DNA from: a bacterium
GTDB taxonomy: Bacteria; Patescibacteriota; Minisyncoccia; Phycocordibacterales; UBA2100
Direction: 5' to 3'
NCBI GenBank assembly: GCA_021781955.1
Contig: JAJXVV010000006.1
Location: 1-47,254 of the forward strand
Length of the DNA stretch: 47,254 bases
The notes below the pieces were generated by a model. It saw nothing but the letters and a program-made list of their open reading frames with translations, ran no database searches and was not told the DNA's origin. The stretch's first letter is position 1, and every line of letters starts with the position of its first letter. Both the position numbers and the translations under genes were made by a program. Below are positions 1 to 47,254 of the stretch, piece by piece.

Positions 1-2
1 TC

Positions 3-2852
3 TCGAGCCTTTCCAACGCCCTTCTCTCCACCAACGCCAACGGTTCCGTCGTCGCCACCACCTCAATCGGCACCAACCTCCTCTCCGGCACCCTCGGCAT
101 CGGACAAGGCGGCACTAACGCCACCTCGCAGACCACCAACGGCGTCAACTACTTCAACGGCACGAGCATCACGAGCGGTAGCAATCTCACGTGGAATGGA
201 ACGACATTTGTCTTGATAACACCGAGTAGCGCAAATGCCGGCAATGGCATCGAAATGTCGAGCGGCGCGACAAGCACGTTCCTGCACATCAATACGAGTG
301 GCAGTGCCTACAGTCCGCTCGTGCAACAAGGCGATACGCAACTTATCCTGAAAGGTTCTGCCGCGGACAGTGCCGATACTCCTGGCTTCGTCATCGCGCC
401 ATGGAGTGGGTCGTTGAAAGGGATCCGCTTGGATAACAACGGCAATCTCGGCATCGGCACGGCGAATCCAGCAGGCGCGTTTGAGACTTCAAACAGTTAC
501 AGCGGCACGAGCCAAGGCGGAGAAGCATATATCACTAACGCCTATAGCTCTGTCTCCGGCACACGCGTCTCCGACCTCACCTTCCGCTTGACCGATTCGG
601 TTGGGACTAAAAAGAATGCGGCAATGATACAAGCGCTCTCAAACAATCAAGATTCTTCAACCGGCGACAACTTGCTTTTCTACACGCGCACTGCCGATGC
701 TGCCCCGACAGAGAAGATGCGCCTCGATAACAACGGCAATCTCGGCATCGGGACCACGATCCCGGTATCAAACACCAACTACGGCGGACTCTCCCTCAAC
801 GGCACTTCGGGCGGTGTCTTTTCGCTCATGACCAACGGTTTGGAAACAGGAAGGGTACAAGAAGATGGCAACGGACTTTCTATAAATGAAATTGCCAGTC
901 TTCCGATAATGCTTCTCACAAGTGACGTTGAGCGTATGCGTGTGCTTGCAAACGGCAACGTCGGCATCGGCACTCCGACTCCCCAATACAACCTTGAGGT
1001 GCATGGACAGGAGAACGTATACAGCACCACGACGCCGATGACTGCGGCGACAGCAAATCAGTTGACAATCCGCGAGGCAACCAACAATCCTGCCTATAGC
1101 TTGGCCTTGGGATTCTTCGACAATGCCGGCGCTTACTACAGCGGCGTAATCCAGTCAACGAATGCCGGTTCGGGATCGTCTTTGCTGCTAAATCCCAATG
1201 GTGGCAACGTCGGCATCGGCACCACCTCACCCGCAACGAAGCTCGACGTATTCGGATCAGGCGGGACACCCAGTCTTTCAACGGACAATGGCCTGTTCCA
1301 GGTTGGACAGACTTATAACCACCTTCAAATCGGCGCAGACAACAACGTGCCGTACGAGATCTGGTTACAAACAAAAGATTCTAGAAATATTGGCGTGTCT
1401 TATCCGTTGTCGTTAAACCCCCTCGGCGGCAACGTCGGCATCGGGACCAATAATCCTGCATCCAAACTCGATGTCAAAGGTCCCGACACTTCTTCGACTA
1501 CGCTCAGCTTCCGCGTCACTGACTCCTCGACCAACCAGCTCTTCGCGATTGACGACTCCGGTGTTGCCTCAGTGGGTAATTCATCAGGCACCGGAGACGC
1601 TTCCGCGCAGTTCGCGGCCGACGTGAACGCATGGACGATCGGCTACCGCTCATCCGACAAAGCGTTCGTAATAGCTTCTTCAACGAATCTTTCGAGTGGT
1701 GCTGTGCTTGCGATCGCAAAGGGCGGCGCAGCAACCTTTAGTGAAGGTGTCGTACCGAACGCGACTAACAGCTACAACCTTGGCGTCTCGGGGGCCAACT
1801 GGAGCTGTCTCTACTACAACAACTCCACGCTCGGCACCTGTGCCTCTGACGAGCGCCTCAAGACCGACATCAACGACCTTTCTTTCGACTATGCGAGCTC
1901 CACTTTCGGCACCGCCTCGACGACCGCGCTTGAGCAGGTGTCGCAGTTGCGTCTGCGCACCTTCGCCTACAAAACGGCGACATCGAGCATATACGAAGGC
2001 CTCATCGCGCAAGAGGTTCTCCCGATCGCGCCGGAGCTTGTTTCGACATCGAGCAACGGCTACTACCAGCTTCAGTATGGCAGCATCCAGTGGCTCACGC
2101 TCCAAGCCCTGCAAGAACTCGACGCCAACGTAAACGGAATCGCAAGCGGCACGACGACAGCTTCGATATCGCCGCAGGCGCAGAGTTTCGTGACGAACTT
2201 CTTTGCTGGCCTCTTTGCGCGTCTCACCAACTGGTTCGCGAACGCGAACAACGGCATCGATAACCTCTTCGCCAAAAACCTCTATGCCAGCAACGTGACG
2301 GCAGACACGGGCACGTTCGGAACGCTCTGCGTTACCGACGCCGCCGGCAAGACCTGCATCACGCGCCCACAGCTCGACGCGCTCCTTGCGGCGGCCGGAC
2401 AGGCGAGCAGCGGAAATGCCCCAACGGCAGCCGCCGGAGGAAACACCTCCCCGGGAGGAATTACCTCCAGCAGCACGCCCCCGCAGCTCCAGGTCAACGG
2501 CAACAACCCCGCCACCGTGAATGTCGGCACCGCCTACGCCGACCTCGGCGCGACCATCACCGGCCCGCAGGGCGACACCAACCTCGGCATCAGCGCCTCG
2601 GTCGATGGCGCGACCTCGACGCCGGTTTCCGCCATCTCCATCGACACCAGCGTCGCCGGCACCCACACCATTCGCTACAGCGCCACCGACCAGCAGGGCC
2701 AGATCGGCACCGCGACCCGCACCGTCCAGGTCGTCGCGCCGACAGCGCAGCAGGGAAGCGCTGGAGGCGGCTCGTCAAGCGTCGCGACCTCGACAGCAAG
2801 CATTTCTGGCCAAGCCGCAACGACGAGCGCCGCAACCTCGACGGCGCAGTAA
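3..2852 (+). CDS. Large surface/fibre-like protein, 5'-truncated by the window: GN(L/V)GIGT repeats, Peptidase_S74-like intramolecular chaperone, C-terminal DUF5011-like Ig domain
   Basis: Frame is open from base 3 (SSLSNALLST...). It has five GN[LV]GIGT motifs, the S74-type motif CASDERLKTDI...GLIAQEV, a NGNNPATVNVG..YADLGA..IDTSVAGTHTIRYSATD Ig-like motif and Ser/Thr-rich linkers. Confidence 0.8.
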   Translation, partial: SSLSNALLSTNANGSVVATTSIGTNLLSGTLGIGQGGTNATSQTTNGVNYFNGTSITSGSNLTWNGTTFVLITPSSANAGNGIEMSSGATSTFLHINTSGSAYSPLVQQGDTQLILKGSAADSADTPGFVIAPWSGSLKGIRLDNNGNLGIGTANPAGAFETSNSYSGTSQGGEAYITNAYSSVSGTRVSDLTFRLTDSVGTKKNAAMIQALSNNQDSSTGDNLLFYTRTADAAPTEKMRLDNNGNLGIGTTIPVSNTNYGGLSLNGTSGGVFSLMTNGLETGRVQEDGNGLSINEIASLPIMLLTSDVERMRVLANGNVGIGTPTPQYNLEVHGQENVYSTTTPMTAATANQLTIREATNNPAYSLALGFFDNAGAYYSGVIQSTNAGSGSSLLLNPNGGNVGIGTTSPATKLDVFGSGGTPSLSTDNGLFQVGQTYNHLQIGADNNVPYEIWLQTKDSRNIGVSYPLSLNPLGGNVGIGTNNPASKLDVKGPDTSSTTLSFRVTDSSTNQLFAIDDSGVASVGNSSGTGDASAQFAADVNAWTIGYRSSDKAFVIASSTNLSSGAVLAIAKGGAATFSEGVVPNATNSYNLGVSGANWSCLYYNNSTLGTCASDERLKTDINDLSFDYASSTFGTASTTALEQVSQLRLRTFAYKTATSSIYEGLIAQEVLPIAPELVSTSSNGYYQLQYGSIQWLTLQALQELDANVNGIASGTTTASISPQAQSFVTNFFAGLFARLTNWFANANNGIDNLFAKNLYASNVTADTGTFGTLCVTDAAGKTCITRPQLDALLAAAGQASSGNAPTAAAGGNTSPGGITSSSTPPQLQVNGNNPATVNVGTAYADLGATITGPQGDTNLGISASVDGATSTPVSAISIDTSVAGTHTIRYSATDQQGQIGTATRTVQVVAPTAQQGSAGGGSSSVATSTASISGQAATTSAATSTAQ
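432..1446 (+). repeat. Five DNA-level copies of ggcaa(t/c)(c/g)tcggcatcgg inside the surface-protein gene
   Basis: Identical 26-mer gataacaacggcaatctcggcatcgg at 432-457 and 726-751; ggcaacgtcggcatcgg at about 954, 1203 and 1428. Confidence 0.85.
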
Positions 2853-2896
2853 CCCCCCCGTGAGCGGGCCCGCAAGCCCGTGGTATCCTGCGGGAT

Positions 2897-3223
2897 ATGT
2901 TCTTCGGATCCACGCCTGCCGTACCAGTCGACAAAGCCGCCGCGCGGATAGGGGAGCCCGGCGTCGCCCTTGTCGACGTGCGCACTCCGGCTGAATATGC
3001 CGACGGCCATGCGAAAGGGGCGGTCAATTTCCCGCTCGATACCCTCGACGAGAACCAGGCCGCACAATTGAAATCCTTCGCCGAGGTATACGTCATCTGT
3101 CGCAGCGGCGGAAGAAGCGCGGCGGCGACTTCAGCACTGGTAGGGAGCGGTGTCAAGGCTATCAACGTGTCCGGCGGAATGCTCGCCTGGAGCGCCCGCG
3201 GCCTCCCCGTCGTTCTCGAATAA
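2897..3223 (+). CDS. Rhodanese-like domain protein
   Basis: VDVRTPAEYADGHAKGA motif and CRSGGRS active-site loop. Confidence 0.9.
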   Translation: MFFGSTPAVPVDKAAARIGEPGVALVDVRTPAEYADGHAKGAVNFPLDTLDENQAAQLKSFAEVYVICRSGGRSAAATSALVGSGVKAINVSGGMLAWSARGLPVVLE

Positions 3224-3255
3224 CGCCGGGAGAACGTGGTACCATAAGGCGACCT

Positions 3256-4398
3256 ATGAAGATAGTCATGACCGGCGGCGGTACGGGCGGGCATTTTTAT
3301 CCGCACATAGCCGTTGCGGAAGCAATCGAAGATATCTGCAAGGAACGCGTGCTGGTGGAGCCGGAGCTTTTTTACGTCGGTCCGAAGCCGTTCGACGCAG
3401 AAGCGCTCCTGGAGCATGACATCATCTACAAGCCCTCGCCAGCGGGGAAGATGCGCCGTTACCCGAGCCTCTTGAACGTGTTCGGAGTCTTTTCCACCGC
3501 CATCGGCATCATTCGCTCGACCGCGCAACTGTTCGGCCTCTATCCCGACGTCGTATTCTCGACCGGCGGTTATGGCGCGTTCCCCACGCTGTACGCCGCG
3601 CGGCTGCTCCGCATCCCGATCATCGTGTACGACGCCGACGCGACGCCGGGCCGCGTTTCGCTCTGGTCATCGAAGTTCGCGCGCTGGATCGCGCTCGCGC
3701 ATCCGGATGCCGCAGCGAAATTCCCGGCCGGCGTTCGGGATCGGATCGCGCGCGTCGGACATCCGATCCGCCGCGAGATACAGAGCGCAACGCGCGAAGG
3801 CGGCTACGAATTCCTCAAACTGGATCCGAGCGCGCCGACCATCTTCATCATGGGCGGCTCGCAAGGGGCACAGGCGATCAACAATGCCGTCCTCGACGCG
3901 CTCCCGACGCTCCTGAAGGAGTTCAACGTCGTGCACCAGGTCGGCACCGCCAACCTGGGAGAGGTGAGCAGCATCGCCTCGGTCACGCTGAGAGATTCTC
4001 GGTACGCGGAACGATACAAGATATTCGGCCTCTTGAACACGCTCGCGATGCGCATGGCCGCGGGCATCTCGAAGCTCATCGTCGCGCGCGCGGGTTCCGG
4101 TACCATTTTTGAGATCGCGAGCTGGGGCATACCGTCCATTCTCGTGCCGATACCCGAAGACGTGTCCCATGATCAGACCAAGAACGCGTTCTCCTACGCT
4201 CGCGGCGGAGCCGCCGTGGTCGTAGAGCAACGCAACTTCACGCCGCACGTGCTGGTCGCCGAAGTGGAGCGCATCGCTGGCGATGACGAGGTGCGCGCGA
4301 AAATGTCGGCGGCCGCCAAAGTGTACGCGCGGCCCGACGCGGCACGAAAAATAGCGACAGCCTTGCTCGACGAGGCGCTCTCGCACGAACCCGTATGA
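3256..4398 (+). CDS. murG: MurG glycosyltransferase (lipid II synthesis)
   Basis: TGGGTGGH, STGGY, GGSQGA, RAGSGT and HDQTKNA motifs. Confidence 0.95.
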   Translation: MKIVMTGGGTGGHFYPHIAVAEAIEDICKERVLVEPELFYVGPKPFDAEALLEHDIIYKPSPAGKMRRYPSLLNVFGVFSTAIGIIRSTAQLFGLYPDVVFSTGGYGAFPTLYAARLLRIPIIVYDADATPGRVSLWSSKFARWIALAHPDAAAKFPAGVRDRIARVGHPIRREIQSATREGGYEFLKLDPSAPTIFIMGGSQGAQAINNAVLDALPTLLKEFNVVHQVGTANLGEVSSIASVTLRDSRYAERYKIFGLLNTLAMRMAAGISKLIVARAGSGTIFEIASWGIPSILVPIPEDVSHDQTKNAFSYARGGAAVVVEQRNFTPHVLVAEVERIAGDDEVRAKMSAAAKVYARPDAARKIATALLDEALSHEPV

Positions 4399-5735
4399 GC
4401 GTCAAGGTACGATTCCCCCCATCGCCGACCGGCTGGTGCCACGTCGGTACCGCGCGCATGGCCGTGCTCAATTACCTCTTCGCCCGCAAGCACGGCGGTA
4501 CGATCGTCTTCCGCAGCGAGGACACCGACAAGGAGCGCAGCTCGCGCGAATACGAGGCGGACATCATCGAGCAGCTGCGGTGGCTCGGCCTTTCATGGGA
4601 CTCGTTCCAGCGGACGAGCGAGCTCGTCGCGCATCACACACACGCGCTTACGACCCTCATCGAAACGGACAAGGCATATCTCTCGTGCGAGGAGAGCAAG
4701 CGCGAACCGGGCACGTTCGTCGAGGTCGTGCGACTGCGTAATCCCGGGAAAGCGGTCACGTTCACCGACCTCATTCGCGGGGATATCACGTTCGATACTG
4801 CCGAGCTTGGCGACTTCGCCATCGCGCGCGCGATCGACGACCCCCTCTATCATCTTGCGGTCGTTGTCGACGATGCGGCCGAGGGCATCACGCACGTCAT
4901 ACGCGGAGAGGATCACATCTCGAACACGCCGCGCCAGATCCTCATCCAAGAAGCGCTCGGGTACGAGCGGCCGCAGTACGCGCACTACCCGCTCCATCTC
5001 GGCGCGGACAAATCGAAGCTCTCGAAGCGCACGGGCGATGTCGCGGTGCGCTCGTACCGCGAGAAAGGTTTCTTGCCCGACGCGCTGATCAATTACATCG
5101 CCCACCTCGGGTGGACGCCGCCCTCGGGCAAAGAGCTCATGTCGCTCGACGAAATGGTCGAAGAATTCGAGCTCACCGAGCTCCACAAGAGCGGGGCCGT
5201 GTTCGATCTCGAGAAATTGCGCTGGTACAACCGGGAGTACCTCTTGCGGGAGACGGAGGCTTCCTTCGCCGCCTACGTCTTGCCGCTTTTGAAGAGCGCC
5301 ATCGAGCTGCGCGGCTTGCCGTGGGACGATGCCGTCGGCGGGAAACTCGTACCGACTTTGCGAGAGCGGATGAGCGTCGCCTCGGACCTCGCCGAAATGA
5401 TCGGCGCAGGGGAGTACGACTTCTTCTTCGCCGATCCCGCCCCCGATGCAGCGCATATTCCAGAAAAGAAATCGAATCCTGCCGACGCTCGAACCCATCT
5501 CGCATACGCGAGGACGGCGCTCGAAGGTTTAACAACATTCACACCAGAGACTGTCAAGGATACGCTATGGACATACGCGGCCGAGCATGGCCGGGGCGCG
5601 GTGCTGTGGCCGCTGCGATACGCATTGACGGGGCAGCAAAGAAGCCCGGACCCGTTCGTGGTGGCCAGCATCATCGGCAAGACGGCCACGCTGCGCAGGA
5701 TCGACCACGCACTCTCGCTCATCGCTCGCCTATGA
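4395..5735 (+). CDS. gltX: Glutamate--tRNA ligase
   Basis: RFPPSPTG..HVG, THVIRGEDH and KLSKR motifs; ATGA overlap with murG. Confidence 0.93.
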   Translation: MSVKVRFPPSPTGWCHVGTARMAVLNYLFARKHGGTIVFRSEDTDKERSSREYEADIIEQLRWLGLSWDSFQRTSELVAHHTHALTTLIETDKAYLSCEESKREPGTFVEVVRLRNPGKAVTFTDLIRGDITFDTAELGDFAIARAIDDPLYHLAVVVDDAAEGITHVIRGEDHISNTPRQILIQEALGYERPQYAHYPLHLGADKSKLSKRTGDVAVRSYREKGFLPDALINYIAHLGWTPPSGKELMSLDEMVEEFELTELHKSGAVFDLEKLRWYNREYLLRETEASFAAYVLPLLKSAIELRGLPWDDAVGGKLVPTLRERMSVASDLAEMIGAGEYDFFFADPAPDAAHIPEKKSNPADARTHLAYARTALEGLTTFTPETVKDTLWTYAAEHGRGAVLWPLRYALTGQQRSPDPFVVASIIGKTATLRRIDHALSLIARL

Positions 5736-7069
5736 TGAGCCGCGTTCGAGCACTCACCGCACGAATCGTTTTTGCAGCGTGTGTGCTCACGACGATCCCG
5801 CTCGTGGCATACGCGCAAACCGCGACGACCTCGCAGAGCGACCTGCAGACGCGGATCGACGCGCAGAACGCGCAGATATCGCAACTCAACCAGGACATCG
5901 CCAAGTACCAGCAGCAGCTCGACCTTACGACCGTCAAGAAACAAACGCTTCAGAACACGCTCTCGCAGATCAAGACCTCCATCAAAAAGACGAGTACGTC
6001 CATCAAGGTCATCCAGGCGCAAATAACCACCACCAATCTGCAAATCCAGCAACTCTCCGGCACGATAGCCGATACACAGCGATCTATCGCGACCGAAAGC
6101 GCGGGCCTTGCACAGGCGCTTCGCGCGGTAGGAAAGGTCACTTCGCAGCCGCTCGCGCTCACGCTGTTATCCGACGGCGGTATGAGCGCGGCATGGAGCG
6201 ATATGACCGCCCTCGCGACGATAGAGCAAGCGGTGGGCGACGATATGCGGCGGCTTGCTGATTCCCAGCAGCGGCTTTCCGACGCAAAATCATCCGCAGT
6301 GCAGAAGCAATCGGAGCTGAAGGTCAGCCAAAACACTTTGCAGACCCGGAAAGGCTCGCTGAGCGCTCAGCAAGAATCGCAGAACCAACTGCTCACGCAA
6401 ACAAGATCGCAGGAAGCGATATACCAATCGATCATCGCGCAGAAGAAGGCGCAGGAGCAAGACTTGGAGACGGCGCTCTCGAACCTGAAAGGGCAGTACA
6501 ACGTTGCGGTCGATCCCACGCAGGTGCCAACGCCGAGCCCAGGCATCCTTGCGTGGCCGATCGATGGCAAGATCAGGATCACGCAATACTTTGGCGATAC
6601 GCCGTTCGCACAGGTACACGCATCGCTCTACAGCGGCCACGGGCACGACGGGCTCGATATCGGCGCGCCCATAGGAACGCCGGTGCATGCCGCGCTCTCA
6701 GGGACGATACTCGCGACCGGAGACACTGATACGTATCACGGAATTTCCGGCGCGCAATGTTACTCGTTCGGCAAGTGGGTCATGATCAAGCATGCGAACG
6801 GCCTTAACACCATGTACGCGCACCTTTCGAAGATCGGCGTATCGCCGGGCCAGTCGGTATCAACGGGCGATGTCATCGGATTCAGCGGCGAGACCGGGTA
6901 TGCGACCGGCCCGCACTTGCACTTCGGCGTTTACGTCGGTGCGGTGACGCAGATCATACCGCTCGGCCAGGCGACCAAGGCGGTCGGTACGCCATGCTCA
7001 AAAGCCATTATGCCCGTACCGCCGGTTTCCGGGTACCTGAATCCGCTCAACTACCTGCCGAGCATCTAA
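5732..7069 (+). CDS. Secreted coiled-coil M23 family metallopeptidase (murein hydrolase)
   Basis: Signal peptide after the ATG at 5732 (overlaps the gltX stop), long coiled coil, HDGLD and GPHLHF zinc motifs. Confidence 0.9.
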   Translation: MMSRVRALTARIVFAACVLTTIPLVAYAQTATTSQSDLQTRIDAQNAQISQLNQDIAKYQQQLDLTTVKKQTLQNTLSQIKTSIKKTSTSIKVIQAQITTTNLQIQQLSGTIADTQRSIATESAGLAQALRAVGKVTSQPLALTLLSDGGMSAAWSDMTALATIEQAVGDDMRRLADSQQRLSDAKSSAVQKQSELKVSQNTLQTRKGSLSAQQESQNQLLTQTRSQEAIYQSIIAQKKAQEQDLETALSNLKGQYNVAVDPTQVPTPSPGILAWPIDGKIRITQYFGDTPFAQVHASLYSGHGHDGLDIGAPIGTPVHAALSGTILATGDTDTYHGISGAQCYSFGKWVMIKHANGLNTMYAHLSKIGVSPGQSVSTGDVIGFSGETGYATGPHLHFGVYVGAVTQIIPLGQATKAVGTPCSKAIMPVPPVSGYLNPLNYLPSI

Positions 7070-7508
7070 GAAACGGGGCGCAGGAACTTCTCTGGACATC
7101 GGCTCTTCTTTGGCTCTGGCCAAGAGAACTCAAACGCCGAGATAGCGCTTAAACGCATCACGTCTCGGCGAGAGCGGCCCAGGGGAGCGGCCGCGCAGAA
7201 ATCGGCCATAGCGGCTCTCTGCGGCACGCGATAAAAGAGACGGAAGAAGGCATCGGGTATCCGCCGAGCGCACGGCCTCGGCGGCAAGGGCGGCGTTATA
7301 TCTGTACGTACTTATTTTACGTAGCTACATGTCGCAAAAGATATATTGTGCGACACGCTCTATCTCGTCCACCCTAGCTCTGTCTATATTACGCCACACG
7401 GCATGATCCATCGCATCTCCGCGAAAACGCTTCGTTCGTCCCATCGAACGGCGCTGATGCGCGACGCCGCCTTCACTCGCGACCCGAACGCGCCGTTTTA
7501 TTTTTAGG

Positions 7509-7550
7509 GAAAAACGGGGCAGGAAGGGAGCCTTCCCCTTCCCCTGCCGA
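7509..7550 (-). terminator. Intrinsic terminator of the exonuclease gene
   Basis: On the minus strand, ggcagg..ggaagggg/ctcccttcc..tgcc hairpin followed by a T-run, just past the stop at 7561. Confidence 0.6.
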
Positions 7551-7560
7551 AGGGGCGCTC

Positions 7561-8163
7561 TCAAGCCCTGCGCCAGGGGATGTCGTACTGCTCGAACTCA
7601 GGCAGCAATGTGCGACCGTATAACAGACGTGCGATGACTTCCGCGTGGCTCAGGGCGCCGGTGAGCGCGTTGTGCGGCGTCGGCTCATGCGGGATGCCGC
7701 AATAATTGAGCGCCTGATCGAGGTCGAGCGCCGAATGGCGCTTCACCTTATCGAACGGCGGACGCAAGCCGCGGTTCACCATGTGCATGTATGCAAGCGT
7801 GTGCACGTCGAGCGTGCGGTACGAGAGCGGCCAATTCGTATGCCCGGCTCGCTCGGCCGCATAGCGCAAGAAGTCGCGATCGAAAGAAACGTTCTGTGCG
7901 GCGAGCGTGCGATCCTCGAGCTTGTCGCTCCAGGCGAGAAATCGATGGATGAGATCCGCCTCGGACTGCTTCTTCTGGTCCGTGATCTCCTCCATGCGAA
8001 AGCCGTTGACGGCAAGCGCTGTGTCCATAACGTGCGCGCCATCCCAAACGCGGCACTCCTCGTAGAAGCGGTACGTCGGATTCGCGAGATCGAGCGCGCC
8101 GACGGACACGATGGAATGTTTCCACGGCTCCGTTCCCGATGCTTCCACGTCTACGACCAGCAT
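7561..8163 (-). CDS. DEDDh-family 3'-5' exonuclease
   Basis: VVDVE (ExoI), NVSFD (ExoII) and HNAL (ExoIII) motifs. Confidence 0.85.
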   Translation of the reverse strand: MLVVDVEASGTEPWKHSIVSVGALDLANPTYRFYEECRVWDGAHVMDTALAVNGFRMEEITDQKKQSEADLIHRFLAWSDKLEDRTLAAQNVSFDRDFLRYAAERAGHTNWPLSYRTLDVHTLAYMHMVNRGLRPPFDKVKRHSALDLDQALNYCGIPHEPTPHNALTGALSHAEVIARLLYGRTLLPEFEQYDIPWRRA

Positions 8164-8178
8164 AAGAGGGATTATAGC

Positions 8179-8559
8179 CTAATTCGTGAGCCCTTTGCAG
8201 GCTTTTCCGGCAGCGTATCCCGCAGACTGGGCGGCCTGTTCGCTCACGAACCACACCTGATTTGCCGGCGCTATCTTCCCCGCCCCGGCACACCAGGGAA
8301 AGTAATAGGCCTTGCCGTCACGCGAGGCGATCAGAAAGCCGCCGAGCGGTCTCGAAAGGAGGGGCTGGACGCCTGAGGCGGTATCCGCTATCGCCACCGG
8401 CTGGACGGCCTCCTCGAGCGCAGAAAAGCGCCCTAATCCGAACGATATGAAAGCAAGCAAGAAAATGACGGCGATACCGCCCCATTCGGCCCCGGGCCCA
8501 TCCAGCCACCCGATCGCGCCGCCCTTGATATCTGCCACGGTTTCCTGTATAGTAGCCAT
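8179..8559 (-). CDS. Membrane-anchored hypothetical protein with an Ada-metal-binding-like C-terminal domain
   Basis: One TM helix ([16 protein letters not shown]) followed by [25 protein letters not shown]...C. Start moved to ATG 8559 because the longer ORF overlaps rpmA. Confidence 0.75.
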
Positions 8560-8578
8560 GTTAAGGACATCATACCGT

Positions 8579-8851
8579 ATGGCAACAACGAAAGCAGGCG
8601 GAACAGCGAAAAACCTAAGGGATTCCAACCCGAAGTATTTGGGCGTCAAGCGCTCCGATGGCCAGAAGGTCACCGTCGGAGAGATTGTCGTGCGCCAGCG
8701 CGGAACCGCCATCCTTGCCGGTAAGAATATCGGGGTTGGCAAGGACCACACGCTTTTTTCCCGTGTCGCAGGTACCGTGAAGTTCCGTACGACCCGCAAG
8801 ACCAATTACGACGGCCGCTCGTCGCGCCGCCACATCGTAGACGTCGTCTAA
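8579..8851 (+). CDS. rpmA: 50S ribosomal protein L27
   Basis: [39 protein letters not shown]. Confidence 0.97.
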
Positions 8852-8864
8852 AGCATCTTTAGAT

Positions 8865-8902
8865 ACAGCCCGACCGCCAAAGGCGGTCGGGCTGTGTTTT
8901 TT
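8865..8902 (+). terminator. Intrinsic terminator between convergent rpmA and rplI
   Basis: Perfect 14-bp stem acagcccgaccgcc/ggcggtcgggctgt followed by a T6 run. Confidence 0.9.
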
Positions 8903-8914
8903 GTCCCTCTATAT

Positions 8915-9364
8915 TCATCCTTGATCAGCTATGATCGAAAGTTTGATGGTGGCGCGGTGCGAACCGAGATTGATCTGCCCCTCGTACTCCCCCGTCGTCT
9001 TGATGTGCCCGGGCACGTGTATCGACTCGAGCGGCACCGGAACGCCCTTTTCCTTCTTGATCGCATCTGCTATCAGGTGCGGCGAGAGTTGCTGATACAG
9101 GTGGCGATTATCGTTGGTGCGTACGCGCAGAACGAACGTCGCGCCTTCGAGCTTGTCGATGTCTTCTTTGCGCTTCGCGTCGTCGTGCGCATCCTGTTTT
9201 GCCTGTGCCGCATACCGTTTCTTATGGTCGGCTATGGCCTTGGGCGTCGCCTGCACGGCCATCCCCCGCGGGATCAGGTAGTTGAGCGCGTATCCGTCTG
9301 ACACGTCCTTAATGACGCCGGCTTGCGCGACCCCACCAACATTTTTGACGAATATGAGCTTCAT
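8915..9364 (-). CDS. rplI: 50S ribosomal protein L9
   Basis: MKLIFVKNV..G.AG.IKDVSDGYALNYLIPRG.A..AT N-terminal domain and IKTTGEY C-terminal domain. Confidence 0.95.
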   Translation of the reverse strand: MKLIFVKNVGGVAQAGVIKDVSDGYALNYLIPRGMAVQATPKAIADHKKRYAAQAKQDAHDDAKRKEDIDKLEGATFVLRVRTNDNRHLYQQLSPHLIADAIKKEKGVPVPLESIHVPGHIKTTGEYEGQINLGSHRATIKLSIIADQG

Positions 9365-9376
9365 ACGAGACTTCTC

Positions 9377-10624
9377 TTATTGCGCATTGAGTATCTCAAC
9401 CGCCTTATCCATTTGCGGATCTTTCCCTGCCGCGATATCCGCATCGGTAACGGGCACCACGACGTCTGGCGTAATGCCGCTGTGCGGGATCTGCGCGCCG
9501 TCAGGCCCGAGCCAGCGAGCGACGGTGATCTTGAGCGAGGTGTCCGCCGTTATCGGGAACAACTCTTGCACGACTCCTTTGCCGAACGTATCGGTCCCGA
9601 CCAGGGTCGCGATGCCGTACGTGCGGAGTGCCTTCGAGAGGATCTCGGAAGCCGATGCCGTCCCTCCGTCCACAAGAATGACCATCTTCAGGTTCTTATT
9701 GAAGACGTCGTAGCCGTAGGATCGATGCACGACGTTCGGTTGATGCCCGGCATAATCTTCGGTCACGATAATATCCCCGGTGGGCAAGAACCAGCTCGCG
9801 GCTTGCACCGCTGCCTCAAGGTATCCGCCCGGATTGCCACGGAGATCAAGCACGAGCTTCGTGTCGCCGGAGAGGGCGAATTCGCGCAAAGCGTTGCGGA
9901 AAAGGTCCGGCGAGTTCGAGGTGAATTCCGCGAATGTGATCACGAACACGCCATCAGGCCGAGCGGTGGTCGTGACGATGGGCACATTGATGACGTCGCG
10001 CATTACCTGAATGTCCTTCGGCGTGCTCCACCCCGAACGTGCGACGGTGAGCGTCACGATGCTCCCCTTCGGGCCGCGGATCTGCTGCACGGCGGTCGTC
10101 ACGTCGAGGCCCGCGGTTGAGGTACCGTTGATCTTAAGTATCTGGTCGCCCGCCTTGATGCCTGCCCGATCGGCAGGGGTACCCTTAAGTGGCGAAACGA
10201 CCGTCAACACGCCGTTCTTGACGTCGATCTCCATGCCGACCCCCTCGAAGGAGCCGCTCATATCGGAGGCGAACTGCGTATTTTGCGTCGGCGGCAGGAA
10301 GAAGGTGTACGGATCGTTGAGCGAGTCGGCAAGGCCGCTGATCATGCCGTATACCTTTTGCTGATCGAGGCCGCTGGTCGTAGTCGCGATGGGAGAGGAA
10401 GTCGCGACCGCAGCCGGAACGAAATTCTCATTGAGCAGGTTCCACGCTTTCCACACGGGCGAGAAGTCGACCCCCTGCGGCTCACTGCCGTCGACTGAAA
10501 GGCGCGCGGCCGCCACGTTCTGGTTCGAACCAATGAGAAAGCCGACCGCAAAGCCGGCAGCGACGGCAACGATACCCCCGACGAGGATCGCGCGCACGGT
10601 CAGGGTCTTTGGGCCCATTTGCAT
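9377..10624 (-). CDS. S41 family C-terminal processing peptidase (PDZ plus protease)
   Basis: LDLRGNPGG, TASASEI, TFGKG and GITPD motifs; N-terminal TM helix. Confidence 0.93.
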   Translation of the reverse strand: MQMGPKTLTVRAILVGGIVAVAAGFAVGFLIGSNQNVAAARLSVDGSEPQGVDFSPVWKAWNLLNENFVPAAVATSSPIATTTSGLDQQKVYGMISGLADSLNDPYTFFLPPTQNTQFASDMSGSFEGVGMEIDVKNGVLTVVSPLKGTPADRAGIKAGDQILKINGTSTAGLDVTTAVQQIRGPKGSIVTLTVARSGWSTPKDIQVMRDVINVPIVTTTARPDGVFVITFAEFTSNSPDLFRNALREFALSGDTKLVLDLRGNPGGYLEAAVQAASWFLPTGDIIVTEDYAGHQPNVVHRSYGYDVFNKNLKMVILVDGGTASASEILSKALRTYGIATLVGTDTFGKGVVQELFPITADTSLKITVARWLGPDGAQIPHSGITPDVVVPVTDADIAAGKDPQMDKAVEILNAQ

Positions 10625-10720
10625 ACGGCGATTATCGCAGATGGCGTCGTTCGGGTCAAAAGCCTGCGGCTGTGGGCATCTCGGCGATCACCTGCTCGAT
10701 TTTTAGCGTATACTGGTGCG

Positions 10721-11632
10721 ATGCGGACCCGGCACACCTACAAAGACCTCGTCTGGATCGACCTCGAATCTCCCGACCGTGACGAAGTGCAGGACATCGT
10801 CGACGAGTTCCATGTCGAGCCGTTCGTCGCCCAAGAGCTGCTCTTGCCGTCTACAAAACCGCGTGCCGAGGTGTACCCTGCGCACCTCTACCTCGTGCTC
10901 CACTTCCCTGCCCTTCGTCACAGCCATAGATCGCGTGAGCAGGAGATCGATTTTATCGTGGGCAAGCGCTTTATCGTCACGACGCGGTACGATACGATCG
11001 ACCCGCTGCATAAGTTCTCGAAACTCTTCGAGGTCGACTCAACGCTCGAACGCGGGATTATCGGCGATCACGCAGGATACGTGCTCTTTTCAATGCTGAA
11101 ACGCCTGTACAAGGCGGTGGAGCACGAGCTTGAGTACATCAATCACGACCTGGGGGTCATCGAAGAACACATCTTCTCCGGCCGCGAGGTCGCCATGGTG
11201 GAGCCGATTTCCCGTTCCGCGCGCGACTTGCTCAATTTGCGCCAAGTCATCGAGCCGCACCGGGAGGTCTTGCGCGAACTCGAGCTCGAAGGCGCGAAGT
11301 TCTTCGGTGAAGATTTCGCCCCTTACCTGCGCTCGATATCCAACGAATACTACCGGGTCCACAATCATGTCATGCGCGAGACCGAATCGCTCCACGAACT
11401 CCGCGAGACCAACAACTCGCTCCTCTCGACACGAGAGAACGAGACGATGCGCATCCTTACCATCATGGCGCTCCTCACCTTCCCGCTGTCGCTCATCGTC
11501 GCGATACTCGAATCAAACACGAGCGCAAATCCGCTCCACGGCCAGCCTTACGACTTTTGGATCATCATCGGCATCGTTGCGGCCGTAGGTCTCGCCATGG
11601 TTATGTACTTCCGGCACAAGGAGTGGCTGTGA
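10721..11632 (+). CDS. corA: CorA family divalent cation transporter
   Basis: WIDLESP N-terminus, NETMRILT followed by two C-terminal TM helices; the canonical GMN appears as ESN. Confidence 0.85.
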   Translation: MRTRHTYKDLVWIDLESPDRDEVQDIVDEFHVEPFVAQELLLPSTKPRAEVYPAHLYLVLHFPALRHSHRSREQEIDFIVGKRFIVTTRYDTIDPLHKFSKLFEVDSTLERGIIGDHAGYVLFSMLKRLYKAVEHELEYINHDLGVIEEHIFSGREVAMVEPISRSARDLLNLRQVIEPHREVLRELELEGAKFFGEDFAPYLRSISNEYYRVHNHVMRETESLHELRETNNSLLSTRENETMRILTIMALLTFPLSLIVAILESNTSANPLHGQPYDFWIIIGIVAAVGLAMVMYFRHKEWL

Positions 11633-11634
11633 GT

Positions 11635-13110
11635 ATGGATATCGTCGCACGGTTCCGCGCGTGGCTCCGTCTCGACCGCGCTCCCCAGCTTTCTTTTTTC
11701 AACACGATGGGCAAAGAAAAGCAGCGATTCCTGCCCGTACCAGACGCAAAAGAAGTGCGCATGTACAATTGCGGCCCGACCGTGTACGGACGGCAGCATA
11801 TCGGCAATCTCTCCATGTTCGTCTTCACCGACGTGCTGCGCCGCGTTCTCGAGTACAACGACCTGCAGGTGAAGCAAGTCATCAACATCACCGATTTCGG
11901 GCACCTGTCCTCCGACGCCGACGAAGGCGAGGACAAGATGTCGATAGGCCTCCGGCGCGAAGGCCTTGAGCCGACGCTCGAGAATATGCATGCGCTCGCG
12001 GAAAAGTACGCGGCGCTCTTTTTCAACGACATCAAGGCGCTCAACGTCCGCACGGAAAAGATACAATTCCCGCGCGCATCCGAACACGTGCCCGGACAGA
12101 TCGCGATGATACGCACTCTCGAGGAAAAAGGGTACGCCTACCGCACGCCGGAAGGCATGTACTTCGACACGGCGCGCTTCCCCGAATACGGCAAGCTGGG
12201 CGATATCGACCTTGCCGGTCTCCGAGCAGGTGCGCGCGTCGCGTCCTCGCACAAAAAGAATCCTACCGACTTCATTTTGTGGAAGAGCAGTGACGGCCTT
12301 GGCTGGGATTCGCCGTGGGGCAAGGGCTTCCCCGGCTGGCACATCGAGTGCTCGGCGATGGTGCGCGCCACGCTCGGCCAACAGATTGACATCCATACGG
12401 GCGGGATCGAGCACATTCCCGTGCACCACAACAACGAGATCGCCCAATCCGAGTGCGCGACCGGCAAGCGCCCCTTTTCCCGCTTTTGGCTGCATCGCGC
12501 GCACCTGCAGCTCGCGGGCGCGAAAATCGCGAAGTCAGAGGGCAACGTGGTCTACCTCCCCGACATCATCGAGCGCGGTTTCCACCCGCTGTCGCTGCGC
12601 TACCTCCTGCTTGGCGCGCACTATCGCACGCCGGCCAACTTCACCTGGGACGCACTGGATGCCTCGCAGCGGGCTTATGCAAAACTGCTCGCGCTCTTTC
12701 TCCCGCTCCCGAACGAAAATGCCGAGGTACCAGCGCGCTGGAAGGCAAGATTCCTTGCGCGCATCGATGACGACCTCGACACGCCCGGAGCGCTCGCGAC
12801 GCTTTGGGAGATGACGAAGGACAAAACCCTCTCCCCTGCGCAATTGCGCGCCGCGCTCCTCGACTTCGATCGCGTCCTTGGTTTGGATTTCGCGGAGCCC
12901 GACGAGGCGGCGAGAAAATTGGCCGCGGCGGATTCTGAGAACGAGATCTCCCTCGAATCACTCCCTGAGGAGGTGCGGCAGCTTGTGAACGAGCGCGAGG
13001 TCGCTCGCGCCAACAAGAACTACCCGGCCGCAGACGCGCTTCGCTCTCGCATCGAGGACTTAGGCTACAAGCTCAAGGACGGAGAGGTGCCGCGAACTTT
13101 CAAGCTCTGA
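11635..13110 (+). CDS. cysS: Cysteine--tRNA ligase
   Basis: YNCGPTVY..HIGN, GFPGWHIECSAM, HHNNEIAQS and KIAKS motifs. Confidence 0.96.
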   Translation: MDIVARFRAWLRLDRAPQLSFFNTMGKEKQRFLPVPDAKEVRMYNCGPTVYGRQHIGNLSMFVFTDVLRRVLEYNDLQVKQVINITDFGHLSSDADEGEDKMSIGLRREGLEPTLENMHALAEKYAALFFNDIKALNVRTEKIQFPRASEHVPGQIAMIRTLEEKGYAYRTPEGMYFDTARFPEYGKLGDIDLAGLRAGARVASSHKKNPTDFILWKSSDGLGWDSPWGKGFPGWHIECSAMVRATLGQQIDIHTGGIEHIPVHHNNEIAQSECATGKRPFSRFWLHRAHLQLAGAKIAKSEGNVVYLPDIIERGFHPLSLRYLLLGAHYRTPANFTWDALDASQRAYAKLLALFLPLPNENAEVPARWKARFLARIDDDLDTPGALATLWEMTKDKTLSPAQLRAALLDFDRVLGLDFAEPDEAARKLAAADSENEISLESLPEEVRQLVNEREVARANKNYPAADALRSRIEDLGYKLKDGEVPRTFKL

Positions 13111-13116
13111 CATCAC

Positions 13117-15972
13117 TCACCCTTTGACGACGAAGTTGACCAATCTACCCGGGACCGCAACGGTGCGGACGATCTCCTTTCCGTCCAGTCGTTGCGCGAC
13201 CGACTGCTTTGCCGCCGCCTCCATAGCCTCCCCTGACGCACCAGCGGCCACCCGTGCCTCACCGCGAGTCTTGCCGTTGATTTGCACCGCGATCGTAATG
13301 GTCGCGTCACGAGTCTTCGCTTCGTCGTACTCCGGCCAGCCTTCGAGGTGGATGGACTTCTTTTTTCCGGACAGCGACCAGAGTTCTTCGGCCATATGCG
13401 GCGAGAACGGTGCGAGCAATTTGAGGAATGCTGCCCATTGCTTTTTCTCGACAGCTTTATATTCCTCGATATCGTTCAAGAACATCATCAGCTGCGCGAT
13501 GGCGGTATTGAATTTCATCGCGGCGATATCCTCTCCCACCTTCTTGATGGTCTTATTGAGCGGCACCTCGAGCTCGGGGACATTCTTCGCACCGACATAC
13601 TCCTGCGCGCGCCACACGCGCTCGAGGAAGCGGCGTACACCGACGACGCCGTCCGGATTCCATGGATAGCTCGATACCTCGTTGTATGGGCCGATGAACG
13701 CCAAATACATGCGCACCGTATCAGCGCCGAGCGTTCGGACGACCTCGTCGGGGTCGATGACATTGCCGCGCGATTTACTCATCTTTTGGCCGTCAGGCCC
13801 CAAGATGATAGAGCGATTCATGCGGTGCGTATACGGCTCCGATTCGCGAACGAGCTTCAGGTCATAGAGCGCCTTGTGCCAAAAGCGCGAATAGAGCAGG
13901 TGCATCGTCGTGTGCTCCGCGCCGCCCGAATACAGATCGACCGGCATCCAGTTCGCGAGCTTCTTCGTGTCCGCGAATCTCGTTTTGTTCTTCGGGTCCG
14001 CGTAGCGGAGAAAGTACCAAGAAGAATCGACGAACGTATCGAGCGTGTCTGTCTCGCGCTGCGCTTTTCCCTTGCACTTCGGGCACTTCACGTTCACGAA
14101 GGTCTTCGCCTTCGCGAGCGGGGAACGGCCGCTGCCGTCTGGTAGATAATCGCGGACGGCGGGCAACCTCACCGGCAAGTCTTTCTCCGCTACTGGGATC
14201 GTGCCGCAACTCGCACAGTGGATGATCGGTATCGGTACGCCCCAGTATCGCTGTCGCGAGACGATCCAGTCGCGCAGGCGGTAGGTCGTCTTTGAACGCC
14301 CGTATCTCTGCGTCAGGCTCCTCCGAGCCTCTTCGGCGGTCGATCCGGTGAATTCGCCCGAATCTGCGAGAATGCCGTCGCCCGTGTAGGCAGATCCCGC
14401 ACTATGTATGCGCGAAAGAACAATGTCGAGCTCCGCGTGCGTCATCCGATCCCAGGTTAGCTCCAGGGGATCGAGCCACACGACCTCGTGAGCAGCGGTT
14501 TCGTCGGCGCGCACCTCCTCGCGCGTGGTGTTCGCGTCGAGCTCGAACAGGACGCTCGTACCGAGCGCGATACGGTTTACATCCTTATGCGCCGCAAAGA
14601 ATTCAGTGTATATCGGGCCGCCCAACGACCTCACAAGCTTCAGATTCGTATAACCGGTCTCTTCATGTATCTCACGCCGTGCGGCCTCTACCCAACTCTC
14701 CCCCTCCTCGACGCCGCCGACGACGAAGGTTGTCCACGGATGCTTTTTCCATCGGAGACAAAGGAACTTGTTGGTCGCCGGGTCTCGAACGATACCGAGT
14801 ATCGTCTTCCGGAACACGACATCCTTGCCCGGACGATGCGGGTTGCGTTCATCGACAACGCGAGGGGCGATCACGTGCCGGATCGGAAGATCAAACTTCT
14901 TCGCGAACTCGAAGTCGCGCTCGTCGTGCGCCGGCACGGCCATGATGGCGCCCGTGCCGTACGAACCGATCACATAATCGGCGACCCACACAGGGATCGC
15001 TTCGCCGTTCGCGGGATTGATGGCCTTCACGCCCTTGAGCTCAATGCCGGTCTTTTCTCTGCTCTCCTGCCGCTCAAGCTCGGTTTTTTTGTCGGCAGAA
15101 GCGACGTACTTCCCTACCTCGTCCGCGTTTGTTATTCCGGCGAACGGACCGTCCTTCTTGAGCGCCGCGATCACGAAAGGGTGTTCCGGCGCGAGCACCA
15201 GGTACGTGCAGCCGAAAAGCGTGTCGGCGCGCGTGGTGAATACGGTGACGCTCTCTTCGCTACGGGCTATCTTGAAATCGATCTCGGCGCCCTCAGAGCG
15301 GCCTATCCAGTTGCGCTGGGATTCTTTGATCTGCTCCGGCCAGTCGAGCGTATCGAGGTCGTCTATGAGGCAATTGGCGTAATCGGTTATCTTCACGTTC
15401 CACTGGAGCATCTGCTTTTGCACGATCTCGCTGTCGCAACGCTCGCAGCGGCCGTTCACGACTTGCTCGTTGGCGAGCACGGTCTTGTCCTTCGGGCACC
15501 AGTTGACCGCCGTCTCCTTCTGATAGGCCAACCCTTTTTTATAGAGCTGCAAAAAAAGCCACTGCGTCCATTTGTAGTAGGCAGGGTCGATGGTGGAGAC
15601 TTTGCGCGACCAGTCGAACGACGCGCCCATCGACTGTATCTGCTTCGTCATGTACGTCATGTTCTTTTCCGTCCACGTGCGCGGATTGAGACCGTGCTTG
15701 ATCGCGGCGTTCTCCGCAGGCAGACCGAACGCGTCGAATCCGATGGGGTAGAGCACGTTCTTCCCTTCCATCCGCATTTTCCGCGCGAGAATGTCCGGCA
15801 CGGCAAAGGCGTACCAGTGCCCGACATGCAAATTACCCGAAGGGTACGGGAACTCGACGAGCAGGTAGAAATTGTCCTTGCCGGGCGCTGTATCAGGCGT
15901 CGTGTAGATCTTGTGCCTCGCCCAATACTGCTGCCATTTCTTCTCGATCTTTTTGTGGTCGTAGGGCTTCAT
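13117..15972 (-). CDS. leuS: Leucine--tRNA ligase with an inserted Nudix hydrolase domain
   Basis: FPYPSG.LHVGH, TTRADT editing motif, AVPAHDERD, SRQRYWG and KMSKS; Nudix box GGVEEGESWVEAARREIHEETGY at about 14650-14718. ATG start at 15972. Confidence 0.95.
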   Translation of the reverse strand: MKPYDHKKIEKKWQQYWARHKIYTTPDTAPGKDNFYLLVEFPYPSGNLHVGHWYAFAVPDILARKMRMEGKNVLYPIGFDAFGLPAENAAIKHGLNPRTWTEKNMTYMTKQIQSMGASFDWSRKVSTIDPAYYKWTQWLFLQLYKKGLAYQKETAVNWCPKDKTVLANEQVVNGRCERCDSEIVQKQMLQWNVKITDYANCLIDDLDTLDWPEQIKESQRNWIGRSEGAEIDFKIARSEESVTVFTTRADTLFGCTYLVLAPEHPFVIAALKKDGPFAGITNADEVGKYVASADKKTELERQESREKTGIELKGVKAINPANGEAIPVWVADYVIGSYGTGAIMAVPAHDERDFEFAKKFDLPIRHVIAPRVVDERNPHRPGKDVVFRKTILGIVRDPATNKFLCLRWKKHPWTTFVVGGVEEGESWVEAARREIHEETGYTNLKLVRSLGGPIYTEFFAAHKDVNRIALGTSVLFELDANTTREEVRADETAAHEVVWLDPLELTWDRMTHAELDIVLSRIHSAGSAYTGDGILADSGEFTGSTAEEARRSLTQRYGRSKTTYRLRDWIVSRQRYWGVPIPIIHCASCGTIPVAEKDLPVRLPAVRDYLPDGSGRSPLAKAKTFVNVKCPKCKGKAQRETDTLDTFVDSSWYFLRYADPKNKTRFADTKKLANWMPVDLYSGGAEHTTMHLLYSRFWHKALYDLKLVRESEPYTHRMNRSIILGPDGQKMSKSRGNVIDPDEVVRTLGADTVRMYLAFIGPYNEVSSYPWNPDGVVGVRRFLERVWRAQEYVGAKNVPELEVPLNKTIKKVGEDIAAMKFNTAIAQLMMFLNDIEEYKAVEKKQWAAFLKLLAPFSPHMAEELWSLSGKKKSIHLEGWPEYDEAKTRDATITIAVQINGKTRGEARVAAGASGEAMEAAAKQSVAQRLDGKEIVRTVAVPGRLVNFVVKG

Positions 15973-16036
15973 TGAGCCAAAGAATAGCACAAAGCCGCGC
16001 GGGCGCTACTTTTCCGCGCAGCCATGCCCGCCCACG

Positions 16037-17008
16037 TCATTTCGCGGGCACGAGCTTGGAGAGCGGCGAATACAACTGCGGATCGATGGTGCGGTCGAAG
16101 CACTGGTGCCCGGCATCGTGCCACCAATTATCCGAGATCGGGGTCCCCTTCGCGCCAATGGCGACCGGCGCCATCGGATACGTTCGTGCGTCTGACGCGC
16201 CGTATGTTTGGGTCATCGCGTTGAACGTCGCGCACAGCTTGAAAGAGCGCGCGCTCGCCGTCGCGTACTCGTACGCAGCCCCGGTCTGCACGTCGGTCGG
16301 CACCGTGAAGCCGCCCAGCGGGTCATTCAGCTCGGCGAGCGTCGGGGGCAGCGTTTCCTTGGCCTGCCAGTAGGTGACGATATGACTTTGTATCTCTTGC
16401 AAGTCGCTCACGCGCTGCTCGTCGTAGCGGTACTGCCGCGCCTGGTATGGCGTGCCGAACATCACGAATCCCGCGACGACCGCGAACGCGGCAAGCGCCG
16501 CGACCGAGTAACAGACCATGCGCTTTCGAGCCTCGTTCTTTTCCCAGTAACCCCAGTAGTCCGCGATGAAATGCATGAATGCGATCGCGGCGACGGACAA
16601 GAGCAGCAGCGATTTGAGCAGGAAACTCAGAGTGAGTTCTTCTCCGGTAAAGAATGCCGCGAGTAACGAGATAAGATCTCCCGCCATTGCCGCACCTGCC
16701 ACGAAGAGCGTAAGGATGAGCGCCCAACGGCGCACCCAAATGTCCGCGCGGGCATGGTCACGCACGATGTCCCTCCTGATGAGCCGCATCAGGATCGCGT
16801 ATATCGGGAACAGCACCACGATGGCGGCCATCTCATTGCCGATGCCGCTGTCGTAGGGATTGGGCGAGAGGTACGAAAGAGGGTCCGGGAACGCGTAACT
16901 GATGTAATTGAAGAAGAGGAGTATGAAAGCGATCACGCTCCAGTACAGTGCCACCATGGCGCCGGCCCAGAGGAAGAAATCCTTCGGCGTGACCTTTGGC
17001 TTGTCCAT
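16037..17008 (-). CDS. Membrane protein, DUF5671-like
   Basis: PKDFFL start, about five TM helices, RYDEQRVSDLQEIQ..I..Y..LP.TL.EL and C-terminal HDAGHQCFDRTID. Confidence 0.7.
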   Translation of the reverse strand: MDKPKVTPKDFFLWAGAMVALYWSVIAFILLFFNYISYAFPDPLSYLSPNPYDSGIGNEMAAIVVLFPIYAILMRLIRRDIVRDHARADIWVRRWALILTLFVAGAAMAGDLISLLAAFFTGEELTLSFLLKSLLLLSVAAIAFMHFIADYWGYWEKNEARKRMVCYSVAALAAFAVVAGFVMFGTPYQARQYRYDEQRVSDLQEIQSHIVTYWQAKETLPPTLAELNDPLGGFTVPTDVQTGAAYEYATASARSFKLCATFNAMTQTYGASDARTYPMAPVAIGAKGTPISDNWWHDAGHQCFDRTIDPQLYSPLSKLVPAK

Positions 17009-17062
17009 GGCACCAATGGTAGCCCGCCGCGAAACAAGGCACAATATGGCCTCCGGAACAAC

Positions 17063-18163
17063 TCAGGAATGCCTGAACTCAACGACATCACCGTCTTGCA
17101 TGACGTACTCCTTACCTTCGCTGCGCACCAATCCCCTCTCGCGCGCCTTGCCCCACGAGCCCGCCGCGAGCAGAACGTCCCACGCGATGACCTCCGCGCG
17201 GATGAATTTGTCGCGGAAATCGCTGTGTATCGCCGCGCCAGCTTCGGGGGCGGTCGCTCCTCTGGGAATGGTCCACGCGCGGCTCTCCTTCTCGCCCGTG
17301 GTGAGGAACGAGATGAGGTCGAGCAGCGCGTAACCGGCTTTGATGAGCGCGTCTATCCCATCATCCACGACACCGAGTTCTCGACGGAAATCGGCGCGTT
17401 CATCGTTGCCGACGTCAGAGAGCTCGTTCTCGACACCCGCATCGACAAATACATATCCCGCACCGGAGGAGTCGAGGAACTCCTTGAGCTCGCGCCACCG
17501 TTCGCCCTGTTCGGCGTCCACGTTCACGTTGCCGCTCTTACGATTGAGCACGTACAGGATCGGCTTCATCGTGAGCAGGTGAAGTCCTTTGGCGACGAGC
17601 TTCTCGCCCTCGTCGAGGGCGACCGTGCGCGCCGGCTTCCCTGTCTGCAGGACTGGCACGAGTTTGCGCAACACGTCGCGCTCGGCGACAAGGTCTTTGT
17701 CGCCGCCTTTCGCATCACGCTCGACGCGCTCGAGCCGTTTCTCCGCGACTTGCAGGTCCGCGAGCACCAGTTCCATGTCGATGATCTCGATGTCATGCCG
17801 CGGATCCACTTGACCGGCGACGTGATGCACGTCCTCGTCGTCGAACATGCGGACCACTTCGGCGATAGCGTCAGTTTCTCTGATGTGCTGCAAGAATTGA
17901 TTGCCGAGACCTTCGCCCTCGGAGGCGCCTTTCACGAGCCCCGCTATATCGACGAACTCCACCGCTGCCGGCACTTTCTTTTCCGAATGCGACATGTCCG
18001 CGAGCCGATCAAGGCGATGATCGGGCACCGCGACGATGCCGACCGACGGGTCGATCGTGCAAAACGGATAATTCTCCGCAGGCACTCCCTTGCGCGTCAG
18101 CGCATTAAAAAGCGTCGATTTACCGACGTTGGGCAACCCGACGATGCCGATACTCAATGCCAT
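17063..18163 (-). CDS. ychF: Redox-regulated ribosome-binding ATPase YchF
   Basis: GIVGLPNVGKSTLFNALT, NYPFCTIDP, DIAGLVKGAS and TGS domain. Confidence 0.97.
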   Translation of the reverse strand: MALSIGIVGLPNVGKSTLFNALTRKGVPAENYPFCTIDPSVGIVAVPDHRLDRLADMSHSEKKVPAAVEFVDIAGLVKGASEGEGLGNQFLQHIRETDAIAEVVRMFDDEDVHHVAGQVDPRHDIEIIDMELVLADLQVAEKRLERVERDAKGGDKDLVAERDVLRKLVPVLQTGKPARTVALDEGEKLVAKGLHLLTMKPILYVLNRKSGNVNVDAEQGERWRELKEFLDSSGAGYVFVDAGVENELSDVGNDERADFRRELGVVDDGIDALIKAGYALLDLISFLTTGEKESRAWTIPRGATAPEAGAAIHSDFRDKFIRAEVIAWDVLLAAGSWGKARERGLVRSEGKEYVMQDGDVVEFRHS

Positions 18164-18200
18164 CGGCCTATACTAGCCGAAAAAGAGGGCCGACGCACGC

Positions 18201-18770
18201 CTACGGCCAGGGTTTGAAGCGCTCGGATCTTTCAGACTCTTCCGCGAACTGTTTTTCTTCATCGGCGATACTGTCCTCATGCGCGCGATCCGTGTCGAAG
18301 TCGTCTACCCGGTCGTGCCGGCCGACCTGACCGAGCGAGAACGATCGGACGGTCTTCATGCTGAAGTAGAATGCGGACAAAAAGACAAGCGCGATGGCGA
18401 TACGAAGCACGAACGCGAGCGAGGTCGCGTTCCCGTAATCCCCCAGCGCCCACGACGCGTAGATACCGGCGCCTACGGCAGAAATGAGCGCATCGCCGAC
18501 GCTCACGAGCCATTCGCGCGGCGAGGTGAGTGCCGCGAAGCCGACAGCCGCGAGCGAACCCATCACCTCATACGGAAGCTCGGCCCGCAGATCGTGGCCA
18601 TAGAGCGGAGAGGCGATGAGAAGCAATCCCACAGCGACGAGGATAAGCTGACGCGACGCGTCGCCGCTATAGTGCGGAATGCGGGTGCCGAGCGGTTCGT
18701 ACGCGTACCCCAGAAGCGCGTCCTGCTCTTCTTCCCTGCGGATATCCGACACCTCCTCTCCCCTGGCCAT
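18201..18770 (-). CDS. Hypothetical four-TM membrane protein
   Basis: ATG at 18770 preceded by a CATAAT -10 box; IPHYSGD followed by four hydrophobic segments. Confidence 0.7.
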   Translation of the reverse strand: MARGEEVSDIRREEEQDALLGYAYEPLGTRIPHYSGDASRQLILVAVGLLLIASPLYGHDLRAELPYEVMGSLAAVGFAALTSPREWLVSVGDALISAVGAGIYASWALGDYGNATSLAFVLRIAIALVFLSAFYFSMKTVRSFSLGQVGRHDRVDDFDTDRAHEDSIADEEKQFAEESERSERFKPWP

Positions 18771-18790
18771 ATGCGTTGTATTATGGCACG

Positions 18791-19084
18791 CTAGCGCTGC
18801 GCAGCAAGCGTGAGCAGTGCTCGCTCGTCGTCCGCTCCGGAGGCCGAAACAACGCGCTTCGCGCCGCACCGCATGCAGCGATGCACGATGCGGTAGCGCG
18901 GCGACGAGCCTTCGAGCGCGACAGGTTCCATCATGCCGCCACATGGTTCGGCGCGATCTCCCGGCTCTCTGTCCACATGCTTGCTCCACAAACAGCGCGG
19001 GCAGTGATTGGTATAACCGTTGCCGCTCACCTGAGCGGCGCAGTGCTCGCAGGTGAAATCCTCGACGCGGCGAGTGAATCCCAT
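18791..19084 (-). CDS. RNHCP domain zinc-binding protein
   Basis: FTCEHC..GYTNHCPRCLWSKHVD..PGDRA..CGGMM..HRC..CG. Confidence 0.9.
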   Translation of the reverse strand: MGFTRRVEDFTCEHCAAQVSGNGYTNHCPRCLWSKHVDREPGDRAEPCGGMMEPVALEGSSPRYRIVHRCMRCGAKRVVSASGADDERALLTLAAQR

Positions 19085-19089
19085 GTTCA

Positions 19090-20439
19090 CTATCGAACGG
19101 TGGCCGCGGCAGAGGTGTTGAAGCTATTCCCGCTTTGCGTCGTGCAGGAGAGCGAGAACGGCAGCTGCTGGCCACTTTGTGCAGTGGCGGGAACGATGAT
19201 TGGCATCGAGCCTTCATTGGCCTGCGCGAGCGTGCTCGTCGAGCCGGTGAGCTGGCAGGGTGATTGCGTGCTCATGCCGACGCTCGTCCATGACACGACG
19301 ACCGAGCGGCCCGCGCTGACGATCGATGGTTGCACCAGAATGAACGCGAGCGGCTGCGTCGTCGCGTACGACGTGCCCGATGTCGTGGTGCCGTACGATG
19401 ACGCGCCGCCGAGAACGTTCGTTATCGACGTTTGGCCGTTCAGCTGGGTCGTCGCGCCGGGCGCCACAGTCGGCGACATCTGTTGCTGCAGCATCGGCGA
19501 AAGCTGCGTTTGTTGCATCGCGGGCGAGTTGTAGCAGTTGGAAGGGAACGCCGTACCGGCTTGTACCGGCTGGACGACCACCGGATTGATGCTCGTCATG
19601 CAGTAGTAATTCTGCGACATGATCTGTCCGGCGCCAACGCCTGTCGGCGTGCCGAGTGACGCGGATTGATTTACCGTCGTCGGTGCTGTAAGACCGGTCG
19701 TTTGCGTACCGCTGTAATTGTAAGCGGTCGGATACGTCCACGGATTTGGCCCGGAATTATTCACGTACCCCGCAGGCAAGAAGTTATTCGACGTGACGTC
19801 AGCGTTGCTATACGCATACGAGATCCCGTTCGCATCTTGGAAGTTCCCGGCGACACTAACCGACGGGCCAGCCACTTTGAGCTTACTCGCGAAATAATTG
19901 ACGATGCCAGCGAACGAACGGCCATTGAATATACCCTGATTATTAGCGGCCTCTTTCGGGAAATATGGTGCTGCCGGTTGATTCGGGTTTTGCTGATACA
20001 GTTGGATGAACTTTGCGGCACCGTTAATGCCGAGAAAATGATTCAAATAGAGTCCGAGCGTCATATCAAGCTGTGCTTGCTGTATAAGCGCTCCGTTGCG
20101 GTACCTCGCGTCGGCGAGCGCTGCAGCAGTCACCTTTGCGGAGACTGTCGGATCAGCTCGCAACGACGGATCGACCGCCCGCCCATACGCGGCCTGGCTC
20201 GCTGGCACCCAATATCTGGCATACCATTGGAACATGCCGTACGGACCGCTCGGAGTGCCTGCCGTTGGATTACCGCCGCTCTCCACGTTCGCGATCTTTG
20301 CTATAACTCCCGAGGGCAGGCGGTACTCCTGTTCCAACTGGCCGAAAACCTGATTGAGACTGGTGTCGGCATAAGCGAACGGCGCGAACGACGCCGTAAC
20401 GAACGACAGGACCGCAAGTGCAGCGACCAAACGTTGCAT
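19090..20439 (-). CDS. Secreted lytic transglycosylase (SLT/lysozyme-like) domain protein with Ser/Thr/Gln-rich linker and C-terminal beta domain
   Basis: Signal peptide; IAKIANVESGGNP, GMFQW and LYLNHFLG motifs typical of SLT-like folds. Confidence 0.7.
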   Translation of the reverse strand: MQRLVAALAVLSFVTASFAPFAYADTSLNQVFGQLEQEYRLPSGVIAKIANVESGGNPTAGTPSGPYGMFQWYARYWVPASQAAYGRAVDPSLRADPTVSAKVTAAALADARYRNGALIQQAQLDMTLGLYLNHFLGINGAAKFIQLYQQNPNQPAAPYFPKEAANNQGIFNGRSFAGIVNYFASKLKVAGPSVSVAGNFQDANGISYAYSNADVTSNNFLPAGYVNNSGPNPWTYPTAYNYSGTQTTGLTAPTTVNQSASLGTPTGVGAGQIMSQNYYCMTSINPVVVQPVQAGTAFPSNCYNSPAMQQTQLSPMLQQQMSPTVAPGATTQLNGQTSITNVLGGASSYGTTTSGTSYATTQPLAFILVQPSIVSAGRSVVVSWTSVGMSTQSPCQLTGSTSTLAQANEGSMPIIVPATAQSGQQLPFSLSCTTQSGNSFNTSAAATVR

Positions 20440-20499
20440 AGGTACTGTCAGTATACGTCCAAAGGCGGCACACGAGTGTCGGTCGTGTTGAAAACTCCG

Positions 20500-20748
20500 C
20501 TACAGGAGAACGACCGCGCGATCGTTGGCTACCTCGATGACACCGCCTTCGATGTCGACGGTCTTCGTTTCGAGCGTCTCCCTGATGGTGATGGTGCCTT
20601 TTTGCAAGGTCGCGACCAACGCCTCATGATGCGGTAGGATCGTGATTACGCCCGAAGTGGTCGGTATCGTCGCGGAGAGCGCTGCGCCGTCGAAGCGCGT
20701 CTCCCCCACCGACGCGACAACGAGGTGGAACGTGCCGGTCGAGGACAT
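20500..20748 (-). CDS. atpC: ATP synthase epsilon subunit (N-terminal beta-sandwich only)
   Basis: GVITILPHHEALVATL..GG.IEV motif; follows atpD; 82 aa. Confidence 0.9.
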   Translation of the reverse strand: MSSTGTFHLVVASVGETRFDGAALSATIPTTSGVITILPHHEALVATLQKGTITIRETLETKTVDIEGGVIEVANDRAVVLL

Positions 20749-20749
20749 A

Positions 20750-22159
<1,410 letters not shown>

Positions 22160-22244
22160 TCAAGTGGATTAATGCCCGTGTCCACCAGGTTCCGCGTCGG
22201 CCAAAACAGCGGCGCCGGCAGAACCTCCCATGCGAACCACTCGC

Positions 22245-22844
22245 TCATATGAATTCTGTACCCAATATCTCACGCGCTTTTTCCATCGCTTTGCCCCGAT
22301 GATCGACCTTGCTCTTTTCCTCGGTCGTCGACTGGCCGCCCGTTTTGCCCATGTCATCGTAAAAGAAAACGGGATCGTAGCCGAAACCGCCGGTCCCGTG
22401 CGGCTCGCGCATGATGCGGCCGCGCGCGGCCCCTTCGCACGTGCGCGATGTTCCCGTGCGCGGGTCGTACAGCGCGACGACTGCGACGAATTGCGCGCCG
22501 CGCTCGCCGTCCGGCACGTTCTCCAGCGCCGCAAGGAGCTTGTGGTATCGATCAGCGTCAGTGCCTGGCGCATAGCGTGCCGTGTTGATCCCGGGAGCGC
22601 CGCCGAGCGCATCCACCTCGAGCCCGGAGTCGTCGGCGAGCGTGAGCATGGCGGCACGCTCGCCATACGCCTTGGCCTTCAGTACGGCGTTCTCCTCGAA
22701 CGTTCTCCCCGTCTCTTCCGGTTCGAACCCTTCGAGCGCCGGCACGTCATTCACGCTCACGAGCTCGAACGGAGCACCATGCAACGCATGCTCGATCTCG
22801 ACGAGCTTGCCCTTATTTCGAGTAGCGATGAGGAGCGGCCGCAT
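22245..22844 (-). CDS. rdgB: RdgB/HAM1 non-canonical purine NTP pyrophosphatase
   Basis: ATRNKGK, ENAVLKA, ADDSGLEVDAL.GAPG, GFGYDPVF and DHRGKA motifs. Confidence 0.92.
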   Translation of the reverse strand: MRPLLIATRNKGKLVEIEHALHGAPFELVSVNDVPALEGFEPEETGRTFEENAVLKAKAYGERAAMLTLADDSGLEVDALGGAPGINTARYAPGTDADRYHKLLAALENVPDGERGAQFVAVVALYDPRTGTSRTCEGAARGRIMREPHGTGGFGYDPVFFYDDMGKTGGQSTTEEKSKVDHRGKAMEKAREILGTEFI

Positions 22845-22848
22845 AGTT

Positions 22849-23190
22849 TCAGTCGTCACGCCGCAAATTTTCCTCAAAGGCTCTTGAAAACGCGCTGATC
22901 GCACTTTCCGGGTCCTCGACCTGTTGCTTGCGGATATACGACCCGACGTGATGCACAAGGGTCGACTCGATGAGCCTGGACGGAACATCCGGACTGGTGT
23001 CGGTAAGGAGCGAGCGGACCATAGTGCCGAGAGCTTCAGTGTGTCGTTCCTCGCGTAAATCCGGGATCTGTCCCACCAAATACTTGATAGCGTTTGCCGC
23101 CGCGCCCTCAATTCCGCGACGCTCGGACGCGATCTCTCTTCCTCGTCGCAACATCGCATCGAACGGTCCTTCCATGCTGCCCATACTCAT
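22849..23190 (-). CDS. Hypothetical protein (113 aa) translationally coupled to atpG
   Basis: ATGA overlap with the atpG stop; fills the gap to rdgB; helical, charged composition. Confidence 0.6.
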   Translation of the reverse strand: MSMGSMEGPFDAMLRRGREIASERRGIEGAAANAIKYLVGQIPDLREERHTEALGTMVRSLLTDTSPDVPSRLIESTLVHHVGSYIRKQQVEDPESAISAFSRAFEENLRRDD

Positions 23191-24137
23191 CTCATCGCCT
23201 CGATGCCGGAGGTGATCTCCGAGACTTCGCGCGTGATGGCGGCTTGGCGGACTTTGTTGAACGTGCGCGTGAGCCCTTGCGCCATTTCTTTCGCTTTGTC
23301 GGTCGCGCTCTTCATCGCGACCATGCGCGCGCTGTGCTCCGAGGCCTTCGCTTCGAGAAGGGCGTGGAAGACGGCGATGTTGAGGAGTTTCGGCAAAAGT
23401 GCGGCGAGCACGGAATTCGCATCGGGTTCGATGGTGTAGGTTGCGGGAGACGCTTGACGCTCCGCCGTCTCGAGCGGGACATACTTGCCGCGCACGGGCC
23501 GGATATTCTCTACGATGGCACGCATCATGTCCGGCTTGATGGGGACGATCTGACGGAGAGTCGGCTGCTGTTCGAAAGTCGAGATGAAATTCTGATACGC
23601 GACGTAGACCGTGTCTACCTCCCCTGCGGCGTGCCACGCAAGCACGTTGTCGGTCACCTTGCGAATGTATTCTTCGGACACGCCGTCGCTCACGTTCTCG
23701 TACCGTGCCCGAACCTCATAGCCGCGATTCGCGAAATACTCCGCACCGCGCCTCCCGATGCCGACGAACATGACCTCGCTTTTTCTCCACCCGCGCTCAT
23801 GCGTCTCGCGCTCCACGAGCCGGATCACTCCGCTGTTGAGGGCGCCTGCCAGCCCTTTATCGCTCGTCACCACGATCACGCAGGTTTTCGGCGTCGACGG
23901 ATCGCCCTTAGGATCCCTGAAAGACATTTCTTGCATGAGCGGGTGATGCGGCGCGTACACCGTGCCGGACAAACGCTCCAAAATGGATAATCCGGCGGCC
24001 GCATACGCGCGACCGGAAAGCGCGCGCTCTTGGCTCTTGCGCATCTTGACGGCAGAGACCGCCTCCATGGCATGCGTGACCGTTCCCGTCTTTTGATACG
24101 AGAGTATCTTGAGCTTGATGTTCTTCAAGCTCGCCAT
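23187..24137 (-). CDS. atpG: ATP synthase gamma subunit
   Basis: TSDKGLAGALN and ASEHSARMVAMKSATD..NKVRQAAITREV motifs. Confidence 0.97.
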   Translation of the reverse strand: MASLKNIKLKILSYQKTGTVTHAMEAVSAVKMRKSQERALSGRAYAAAGLSILERLSGTVYAPHHPLMQEMSFRDPKGDPSTPKTCVIVVTSDKGLAGALNSGVIRLVERETHERGWRKSEVMFVGIGRRGAEYFANRGYEVRARYENVSDGVSEEYIRKVTDNVLAWHAAGEVDTVYVAYQNFISTFEQQPTLRQIVPIKPDMMRAIVENIRPVRGKYVPLETAERQASPATYTIEPDANSVLAALLPKLLNIAVFHALLEAKASEHSARMVAMKSATDKAKEMAQGLTRTFNKVRQAAITREVSEITSGIEAMR

Positions 24138-24140
24138 ACA

Positions 24141-25712
24141 TTATTCCGACTCAACGAATAATTCCTTGTGCGCCGAACGGAACTCCTCGATCGCCTTGTT
24201 GAGCTCTCGCTTCGTGTCATCCGAAAGCATGCCGGACTTTTTGATCTCGGCGAGCGTCTTTGAGTACTGTCCGTCGAAGAATTCCGTGAGGAGCTGTTCC
24301 GTTCGTCGCACGTCCGCAATAGAAACTTCGCTGAAAAGCTTGTATCCTGCGGCGTAGAGAACGGCGGCCTGCATCTCGAGCGGGATAGGCGCGCCATTCT
24401 TTTGTTTCAAGAGTTCGACCATGCGCTGGCCGGAAGCGATCTGATCGGCCGTCGCTTTGTCGAGGTCTTGTGCGAATTGCATGAACGCCTCGAGGTCGCG
24501 GAATTGCGCGAGCTGGAGCTTGAGACCGCCCGCGACCGATTTCATCGCCTTGGTCTGTGCCGATGAGCCGACGCGCGACACCGAGATGCCGACGTCGATC
24601 GCGGGCCGCACGCCCTTGTTGAAGAGCTCCGTGATGAGGAATATCTGGCCGTCGGTGATGGAGATGACATTGGTCGGGATGTATCCCGAGACGTCGCCGT
24701 CCTGCGTCTCGATAATGGGAAGCGCGGTGATGGAGCCGCCTCCCTTCTCATCGCCCAGGCGGCACGCGCGCTCAAGCAAACGCGAATGCAGGTAGAAAAT
24801 GTCGCCCGGGTACGCTTCACGGCCCGGCGGACGGCGCAGCAAGAGAGAAAGCTCGCGATACGCGACGGCTTGCTTCGAGAGATCGTCGTAGACGATGAGC
24901 ACGTCCTTGCCCTGATCCATGAAGTACTCGCCGATGGCAACGCCTGAGAACGGCGCGAGGTACTGGAGCGCCGCAGGCGCGGATGCCGGCGCGTCGACGA
25001 CGATCGTGTATTCGAGCGCCCGCTCGCGGCGCAACTGCTCGACAATGCGAGCCGTTTTGCTTTCCTTTTGGCCGATCGCCACGTAGATGCAAACGGGGCG
25101 CTTGGCGGCGGGCTCGTTGCGCTGATTGATGATCGTGTCGATCGCGACGGTCGTCTTGCCCGTGCCACGGTCGCCGATGATGAGCTCGCGCTGACCGCGC
25201 CCGATCGGGATCATCGCATCGATGGATTTCACGCCGGTCGCGAGCGGTACGGTGACGGATTTTCGGTCGATCACGCCCGATGCTTGGCGCTCCACCGGCA
25301 TGAGCGTCGTCTTCTTGAACGGTCCCTTGCCGTCGAGCGGCTCGCCGAGCGCGTTGACCACACGACCGAGCAGCTCTTCGCCGGAGGGCACCGAAAGGAT
25401 GCGGCCGGTCGATTTCACCGTCATACCTTCGACCACGCGGGCCGTGTCGCCAAGTATGGTCGCGCGCACTCCGTCCTCTTCGAGGTTCAAAATGAGACCG
25501 AACAGCTCCTGGTGCTCCTTGAGCGTCTGGGCAAGCTTTTGACCCTTTCCTTCTTCGAACACGATGATCTCGCTCATCACTGCCTTCGAGAGGCCGTCGA
25601 TGGCGACGACGCCATCGCCAACCGAGACGACGCGCCCCACGTGCGCGCTCTCGTGCGTCGGGGTGAACTTCTCGATCTCTTTGACTATCTTTTGTACTGT
25701 CGCAGTATCCAT
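24141..25712 (-). CDS. atpA: ATP synthase alpha subunit
   Basis: GRGQRELIIGDRGTGKT and RRPPGREAYPGD motifs. Confidence 0.98.
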   Translation of the reverse strand: MDTATVQKIVKEIEKFTPTHESAHVGRVVSVGDGVVAIDGLSKAVMSEIIVFEEGKGQKLAQTLKEHQELFGLILNLEEDGVRATILGDTARVVEGMTVKSTGRILSVPSGEELLGRVVNALGEPLDGKGPFKKTTLMPVERQASGVIDRKSVTVPLATGVKSIDAMIPIGRGQRELIIGDRGTGKTTVAIDTIINQRNEPAAKRPVCIYVAIGQKESKTARIVEQLRRERALEYTIVVDAPASAPAALQYLAPFSGVAIGEYFMDQGKDVLIVYDDLSKQAVAYRELSLLLRRPPGREAYPGDIFYLHSRLLERACRLGDEKGGGSITALPIIETQDGDVSGYIPTNVISITDGQIFLITELFNKGVRPAIDVGISVSRVGSSAQTKAMKSVAGGLKLQLAQFRDLEAFMQFAQDLDKATADQIASGQRMVELLKQKNGAPIPLEMQAAVLYAAGYKLFSEVSIADVRRTEQLLTEFFDGQYSKTLAEIKKSGMLSDDTKRELNKAIEEFRSAHKELFVESE

Positions 25713-25738
25713 ATCTTACGTGTGATGAGCGTGTCGAA

Positions 25739-26128
25739 CTAGGCGCGCGTGGCCCGATTATACATCTCTGATAAATATTTCTTATAACTGCCGTCGACGA
25801 GCCGCTCGCGGCCCTCGAGCCTCCAACCGCCGATGAGCGAATCGTCTATGGCGACCGTGACATCGGAAGGCTTCACGCCCATATCCTCCAGAATCGCATG
25901 CGCCGCATGCTTCGCGGTGCGCTCATCGCGTTCGCGTGCGATGAGCAAGGTAACGCCGTTGCGCTGCCGGTCACGCGTCGCGATGCGCTCGAAAGCGCGC
26001 GCGATCCTCGACGTGAGGGCGAGGCGGCCGTGCGCCTCAAGACTCTCTTTGAGGGACTCGACGGCGTCTTTGGGCGCCGCGCCCTTCTGTATCACGTCCC
26101 ACAAAGCCTGTGCGTAATCAGTTTCCAT
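25739..26128 (-). CDS. atpH: ATP synthase delta subunit (short form)
   Basis: YAQAL start and DDSLIGG..VDGS C-terminal motif; lies between atpF and atpA. Confidence 0.85.
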   Translation of the reverse strand: METDYAQALWDVIQKGAAPKDAVESLKESLEAHGRLALTSRIARAFERIATRDRQRNGVTLLIARERDERTAKHAAHAILEDMGVKPSDVTVAIDDSLIGGWRLEGRERLVDGSYKKYLSEMYNRATRA

Positions 26129-26131
26129 AGG

Positions 26132-26581
26132 TTACGCGTTCTTCTCTCGAAGAATCTTCTCCGCAGCGAGCATCGCTGCACGCGCGATCTCGTGTTCGGA
26201 TTCCTTGAGCGCCAGGCGTTTTGCCTCCTCGGCGCGAGCGGCAGCGTCTTCGAGCACGCCCTGCGCGCGAGCTTCGGCCTGCTTCACGATATCTGCCCCC
26301 GCACCATCCGCTCGCGTACGCGCTTCAGCGAGAAGATCCTCGGCCTCCCGAGCCGCCTTGCCGACTACCTCCTTCCCTTCCGCTTGCGCTTCAGCGAGCC
26401 TGCGCTGCGCGGCATCGGCGGTACGCACGCCTTCGGCTATCTTCTCGCGACGCTCATCAATGAGCCGCAATACCGGCCCATACAAGAAGTACGTAAGTGT
26501 CGCGAGCAGCAGCCCGAAATTGACCGCTTGGATGAGGAGCAGCCGCCAGTCGATGCCGAATGTTGCGAATAGTTGACCCAT
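26132..26581 (-). CDS. atpF: ATP synthase b subunit
   Basis: FGIDWRLLLIQAVNF..YGPV..IDERREKI followed by an Ala/Glu coiled coil. Confidence 0.95.
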   Translation of the reverse strand: MGQLFATFGIDWRLLLIQAVNFGLLLATLTYFLYGPVLRLIDERREKIAEGVRTADAAQRRLAEAQAEGKEVVGKAAREAEDLLAEARTRADGAGADIVKQAEARAQGVLEDAAARAEEAKRLALKESEHEIARAAMLAAEKILREKNA

Positions 26582-26714
26582 GATCGGGAGATTAAAACGC
26601 TTGTAGGCGAGCGCGATCCGCGGCGCACGAGGCACAGGCCGCGTTTCGTACCGAACCGCACGACGAGCGGCATGTGCCGACGTGCAACGATGGAGCGTGC
26701 CGCATACGAGCGTC

Positions 26715-26942
26715 TTAAACGAACTTGATGATGAAGGAGACGACTAGTGCCAAGATGCCGAGCGCTTCGGTGAACACGATGGCCAAGATCATGTTGGAAA
26801 CGATCTTGCCTGAGGCGTCCGGGTTGCGGCCGATCGCGTCCATGGCGCGGCCGCCGATGAGACCGATGCCGATGCTCGGGCCCAAGACGCCCAAGCCTGC
26901 GGCGAGCGCCATGCCGATCAATTTTGCCGATTCAACGTCCAT
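26715..26942 (-). CDS. atpE: ATP synthase c subunit (probably H+-coupled)
   Basis: GIGLIGG..IGRNP..FTEAL; lacks the Gln and Glu-Ser/Thr Na+ signature. Confidence 0.96.
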   Translation of the reverse strand: MDVESAKLIGMALAAGLGVLGPSIGIGLIGGRAMDAIGRNPDASGKIVSNMILAIVFTEALGILALVVSFIIKFV

Positions 26943-27031
26943 AGTAATAATCTTTTAAAAGCGATGAATAATATGGCGGCATTCTAGCACGCCAAAGCGC
27001 ACTTTCAACACGCGCGCCCGCTCAAGGGCAG

Positions 27032-27793
27032 CTAATGCGCCGCGTACGGATCAGTGACGGCGAGCTTGAGGAAAAAGAGCGTGAGCATCGAGAAGACGAC
27101 CGCTTGGATGAAACCGACGAACATCTCGAAGCCGATCGCGACCGACGGCAGCATATACGGCACGAAGTAGGTTATGACTGCGACGAGCACTTCGCCCGCG
27201 AAGATGTTGCCGAAGAGGCGGAACGAGAACGAAATGAGACGCGAGACCTCGCTGACGAGCTCGATCAATCCCACGATGAAATTGAGCAGCCGCTCGCCGA
27301 TGCTATGCCCGCGGAAGTTGATGAATTTGCTCACGTAGCGGAAAAAACCGAGCGTCGCCACGCCCGCGAGCTCGATCGTAATAACGGAGATGAGCGTGAG
27401 CGAGAGCGTCATGTTGAGATCAGTGTTGACGCTGCGAAGGAGCGGTACGAACGCGCCATTCTCGTAGAAGCCGATCGAGCCGATGCCCGGGAAAAACTCG
27501 ATGCTATTGGCGGCGAACACGAACAGGAATATCGTGATGAGGAGCGGGAAAAATCGCCGCGCGAGCTCGCGGCTCTCGAACGTCTCGGCGGCGAAGTCGT
27601 AGGCGTATTCGAAAAGCGCCTCAAGCAAAAGCTGGAAACGACTCGGAGCCATCGAAAGCTTCCGGTAAATGACCGCGGCCATGATGATGAGCATCGCCAT
27701 CACGACCCAGCTCGTCACGAGCGAATTGGTGATGGGCAGACCCCAGAGCTGTCCGAGGTGCGCAGGCGCAAGCTCGACCGTAACGCTATGCAT
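27032..27793 (-). CDS. atpB: ATP synthase a subunit
   Basis: SFSFRLFGNIFAGE and FVGFIQAVVF motifs. Confidence 0.96.
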   Translation of the reverse strand: MHSVTVELAPAHLGQLWGLPITNSLVTSWVVMAMLIIMAAVIYRKLSMAPSRFQLLLEALFEYAYDFAAETFESRELARRFFPLLITIFLFVFAANSIEFFPGIGSIGFYENGAFVPLLRSVNTDLNMTLSLTLISVITIELAGVATLGFFRYVSKFINFRGHSIGERLLNFIVGLIELVSEVSRLISFSFRLFGNIFAGEVLVAVITYFVPYMLPSVAIGFEMFVGFIQAVVFSMLTLFFLKLAVTDPYAAH

Positions 27794-27870
27794 AGTGCCG
27801 CGATTGTAGCATACATGCGCGCATTAGCACTTCGACCGAGGATATCGGGATTCGTAAATCGCGCTATGGA

Positions 27871-28740
27871 CTATGGGAGCCGGTGGCCTATGAATTCGTT
27901 CACCTCTCGCGCGACGATGCGCTCCCCTCCTTTGAACCCATGGCCGACCTTGGGCACGACGACGACGCGATGCCGCGACCGGATGTTCGCGTCGAACCAC
28001 TGCGCGATCTCTTTTGCGGCGCGGTCGGCATACTCGTCCTTCTCCGCCCACAACACGAGCACCGGTATCTTGAGGGAGCGGAGCGCAACGGGTTTTTGTG
28101 CCTGCCGCCCATACGGGAAAACATTCTCGGGCGTATGCGGCGTGTAGAGCGAAACGAGCCGCTGCGCATCCAACACTTCGTACCACAGCGAACGCGAGAC
28201 GAGCTCGTGCGGTGTGCGTTGCGCCACGAGTGCTCGTGCGCGTTTCGTCATCTGCTCGAACTTCTTCTTCCCCTGGCGGAACAGCTCCGCCTCGTAATCG
28301 CTGATCGGCGCGAAGAGGATGATACCTTTTACGCCCTTTCCTTTTTTATATCCCCAATACACCGATTTCTGGCAACCCGTCGAGTGCCCTGCAAGGAACA
28401 CGTCTCTCACACCTTGCCGCCACGCGAAGTTGACCGCGCCTTGGATGTCGTCGAGCGAATCGGTGAAGATCTCGTGCGCCGCGCCACCGCGTTCTTTCTC
28501 CGAATCCTTGCGGCGCAGCACCGTAACCATCTCAAAGCCGCGATTGTTGAACGAAAGCACCGCGGTGTCTTTGCTCACAATGCCGTCGAGCACGCGTGCC
28601 ATGCTAAAGGCGGAGCCGCCGAGCCCGTGCACGAAGATGACGACCCGCTTTACTTTCTTGGGGCCGAACCACAACGCGCGCATCGTGTACCCTTTTGGCG
28701 TCTCGAACTCGAACGCAAAACAAGGTCGCATATTTTTCAT
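27871..28740 (-). CDS. Alpha/beta hydrolase (DUF1749-like)
   Basis: HGLGG, GHSTGCQ nucleophile elbow, DEY and GHGF motifs; ATGA overlap with maf. Confidence 0.85.
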   Translation of the reverse strand: MKNMRPCFAFEFETPKGYTMRALWFGPKKVKRVVIFVHGLGGSAFSMARVLDGIVSKDTAVLSFNNRGFEMVTVLRRKDSEKERGGAAHEIFTDSLDDIQGAVNFAWRQGVRDVFLAGHSTGCQKSVYWGYKKGKGVKGIILFAPISDYEAELFRQGKKKFEQMTKRARALVAQRTPHELVSRSLWYEVLDAQRLVSLYTPHTPENVFPYGRQAQKPVALRSLKIPVLVLWAEKDEYADRAAKEIAQWFDANIRSRHRVVVVPKVGHGFKGGERIVAREVNEFIGHRLP

Positions 28741-29315
28741 ACCGTACTTCCTACCATCTCATCGAGCAGGCGTCGAGTGAGCGCGCGGGGCAGGCCGGCG
28801 ACGCACGCCACTTCCCCATCGACCCTTTCGATCCACGGCTTGAACAGCTCGTGTTGGATGCAAAATCCCCCGGCGCACCCGAAGACGCAGCCGTCGGCGA
28901 TGACTTGCGCGATCGCTTCGTCGGACATCGGACGGAAATGCACGACTGCCTGTTCGACGCCCTCGCGCGATCGCCCAGTGCGCGTGTTCGTTATGACGAC
29001 GGCACCGACCGCGTTCACCGGTGCGGTCGAATAACTCCGCACATACCGTTCGGCCTCCCCTGCATCGCGCGGCTTGCCGCGCACCTCGCCGCGCCACACA
29101 GCGACCGTGTCGGAGGTAATGAGCAGCGCCTCGCCTTCTATCTTCGATAAAAGCGTGCCGGCCTTCTCGCGCGCGAGACGAAGCGTGAGCGCCTCCGGCA
29201 TTTCCCCTTCGACAGCGCTCTCGTCGATGTCGGCAGACATCACTTCGACCGCATAGCCCATGTCTTCGAGCATTTTTTTGCGCCAAGGGGAACGCGAACC
29301 GAGAACGATACGCAT
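28737..29315 (-). CDS. maf: Maf family nucleoside triphosphate pyrophosphatase
   Basis: LGSRSPWR, IDE, LAREKA, SDTV, GKP, CAGG and GLP motifs. Confidence 0.92.
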   Translation of the reverse strand: MRIVLGSRSPWRKKMLEDMGYAVEVMSADIDESAVEGEMPEALTLRLAREKAGTLLSKIEGEALLITSDTVAVWRGEVRGKPRDAGEAERYVRSYSTAPVNAVGAVVITNTRTGRSREGVEQAVVHFRPMSDEAIAQVIADGCVFGCAGGFCIQHELFKPWIERVDGEVACVAGLPRALTRRLLDEMVGSTV

Positions 29316-29318
29316 GGA

Positions 29319-31609
<2,291 letters not shown>

Positions 31610-31637
31610 GGCACAAGTATACCCGACCGCGGGCGCG

Positions 31638-32711
31638 TCACCCGCCGATGAACAAATGATCGTAGTGGATGACGGGGCGGGCGCGCTTCACGCCCTTGAG
31701 CTCGCGCGCTCGCGCGGCGCTATACTGCGCGACGCCGAAACCGAGCGGTCTTTTGTCTGCACCAAGCACCTCGATGATATCCCCTTTCTCGAACTGGCCG
31801 ACGACGCCGACGACGCCGATCGGCAGCACGCTCATGACGCGCTCGTTGGAGCGCAGGAGCGCTTCCGCGCCGGCGTTGACGATGATCGCGCCTTTGGAAA
31901 GCCCTTCCGAATAGGCGAGGCGGCGTTTGTGCGCCGACGACCGCCGCTCCGGCACGAAGCGCGTACCCGTTCCCTTCCCTTCCAAGATGTCGCGCAGCAC
32001 CCGCGCGCGCGTGCCGCGCGCGAGGTGCACCGCGATGCCCTGCGTCATGAGTTTCTTGGCGACGGCGAATTTCGTCAGCATGCCGCCGCGGCCGAACGCG
32101 GTCTTCGAGGGCGCGACATGCTTTTGCCGCGACGCGAGCTCCGCCAGCGTTACTTCGGGCACCACCTCGGCGCGCGGGTCGCGCGGGTCGCCCGCGAGCA
32201 ATCCCTCCACGCTCGTGAAGATAATGACCGCATCGGCATCGATTTGCGAAGCGACGAGCCCCGCCAGCTCGTCATTGTCGGTAAAGAGCAGCTCGGTCGT
32301 CGCGACCACGTCGTTCTCGTTGACGACCGGTACGACGCCGCTTGCGAGCAACTGCTCGAAACAGGTGCGCATGTTGAGATAGTGACGCTTATCGCGGAAA
32401 TCCTCCTTGGTAGCGAGCACCTGCGCGCACAGCTCTCCGTGCGCTGCGAAAGCCTCGGCATACGCGCCCATTAAACGCACCTGTCCGACTGCGGCGAGCA
32501 CCTGCTTGTTCTCGGTTGCGCGCGGGTGCGCGGGCCGTAGCGAGCTGCGGCCCGCGCCCACGGCACCCGAGCTCACGAGCACGACCTCGACGCCGCTCGA
32601 TCGCGCCTCAGCTATTTGCGCGACGAGACCTTTGAGCACGCGCAGATCCAGCTCGCCCTTTCCGGTCGAGAGCACCTGCGTGCCCACTTTGACGACGACA
32701 CGCTCGTACAT
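31638..32711 (-). CDS. proB: Glutamate 5-kinase with PUA domain
   Basis: VVKVGT, VSSGAV, AAVGQ, VNEND, DND.LA, GGMLTK and C-terminal PUA domain. Confidence 0.95.
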   Translation of the reverse strand: MYERVVVKVGTQVLSTGKGELDLRVLKGLVAQIAEARSSGVEVVLVSSGAVGAGRSSLRPAHPRATENKQVLAAVGQVRLMGAYAEAFAAHGELCAQVLATKEDFRDKRHYLNMRTCFEQLLASGVVPVVNENDVVATTELLFTDNDELAGLVASQIDADAVIIFTSVEGLLAGDPRDPRAEVVPEVTLAELASRQKHVAPSKTAFGRGGMLTKFAVAKKLMTQGIAVHLARGTRARVLRDILEGKGTGTRFVPERRSSAHKRRLAYSEGLSKGAIIVNAGAEALLRSNERVMSVLPIGVVGVVGQFEKGDIIEVLGADKRPLGFGVAQYSAARARELKGVKRARPVIHYDHLFIGG

Positions 32712-32818
32712 GAGCCGTACGATACGGCACTTTCTCGTTTCGCGCGAGCACGAAGCGCCGTGGCGCGCGGGGCGTCCCAGGACGGTCTTAAATATAAAGG
32801 TGGCTTCCTAAAAAATAA

Positions 32819-32938
32819 GACGGGATACTCAATGGAACACCTAAACTAACTAGCCTTTTCAAGCTATCTGAGGAATTTGTCGTTAATAAATCCCTTCTTG
32901 TGACCCTACGGGGAATCGAACCCCGGTTTCGATCGTGA
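32819..32938 (+). pseudogene. Probable relic 3' end of a tRNA-targeting recombinase gene
   Basis: AT-rich start-less frame DGILNGTPKLTSLFKLSEEFVVNKSLL-VTLRGIEPRFRS* reading into the antisense of tRNA-Glu, with the same geometry as the LSR at tRNA-Val. Confidence 0.5.
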
Positions 32939-32972
32939 GAGGATCGCGTCCTAGCCGCTAGACGATAGGGCC
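32901..32972 (-). tRNA. tRNA-Glu(CTC)
   Basis: Acceptor GGCCCTA/TAGGGTC, anticodon arm cgatc-ctCTCac-gatcg, GGTTCGATTCC T-arm; no encoded CCA. Confidence 0.95.
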
Positions 32973-33037
32973 TCTACTTCGCATTACTGCGACGAGTAGC
33001 GGCATTTTAGCGTATTTCCTGGCCTCACGCGAGCCGC

Positions 33038-34762
33038 TCAATTCCGATCCGGCGGAATGTTGTAGTAGTTGATGAGGAACTGTTCGAGCTGATAGTACGG
33101 CTCGTCCCACGTGTACGCGGAATACTCCTGCCCCACCGGGCGGTAGGCGTAGAGGAAGATGATGAACTTCGGATCGCTCGCGGGCAGATAGCCGAAGAAC
33201 GAGTGGATGAATATGCCCATCGGGTAGTAGCCGCCAGCGGGATCGGGAATTTGTGCGGTGCCGGTTTTCGCGGCGGCGGTGTAATGTTGCATCTTGATCG
33301 CGCCGTGCAGTTCATAGTCGTCGTACACGGTTTCGAGCATGTGCGTGACCTCTTCTGCGGTCGTCGTGCTGAAAACGCGCACGCCTGCGCCCACGGGCAC
33401 CTGCCTCGTGATCCCGTTCTCGTACTGCACGGCAGTCACGACATGCGGGTCCGGCATGACGCCGCCATTCCCAAGCGCGGCGAGCGCGCGGATCATCTCG
33501 AGCGGCGTCACGGCGACCCCTTGGCCGAACGCCGCCGTGGCGTACTGCACCGCAGGACCGGTGCCGTTGCCGAGGCTATGCAGATCGGGCGGCGTTTCGT
33601 TGGGCAGGTCGATGCCGGTCGTCGTGGCAAAGTATGAATCCATGTAGCGCGTGAAGGTCGGGTAACCGGTCTTGGTGGCGACCCATGCGGCGCCGACGTT
33701 GAGCGACTGATCGAGTATCTGCCCCATCGAAATGACCCCGCGCGGCTTGAAGTCCCAGTTGCACACCTTCGCCTTCGAGTAGGTAGCGCACCCGGTGTCG
33801 TCGTACGTCGTATCCGGAGTGATGGCGCCGGAATCGATGCCCGCTGCCATCGTGAGCGGCTTCATGATCGAACCCATTTCGTATCGGCCGGTCGCGAGAC
33901 GGTTGCTGTAGATGCTCGGGTCGGTAACGCTGCCGGCGTTGTTGAGATTGAAATCCGGCAGTTGCGCCATCGCGATGATAGCGCCGGTATGCGGGTCCAT
34001 GATGATGCCGCCGTCGAAATCGGGCGTGTACTTCGTCATGACGGTCTGCAGCGTCGCCACGAGCTCTTGCTGCACGGAAGGCTCGATCGAGGTGATGACC
34101 GATCCGGTCTGCGCGCTCGGATCGCTCGAGAGCACGCTCTTCAGGTTGGTGAATATCTGCGCGAAAGGGTTCACGTAGAGCCCATTGTCGGGGAGCGAGA
34201 GCGTCGAGTTCCAACTTTTCTCAATGCCGTAGATGCCGGTCTTCATCGTGCTCGTACCCACGTAGCCGAGAAAGCCGACCGTCTGCGCCGCAAGATTACC
34301 TCCCGGGTAAAATCGCCACTGATCGGCGACCAAGAGCACCCCCGGAAGGCCGAGCGCGCGGATCTGCGCCGCCTGATCGTCGTTGACGTTGTACGCGATC
34401 TCCTCATAGGGATCGTTCGGCTTGGCCGCGCTCGCGAAGAAGTGCGTCGCGTCTATCGGAACGATGGCGTTCAGCTTCGCGTACGTGTCGGTCGCGTTTT
34501 TGAGATTCTCCGGCTGGATAGCGATGCGCCAGCCTGTTTGCATGACCGCAGCGGCCACGAGCTCGCCGTCCTTTGAGGTGAAATAGATGTTGCCGCGATC
34601 GGGTGAATCGGGATTCGCTTCGACATACTGCGAGATGGCGTCTTGCTGGTAGGAAGCGCTGTCGACCACTTGGATGAAGTAGAGACGCACGACGATGAGG
34701 AGCGCGAACGCGACGAACGCACTCGCCAAGAGCCGGGTACGGAGAATGAACTTAGTTCGCAT
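33038..34762 (-). CDS. Class B penicillin-binding protein (FtsI/PBP2-like)
   Basis: N-terminal TM helix, RGNIY, SIMK (SxxK), SLN (SxN) and KTGTAQ; dcw context. Confidence 0.92.
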   Translation of the reverse strand: MRTKFILRTRLLASAFVAFALLIVVRLYFIQVVDSASYQQDAISQYVEANPDSPDRGNIYFTSKDGELVAAAVMQTGWRIAIQPENLKNATDTYAKLNAIVPIDATHFFASAAKPNDPYEEIAYNVNDDQAAQIRALGLPGVLLVADQWRFYPGGNLAAQTVGFLGYVGTSTMKTGIYGIEKSWNSTLSLPDNGLYVNPFAQIFTNLKSVLSSDPSAQTGSVITSIEPSVQQELVATLQTVMTKYTPDFDGGIIMDPHTGAIIAMAQLPDFNLNNAGSVTDPSIYSNRLATGRYEMGSIMKPLTMAAGIDSGAITPDTTYDDTGCATYSKAKVCNWDFKPRGVISMGQILDQSLNVGAAWVATKTGYPTFTRYMDSYFATTTGIDLPNETPPDLHSLGNGTGPAVQYATAAFGQGVAVTPLEMIRALAALGNGGVMPDPHVVTAVQYENGITRQVPVGAGVRVFSTTTAEEVTHMLETVYDDYELHGAIKMQHYTAAAKTGTAQIPDPAGGYYPMGIFIHSFFGYLPASDPKFIIFLYAYRPVGQEYSAYTWDEPYYQLEQFLINYYNIPPDRN

Positions 34763-35153
34763 TGTGTGCCATTGTAGCAACGCCGATGACGCCTGGACGG
34801 TAGACGTATTGGGTCGAGGCGACCGGCGCCAGGCCCAGCTTTGCTCCCTCTTGCGGCGTGATGGCCGAGGTAAGATCGAGGTAATGCTGCTCCAGCATGC
34901 CTATGTTACCGTTGATCGTGTCGATCTGGACGAGCGCCTCGCGACGCGCCATGACGTTCAGAATAGACGCGCTGACGAAATAGAGGTAGAGCGCGAAGAG
35001 GACGACGAGCGTCGCGCCGAGGACGCGGGTGAGGAGCCGCTCGCGCGGATGCTCGAGCGCGATCGATACGGCCTGCGACCCAGCGATAAATTCAAACTTC
35101 CCCTGGAGCACCGAGGTTTTGTACTTGCTTATTTTGAGCACTTGCTTGGTCAT
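34752..35153 (-). CDS. Bitopic membrane protein, FtsL-like by position
   Basis: One TM helix plus a short coiled coil between rsmH and the PBP gene. Confidence 0.6.
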   Translation of the reverse strand: MTKQVLKISKYKTSVLQGKFEFIAGSQAVSIALEHPRERLLTRVLGATLVVLFALYLYFVSASILNVMARREALVQIDTINGNIGMLEQHYLDLTSAITPQEGAKLGLAPVASTQYVYRPGVIGVATMAHNAN

Positions 35154-36102
35154 ATAATGCTGCTTTTACGATAATGCGCAGTTTGGCGCTGCGCGCGCGA
35201 CGATTCTGTGAGAGCTCCGTATCGGAAGCTGTCAGAGGTTTCCTGGTGAGGTGGACCGCCTTGCCTTCGCGCACAAATCCTGCGAGGAGACGCTTCACTG
35301 CCCTGTCTTCGATCGAGTGGAAGGTGATGACCGCGAGTCGGCCGGCTGGTTCGAGCATCTCGAACGCCGAACGGATCCCCTCGTCGAGCGCACCGAATTC
35401 ATCGTTGACGGCGATGCGCAACGCTTGAAAGGTCCGGGTCGCCGGATGGATCCGACCGCGTCGATAAGCCGCAGGCACCGCCTGCGCGATGCATTCCGCG
35501 AGCTCTCGAGCGGTCGCGAACGGCCGCTGCATGCGTCGCTCGACGAGCGCCTTCGCGATGCGGCGCGAATACCGCTCCTCTCCGAAGCCATAGATGATGT
35601 CCGCGAGCGTCGTTTCCTGCCACGTGTTGACTACCGTGGCCGCGGTCACGTCGCGCTGGTCCTTCGAGTACGTCATCAGGAGCGGTTCGTCTGCCGAGAT
35701 CGAAAACCCTCTTCCGGAGTCGAGCTGGTACGAGCTCCACCCGAGATCGAAGAGAGCCTTCGTCAGTTTCTTGACGCCCCGCTTCGCGAGTTCCGTCTTG
35801 AGATCGCGAAAATCCGCTCGAATGAGATGCACGGTCGCCTGGGATCCTGCAAGCGCTCGCTCCCCGCGAGCGATCGCGTCAGCATCGAGATCGAAACCGA
35901 CGAACACGCCTTCGCTTCCGAGCGATGCCGCGAGCGCCTTCGCGTGCCCCGCGCCACCCAAGGTGGCGTCGAGCACGATGTCGTTCTGCCGCACATCGAG
36001 CGCTTCCACTACGTCATGTAAAAGAACCGCCTGGTGTACCTGTTTCGCAGGTGGCACCGGATCGTCGGAGGAAGGTGAGCGTCTTGTGCGCGAGACGTTC
36101 AT
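35092..36102 (-). CDS. rsmH: 16S rRNA C1402 N4-methyltransferase
   Basis: DATLGGAGH, DLGWSSYQ, HPATRTFQALRIAVN, FHSIEDR and RSAKLR motifs. Confidence 0.96.
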   Translation of the reverse strand: MNVSRTRRSPSSDDPVPPAKQVHQAVLLHDVVEALDVRQNDIVLDATLGGAGHAKALAASLGSEGVFVGFDLDADAIARGERALAGSQATVHLIRADFRDLKTELAKRGVKKLTKALFDLGWSSYQLDSGRGFSISADEPLLMTYSKDQRDVTAATVVNTWQETTLADIIYGFGEERYSRRIAKALVERRMQRPFATARELAECIAQAVPAAYRRGRIHPATRTFQALRIAVNDEFGALDEGIRSAFEMLEPAGRLAVITFHSIEDRAVKRLLAGFVREGKAVHLTRKPLTASDTELSQNRRARSAKLRIIVKAALYDQASAQNKQVQNLGAPGEV

Positions 36103-36135
36103 AAAAAATTGATCCTCCGGCGATCCGAAGCCGCC

Positions 36136-36570
36136 TTACAATGCGCCAATCTCGCCGAGTTTCTCTGCGAGCGCATCCGCTTGTTTCTCGATCTTCGCTT
36201 TGTATCCGTGCCAACGCTCCGCGTCCCACACCTCGACCCGATCGGAGACCCCGGCAAAAACGACCGTCTTGCCGAGGCCCGCGAACTGCTTGTGATGTTC
36301 CGGTATGAGCACGCGCCCGATCTGGTCGACCTCGAGCTCCGAGGCGCCCGACAGGATGAAACGGCTGAAGCCGCGCGTATCCGCCTGCGCGAAAGAAAGT
36401 TCGCCAAGCCGCCCTGCGACCTTCTGCCAACCCGCCTTCGGGTAGACGAAGAGGCAGTTGTCCAAGCCGCGCGTAACGACGATGCGCTTTCCCAGTCCGG
36501 CACGAAACGTTTTCGGGAGACTCACCCGCTTCTTTTCGTCGAGCGTATGTTCGTACTCACCGATGAACAT
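36136..36570 (-). CDS. mraZ: Division/cell wall cluster transcriptional repressor
   Basis: MFIGEYEHTLDEKKRVSLP and DQIGRVLIP motifs. Confidence 0.97.
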   Translation of the reverse strand: MFIGEYEHTLDEKKRVSLPKTFRAGLGKRIVVTRGLDNCLFVYPKAGWQKVAGRLGELSFAQADTRGFSRFILSGASELEVDQIGRVLIPEHHKQFAGLGKTVVFAGVSDRVEVWDAERWHGYKAKIEKQADALAEKLGEIGAL

Positions 36571-36574
36571 GATT

Positions 36575-36639
36575 TTCCACTTTTTCCCACTACTAAGTAA
36601 TATATCCCACTATACACCACCGCAAGCCAGTTATCCACA
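36575..36639 (-). promoter_or_regulatory. mraZ promoter with MraZ-binding GTGG repeats and a DnaA box
   Basis: CCAC (GTGG on minus) ends at 36580, 36590, 36610 and 36620 (10-bp phasing); TATAGT -10 at 36609-36614; perfect TTATCCACA at 36631-36639. Confidence 0.75.
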
Positions 36640-36740
36640 CCCGAGAGCCGGATCAGGAAAGTGAAGGTCGGCGAATAGCGGCGCGCGGCTGGCGTCTCGC
36701 GCCGACCGACGCGAAGTTTTCTTTGTGCTAAAATCGCCGC

Positions 36741-38327
36741 ATGTTATCCATCTTCAAGAGCGCGACGCCGGAAGCGCTTGAAGACATACACGAGGAGATG
36801 CGCGTGCGGCAGACCGACCGCTTCATTTTCCTCTTCTCGATGGGCTCGCAGTTCGATCATCTCATCGTCCAGCAGATCTCGCGCCTCGGCGCCTACTGCG
36901 TCGTCGCCGATCCCTCGAGTGTGAAGGCCGAAGACGTGCGAAGGGCGGCGCCTTCGGGCATCATCCTCTCGGGCGGCCCCGCGTCGGTCTTCGATGAACC
37001 GCCGCCTTTCGACGATGCGATATTCGACCTTGGCATTCCGACGCTTGGCGTGTGTCTCGGTTTCCAGATGTGGGCCAAGCACGTGGGCGCCGAGGTCGCG
37101 CCGCAATCCAAGCGCGAGTTCGGCGTGCACACGTTCCGGATCAAGAAAGGCGGATCTTCGCTCTTCGAGGGCGTCTCGAACGAGACGCAGGTGCTTGAAA
37201 GCCACGGCGACGCCATCAGCGACGCGCCGTTCGAGATACTTGGCGCAACGGACAATGCGGAAGTGGCCGCGGGGCACGCGGGGCATTTGTGGGGCGTTCA
37301 ATTTCACCCGGAGGTGACCGACACGCTTGAGGGCGGAAAGATGTACGACAATTTCTTGAACATCTGCGGCATCACCGAGCGCTTTCCTGCTCGCAGCGTC
37401 GCGCAGGCGAAGATCGCGGAGCTCAAGAAGATCGTCGCGGGAAAGCGCGTGCTCATCGCGCTCTCCGGGGGTTCCGACTCCTCGGTCGTCGCGTACCTGC
37501 TCAAAGAGGCCGGTGCGCGGCTGAAGGGTGTCTACATCCGTGGCATCGACCGTCCCGACGACGAAGTCTACGTACACGAATACTTCGGCGAGGAAAATTG
37601 GATCGAGCTGGAAATCGCCGACGCGACCGATGAATTCTTGAAAGCGCTCAAAGGCCACGCGAGCATGCGCGACAAGCGCCTCGCGATGCGCGGCGTGTAT
37701 AAAGAGGTGCTCGAAAAGAAGCTCAAGTCGTGGAAGGCCGATTTCATCGCGCAGGGCACACTTTACACCGATATCCGCGAGAGCGGCCACGGCCACGCCA
37801 CGGGCGCGCGCGTCGCCGAGATCAAGGTGCATCACAACGTGAAGCTTGGTTTCTCCGTGCCGGAGATCGCGCCGCTCGAAACCGAGGTGAAGGATTCGGC
37901 GCGCGGCATCGGCCGCGAGCTCGGCGTGCCCGAAGACCTGCTCGTGCGCCACCCCTTCCCCGGCCCGGGCCTCGTGGTACGCATCGAGGGCGAGGTGACT
38001 GCCGAAACGCTCCGCATCGCGCGCGCGTGCGATGAGATCTACATCGAAGAACTTCGCGCTGCCGGGCTGTACGAGAGCGTCTGGCAAGCGGGGGCGACGT
38101 TCACCCGTTCGATGCACACCGAAAGCAAGGGCGACGGCGCAGGCCTCGGCGCCGTGCTCGCGCTCTGGGCCGTGTGGAGCGTGAACGGCTTTACTGCGCG
38201 CTTCGCCCAGCTCCCCTACGACTTCCTCGACAAAGTCTCGCGCCGCATTACCAACGAGGTCCGCGAGGTGGCCGCGGTCGTCTACCGCATCTCCGACAAA
38301 CCCCCCGCGACTATCGAGTGGGGTTGA
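36741..38327 (+). CDS. guaA: GMP synthase (glutamine-hydrolysing)
   Basis: LSGGPASV, GVCLG, VQFHPE, SGGSDS PP-loop, HPFPGPGL and KPPATIEW motifs. Confidence 0.96.
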   Translation: MLSIFKSATPEALEDIHEEMRVRQTDRFIFLFSMGSQFDHLIVQQISRLGAYCVVADPSSVKAEDVRRAAPSGIILSGGPASVFDEPPPFDDAIFDLGIPTLGVCLGFQMWAKHVGAEVAPQSKREFGVHTFRIKKGGSSLFEGVSNETQVLESHGDAISDAPFEILGATDNAEVAAGHAGHLWGVQFHPEVTDTLEGGKMYDNFLNICGITERFPARSVAQAKIAELKKIVAGKRVLIALSGGSDSSVVAYLLKEAGARLKGVYIRGIDRPDDEVYVHEYFGEENWIELEIADATDEFLKALKGHASMRDKRLAMRGVYKEVLEKKLKSWKADFIAQGTLYTDIRESGHGHATGARVAEIKVHHNVKLGFSVPEIAPLETEVKDSARGIGRELGVPEDLLVRHPFPGPGLVVRIEGEVTAETLRIARACDEIYIEELRAAGLYESVWQAGATFTRSMHTESKGDGAGLGAVLALWAVWSVNGFTARFAQLPYDFLDKVSRRITNEVREVAAVVYRISDKPPATIEWG

Positions 38328-39663
38328 AGGGATGTTCGTCGAACGCTTTCGTCCACACGCTCACGAAGCGCGGCAGCCAAGAATTGGCTGCCGCGCTTTT
38401 ATATGCCCAGGTTTTGTACGGCTTTCCCTCTCGTGAGAGGAGTTCCGGGTACGCGCCATGCTTTTCTATTTCCTGCCGAATTGCGCGGAGTATGCGGCGT
38501 GCTTCGTCCGCATATGCGCGCTCGTACGCGCCGAGGTCGAGCAGTCGGTCAGCGAATTCAGTGTTGAACGCGGGCCACACGGTGCGGCCTTGATACGATG
38601 GCGCGGCGACGCGGTGCACCGCGCGACGGCGCGGATTGCGCACCGACATGAGGTACAGTCCCGTTTTTTCATTACGGAACGCTGCCTCGTTGAGCACGAT
38701 ATCCGCGGTCGCACGAAAAAGGCGTCGCTCATGCGTGTCGGACAGATCCCAAAAACCATGCTGGGTATGTGCGAAATCCAACGACACATCGGCTGCAACG
38801 CTCGCAGCCTCCCGTTCAAGCGAGTGGCGGACATAGCCGCGATCGCCGAAGATGTCGAGAATGTCTGCTTTGTAGTGCTTGAGCGTGCGGCCGAGCAGCC
38901 GAGCAACAGTTTGGTCGTCGATGATGCCCAGATCCACGGCGCGCGCGAAGGTCGTCCAGGTGTTGGCATTGGTGACGAAGCGTAGTTTCTCTGCGCGTGT
39001 GTCGGTCGCTGAAGAGCGCGCCTTACTTGCGTCACACAACAGCCGCACGCGCTTCCCGAGCTTCACCCGTTCCAAACCACCTGCCAACTGTGTGAGTGCG
39101 GTGCGCAGATCGTTCCCGTACTCCGTGCGAGATTCCTGGCCAACAGCGCGCGCACGCGCGTAGACGTCCTCATACGCTGAACCTGCCGGCGCTTCGATGA
39201 GCTGGTCGAGCGCCGCGATGCTGCCGAGCAGCGAATCCGAAGGCGGCGAGAAATAATTCGCCCCCAGCATGCGCCGTTTTGTGAGCGGCACGAGCGTCGT
39301 CGTCACGTTGCCGCTCCGCACGCTTTCGAGCACGAGCCGCGCGCTGCGCTCCATAAGCACCACGCGCGCCTCGGCATCTTCTTCACTCACGATGGTGGCC
39401 GGATCGAGGAGCGCCGGATAGAACCAGGCGAAATTGCGCGGATAGTACGCGCGCGCATGAGGGGCGCCCGTCACGATGAACGGCAATTCTAGCGAAAAAG
39501 CAGAAGCGACTGCATGACGATAAATCGTGCTGAAGTCCCTGCGGCGCACGCGCGAGCGCGTGCGCCGCAGCCGGTCGCTCGCGAAATTATACATTTGTAT
39601 CGCGTTGGCAATGCTCTGCGCGAGCCTACCCGAGTAGACCCGCACCTGTCGTTTTGAGTTCAT
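38311..39663 (-). CDS. Putative six-hairpin glycoside hydrolase (glycogen-debranching/invertase-like)
   Basis: TGAPH..YYPRNF, YQGRTVWP and YPELL..GKPY motifs resemble (alpha/alpha)6 glycosidases; assignment is tentative. Confidence 0.55.
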   Translation of the reverse strand: MNSKRQVRVYSGRLAQSIANAIQMYNFASDRLRRTRSRVRRRDFSTIYRHAVASAFSLELPFIVTGAPHARAYYPRNFAWFYPALLDPATIVSEEDAEARVVLMERSARLVLESVRSGNVTTTLVPLTKRRMLGANYFSPPSDSLLGSIAALDQLIEAPAGSAYEDVYARARAVGQESRTEYGNDLRTALTQLAGGLERVKLGKRVRLLCDASKARSSATDTRAEKLRFVTNANTWTTFARAVDLGIIDDQTVARLLGRTLKHYKADILDIFGDRGYVRHSLEREAASVAADVSLDFAHTQHGFWDLSDTHERRLFRATADIVLNEAAFRNEKTGLYLMSVRNPRRRAVHRVAAPSYQGRTVWPAFNTEFADRLLDLGAYERAYADEARRILRAIRQEIEKHGAYPELLSREGKPYKTWAYKSAAANSWLPRFVSVWTKAFDEHPFNPTR

Positions 39664-39674
39664 AAAGTAACCAG

Positions 39675-39745
39675 TGGACCTACGGGGAGTCGGACCCCGA
39701 CCTCGTCCATGCCATGGACGCGTTCTACCGCTGAACTATAGGCCC
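39675..39745 (-). tRNA. tRNA-Ala(GGC)
   Basis: Acceptor GGGCCTA/TAGGTCC with G3:U70; anticodon cgtcc-atGGCat-ggacg; T-loop reads TCCGACT. Confidence 0.92.
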
Positions 39746-39820
39746 AAGTGAAGAACAATGCGGAAGCTCGCTCGCATTTTTCCCGAACGCCAGGTCTACA
39801 TGGCTTCCGCATATAGGCCC
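39746..39820 (-). ncRNA. 75-nt structured leader of tRNA-Ala(GGC), copy A
   Basis: 62/75 ungapped identity with 45261-45335; TAGTAT -10 box 10 nt upstream. Confidence 0.65.
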
Positions 39821-39861
39821 GAATTCATGAATACTAGCAAAAAGTGATAGGATGAGCCATC

Positions 39862-39933
39862 CCCCGCGTCGTTCAATGGATAGGACGCAAGCTTCCGGAG
39901 CTTGTAATGTGGGTTCGATTCCTGCCGCGGGGA
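39862..39933 (+). tRNA. tRNA-Arg(CCG)
   Basis: Acceptor CCCCGCG/CGCGGGG; anticodon caagc-ttCCGga-gcttg; abuts the prs stop codon. Confidence 0.95.
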
Positions 39934-40890
39934 CTAATCGGTTTCGAACAATTCGCTCAACGATTCGTCGCTCTCCAAACGGCGGATGGCCTCAGCGAAA
40001 AGCTCGCCGACCGAGATAACTTCGATCTTATCCGCAAGCGTGCGGCCGGTCGAGACGGAATCGGTGATGAAAAGCTTCTTGATAGCGGACTTCTGCACGG
40101 TCTCGACGGCAGCGCCGGAGAGGACGCCGTGCGTCGCGGTCGCGTAGATCTCGCGCGCGCCGCTCTCGACGAGGAGATCAGCGGCGCGGGAAAGCGTGCC
40201 GCAGGTGTCGGCCATGTCATCGGTGATAAGTGCGACCTTGCCTTTCACGTCGCCGACGAGCTTCATGTGCGCAACCTGGTTCGGGATGTCGCGCTCCTTA
40301 TGGATGATGGCGAGCTCGCCCTCTCTCATGAGCCGCTTGCCATAGGATTGCGCGCGCACCACGCCGCCCGCATCGGGAGAGACGACCACAAGCTCGTCCC
40401 GCGAGAGCGCGTCCTTGAAGAGCTCCTTGAAATGCGGGACGAAGACGCGGCGCGCGTAGAGGTTGTCGACGATGGTCTTGCGGAAAAAGCCGCCGATGGC
40501 GTCGTTGTGGAGGTCGAGCGTGAGCAGGCGATCGGCGCCCATGCTCTCGAGCATGGTGGCGAAAACGCGCGCCGAGATCGGTTCGCGGGATTTCGTCTTA
40601 CGGTCCTGGCGCGAGTATCCGAAGTACGGCATGACGACCGTGATTTCGTGCGCGGAGGCGCGCCGAGCCGCGTCGAGCGCCAAAAGCAGCCGCACCCAAT
40701 TCTCAGCGGGCGGATTGGTCGATTGCACGAGGAACACGTGTTTGCCGCGCAGATTCTCTAGGAACTGAACCTGCTGCTCTCCGTCGGAGAAGGCGCGACA
40801 TTTGACGGCGCCGAGCGGAACATTCAAATTCTCGGAAATCTTCTGCGCCAATCCGTCGTTGCTGCCGAGACTGAAGAGCTTGTACTCCAT
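39934..40890 (-). CDS. prs: Ribose-phosphate pyrophosphokinase
   Basis: FSDGE, PYFGYSRQDRK, DLH, VSPDAGG and DDMADTCGT motifs. Confidence 0.97.
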   Translation of the reverse strand: MEYKLFSLGSNDGLAQKISENLNVPLGAVKCRAFSDGEQQVQFLENLRGKHVFLVQSTNPPAENWVRLLLALDAARRASAHEITVVMPYFGYSRQDRKTKSREPISARVFATMLESMGADRLLTLDLHNDAIGGFFRKTIVDNLYARRVFVPHFKELFKDALSRDELVVVSPDAGGVVRAQSYGKRLMREGELAIIHKERDIPNQVAHMKLVGDVKGKVALITDDMADTCGTLSRAADLLVESGAREIYATATHGVLSGAAVETVQKSAIKKLFITDSVSTGRTLADKIEVISVGELFAEAIRRLESDESLSELFETD

Positions 40891-40915
40891 TGAGAGCCTA
40901 GTATAGCAGATGATT

Positions 40916-40986
40916 TCGGGATGCCGAGAATCGAACTCGGGCTACAAGCACCCCATGCTTGCGTACTACCACTATACGACATCCCG
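40916..40986 (-). tRNA. tRNA-Pro(GGG)
   Basis: Acceptor CGGGATG/CATCCCG; anticodon caagc-atGGGgt-gcttg. Confidence 0.93.
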
Positions 40987-41014
40987 TTCTGGTCCGATGC
41001 GATCAGGTCCTGTT

Positions 41015-41085
41015 TCGGGCCGCCGGGAATCGAACCCGGTCTTTACGCACCCGAAGCGCACGTACTACCGGTATACTACGGCCCG
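41015..41085 (-). tRNA. tRNA-Pro(CGG)
   Basis: Acceptor CGGGCCG/CGGCCCG; anticodon tgcgc-ttCGGgt-gcgta. Confidence 0.93.
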
Positions 41086-41147
41086 AAACAGAACCCCATC
41101 CATCCGTGACATATATGTATACCATGCCGCCAGCCTATTCCCCAGCA

Positions 41148-41183
41148 TAAAAAAGCGACCCCGAGGCTTGGGCCTGGGGTCGC
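41148..41183 (-). terminator. Intrinsic terminator downstream of the small Cys-rich gene
   Basis: gcgacccc..aggc/gcct.ggggtcgc hairpin with an A-run on the plus-strand left side (T-run on minus). Confidence 0.75.
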
Positions 41184-41237
41184 GAAGTAAGTGTCCTGCG
41201 TCTATCGCGCAGTGTTTTAGAATTCGATCACCTCCCT

Positions 41238-41519
41238 TCACGCATGACCGCATTCCGCGTCATTGTCGAGGAAACGCAGGACGCAGGCATTACTGCAGAA
41301 CACCAGCATTCCGTAAATGTCGGCGCCATTGCACTTGTAAAGCGTCGGGAACGCGCGCCCGTTCTTCAGCCTGAAGCGAGTGCCGCAAGCTGGACACGTG
41401 TGCGCTTGTTCCGGGCTTACGTGGTGGTCTTCAGCGAAGAATCCTCCGTTCATCGGATATGGTGAGCCGATAGGGATAGTCGGCTGCGGGTCAAGCATCG
41501 GGATCATATCGCCCTCCAT
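41238..41519 (-). CDS. Small Cys-rich putative zinc-finger protein
   Basis: CPACG..FCSNAC treble-clef-like ligands; followed by a terminator. Confidence 0.55.
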   Translation of the reverse strand: MEGDMIPMLDPQPTIPIGSPYPMNGGFFAEDHHVSPEQAHTCPACGTRFRLKNGRAFPTLYKCNGADIYGMLVFCSNACVLRFLDNDAECGHA

Positions 41520-41681
41520 CGTTCAAGAGACACCTTGTGGAAGGATTCGTATCCGAGAGATAAACGCCAATGTCAGTCTTTGCCAGGACACCTCCTATGC
41601 AATTATCAGAGAACTTGCTCATCCTACACCTATCCGAGCGATTTGCATCATCGTTCGCCAAACTTGTGGACAAGCACCGCT

Positions 41682-41732
41682 GTGAGTCTCTACCAGTCCG
41701 CTCGCACCTATTTTAGCAGAAAACAGGGGTAA
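41682..41732 (+). other. Detached native C-terminal tail of LSR1 (left att junction)
   Basis: gtg agt ctc tac cag tcc gct cgc acc tat ttt agc aga aaa cag ggg taa; aligns without gaps to the tail at 47131-47184. Confidence 0.75.
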
Positions 41733-42049
41733 ATACCCCTTCATTCGGGGGTGGTTTACCCCATCATGCACCCCATCATGCGGTACCCCTCGGCATGATG
41801 GGGTAGCTCACCTCGATATTGGCTTTAATGCTAGGCTTTTCGGTGGTCGCTCTCAAAAATCCTAAGTCCTACTTCACTCCGCTCCAGCCCCTTGCTGTCG
41901 CTCCGTGAAGGGCGGCCACGGAGTACCGTGTCCGCCCCTCCGCAATTCCGAGTCTGTGCCTCGGCCTTCTCCTTCCGTCCCGCAGTTTCTTTTTTGTTGG
42001 GGGGGTTAGAACCACGAGAAAAAAGGATGGGACGGGAAGGGGGAAGGCC
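41725..42049. repeat. Origin-like repeat and hairpin region of element 1
   Basis: accccatcatgc tandem at 41758-41769 and 41770-41781, inverted at 41793-41804; IR at 41725-41740; long imperfect hairpin at 41963-42049. Confidence 0.7.
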
Positions 42050-42092
42050 TCGTTTCCGGGGGTCGTAAGTGGGTATAATCTACCTAATAGCT

Positions 42093-42929
42093 ATGCCTGA
42101 ACCGAGACGAAAAAAGTTCGAAAGAGGCCATGCCAACGACCCCCTACAATTGACTCCCCGCGATATATCCATACTACGGGATGTTGCCGAGTACCGCTTT
42201 CTGAACTCGGAGCAGCTTTTAGCACTCCACCCCGGCGGAGAGCGCAATCTCAAACAGCGCTTGCACCTGCTATACCGCCACGGACATCTCGACCGCCCCG
42301 ACGTTCAGAAAAGGGCCTTGCTCGCTTCTTCCCACATCGTCTATGCTCTCGACCGAAGGGGCGCGGAGGTTTTGGGCAAGGACGCGCAGGAGCGCGAAGG
42401 ACTGTTTCGCCGCATCCGCGAGCTTGAGCATACCTCGCCGCTCATCGCCCACGCGTTGATGATTTCACAATTCAGAGTGTGTCTTACGCTCGCCCTTAAA
42501 AGTCGTCCGAGCGTGAAGCTGATACGCTGGACGCAGGGCAACGACTTGAAAGTTCTGTTGCGGAGGCGCGGCGAAAATCCATCGCTCGTGCCGGACGCCT
42601 TTTTCATATTGGAAACGTCCGAGTTCAACTATCCGTGTTTTCTCGAAGCGGATCGCGGGACGATGACGCAGGAACGATACGTGAACAAGCTCCGTATGTA
42701 CTGGCAATACTGGCGCGAGGAAGGTTTCAGCAGGTCGCTCGGCATTACCCATTTCCGTGTCCTCACGATTACTCCCAACGAGAAGCGAGCGGAGAATCTT
42801 TGCCTAGCGGCCAAAGAAGCCGACGCCCGCAAACAAGGCAGCGGCATGTTCCTGTTCATGTCCGAGACGGCATACGGCACGACGAGGCCGGATGCGATCG
42901 TGCAGGCCGCGTGGAAGTGCCCGAAGTGA
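42093..42929 (+). CDS. Replication-relaxation family protein (PF13814-like)
   Basis: LTPRD..IL..V..YRFL..EQL wHTH; PDA..FLEADRGTM..KL..Y PD-(D/E)xK-like motifs; TATAAT upstream. Confidence 0.82.
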   Translation: MPEPRRKKFERGHANDPLQLTPRDISILRDVAEYRFLNSEQLLALHPGGERNLKQRLHLLYRHGHLDRPDVQKRALLASSHIVYALDRRGAEVLGKDAQEREGLFRRIRELEHTSPLIAHALMISQFRVCLTLALKSRPSVKLIRWTQGNDLKVLLRRRGENPSLVPDAFFILETSEFNYPCFLEADRGTMTQERYVNKLRMYWQYWREEGFSRSLGITHFRVLTITPNEKRAENLCLAAKEADARKQGSGMFLFMSETAYGTTRPDAIVQAAWKCPK

Positions 42930-43043
42930 TACTGTAAAGTGATATGACCGAGACCGATGACGAGAGAAAATTAAGGGAAGAGAGGGAAAGCCAAGCGTTA
43001 CAAACCCTTGAGGGGTTATCGGTGATGACGCTATACTGTCGAT

Positions 43044-44594
43044 ATGCCCCTCTACTTCCTCTACGCCCGCAAGTCCACCGACACCGAGGACATGCAAGTC
43101 CTCTCTATCGAAAGCCAGCTCGCCGAGCTGCGCGAGATCGCCAAGCGTGAGGGCATCGAGATCGGGCGTGAGTTCGTCGAGAAGCAGTCAGCCAAGAGAC
43201 CCGGCCGCCCAGTCTTCAACGAGATGCTCTCCCGTATCGAGAGGGGCGAAGCGTCCGGAATCCTATGCTGGAAGATAGACCGCCTCTCGCGCAATCCGGT
43301 GGACAGCGGCCGCGTGAGCTGGCTCCTGCAGCAGGGAACCATACAGAGCATCACGACCCATGAGCGCACCTTCTGTCCGACAGATAACGTGCTCGTGATG
43401 TCCGTCGAGTTCGGAATGGCCAATGAGTACGTGCGGCAGCTTGCCGCCAACACTTCGCGCGGATTGAGAGCGAAGGCGCGTCTCGGCCACTACCCCTGCA
43501 ACGCTCCCGTCGGATACCTCAACAATCCGCGCACCAAGACCATCGTCGTGGACAAACGCAGAGCGTCCATTGTCCGCGCCGCCTTCGAGCTGTATGCCGA
43601 GAACAAGTCCCGCCTCGAAGACGTGAGCCGCTTCCTCTTCGAGAGCGGCATCAGGACGAATGCGGGAAGGCGGCTCGGGAACGGCGGCAAGCCGCTCACC
43701 CGAGACCAGATCAAGCGCCTCCTCTCCAATCCCTTCTATTACGGCCACTTCCGCTTCAAGGGAGAGATGTACGAAGGCAGGCATGCGCCCATCGTCGAAA
43801 AGTCCCTTTTCGACCAGGTGCAGAAGGTATTGCAGCTGCGCGGCAGGCCGCACAAGGAACCTAAAAACAACGCACAGGCGCTCTGCGGACTGCTCCGCTG
43901 CGGCGAGTGCGGGATGAGCGTCACCGCCGAGGTGAAGTTCAAATATCAGAAGAACGGCAACGTCCACCGCTACGTCTATTACCGCTGTACCAAGAAGAAA
44001 GGTTCCTGTTCCCAGCCCCACATCCGCGAAGAGCGTCTCGTCTTGCAGGTGAACGAGCTTCTCGAAGAGTTCACTATGTCCAAGACGTGCGCCGACGAGC
44101 TGCTCCGGCTCTCGGCGGAGGACGAGAAGGAGGCTGCTGCTGCCGCTGTCTCCGCCATCCAAGCCCTGCGGGCGGAGATCGAGGAGAAGAGCGAGAAGCT
44201 CGCCCGCCTTACCGACCTCTACGTTGAGCAGGATATAGCACGGCATGACTATCTCGAAAGGAAGGCCGCCCTCATGTCCGACAAGAGGTCGGAAGAGGAG
44301 CAGATCGTCAAACTTGAACGAGACGCCGCTTCATGGCTCGAACCTCTGCGCAACTGGATATCCGAGGCTCAAACGCTGGACGAAATACGAAAAAACAGCG
44401 ACCTCCCCTCCAAAAAATCCTCCCTCCAAAAAATCTCAGGATCGAACCCGTCCTTAAGAGACCGTCTTATCGAATTTAATCCCATCCCGCCATACGCTTC
44501 GCTCCGCGAAGCGCGTCAAAATTTCTCTGTAAATCAGTCCTGTATTTTATGGGTGCACCCTATAGGATTCGAACCTATGACCTTTCGAATGTGA
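43044..44594 (+). CDS. Large serine recombinase LSR1; last 13 aa encoded by the tRNA-Val antisense strand
   Basis: YARKS catalytic Ser, GRPVF, DRLSRN, PVGY recombinase domain, CGECG..YYRC zinc ribbon, coiled coil; ends WVHPIGFEPMTFRM. Confidence 0.93.
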   Translation: MPLYFLYARKSTDTEDMQVLSIESQLAELREIAKREGIEIGREFVEKQSAKRPGRPVFNEMLSRIERGEASGILCWKIDRLSRNPVDSGRVSWLLQQGTIQSITTHERTFCPTDNVLVMSVEFGMANEYVRQLAANTSRGLRAKARLGHYPCNAPVGYLNNPRTKTIVVDKRRASIVRAAFELYAENKSRLEDVSRFLFESGIRTNAGRRLGNGGKPLTRDQIKRLLSNPFYYGHFRFKGEMYEGRHAPIVEKSLFDQVQKVLQLRGRPHKEPKNNAQALCGLLRCGECGMSVTAEVKFKYQKNGNVHRYVYYRCTKKKGSCSQPHIREERLVLQVNELLEEFTMSKTCADELLRLSAEDEKEAAAAAVSAIQALRAEIEEKSEKLARLTDLYVEQDIARHDYLERKAALMSDKRSEEEQIVKLERDAASWLEPLRNWISEAQTLDEIRKNSDLPSKKSSLQKISGSNPSLRDRLIEFNPIPPYASLREARQNFSVNQSCILWVHPIGFEPMTFRM

Positions 44595-44627
44595 ATCGAA
44601 CGCTCTAACCAGCTGAGCTAAGGGTGC
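44554..44627 (-). tRNA. tRNA-Val(CAC)
   Basis: Acceptor GCACCCT/AGGGTGC; anticodon ttcga-ttCACat-tcgaa; GGTTCGAATCC T-arm. Confidence 0.95.
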
Positions 44628-44677
44628 CCTGCCCCGAGAAGATCGAGGGGGTTCGCAAAGGATACTCTATTTCTCGC

Positions 44678-44686
44678 TGTGGATAA
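44678..44686 (-). promoter_or_regulatory. DnaA box between divergent tRNA-Val and tspO
   Basis: TGTGGATAA is a perfect TTATCCACA on the minus strand; function is not established. Confidence 0.45.
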
Positions 44687-44728
44687 AGGGAGTGGCGCGG
44701 ACGAGCGGTATGCATATATGCTAGTGGC

Positions 44729-45199
44729 ATGGACAAGCACCTGCGTACCGCCGCCCCTTTCATCGGCGTTTTCGCGGCAGGCATCGTCGGCATGCTCTTC
44801 GTCGGACAGAGCGTCGGCATCTGGTATGCCAACCTCAACCTGCCCCCTTTCACGCCGCCGACCGTCGCGTTCCCCGTTGTCTGGACCTTCCTCTACCTCA
44901 TCACGGCGACCGCGTGCGCGATCGTCTGGCGCAAAGAGCCGCAGAACGATCACACCGAGGGCTGGGTGCGTTATTTTTTTGTGCAACTTTTCATTAACGC
45001 GGGCTGGGTCATCTTTTTCTTCGGCTTTCACTCGATCACGGTCGCATTCGTCGACAACTTCATACTCGTATTCATCGTGCTCGGGCTGACGGCGAGCGCG
45101 TGGGAAATCGATCGCACCGTCACCTACCTCATGCTCCCCTATTTGCTGTGGGTCGTCTTCGCGCTCTACCTCACGATGGAGATATGGTCTCTGAATTAG
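44729..45199 (+). CDS. tspO: TspO/MBR tryptophan-rich sensory protein
   Basis: WYANLNLPPFTPP..FPVVWTFLY, QL..N..W..FFG and LMLPYLLW..FA motifs. Confidence 0.93.
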   Translation: MDKHLRTAAPFIGVFAAGIVGMLFVGQSVGIWYANLNLPPFTPPTVAFPVVWTFLYLITATACAIVWRKEPQNDHTEGWVRYFFVQLFINAGWVIFFFGFHSITVAFVDNFILVFIVLGLTASAWEIDRTVTYLMLPYLLWVVFALYLTMEIWSLN

Positions 45200-45260
45200 G
45201 TTTTGAGTGTACACTGATCGATTGAGAGAACTCTTTTTGTTTGCTATATTTCTTCAGCAA

Positions 45261-45335
45261 GGGTCTATATACGGAAGTCACATAGACCCGGCGTCCGGAG
45301 AAAATGTAAGCGAGCTTCCGCTTTGTTCCTCACTT
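45261..45335 (+). ncRNA. 75-nt structured leader of tRNA-Ala(CGC), copy B
   Basis: Homologous to the reverse complement of 39746-39820; GGGTCTAT/ATAGACCC stem and CGGAAG/CTTCCG pairing; TATATT -10 box 10 nt upstream. Confidence 0.65.
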
Positions 45336-45409
45336 GGGCCTATAGTAAAGTGGTATTACGCGGCATTCGCATTGCCGAGTCCGGGGTTCGACTCCCCGTA
45401 GGTCCACCA
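45336..45409 (+). tRNA. tRNA-Ala(CGC)
   Basis: Acceptor GGGCCTA/TAGGTCC with G3:U70; anticodon cggca-ttCGCat-tgccg; CCA end. Confidence 0.95.
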
Positions 45410-46903
45410 AATTTGATTTGCCGAAGAAGTTGCCTCGGGGCTTCGCCCCTCGGCATTGGTTTCCGCCAAGAAATTCCAGGGGGTTTTGAAATCCGCCAAA
45501 AGCATTCCCGCCGAAAGTCGGCGGTTCGAGCCGATGGAAACAAGAAAATCTCTCGCCCCCGAGGGATTTTCTTGTTTGGAGAGATTTTCGGCTTGGTTGG
45601 CTTCAGTAATCCAGTTTCGCATGAGTTCGAGCCAATGATTACCTTTTCGCTCAAAATCCGATAATTTCTCCTCAAATGTTTTCTTTTCCGCCATTAAAAC
45701 ATTCTTTTTCTCTTGATACTCGCCAAGTTCCAACGCCTCGCCAAGATATGCGTCTGTAAGGCGTTCTAGTCGCGTTTTAATGGCGGAAATTTGATCGCGG
45801 AGATTTTGAGCGAAAAGGTCTGATGAGTGGCGGGATTCCTTATTCTCATTTTCCAGTTTTGCTAAAAACTTTTCCCGCCACTCATCGGGCAAAGAAACTT
45901 TTTGACACAGATTTTTCACTTGTTCAGTCAAAACATCTTCCCGCAAAAAGCGATTTTCAGAACATTTGATAGTTTTGCTCTTGTGGGTGCAACGATAGTA
46001 AATAAATTTCAAACCACTTTTCTTTATGTGTCTTTCGGCGGTTATGGCATAGCCACATACCCCACAAGTAGCAAAACCTAAAAACTGAAAATTCTTTGGT
46101 CCTCGCTTTTTGCGGGGCTTCCCATTCTGAACAAGTGCTGTTTGGATTTGGTCAAAAAGTCTCTTTGCAATCATTGGCTTATGCGAACCCACATGCACCT
46201 CGCCACGATATTGAAAATGTCCATAGTAAAAGGGATTTTTCAAAATATGTTCAATACTGGCGAGGTGCAAGGGTTTGCCTGTTTTGCTAACCAAGCCAAG
46301 AGAAAACATTTTGCGCTGAATTGCCGTGAGCGTATATTGTCCCGTAGCAAAAGCCCCTAACGCTTCTTTTACTTTGCCAAAGGTCTTTTTGTCCGGCTCA
46401 ATAGTTCGCAATCTCGGCTCATTGAAATATCCCAAAGGGGCTTTTGCTGAAAGTTCGCCACGGCGTATTTTTTGGCGAATACCACGCAAAATGTTTTCTC
46501 TTAAATTGTCGGTGTAATACTTTGCTTGTCCGAAGGCGACACTCAACATAAATTTTCCTTGGGGTGTCGCCTCGAACCAGAAAGTAGGGAATTTTAGCGA
46601 TTGGATTTTGAGAGTATCAACAAGGTAAATCACACGCCCACCATCAATCGAGTTGCGAGCTAAACGGTCTGGATTCCACGCTAAAATTCCCTGTGCATTG
46701 CCTTTTTCAATTTCGCCAAGCATTTCGTTAAATACTTCACGACCTGGCTCTTTGGCGGTTTTGCTCTCGTAAAATTCTTTTTCAACGAAAAGGTTGTTTT
46801 GCTTGGCGAATTCCCGAAGCTCCGTCAGTTGCGCCTCAATAGACAAAACTTGGCGTTCTTCGTCCTCTGATGATTTACGACAATAAATAAAGTATTTGAT
46901 CAT
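45356..46903 (-). CDS. Large serine recombinase LSR2; last 15-17 aa encoded by the tRNA-Ala antisense strand
   Basis: YCRKSS, PGREVF, DRLARN, PLGY, CGVCG..YYRC and coiled coil; ends QIWWTYGESNPGLGNANAA; visibly AT-richer than host genes. Confidence 0.93.
   Translation of the reverse strand: MIKYFIYCRKSSEDEERQVLSIEAQLTELREFAKQNNLFVEKEFYESKTAKEPGREVFNEMLGEIEKGNAQGILAWNPDRLARNSIDGGRVIYLVDTLKIQSLKFPTFWFEATPQGKFMLSVAFGQAKYYTDNLRENILRGIRQKIRRGELSAKAPLGYFNEPRLRTIEPDKKTFGKVKEALGAFATGQYTLTAIQRKMFSLGLVSKTGKPLHLASIEHILKNPFYYGHFQYRGEVHVGSHKPMIAKRLFDQIQTALVQNGKPRKKRGPKNFQFLGFATCGVCGYAITAERHIKKSGLKFIYYRCTHKSKTIKCSENRFLREDVLTEQVKNLCQKVSLPDEWREKFLAKLENENKESRHSSDLFAQNLRDQISAIKTRLERLTDAYLGEALELGEYQEKKNVLMAEKKTFEEKLSDFERKGNHWLELMRNWITEANQAENLSKQENPSGARDFLVSIGSNRRLSAGMLLADFKTPWNFLAETNAEGRSPEATSSANQIWWTYGESNPGLGNANAA
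45404..45527. repeat. 124-bp perfect inverted repeat, left copy (3' end of LSR2 plus the tRNA CCACCA)
   Basis: Base-by-base reverse complement of 47010-47133. Confidence 0.95.
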
Positions 46904-47009
46904 AGCTTCGGGAATTAAATTTATAAAGGCATTGCACTTACACCGACAATTTCTAAAAATCTCTCCTCATCGGCTCTTGCGCCTTTGGCGCAATCCAAAC
47001 TTCGTTTGG

Positions 47010-47133
47010 GAACCGCCGACTTTCGGCGGGAATGCTTTTGGCGGATTTCAAAACCCCCTGGAATTTCTTGGCGGAAACCAATGCCGAGGGGCGAAGCCCC
47101 GAGGCAACTTCTTCGGCAAATCAAATTTGGTGG
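47010..47133. repeat. 124-bp perfect inverted repeat, right copy (attP-like, followed by the native tail)
   Basis: Reads NRRLSAGMLLADFKTPWNFLAETNAEGRSPEATSSANQIWW on plus and continues CLFEKVRTHFAENPQE* to 47184. Confidence 0.95.
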
Positions 47134-47254
47134 TGTTTGTTTGAAAAAGTTAGAACCCATTTTGCGGAGAACCCCCAAGAATGAGGACGCCCCGCCACCG
47201 CCTCGCGGACTCGGCGGACACCAAAGAAAAATGTTCCTTGCTTTTCGGATTTGC

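Follow-up and report, generated by a model that had tools for sequence, protein, structure and literature searches.

Two genes for tRNA-Ala in a stretch of bacterial DNA of 47,254 nt (GCA_021781955.1 JAJXVV010000006.1:1-47254; the whole stretch is called the window below) are each preceded directly by 75 nt of closely similar sequence. The locus raises two questions: (i) whether these leaders fold into a structured RNA and, if so, into which structure; and (ii) what such a structure would do immediately in front of a tRNA.

Layout of the two leaders

Both tRNA genes are called by ARAGORN and Rfam. Their leaders lie at 39746-39820 on the minus strand (leader A, before tRNA-Ala(GGC)) and at 45261-45335 on the plus strand (leader B, before tRNA-Ala(CGC)), and the reverse complement is needed for copy A only. 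Aligned without gaps, the leaders are identical at 62 of 75 positions (83%; E 2e-16 in the 741-kb genome). Each starts 10 nt past a -10-like hexamer, begins with a copy of tRNA nt 1-9, and has tRNA G1 directly 3′ of it. This layout had been described in the original prediction, which was made from the window's sequence alone, and it is confirmed. The prediction also paired leader nt 1-9 with nt 21-29, a helix that we call P1; in leader B the pairing is perfect over 8 bp, and in leader A two of the pairs are G.U and one position is a C.A mismatch. Both leaders contain the loop CGGAAG and a downstream CTTCCG, which had been proposed to form a pseudoknot (Table 1).

Known RNA families do not account for the leaders. 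No match centred on either leader was obtained at E<=10 over 39500-40000 and 45100-45600 with Rfam 15, including its T-box, self-cleaving ribozyme and tRNA-like entries, and tRNA alone passed the gathering score in the window. The sole weak match overlapping leader B, to SCARNA21 at 12.4 bits (gathering score 60), is noise. A tRNA-like structure or degenerate tRNA copy was rejected, because neither ARAGORN nor RF00005 called a cloverleaf in the leaders, only the true tRNAs, and the similarity to tRNA is confined to nt 1-9.

Table 1. Positions of leader segments and adjacent features in the window
Feature	Position	Strand	Basis or remark
tRNA-Ala(GGC)	39674..39745	-	nt 1-9 (39737-39745) are the H1 3′ strand
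Leader A tail, H2 3′ strand	39746..39756	-	ends at tRNA -1; alignment and pair counts
Leader A apical hairpin P2	39757..39781	-	alignment A7, columns 21-55
Leader A spacer nt and H2 5′ strand	39782..39791	-	alignment A7, columns 11-20; pair counts
Leader A segment a′	39792..39801	-	8/9 pairs with either a (P1) or tRNA nt 1-9 (H1)
Leader A P1 loop	39802..39811	-	complementary to P2 3′ strand in this genome; 10-nt Watson-Crick run; 0/200 shuffles as long
Leader A segment a, P1 5′ arm	39812..39820	-	copy of tRNA-Ala(GGC) nt 1-9; 9/9 identity
Leader A -10-like hexamer TAGTAT	39831..39836	-	read from sequence; 10 nt before leader
Leader B -10-like hexamer TATATT	45245..45250	+	sequence and family spacing
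Leader B segment a	45261..45269	+	copy of tRNA-Ala(CGC) nt 1-9; T at position 4 where the tRNA has C
Leader B P1 loop	45270..45279	+	6-nt Watson-Crick run with P2 3′ strand; shuffle p 0.065
Leader B segment a′	45280..45289	+	model R2 match 45280-45345, 69.9 bits; alignment A7, first row
Leader B spacer and H2 5′ strand	45290..45299	+	alignment and pair counts
Leader B apical hairpin P2	45300..45324	+	imperfect in leader B; alignment A7
Leader B tail, H2 3′ strand	45325..45335	+	alignment and pair counts
tRNA-Ala(CGC)	45336..45409	+	nt 1-9 (45336-45344) are the H1 3′ strand

The hairpin and its alternative fold

The universal unit of the family to which the leaders belong is a single long irregular hairpin of about 66 nt. 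At its base, H1 joins a 10-nt arm of the unit, a′, to nt 1-9 of whatever RNA lies downstream; in the window leaders, this arm is leader nt 20-29 and its partner is tRNA nt 1-9. In H2, a stem that is conserved in sequence and contains three near-invariant pyrimidine-pyrimidine mismatches, the segment past a′ is paired with the last 11 nt of the leader; P2 is a variable apical stem. This hairpin, the main structure, had escaped the original prediction. The CGGAAG/CTTCCG pseudoknot in particular fails as a family feature: a Watson-Crick run of at least 6 between the loop and downstream sequence is found in 18/66 units, usually with another segment as the partner, and the pseudoknot itself is specific to some lineages.

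The structure consists of 26 modelled pairs (9 in H1, 7 in H2 and 10 in P2) and three fixed mismatches. Over 119 units, 87% of 3039 cells are paired, compared with 39-50% when the partners are slid; the covariation score is 0.58 and drops to 0.12-0.16 with slid partners, and none of 500 shuffles scores as high. H1, H2 and P2 all covary, with double changes in 25 of the 26 pairs, and P2 is 90% paired over the 119 units with double changes in 10/10 pairs. In 112/121 units, 7 or more of the 9 downstream nt are paired with the a′ arm, which was located solely by its position beside the conserved linker; the mode is 5 under a null in which a′ is set against another unit's downstream sequence. The boundary between H2 and H1 falls at tRNA +1 in 60 of the 64 tRNA-linked units and at -1 in the other 4. 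The covariation, together with the lack of an Rfam match, upholds the earlier proposal of an unrecognised structured RNA.

The irregularities of the hairpin are conserved as well. The three near-invariant mismatches, C.U, U.C and C.U, are present in 117, 115 and 118 of 119 units, respectively, and together with a C.A at position 4 they are kept across families. Exactly one non-Watson-Crick pair is found within downstream nt 1-7 in 70/119 units, and H1 is therefore usually slightly weaker than a true acceptor stem. G.U pairs in the stems (119 cells) do not exceed A.C mismatches (143 cells), which is unusual for a helix selected solely as sense-strand RNA; read on the opposite strand, the fixed mismatches are G.A pairs.

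In tRNA-linked units, the upstream copy of tRNA nt 1-9, designated a, can pair with a′ to form P1, a mimic of the acceptor stem. The copy agrees with the tRNA at 9/9 positions in 39 and at 8/9 in 17 of the 64 units. Because a can take a′ by forming P1, the pre-tRNA would have two mutually exclusive folds: in one, the hairpin, with its 26 or so pairs, would keep the tRNA 5′ strand locked; the other would combine P1 and H2/P2 with a free cloverleaf. P1 and H1 are equal in strength in 43 of the 64 units, with H1 stronger in 12 and P1 stronger in 9. In some units, such as L046, P1 is kept by a compensatory change that departs from the tRNA sequence, and in others (L062, L093 and L112) H1 is kept at the expense of P1. 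In 23/66 copy-bearing units the first base of a TANNNT hexamer is 15-16 nt upstream of the copy, and in 36/66 it is 11-20 nt upstream; the distance from the -10 hexamer to the copy is the same as that to tRNA +1 in the leaderless genes of this genome (8-11 nt). By this predicted promoter position, the module would sit at transcript starts.

Distribution and genomic contexts

This genome contains four units: the two before tRNA-Ala, one before tRNA-Lys(UUU) (C9:125065-125134) and one about 115 nt upstream of the 16S rRNA gene (C11:52853-52917, minus strand). The earlier observation that no other tRNA has the element thus holds for the five others in the window, but not for the genome. A third tRNA-Ala gene (UGC), on C8, has no family match. 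Covariance-model matches were found in 91/116 genomes of the genus, 43/151 of the order and 13/151 of the phylum, at 0 to 26 copies per genome, and the tRNA-Ala(CGC) unit recurs in other families of the order. The family is a widespread hairpin unit of tiny-genome (Patescibacteria-type) bacteria and is apparently undescribed, in that no published description of it was found in the literature.

One might explain the 83% identity of the two window copies and their shared position before tRNA-Ala by chance, or by recent duplication of a single tRNA-Ala locus. This explanation is ruled out for all practical purposes by the wide distribution of the family in the genus and beyond, its association with many tRNA types and its compensatory changes; here too the original prediction, which had set its leader apart from a simple duplication, was right.

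Specificity for tRNA-Ala did not survive the wider search. Units occur before at least 10 tRNA types, before some mRNAs and rRNA, and in some 3′ regions. Housekeeping genes preceded by units include those for tRNAs, the 16S leader, rplJ, rplP and dnaA, and the unit is also found near promoters of tmRNA-proximal genes. The original prediction had named a dispersed repeat unrelated to tRNA-Ala as a finding that would count against it, and half of this applies: the family is dispersed, but its association with tRNA 5′ ends is strong, with 64/119 units abutting a tRNA +1. Not all units are leaders. Of the 55 non-tRNA units, 15 are followed by no more than the end of a convergent ORF, and for 9 the next 250 nt are empty; one unit sits between a stop codon and a terminator hairpin. 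Tandem units exist.

The leader is missing from 25/35 orthologous tRNA-Ala genes. Because copy numbers vary so widely among relatives and many of these orthologs are leaderless, the module is dispensable. The nearest core relative of a unit is in another genome for 48/59 units and in the same genome for 7/59, and mean core identity is 0.48 within genomes versus 0.51 between genomes. Units look long-lived at their loci and vertically inherited in appearance.

Possible functions and comparison with known systems

What the unit does can be addressed through several scenarios. The one we prefer, with a probability of roughly 0.42, is that the leaders are a two-state module for processing or gating of the 5′ end, predicted to be transcribed and possibly containing an RNase III-type site; its probable role is to gate the RNA's 5′ end or to fix where that end lies. 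Acting in 5′-end maturation, the long hairpin would either gate a nuclease specific for double strands or be its site. The preferred candidate is RNase III, because its gene is present (an open frame of 235 aa matching PF14622 at 130.7 bits, G000:C2:41872-42264) and because the helix has a tandem mismatch at its centre, and the modelled helix is longer than the approximately 20 bp required of an RNase III substrate. The genome also has an RNase P RNA gene. After cutting, or instead of it, segment a would displace the tRNA 5′ strand, allowing the tRNA to fold and RNase P to finish the end. The scenario draws on the covariation and exact register of the hairpin, the predicted promoter position, the balance between P1 and H1, the fixed mismatches, the apparent age of units at their loci, the housekeeping genes that they precede and the control of RNase P cleavage by synthetic leaders (PMC8925977). 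Against it stand the lack of a G.U excess, the units that are not leaders and the dispensability of the module. In every modelled fold the tail is also base-paired to -1, an arrangement expected to impede RNase P, not to assist it. We know of no RNase III site that makes a tRNA 5′ end. A bolder form of the idea, which we consider improbable, is a natural programmable 5′-end cassette, in which the 9-10-nt arm would be a guide picking the bond to cut in the following tRNA, mRNA or rRNA leader, through a double-stranded RNase III site or through catalysis of its own, and the acceptor-stem decoy would release the product. If true, such a cassette would give reduced genomes exact 5′ ends independent of RNase P.

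The main rival to the processing module holds that the unit is a palindromic piece of DNA, selfish or mobile in the past, of the kind of REP, MITE or Rickettsia palindromic elements, and that it inserts at tRNA position 9/10 with duplication of tRNA nt 1-9. The RNA folds would then only keep the insertion harmless, and it is in the DNA that hairpin recognition, or template switching in quasi-palindromes, would preserve the pairing. The original prediction had also raised an element targeting tRNA 5′ ends with a 9-bp duplication, and in form this stands: a direct repeat of 9-10 nt flanks one unit, the frequent matches of a to the tRNA have the form of MITE-type target repeats, and the -10 spacing to the upstream copy is that of a leaderless tRNA start. 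The tandem units, the range of copy number, the mixed contexts including 3′ regions and the lack of a G.U excess also favour it, as do two units of genome G026 that are 1.2 kb apart and have cores 96% identical and unrelated arms. In one subfamily, the P1 loop and tail are inverted repeats near both ends of the repeat-flanked segment; inverted repeats near the ends are found in only 18/66 units. The family is, like REP/RAYT or IS200/IS605 sequences, a dispersed imperfect palindrome with conserved mismatches. Against this, the core is conserved while the inner a′ varies by locus and matches its own flank, which a cut-and-paste element cannot carry, and correction of the palindrome would erase the position-4 C.A and the three pyrimidine mismatches. 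Core identity is no higher within genomes than between them; recent bursts are not seen, because the nearest relative of a unit so rarely lies in its own genome, and near-identical copies from recent spread were not found within genomes among 59 units. For the one transposase type compared, Y1 (HUH), there was no co-occurrence with units in four genomes (Y1 genes/units 0/4 in G000, 0/11 in G011, and 13/0 in each of G024 and G027). On balance we regard a mobile origin as somewhat unlikely.

Three further scenarios assign the leader another role in RNA. A regulatory switch on RNase P access, quite improbable in our estimation, would have a ligand or protein stabilise the long hairpin, hiding -11 to +9 and tuning tRNA, rRNA and ribosomal-protein output together, with no separate nuclease site. 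The two exclusive folds with equal helix strength, conserved internal mismatches that could form a binding pocket and a growth-related gene set are consistent with a switch, and the principle has been shown with synthetic constructs, at least those described in PMC8925977. A switch fits poorly with the lack of a known candidate ligand or partner, the units in 3′ regions, a conserved part that is mostly helical rather than a complex junction, and dispensability in many relatives. A self-cleaving ribozyme is very unlikely; it would bind its substrate through a′ and cut where the leader ends, like the 5′ hammerhead of engineered guide-RNA cassettes. The guide arm, conserved core, hairpin and conserved tail and the boundary exactly at +1 would suit such a ribozyme, but the Rfam search returned no known class, the core forms an almost unbroken helix, with pyrimidine mismatches of a simple kind, and not a compact catalytic junction, the upstream copy would inhibit formation of the substrate helix, and the product would bear a 5′-OH, which is unusual for a tRNA. 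Equally little credence is given to a processive antitermination or Nus-factor leader, like boxA/boxB or put, protecting highly transcribed untranslated RNAs from termination. Units do lie just past promoters of tRNA, rRNA, tmRNA-proximal and ribosomal-protein genes, and the linker holds CGCUC, which is contained in boxA of phage lambda. However, boxA acts single-stranded, and the boxA-like segment here is base-paired with covariation; antitermination also leaves the pairing of a′ with +1 to +9 and the exact register unexplained, and some units are in 3′ regions.

Finally, we compare the proposed processing module with known systems. The RNase III processing hairpins of phage T7 R1.1 and rRNA leader stems are reportedly irregular, with about 26-30 pairs and a conserved central internal mismatch. 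The unit resembles them in being a long irregular hairpin with a central mismatch, and in its association with rRNA, ribosomal-protein and phage-type transcripts; those sites, however, are not known to take a strand from the 5′ end of a tRNA or to come with a decoy hairpin of their own, and the site in the unit is a candidate. REP/BIME sequences with their RAYT transposases, and IS200/IS605 ends with their internal DNA guides, are dispersed imperfect palindromes with conserved mismatches. As in the unit, the hairpin has at its 5′ foot a few nucleotides complementary to a neighbouring cleavage or target sequence, but their guide is 4-5 nt, whereas that of the unit is 9-10 nt and matches a different flank at each locus; nor do units accompany Y1 transposases, and they look vertically inherited. 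With RNase P external guide sequences (PMC3479136), a target-complementary strand creates an acceptor-stem-like helix and cutting occurs at the 5′ end of the paired target; the unit has its guide in cis, with a paired linker after it in place of a free ACCA end, and the would-be leader is base-paired. Another parallel is with synthetic RNase P riboswitches (Ender et al. 2022, PMC8925977), in which a pre-tRNA leader that is locked in a hairpin or free decides 5′-end maturation by controlling RNase P cleavage. Those constructs are engineered, respond to theophylline and hide the leader only, whereas the unit is natural, has no known ligand, extends its pairing into tRNA nt 1-9 and brings the competing strand with it.

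Leaders of the window and the wider family

The leader element is real and conserved, its structure is well supported and its scope is wider than was first thought; it has apparently gone undescribed so far. The suggestion that it is an unrecognised ncRNA agrees with the Rfam search, which at gathering thresholds returned only tRNAs across the window. With permissive filters (E ≤ 10) applied to two 500-nt regions, Rfam gave no meaningful match on either leader, and in none of the papers returned by full-text literature searches, judged by titles and abstracts, was such a leader described.

Much of the original prediction about the two leaders themselves was confirmed. They are 83% identical without gaps (BLAST, E 2e-16), each starts 10 nt past a −10-like hexamer and ends at G1 of the tRNA, and both open with a copy of nt 1-9 of the tRNA. 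The predicted leader hairpin and the CGGAAG/CTTCCG complementarity are also seen in both. In all, ARAGORN annotates seven tRNAs in the window. BLAST detected no further copies of the leader sequence in the window's own genome (741 kb, 12 contigs); a covariance-model search recovered four family members, hereafter units, each with a core hairpin of ~66 nt (see table), and found none at tRNA-Ala(UGC) of the same genome. Contigs from three metatranscriptome runs of the same study cover neither leader (39500-45600; share 0.00 in each) and are uninformative on expression.

Leaders, adjoining tRNA genes and family units in the window and its genome
Feature	Location	Strand	Remark
tRNA-Ala(GGC)	39674-39745	-	ARAGORN, Rfam concurs
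tRNA-Ala(CGC)	45336-45409	+	ARAGORN, Rfam concurs
Leader A	39746-39820	-	75 nt upstream of tRNA-Ala(GGC)
Leader B	45261-45335	+	75 nt upstream of tRNA-Ala(CGC)
Units 1 and 2			upstream of the two leader-bearing tRNA-Ala genes of the window
Unit 3	contig C9		ends precisely at G1 of tRNA-Lys(UUU)
Unit 4	contig C11		~115 nt 5′ of the 16S gene

Several other features were noted. Leader A and tRNA-Arg(CCG) are divergently transcribed, so that both promoters must fit in the 41-nt spacer between them (window 39821-39861). About 100 nt 3′ of tRNA-Ala(GGC) there is a GC-rich perfect inverted repeat (39535-39575, minus-strand reading) with weak sub-threshold Rfam matches, including COG2827 RNA at 19.7 bits against a gathering threshold of 49.1. 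An 88-nt ARAGORN tRNA of undetermined type with a two-base anticodon, at 16049-16136 of contig C6 of the same genome, lies in apparent coding sequence and is probably a false call.

The proposed link to tRNA-Ala proved too narrow, because units also precede other tRNA types, the 16S gene and ORFs. BLAST matches covering the leader occur in several of 61 related genomes, one of them from another family, and among the fetched loci 10 of 35 distinct tRNA-Ala genes carry the leader. A covariance model built on these 10 leaders (R1) matches 91 of 116 genomes of the genus (E ≤ 0.01), with a maximum of 14 copies per genome, and 43 of 151 sampled genomes of the order (E ≤ 0.001). A second model, R2, represents the core hairpin alone; it matches 13 of 151 sampled genomes of the phylum, with a maximum of 26 copies. 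Genome contigs were also scanned for the linker motif followed, after a gap of 25-50 nt, by the tail motif. Among the matches listed, which included chance matches in unrelated high-GC genomes, one of 80 re-scored loci passed R2, and the only named record to do so was a MAG labelled 'Patescibacteria group bacterium'.

Structure of the core and its fit to tRNA genes

The structural analysis rests on an alignment of 119 units (A7). From a pooled sample of 141 distinct model matches in 125 fetched loci, 121 matches whose conserved linker motif lay at the expected distance were kept (the 20 dropped include partial and reverse-strand matches), giving 118 distinct stretches from a′, a 10-nt arm, through downstream nt 10. 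Leader B was entered by hand because its linker is one base off the anchor pattern. The units are 60-72 nt long, nearly all 64-72. The sample is non-random, being enriched in top-scoring matches and in genomes picked for high copy number, and tRNA-Ala is therefore over-represented.

The core consists of three nested stems. H1 joins a′ to the first 9 nt downstream (85% of cells paired, with both-side changes in 9 of 9 pairs), H2 joins the linker to the last 11 nt of the leader (86%), and the apical stem P2 is 90% paired, with double changes in all 10 of its pairs. One H2 pair is G-C in 91 units and A-U in 16, and the adjoining pair is C-G in 59 and U-A in 31. None of 500 column shuffles matched the observed pairing or covariation score. 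When the partners are slid by 1-3 columns, pairing falls to 39-50% and the covariation score from 0.58 to 0.12-0.16; covariation counts are inflated by shared descent, but these slid controls retain the relatedness and still lie far below the observed values.

The helix is not perfect. H2 holds three near-invariant pyrimidine-pyrimidine mismatches (in 117, 115 and 118 of the 119 units), two of them adjacent and at about the midpoint of the whole helix; read on the opposite strand, they would be G·A pairs. A K-turn reading of this region was dropped because the mismatches have no adjoining bulge, as was a single-stranded boxA reading of the linker, which is paired. Within the first seven positions, 70 of the 119 units have exactly one non-Watson-Crick pair; it is an A of a′ facing C4 of both its partners in the units of Ala and Lys and in several of those of Arg and Ile. 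Over the A7 stems, G·U pairs (119 cells) are not in excess of A·C mismatches (143 cells).

Sixty-four of the 119 units abut a tRNA, and the boundary between H2 and H1 falls at tRNA +1 in 60 of these and one base off in the other four. Together these tRNAs represent 19 anticodons; their amino acids are Ala, Arg, Trp, Lys, Met, Ile, Asp, Thr, Pro and Phe. In the tRNA-linked units, a copy of tRNA nt 1-9 sits 4-12 nt 5′ of a′; it is identical to the tRNA at 9 of 9 positions in 39 units and at 8 of 9 in 17. Because of this match, a′ has two possible partners: with the copy it forms a helix termed P1, and with the tRNA it forms H1. By number of pairs the two are level in 43 units, with H1 ahead in 12 and P1 in nine, and each has been maintained through its own compensatory changes, in different lineages. 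Upstream, −10 hexamers peak 10 nt 5′ of the copy, the first hexamer base lying 15-16 nt upstream in 23 of 66 units. As read from the sequence, the spacing from −10 to copy equals that from −10 to +1 in leaderless tRNA genes of the window's genome. ViennaRNA predicts P1, H2/P2 and the cloverleaf for leader B and the Lys unit; for leader A the predicted fold is swapped, with the upstream copy paired to the 3′ strand of the tRNA.

The CGGAAG/CTTCCG pseudoknot, originally put forward as one possible fold, is a lineage feature and does not define the family: a Watson-Crick run of at least 6 between the P1 loop and downstream sequence is present in only 18 of 66 units. The loop is complementary to the tail, at 3-4 nt from the tail's end, in an Ala/Trp subfamily, and to the 3′ strand of P2 in the genome of the window. 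Two other explanations of the tRNA-like start were discarded. An intron between tRNA nt 9 and 10 is at odds with the complete downstream tRNA and the absence of a bulge-helix-bulge motif, and a degenerate tandem tRNA with a similarity that stops at nt 9.

Two unusual arrangements were seen at tRNA loci. In locus L030 (genome G015), a truncated 5′ tRNA-Ala half, comprising the acceptor, D arm and a partial anticodon stem, lies downstream of the promoter and ~55 nt upstream of the complete tRNA-Ala(CGC) (1501-1572, minus strand); it may be an intermediate or another kind of duplicated leader. The tRNA genes 3′ of the units in L044 (G063) and L087 (G099) have long insertions past the anticodon-stem region and look like intron-bearing genes; ARAGORN consequently misses or mis-sizes them.

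Units away from tRNA genes

The remaining 55 units lie away from a tRNA +1, and their context classes rest on crude ORF calls. A same-strand ORF or tRNA starts within 250 nt of 31 of them, the genes including rplJ, rplP and dnaA (N-terminal sequences read by eye); 15 have a convergent ORF end as the sole downstream feature, and nine have nothing nearby. One unit lies 65 nt 5′ of a tmRNA gene, another is flanked by a stop codon and a terminator hairpin, and tandem units also occur. The upstream copy is weak in non-tRNA units, mostly 5-6 of 9, but H1 still forms, with at least 7 pairs in 47 of the 55.

In genome G053 (L138, L142, L146, L149 and L153), the unit is inside a longer repeat, with a conserved GC-rich hairpin ~50 nt upstream and often a terminator-like hairpin directly 3′, an arrangement that suggests a small stand-alone transcript or a 3′-UTR element. 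Conservation between genomes is also seen in the unidentified sequences downstream of the units at L072 and L110, and at L071 and L103, which match no Rfam family at the gathering level and may represent additional unnamed small RNAs.

Proposed function and origin

There are several properties to be explained: a helix anchored at +1, an a′ arm tuned to each locus, a competitor strand before tRNAs, a conserved middle stem bearing mismatches, a start-of-transcript position on housekeeping RNAs, and long residence at loci. The likeliest reading, at somewhat under even odds, is that the unit is an RNA-level module for 5′-end maturation. The RNA can fold in two ways, and every step beyond these we infer. 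The long hairpin, with ~26 pairs and a central internal mismatch, could be a site for a double-strand-specific nuclease. RNase III (contig C2, 41872-42264) and RNase P RNA (contig C10, 122131-122474) are both encoded in the genome, and cleavage by RNase III would leave a 5′ phosphate, as a tRNA needs. Alternatively, the hairpin would merely hide positions −11 to +9 from RNase P. Formation of P1 would then remove a′ and, with H1 weaker than a genuine acceptor stem owing to its single mismatch, the tRNA would be expected to fold. Complements of the linker or tail were sought in the RNase P RNA, and none of 6 nt or longer was found, one GCGAGG excepted.

The main rival reading, which we consider less likely, is that the unit is a selfish palindrome, a REP-like or MITE-like insertion with a target duplication. 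Copy number spans 0 to 26, the unit is absent from many orthologous tRNA genes, some units are not leaders, and the promoter spacing and direct repeat resemble an insertion at tRNA position 9/10. Two neighbouring units in one genome have cores that are 96% identical and arms that are unrelated. The failure of G·U pairs to exceed A·C mismatches also fits an insertion and counts against the maturation reading, being usually atypical of a helix selected solely as sense RNA. Recent spread, however, is argued against by the lack of extra likeness within genomes: mean variable-core identity is 0.48 within and 0.51 between genomes, and 48 of 59 units have a nearest relative from a different genome. 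A selfish palindrome of this kind would be unusual in that its arms adapt to each flank and that it occupies the first bases of tRNAs without breaking them. The two readings would be compatible if the unit arose by insertion and its RNA then came under selection.

Y1 transposases were considered as mobilisers and dropped, because their genes do not co-occur with the units. Y1-transposase-like open frames (~220-270 aa) occur in 108 of the genus's 116 genomes, with a maximum of 16 in one genome, numbers that are very high for such small genomes (e.g., G089, G118 and G063); the genus-wide search found none in the window's own genome.

Under either reading the family merits a curated model, and units abutting tRNA genes could mislead gene callers and 5′-end prediction. 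If the unit does its work as RNA, it would constitute a built-in two-state device for 5′-end maturation, common to tRNA, rRNA and ribosomal-protein transcripts of a large, poorly understood bacterial group. Because its arm can be re-targeted, with at least 19 tRNA targets, it would then also be a compact natural part for RNA processing design. In the designed constructs of PMC8925977, a hairpin covering the leader controls RNase P; an RNA-level role would make the unit the first natural pre-tRNA leader known that pairs with the acceptor strand of its tRNA and carries a matching decoy.

What the first reader, a model, noticed from the sequence alone, without database searches (positions are those of the whole stretch)
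41682..44627. Serine integrase whose C-terminus is rewritten by its own integration into tRNA-Val
Seen: LSR1 has no stop of its own and ends ...ILW-VHPIGFEPMTFRM* on the antisense of tRNA-Val. About 2.87 kb upstream, GTG at 41682 starts an orphan tail VSLYQSARTYFSRKQG*. Recombining the two GTG triplets gives a 2,871-bp circle encoding a 519-aa LSR ending ILW-VSLYQSARTYFSRKQG and restores an intact tRNA-Val. Inference: attP lies inside the integrase 3' end, so excised and integrated forms make different proteins. Established analogies are SSV-type archaeal tyrosine integrases (split by attP) and mycobacteriophage BPs-type repressors (C-terminus changed by integration). I do not know of a description for tRNA-targeting LSRs in CPR.
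Basis: partly seen in the sequence, partly recalled or inferred. Interest (0 to 1): 0.92.

Follow-up and report, generated by a model that had tools for sequence, protein, structure and literature searches.

The report
Serine integrase with attP inside itself
A small mobile element in a tiny (CPR) bacterium has inserted at the end of a tRNA gene through a recombination site lying inside the last 16 codons of its own integrase gene, so insertion swaps the enzyme's tail; hundreds of related elements are built the same way.

Summary
It was shown by comparison with relatives, not by catching this element excised.

**The locus.** LSR1 (43044-44594) is an intact large serine recombinase. It has no stop of its own and ends inside antisense tRNA-Val(cac). 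An orphan tail, VSLYQSARTYFSRKQG*, lies 2,871 bp upstream.

**Support from relatives:**
- 18 of 120 homologs end in this tail, in register.
- 57 of 67 complete homologs in reference genomes run into a tRNA or a T-loop remnant.
- Similarity to two related elements starts exactly at GTG 41682.
- One metagenome contig (L132) carries LSR 3' end, tail, iteron-like repeats and Replic_Relax gene as one contiguous stretch. That is the predicted attP.

**Site logic.** The conserved R-T-Y/H-F codons are largely a DNA signal. The P' arm holds a copy of the tRNA T-loop antisense (TCGAACC) 4 nt further from the crossover than in the tRNA. This is the zinc-ribbon-motif offset known for Listeria A118-type integrase.

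**Structure prediction.** AlphaFold gives a terminal helix for the native tail and disorder for the tRNA-coded tail.

**Not found.** No circle junction, no empty site, no directionality factor.

**Extra.** 58 of 80 relatives, including neighbouring LSR2, carry a second, inverted attP copy that I cannot explain.

Eight literature searches found no description.

The parts
41682..41684 (+). attL crossover region (GTG), the only bases shared with attR
   Evidence: Similarity to L009 and L064 begins here: left 60 nt 11/60 and 15/60 identical, right 51 nt 35/51 and 27/51.
41682..41732 (+). Orphan native C-terminal tail VSLYQSARTYFSRKQG* = P' arm of attP
   Evidence: In register with the native tails of 18/120 homologs and with contig L132.
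41702..41708 (+). T-loop mimic TCGCACC in the P' arm, 18-24 nt after the GTG
   Evidence: The same motif lies 14-20 nt after the GTG in the tRNA arm.
41733..42068 (+). Conserved non-coding region: two direct ACCCCATCATGC repeats plus an inverted copy (hairpin 41750-41812) and blocks invariant in three elements. Putative origin and promoter (inferred).
   Evidence: (I7), alignment A2.
42069..42929 (+). Replic_Relax (PF13814) gene, 286 aa
   Evidence: E 3e-27. 77% and 60% identical to L009 and L064 proteins.
43044..44594 (+). LSR1, large serine recombinase, integrated isoform of 516 aa
44493..44552 (+). P arm of attP (3' end of LSR1 coding sequence)
   Evidence: 45/60 identical to the stretch that directly precedes the native tail in L132.
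44553..44555 (+). attR crossover region (GTG = C72-A73-next base of tRNA-Val on the other strand)
44552..44627 (-). tRNA-Val(cac), the target. Its 3' half is the B' arm, with T-loop antisense TCGAACC at 44569-44575.
45336..47254 (.). Neighbouring second element, used for comparison. tRNA-Ala(cgc) 45336-45409 (+). LSR2 45356-46903 (-). Perfect 124-nt inverted arms 45404-45527 / 47010-47133. Native tail CLFEKVRTHFAENPQE* at 47134-47184 (+).

Best explanation
**What it is.** 41682-44552 is a 2.87-kb integrative, plasmid-like element made of tail, iteron-like region, Replic_Relax gene and LSR1. It sits at the 3' end of tRNA-Val(cac).

**How it got there.** LSR1 is a canonical large serine recombinase. 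Its attP straddles its own last 16 codons: the P arm is the coding sequence up to ...ILW-V, and the P' arm encodes the native tail. Recombination with an attB made of the tRNA 3' half (B') and the downstream spacer (B) joins the LSR body to antisense tRNA. The native tail is left as an orphan at the far end. The excised form would therefore encode a 519-aa protein and the integrated form a 516-aa one.

**How the site is recognised.** The P' arm carries a copy of the T-loop antisense motif 4 nt further from the crossover than in the tRNA. This is the attP/attB offset of the zinc-ribbon-domain motif described for the Listeria integrase. It also explains how one family can use at least 13 different tRNA species.

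**Shown here:** anatomy, boundaries, family-wide pattern, motif offset.

**Inferred:**
- that the free form is a circle;
- that this copy is still mobile;
- that the tail swap changes activity. I put about 0.3 on that.
For: **Domains.** Resolvase, Recombinase and Zn_ribbon_recom domains in LSR1; Replic_Relax next to it. Closest solved structure is SPbeta integrase, E 7e-14, over residues 7-422.

**Tail motif is rare.** 5 hits in six frames of the genome; 4 are stop-terminated LSR-linked tails.

**Homolog C-termini.** Of 120 homologs, 18 end in the native tail and 85 have tRNA-antisense-like tails by a rough pattern.

**Reference genomes.** Of 67 complete ORFs:
- 49 end in a tRNA called on the opposite strand, covering 13 amino-acid specificities;
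- 8 more have only a T-loop antisense motif;
- 9 have neither;
- 1 is native.
The other 13 loci are cut by a contig end.

**Left boundary.** Against L009 and L064, identity is 11/60 and 15/60 left of the GTG, and 35/51 and 27/51 right of it.

**Intact attP in a relative.** In L132 the LSR 3' end (72% to 44196-44534) is contiguous with tail, iteron-like repeats and Replic_Relax (66.5% to 41948-42926).

**Unoccupied sites in the genus.** tRNA-Val(cac) is followed by tRNA-Pro within 0-239 nt in 10 of 11 loci. In L091 and L094 the tRNA ends CAC followed by AGCG, as does the window's left flank read in the tRNA sense. Most tRNAs of this genome encode no CCA.

**LSR2 gives the full set in the same genome.** attR, an intact attP copy, and attL on contig C6 share the core TGGTGG. 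The C6 flank gene is the ortholog (73%) of the gene next to tRNA-Ala in a relative.

**DNA-level constraint.** Third codon positions of R-T-Y/H-F are conserved at 1.66, 0.93, 1.38 and 1.18 bits in 58 tails. The P'/B' match peaks at shift +4: 179/368, against at most 115/368 at other shifts and a maximum of 0.32 in 1000 shuffles. For the Listeria integrase the motif is shifted 5 bp (PMC3783163, passages).

**Structure prediction.** The native tail of P0009 is a helix at 496-513 with pLDDT 72-83. LSR1 residues 497-516 have pLDDT below 50.
Against: - No excised form of this element was seen. In the Logan contigs of 4 runs (one study, possibly the source samples), unitigs run unbroken across 41682 in all four. 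They run unbroken across 44553 in X1 and X2; in X3 and X4 the pieces break inside tRNA-Val. Element depth equals flank depth. Contigs drop rare variants, so this is weak evidence.
- The 90% protein cluster of LSR1 holds one sequence, on 7 contigs. The native-tail isoform of this very protein is therefore not in that collection.
- No terminal-overlap (circular) contig among 23 whole contigs or 64 metagenome loci.
- Only 3 bp are shared by attL and attR, so the crossover is placed by homology, not by a repeat.
- After removing the element, 595 nt remain between tRNA-Val and tRNA-Pro. That is more than in any relative (0-239 nt). They hold a 93-aa ORF not found in 40 relatives. An older insertion scar to the left cannot be excluded.
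- No directionality factor is evident.
- Third-position conservation means the tail's amino-acid conservation may be largely a by-product of the DNA site.
- The AlphaFold contrast partly reflects alignment make-up.
- The rows of the shift test are related elements, not independent.
Confidence: 0.85

Rival explanations
1. Same anatomy, but the tail swap is a neutral by-product. The gene simply overlaps attP in a compact element. The last 16 residues are dispensable, and their conservation reflects only the DNA half-site. Both isoforms would behave alike.
For: Third codon positions of the R-T-Y/H-F codons are strongly conserved, and they spell the T-loop mimic. tRNA-coded tails differ in length and sequence among 57 integrated relatives, yet those genes stay open.
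Against: Protein-level conservation continues close to the junction (QKIFGSNL, PPYASLREA blocks). The native tail is predicted as a helix closing a folded C-terminal region, and the tRNA-coded tail as disordered. Neither result is decisive.
Confidence: 0.5
2. The copy in the window is a fixed, no longer mobile relic. The tail at 41682 and the fused LSR1 are fossils of one old integration.
For: No circle or empty site, and depth equal to the flanks. One protein sequence on 7 contigs. The same genome holds a decayed relic at C5:45285-45600 and an LSR fragment on C8.
Against: LSR1 and the Replic_Relax gene are full length with the residues invariant in their families. The tail ORF and the T-loop mimic are intact.
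Confidence: 0.3
3. The element's left end lies elsewhere, for example at tRNA-Pro (41087). The tail-like ORF at 41682 would then be internal.
For: In relatives tRNA-Val is 0-239 nt from tRNA-Pro, whereas 595 nt with an orphan 93-aa ORF remain here. A co-occurring organism's contig joins 41086 to 44553 with 28 other letters between.
Against: Homology with L009, L064 and L132 starts at the GTG, not further left. The left flank read in the tRNA sense begins CAC then AGCG like the unoccupied sites of L091 and L094, and is followed by a short hairpin and a T run, as I read the printed sequence. The joint rests on 30-50 letters of tRNA similarity from another organism.
Confidence: 0.07
4. Assembly artefact: a chimeric join of a plasmid contig to a tRNA locus.
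For: The genome is a metagenome-assembled genome (MAG). Contig ends elsewhere in it do fall at LSR sites.
Against: Unitigs of all four runs cross 41682; those of X1 and X2 also cross 44553, while in X3 and X4 the pieces break inside tRNA-Val. The same fusion architecture recurs in 57 of 67 complete relatives from many studies and assemblers.
Confidence: 0.02

Closest known systems
Canonical phage large serine integrases (Listeria A118/LI, SPbeta SprA, phiC31, Bxb1)
   Same: Resolvase, Recombinase and zinc-ribbon/coiled-coil architecture. Short att sites with a very small identity block. [quoted passage not shown]
   Different: The target is the 3' end of tRNA genes of many specificities. attP lies inside the enzyme's own last 16 codons, so the product changes on integration. 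The roughly 90-residue C-terminal extension has no match in solved structures. No directionality factor is evident. The carrier is a 2.9-kb non-phage element; only 2 relatives turned up in the IMG/VR scan. That the classic integrases' attP sites lie outside their genes is recalled, not checked here.
SSV-type 'suicidal' tyrosine integrases of archaea (Badel et al. 2020, PMC7253208, abstract read; review PMC8371274, search listing only)
   Same: The recombination site lies inside the integrase ORF. Targets are often tRNA genes. Integration rearranges the integrase gene.
   Different: Those are tyrosine recombinases and are split into two inactive pseudogenes. Here the enzyme is a serine recombinase that keeps 503 of 519 residues and stays an open gene with a new tail.
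Integration-dependent immunity of mycobacteriophages such as BPs
   Same: attP inside the 3' end of a gene, so the integrated and free forms encode proteins with different C-termini. There the change has a regulatory consequence.
   Different: There the gene is the repressor and the integrase is a tyrosine recombinase. Here the affected gene is the recombinase itself, and no functional difference has been shown.
tRNA-targeting genomic islands with tyrosine integrases (PMC12884075, passages)
   Same: Insertion at a tRNA 3' end, with the element supplying sequence that keeps the tRNA gene whole.
   Different: A different recombinase superfamily. The identity block is 3-6 bp rather than tens of bp.
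Yeast 2-micron plasmid FLP/FRT inverted repeats (recalled). Relevant only to the inverted-attP relatives.
   Same: A small element whose recombinase site sits in two large inverted repeats that divide it into two unique segments.
   Different: Tyrosine recombinase in a eukaryote. Flipping is not shown here. LSR1's own element lacks the inverted copy.

Membership tests
Large serine recombinase (serine integrase) | N-terminal resolvase catalytic domain with the conserved Y-x-R-x-S serine | tested here: met
   PF00239, E 2e-21, residues 5-149. Y7, R9, K10 and S11 are invariant in 25 aligned members. That S11 is the catalytic serine is inferred from its position.
Large serine recombinase (serine integrase) | Recombinase domain plus zinc ribbon with an inserted coiled coil | tested here: met
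   PF07508 and PF13408. Four invariant Cys. Long helices 347-394 and 400-427 in the model. Aligns to SPbeta integrase over residues 7-422.
Large serine recombinase (serine integrase) | attP and attB share only a few bases around a 2-bp crossover, and the zinc-ribbon motif is offset about 5 bp between them | tested here: met
   Shared blocks of 3 bp (LSR1) and 6 bp (LSR2). T-loop motif offset +4 in 23 site pairs. Reference value 5 bp. Protein contacts were not tested.
Large serine recombinase (serine integrase) | Catalyses attP x attB; excision needs a directionality factor | not testable with these tools
No candidate factor in the two-gene element.
SSV-type suicidal integrase | Tyrosine recombinase fold, and gene split into two inactive parts by integration | tested here: not met
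   Serine recombinase domains only. The integrated gene stays open at 516 aa. Only the feature 'att site inside the ORF' is shared.
Replic_Relax plasmid or mobilisable element | Replic_Relax protein next to repeated non-coding DNA, existing as a free replicon | tested here: inconclusive
   Gene and iteron-like repeats are present and conserved. No circular contig was found. Only 2 of the 80 LSR loci carry the gene, and only 7 of 64 Replic_Relax loci have any LSR hit, on either strand.
Temperate phage | Virion or lysis genes, or presence in viral collections | tested here: not met
   Two genes only. 2 weak relatives in the IMG/VR scan.

The most novel reading that the evidence does not exclude
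The tail swap is a built-in directionality switch that replaces a separate directionality factor. The free element would make an integrase whose terminal helix permits only attP x tRNA integration. Once integrated, the same gene makes a helix-less enzyme with a tRNA-coded tail that can, or alone can, run attL x attR excision.

In most family members a second, inverted attP copy adds a 2-micron-like two-isomer circle, or lets the gene toggle between the two tails.

Because the recognised half-site is the near-universal tRNA T-loop plus the 3' end, the family would be a natural set of integrases aimed at tRNA genes of almost any organism.
Probability: 0.2. Interest if true: 0.92.

Novelty: new variant of a known kind. 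Interest (0 to 1): 0.8.

Why it matters
**For recombinase biology.** Serine integrases are prized because direction is set by a separate factor, and their sites are thought of as lying beside the gene. Here is a large natural family that does three unusual things:
- it aims at tRNA 3' ends, normally the territory of tyrosine integrases;
- it hides half of attP in its own last codons, so the enzyme changes with the element's state;
- it reuses the T-loop as the recognition motif with the textbook attP/attB offset.

**A testable question.** Can a serine integrase encode its own directionality?

**For CPR bacteria.** It gives a first concrete class of small integrative elements, and hence candidate vectors, in bacteria that are very hard to manipulate.

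**For annotation.** Hundreds of 'recombinase' proteins in databases carry C-termini that are translated antisense tRNA. Contig breaks next to these genes are caused by repeated att arms.

Tried and rejected
**Reads.** Only Logan contigs of 4 runs from one study were on offer, and they may be the source samples. No joint at 41682/44553, no extra depth on the element, no loose end at either junction. The joint 41086 to 44553, with 28 other letters between, comes from a co-occurring organism's tRNA-Pro/tRNA-Val cluster, not from an empty site of this genome. For LSR2, flipping between perfect 124-nt arms cannot be seen with 31-mers.

**Circular contigs.** No terminal overlap in 23 whole contigs or 64 metagenome loci. 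The many 2.6-3.5-kb contigs are pieces bounded by att arms, not circles.

**Left-flank ORF.** The 93-aa ORF (41238-41519) was searched in 40 relatives and not found, so it gives no synteny anchor.

**Replic_Relax as a marker.** Of the 64 metagenome loci with the gene, only 7 show any LSR hit, on either strand. The pairing is therefore not obligatory.

**IMG/VR scan.** 2 weak relatives.

**C10 LSR (tRNA-Gln).** No tail-like ORF or inverted arm within 11 kb.

**Explaining the inverted attP copy.** I considered nested integration, capture of host DNA, fold-back duplication, autoregulation and alternative use of either attP. None is supported. The alternative orientation (native-tailed LSR pointing away from the tRNA) was not noticed in the per-locus listings of the 80 loci; no dedicated count was made.

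**Literature.** Eight answered searches found no paper on tRNA-targeting serine recombinases in CPR, or on attP inside a serine integrase gene. Subscription journals and supplements are not covered.

**Not done.** I did not search collections for the predicted circle or empty-site junction strings, because that would need a joined sequence to be typed.
Full report
**1. The observation**

The window is a whole 47,254-bp contig (C1) of a 741-kb, 12-contig genome.

- LSR1 is the ORF 43044..44594 (+), 516 aa, ending ...ILWVHPIGFEPMTFRM*.
- ARAGORN places tRNA-Val(cac) at 44552..44627 on the minus strand, so the last 13 codons and the TGA stop are antisense tRNA.
- GTG at 41682 opens VSLYQSARTYFSRKQG followed by TAA. 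GTG recurs at 44553, which is 2,871 bp away.
- Pfam gives Resolvase, Recombinase and Zn_ribbon_recom for LSR1, and Replic_Relax for the only other gene between the two GTGs, 42069..42929.

The tRNA gene body is complete as it stands. The shared GTG is C72-A73 plus the following base on the tRNA strand.

**2. Is the tail more than chance?**

A deliberately loose pattern for the tail was scanned in all six frames of the genome. It hits five times, and four hits are short stop-terminated tails:
- the one at 41688;
- one at 47137, directly continuous with a copy of the 3' end of the neighbouring LSR2;
- the same tail at the start of contig C6;
- one at C5:45285.

**3. Do relatives carry the tail?**

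A search with LSR1 residues 300-516 listed 120 proteins.
- 17 by pattern plus one by eye (18 of 120) end in [LIV]Y...RT[YH]F plus 4-8 residues. An example is ...FPWVPLYALARTYFEQNI. LSR1's ...ILW joined to VSLYQSARTYF... would align to it without a gap.
- 85 of 120 have tails typical of translated antisense T-arms (GFEP, GIEP, GLEP and the like), by a rough pattern.
- The remaining 17 are cut or frameshifted.

The cluster of LSR1 itself holds one sequence on 7 contigs, so its native-tail isoform is not in that collection.

**4. Integrated relatives**

It returned the best 80 loci, mostly from Patescibacteria MAGs, with a few labelled otherwise.
- 13 ORFs are cut by a contig end.
- Of the 67 complete ones:
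  - 49 run into a tRNA gene on the opposite strand: Glu 9, Leu 7, Val 7, Thr 7, Gly 5, Gln 4, Tyr 2, Ile 2, Lys 2, and Arg, Phe, Ala, Cys 1 each;
  - 8 more contain only a T-loop antisense motif;
  - 9 have neither;
  - 1 (L033) ends in the native tail.

In this genome, LSR2 (tRNA-Ala) and an LSR on C10 (tRNA-Gln) do the same.

**5. The left boundary**

Two relatives share LSR1's gene set:
- L009 has tail, repeats and a Replic_Relax 77% identical.
- L064 has tail, Replic_Relax (60% identical), a 116-aa ORF, then an LSR running into tRNA-Leu.

In a three-way alignment, similarity starts at the GTG. It runs through the tail, a pair of direct repeats with an inverted copy, and several invariant blocks, up to the Replic_Relax gene.

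Ungapped identity anchored at the GTG:

| Relative | Left 60 nt | Right 51 nt |
|---|---|---|
| L009 | 11/60 | 35/51 |
| L064 | 15/60 | 27/51 |

**6. An intact attP in a relative**

A metagenome scan with the Replic_Relax alignment gave 64 loci. In L132 (3,566 nt) the LSR 3' end (72% to window 44196-44534) continues without a break into a native tail, then the repeats, then Replic_Relax (66.5% to 41948-42926).
- The 60 nt before the tail in L132 match the window's 44493-44552 at 45/60.
- They match the window's attL left flank at only 16/60.

Two stretches that lie 2.87 kb apart in the window are therefore adjacent in L132. That is the predicted excised-form junction. The rejoined LSR1 C-terminus has the same length as L132's.

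**7. The unoccupied site**

Same-genus genomes keep the cluster tRNA-Val(cac), tRNA-Pro(cgg), tRNA-Pro(ggg), TspO, tRNA-Ala(cgc).
- 27 relatives' loci were fetched; 11 hold tRNA-Val(cac). In 10 of those 11 a tRNA-Pro follows within 0-239 nt.
- tblastn found no LSR gene in these loci, only short hits in L096 and L104; the L096 hit lies on the tRNA-Val antisense itself.
- Their tRNA-Val ends ...GGTGCAC. In L091 and L094 this is followed by AGCG. These are the same four bases that follow CAC when the window's left flank is read in the tRNA sense. A small hairpin and a T run then follow in both, as I read the printed sequence.
- Most tRNAs of this genome encode no CCA.

Against this, 595 nt with an orphan 93-aa ORF (not found in 40 relatives) remain between tRNA-Val and tRNA-Pro after subtracting the element.

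**8. LSR2 supplies the full set of sites in the same genome**

- The 124 nt before the tRNA-Ala junction (45404-45527) recur, perfectly inverted, at 47010-47133. There they continue into the native tail CLFEKVRTHFAENPQE*.
- The end of C1 and the reverse of the start of C6 share their terminal stretch (about 127 nt by eye). On C6 the tail is preceded by host sequence.
- The first C6 gene is 73% identical to the gene beside tRNA-Ala in relative L098.

So attR, attL and an intact attP copy are all present. They share TGGTGG, which is the CCACCA end of tRNA-Ala. Unitigs of the runs bridge 47009/47010, and the arm has about twice the depth of the LSR2 body. The inverted copy is therefore in the reads.

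**9. How the site is read**

In 58 distinct tails the third positions of the R, T, Y/H and F codons carry 1.66, 0.93, 1.38 and 1.18 bits. That is DNA-level constraint, and these codons spell the T-loop antisense TCGAACC or a near copy.

In 23 site pairs (21 loci plus LSR1 and LSR2; 2 misaligned loci, L062 and L072, dropped) the P' arm matches the tRNA arm best when slid 4 nt outward:
- 179/368 matches at shift +4;
- at most 115/368 at any other shift from -6 to +12;
- a maximum fraction of 0.32 in 1000 shuffles.

The rows are related, so this is not a probability.

In LSR1 the motif is at 41702-41708 (18-24 nt after the GTG) and at 44569-44575 (14-20 nt after it). [quoted passage not shown] The sites thus follow canonical large-serine-recombinase logic, with the tRNA T-loop as the recognised motif.

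**10. The protein side**

- The closest solved structure is SPbeta integrase (E 7e-14, residues 7-422). Nothing matches 423-516.
- AlphaFold2 on native-tailed P0009 (50-row alignment; mean pLDDT 87) folds the C-terminal region as helices 429-462, a hairpin at 466-475, helix 481-490 and a terminal helix 496-513 that is the tail (pLDDT 72-83).
- LSR1 in its integrated form (25-row alignment) has pLDDT below 50 for 497-516.

This is suggestive only, because confidence depends on the alignment columns.

**11. What was not found**

- No circle junction, empty site or excess depth for LSR1's element (contigs only).
- No circular contigs.
- No directionality-factor candidate.
- Only 2 weak relatives in IMG/VR.

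Whether this copy is active is open.

**12. An unexpected family feature**

- In 58 of 80 loci an inverted copy of the LSR 3' end lies upstream of the LSR, 66 nt to about 9 kb from its start. 13 loci have none, and 9 cannot be judged.
- Where contigs are long enough, that copy continues into the native tail. A second tail copy, in LSR orientation and preceded by host sequence, lies 2-7 kb further upstream (11 loci).
- The integrated layout is therefore: host, P', cargo, inverted P'-P, LSR, P, tRNA.
- Arm identities range from 87 to 100%, so these are real duplicates.
- Cargo genes are accessory: M23 peptidase with CBM96; DUF2207, LemA and RDD; a short-chain dehydrogenase with a 2-hydroxyacid dehydrogenase; a 1,328-aa GNAT protein.
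- The excised form would carry two inverted attP sites. I have no supported explanation.
- LSR1's element lacks the inverted copy.

**13. Literature**

Eight answered searches returned nothing on tRNA-targeting serine recombinases in CPR or on attP inside a serine integrase gene.

The nearest concepts are:
- SSV-type suicidal tyrosine integrases (PMC7253208, abstract);
- BPs-type integration-dependent immunity (recalled).

**Verdict**

The finding is real and the reading is supported. It generalises to a large family. Function of the tail swap and current mobility remain untested.

Noticed in passing
window 45336-47254 and genome contig C6:1-1262: LSR2 (45356-46903, minus strand) ends in tRNA-Ala(cgc). 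A perfect 124-nt inverted copy of its 3' end, plus the native tail, sits 107 nt upstream of its start. C1's end and C6's start share the tail arm, so the element bridges the two contigs. Its cargo is missing from the bin.
   Followed up: yes
loci L006-L085 (for example L011:6077-11554, L075:5139-11551): 58 of 80 relatives carry an inverted second attP copy upstream of the LSR. Long loci show cargo flanked by inverted P' arms. Contigs often end about 100 nt beyond the inverted tail, which explains many MAG contig breaks.
   Followed up: partly
window 47013-47029 and 45508-45524: A 17-nt hairpin-forming palindrome (7-bp stem, 3-nt loop) lies 3 nt from the inner end of each 124-nt inverted arm of LSR2. 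It may be a trace of how the inverted duplication arose.
   Followed up: no
genome contig C5:45285-45600: A decayed element: native-type tail (…LYAVLRTYFSKNQG*) and iteron-like repeats, then directly an LSR 3'-end fragment running into a tRNA-like remnant. No tRNA is called there.
   Followed up: partly
genome contigs C10:59012-60760 and C8:63997-64623: A third LSR (33% identical to LSR1) runs into tRNA-Gln. An LSR fragment lies 85 nt from tRNA-Trp. This 741-kb genome holds at least five LSR-related loci.
   Followed up: partly
window 41087-41681: The spacer between tRNA-Pro and the element is 595 nt, against 0-239 nt in same-genus relatives. It holds a 93-aa ORF (41238-41519, minus strand) with no Pfam match and no match in 40 relatives. 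It may be an older insertion scar.
   Followed up: partly
window 41733-42068: Non-coding region conserved across three elements: two direct 12-nt repeats plus an inverted copy, and an invariant 22-nt block. It looks like an origin or promoter for the Replic_Relax gene.
   Followed up: partly
L132:3473-3532: An inverted copy (82%, 61 nt) of the region just upstream of the Replic_Relax gene lies at the far end of this contig. Its meaning is unknown.
   Followed up: no
window 39600-45409 and loci L088-L100: The tRNA-Val / Pro / Pro / TspO / tRNA-Ala cluster is conserved in the genus, but gene order and strand differ between species.
   Followed up: partly
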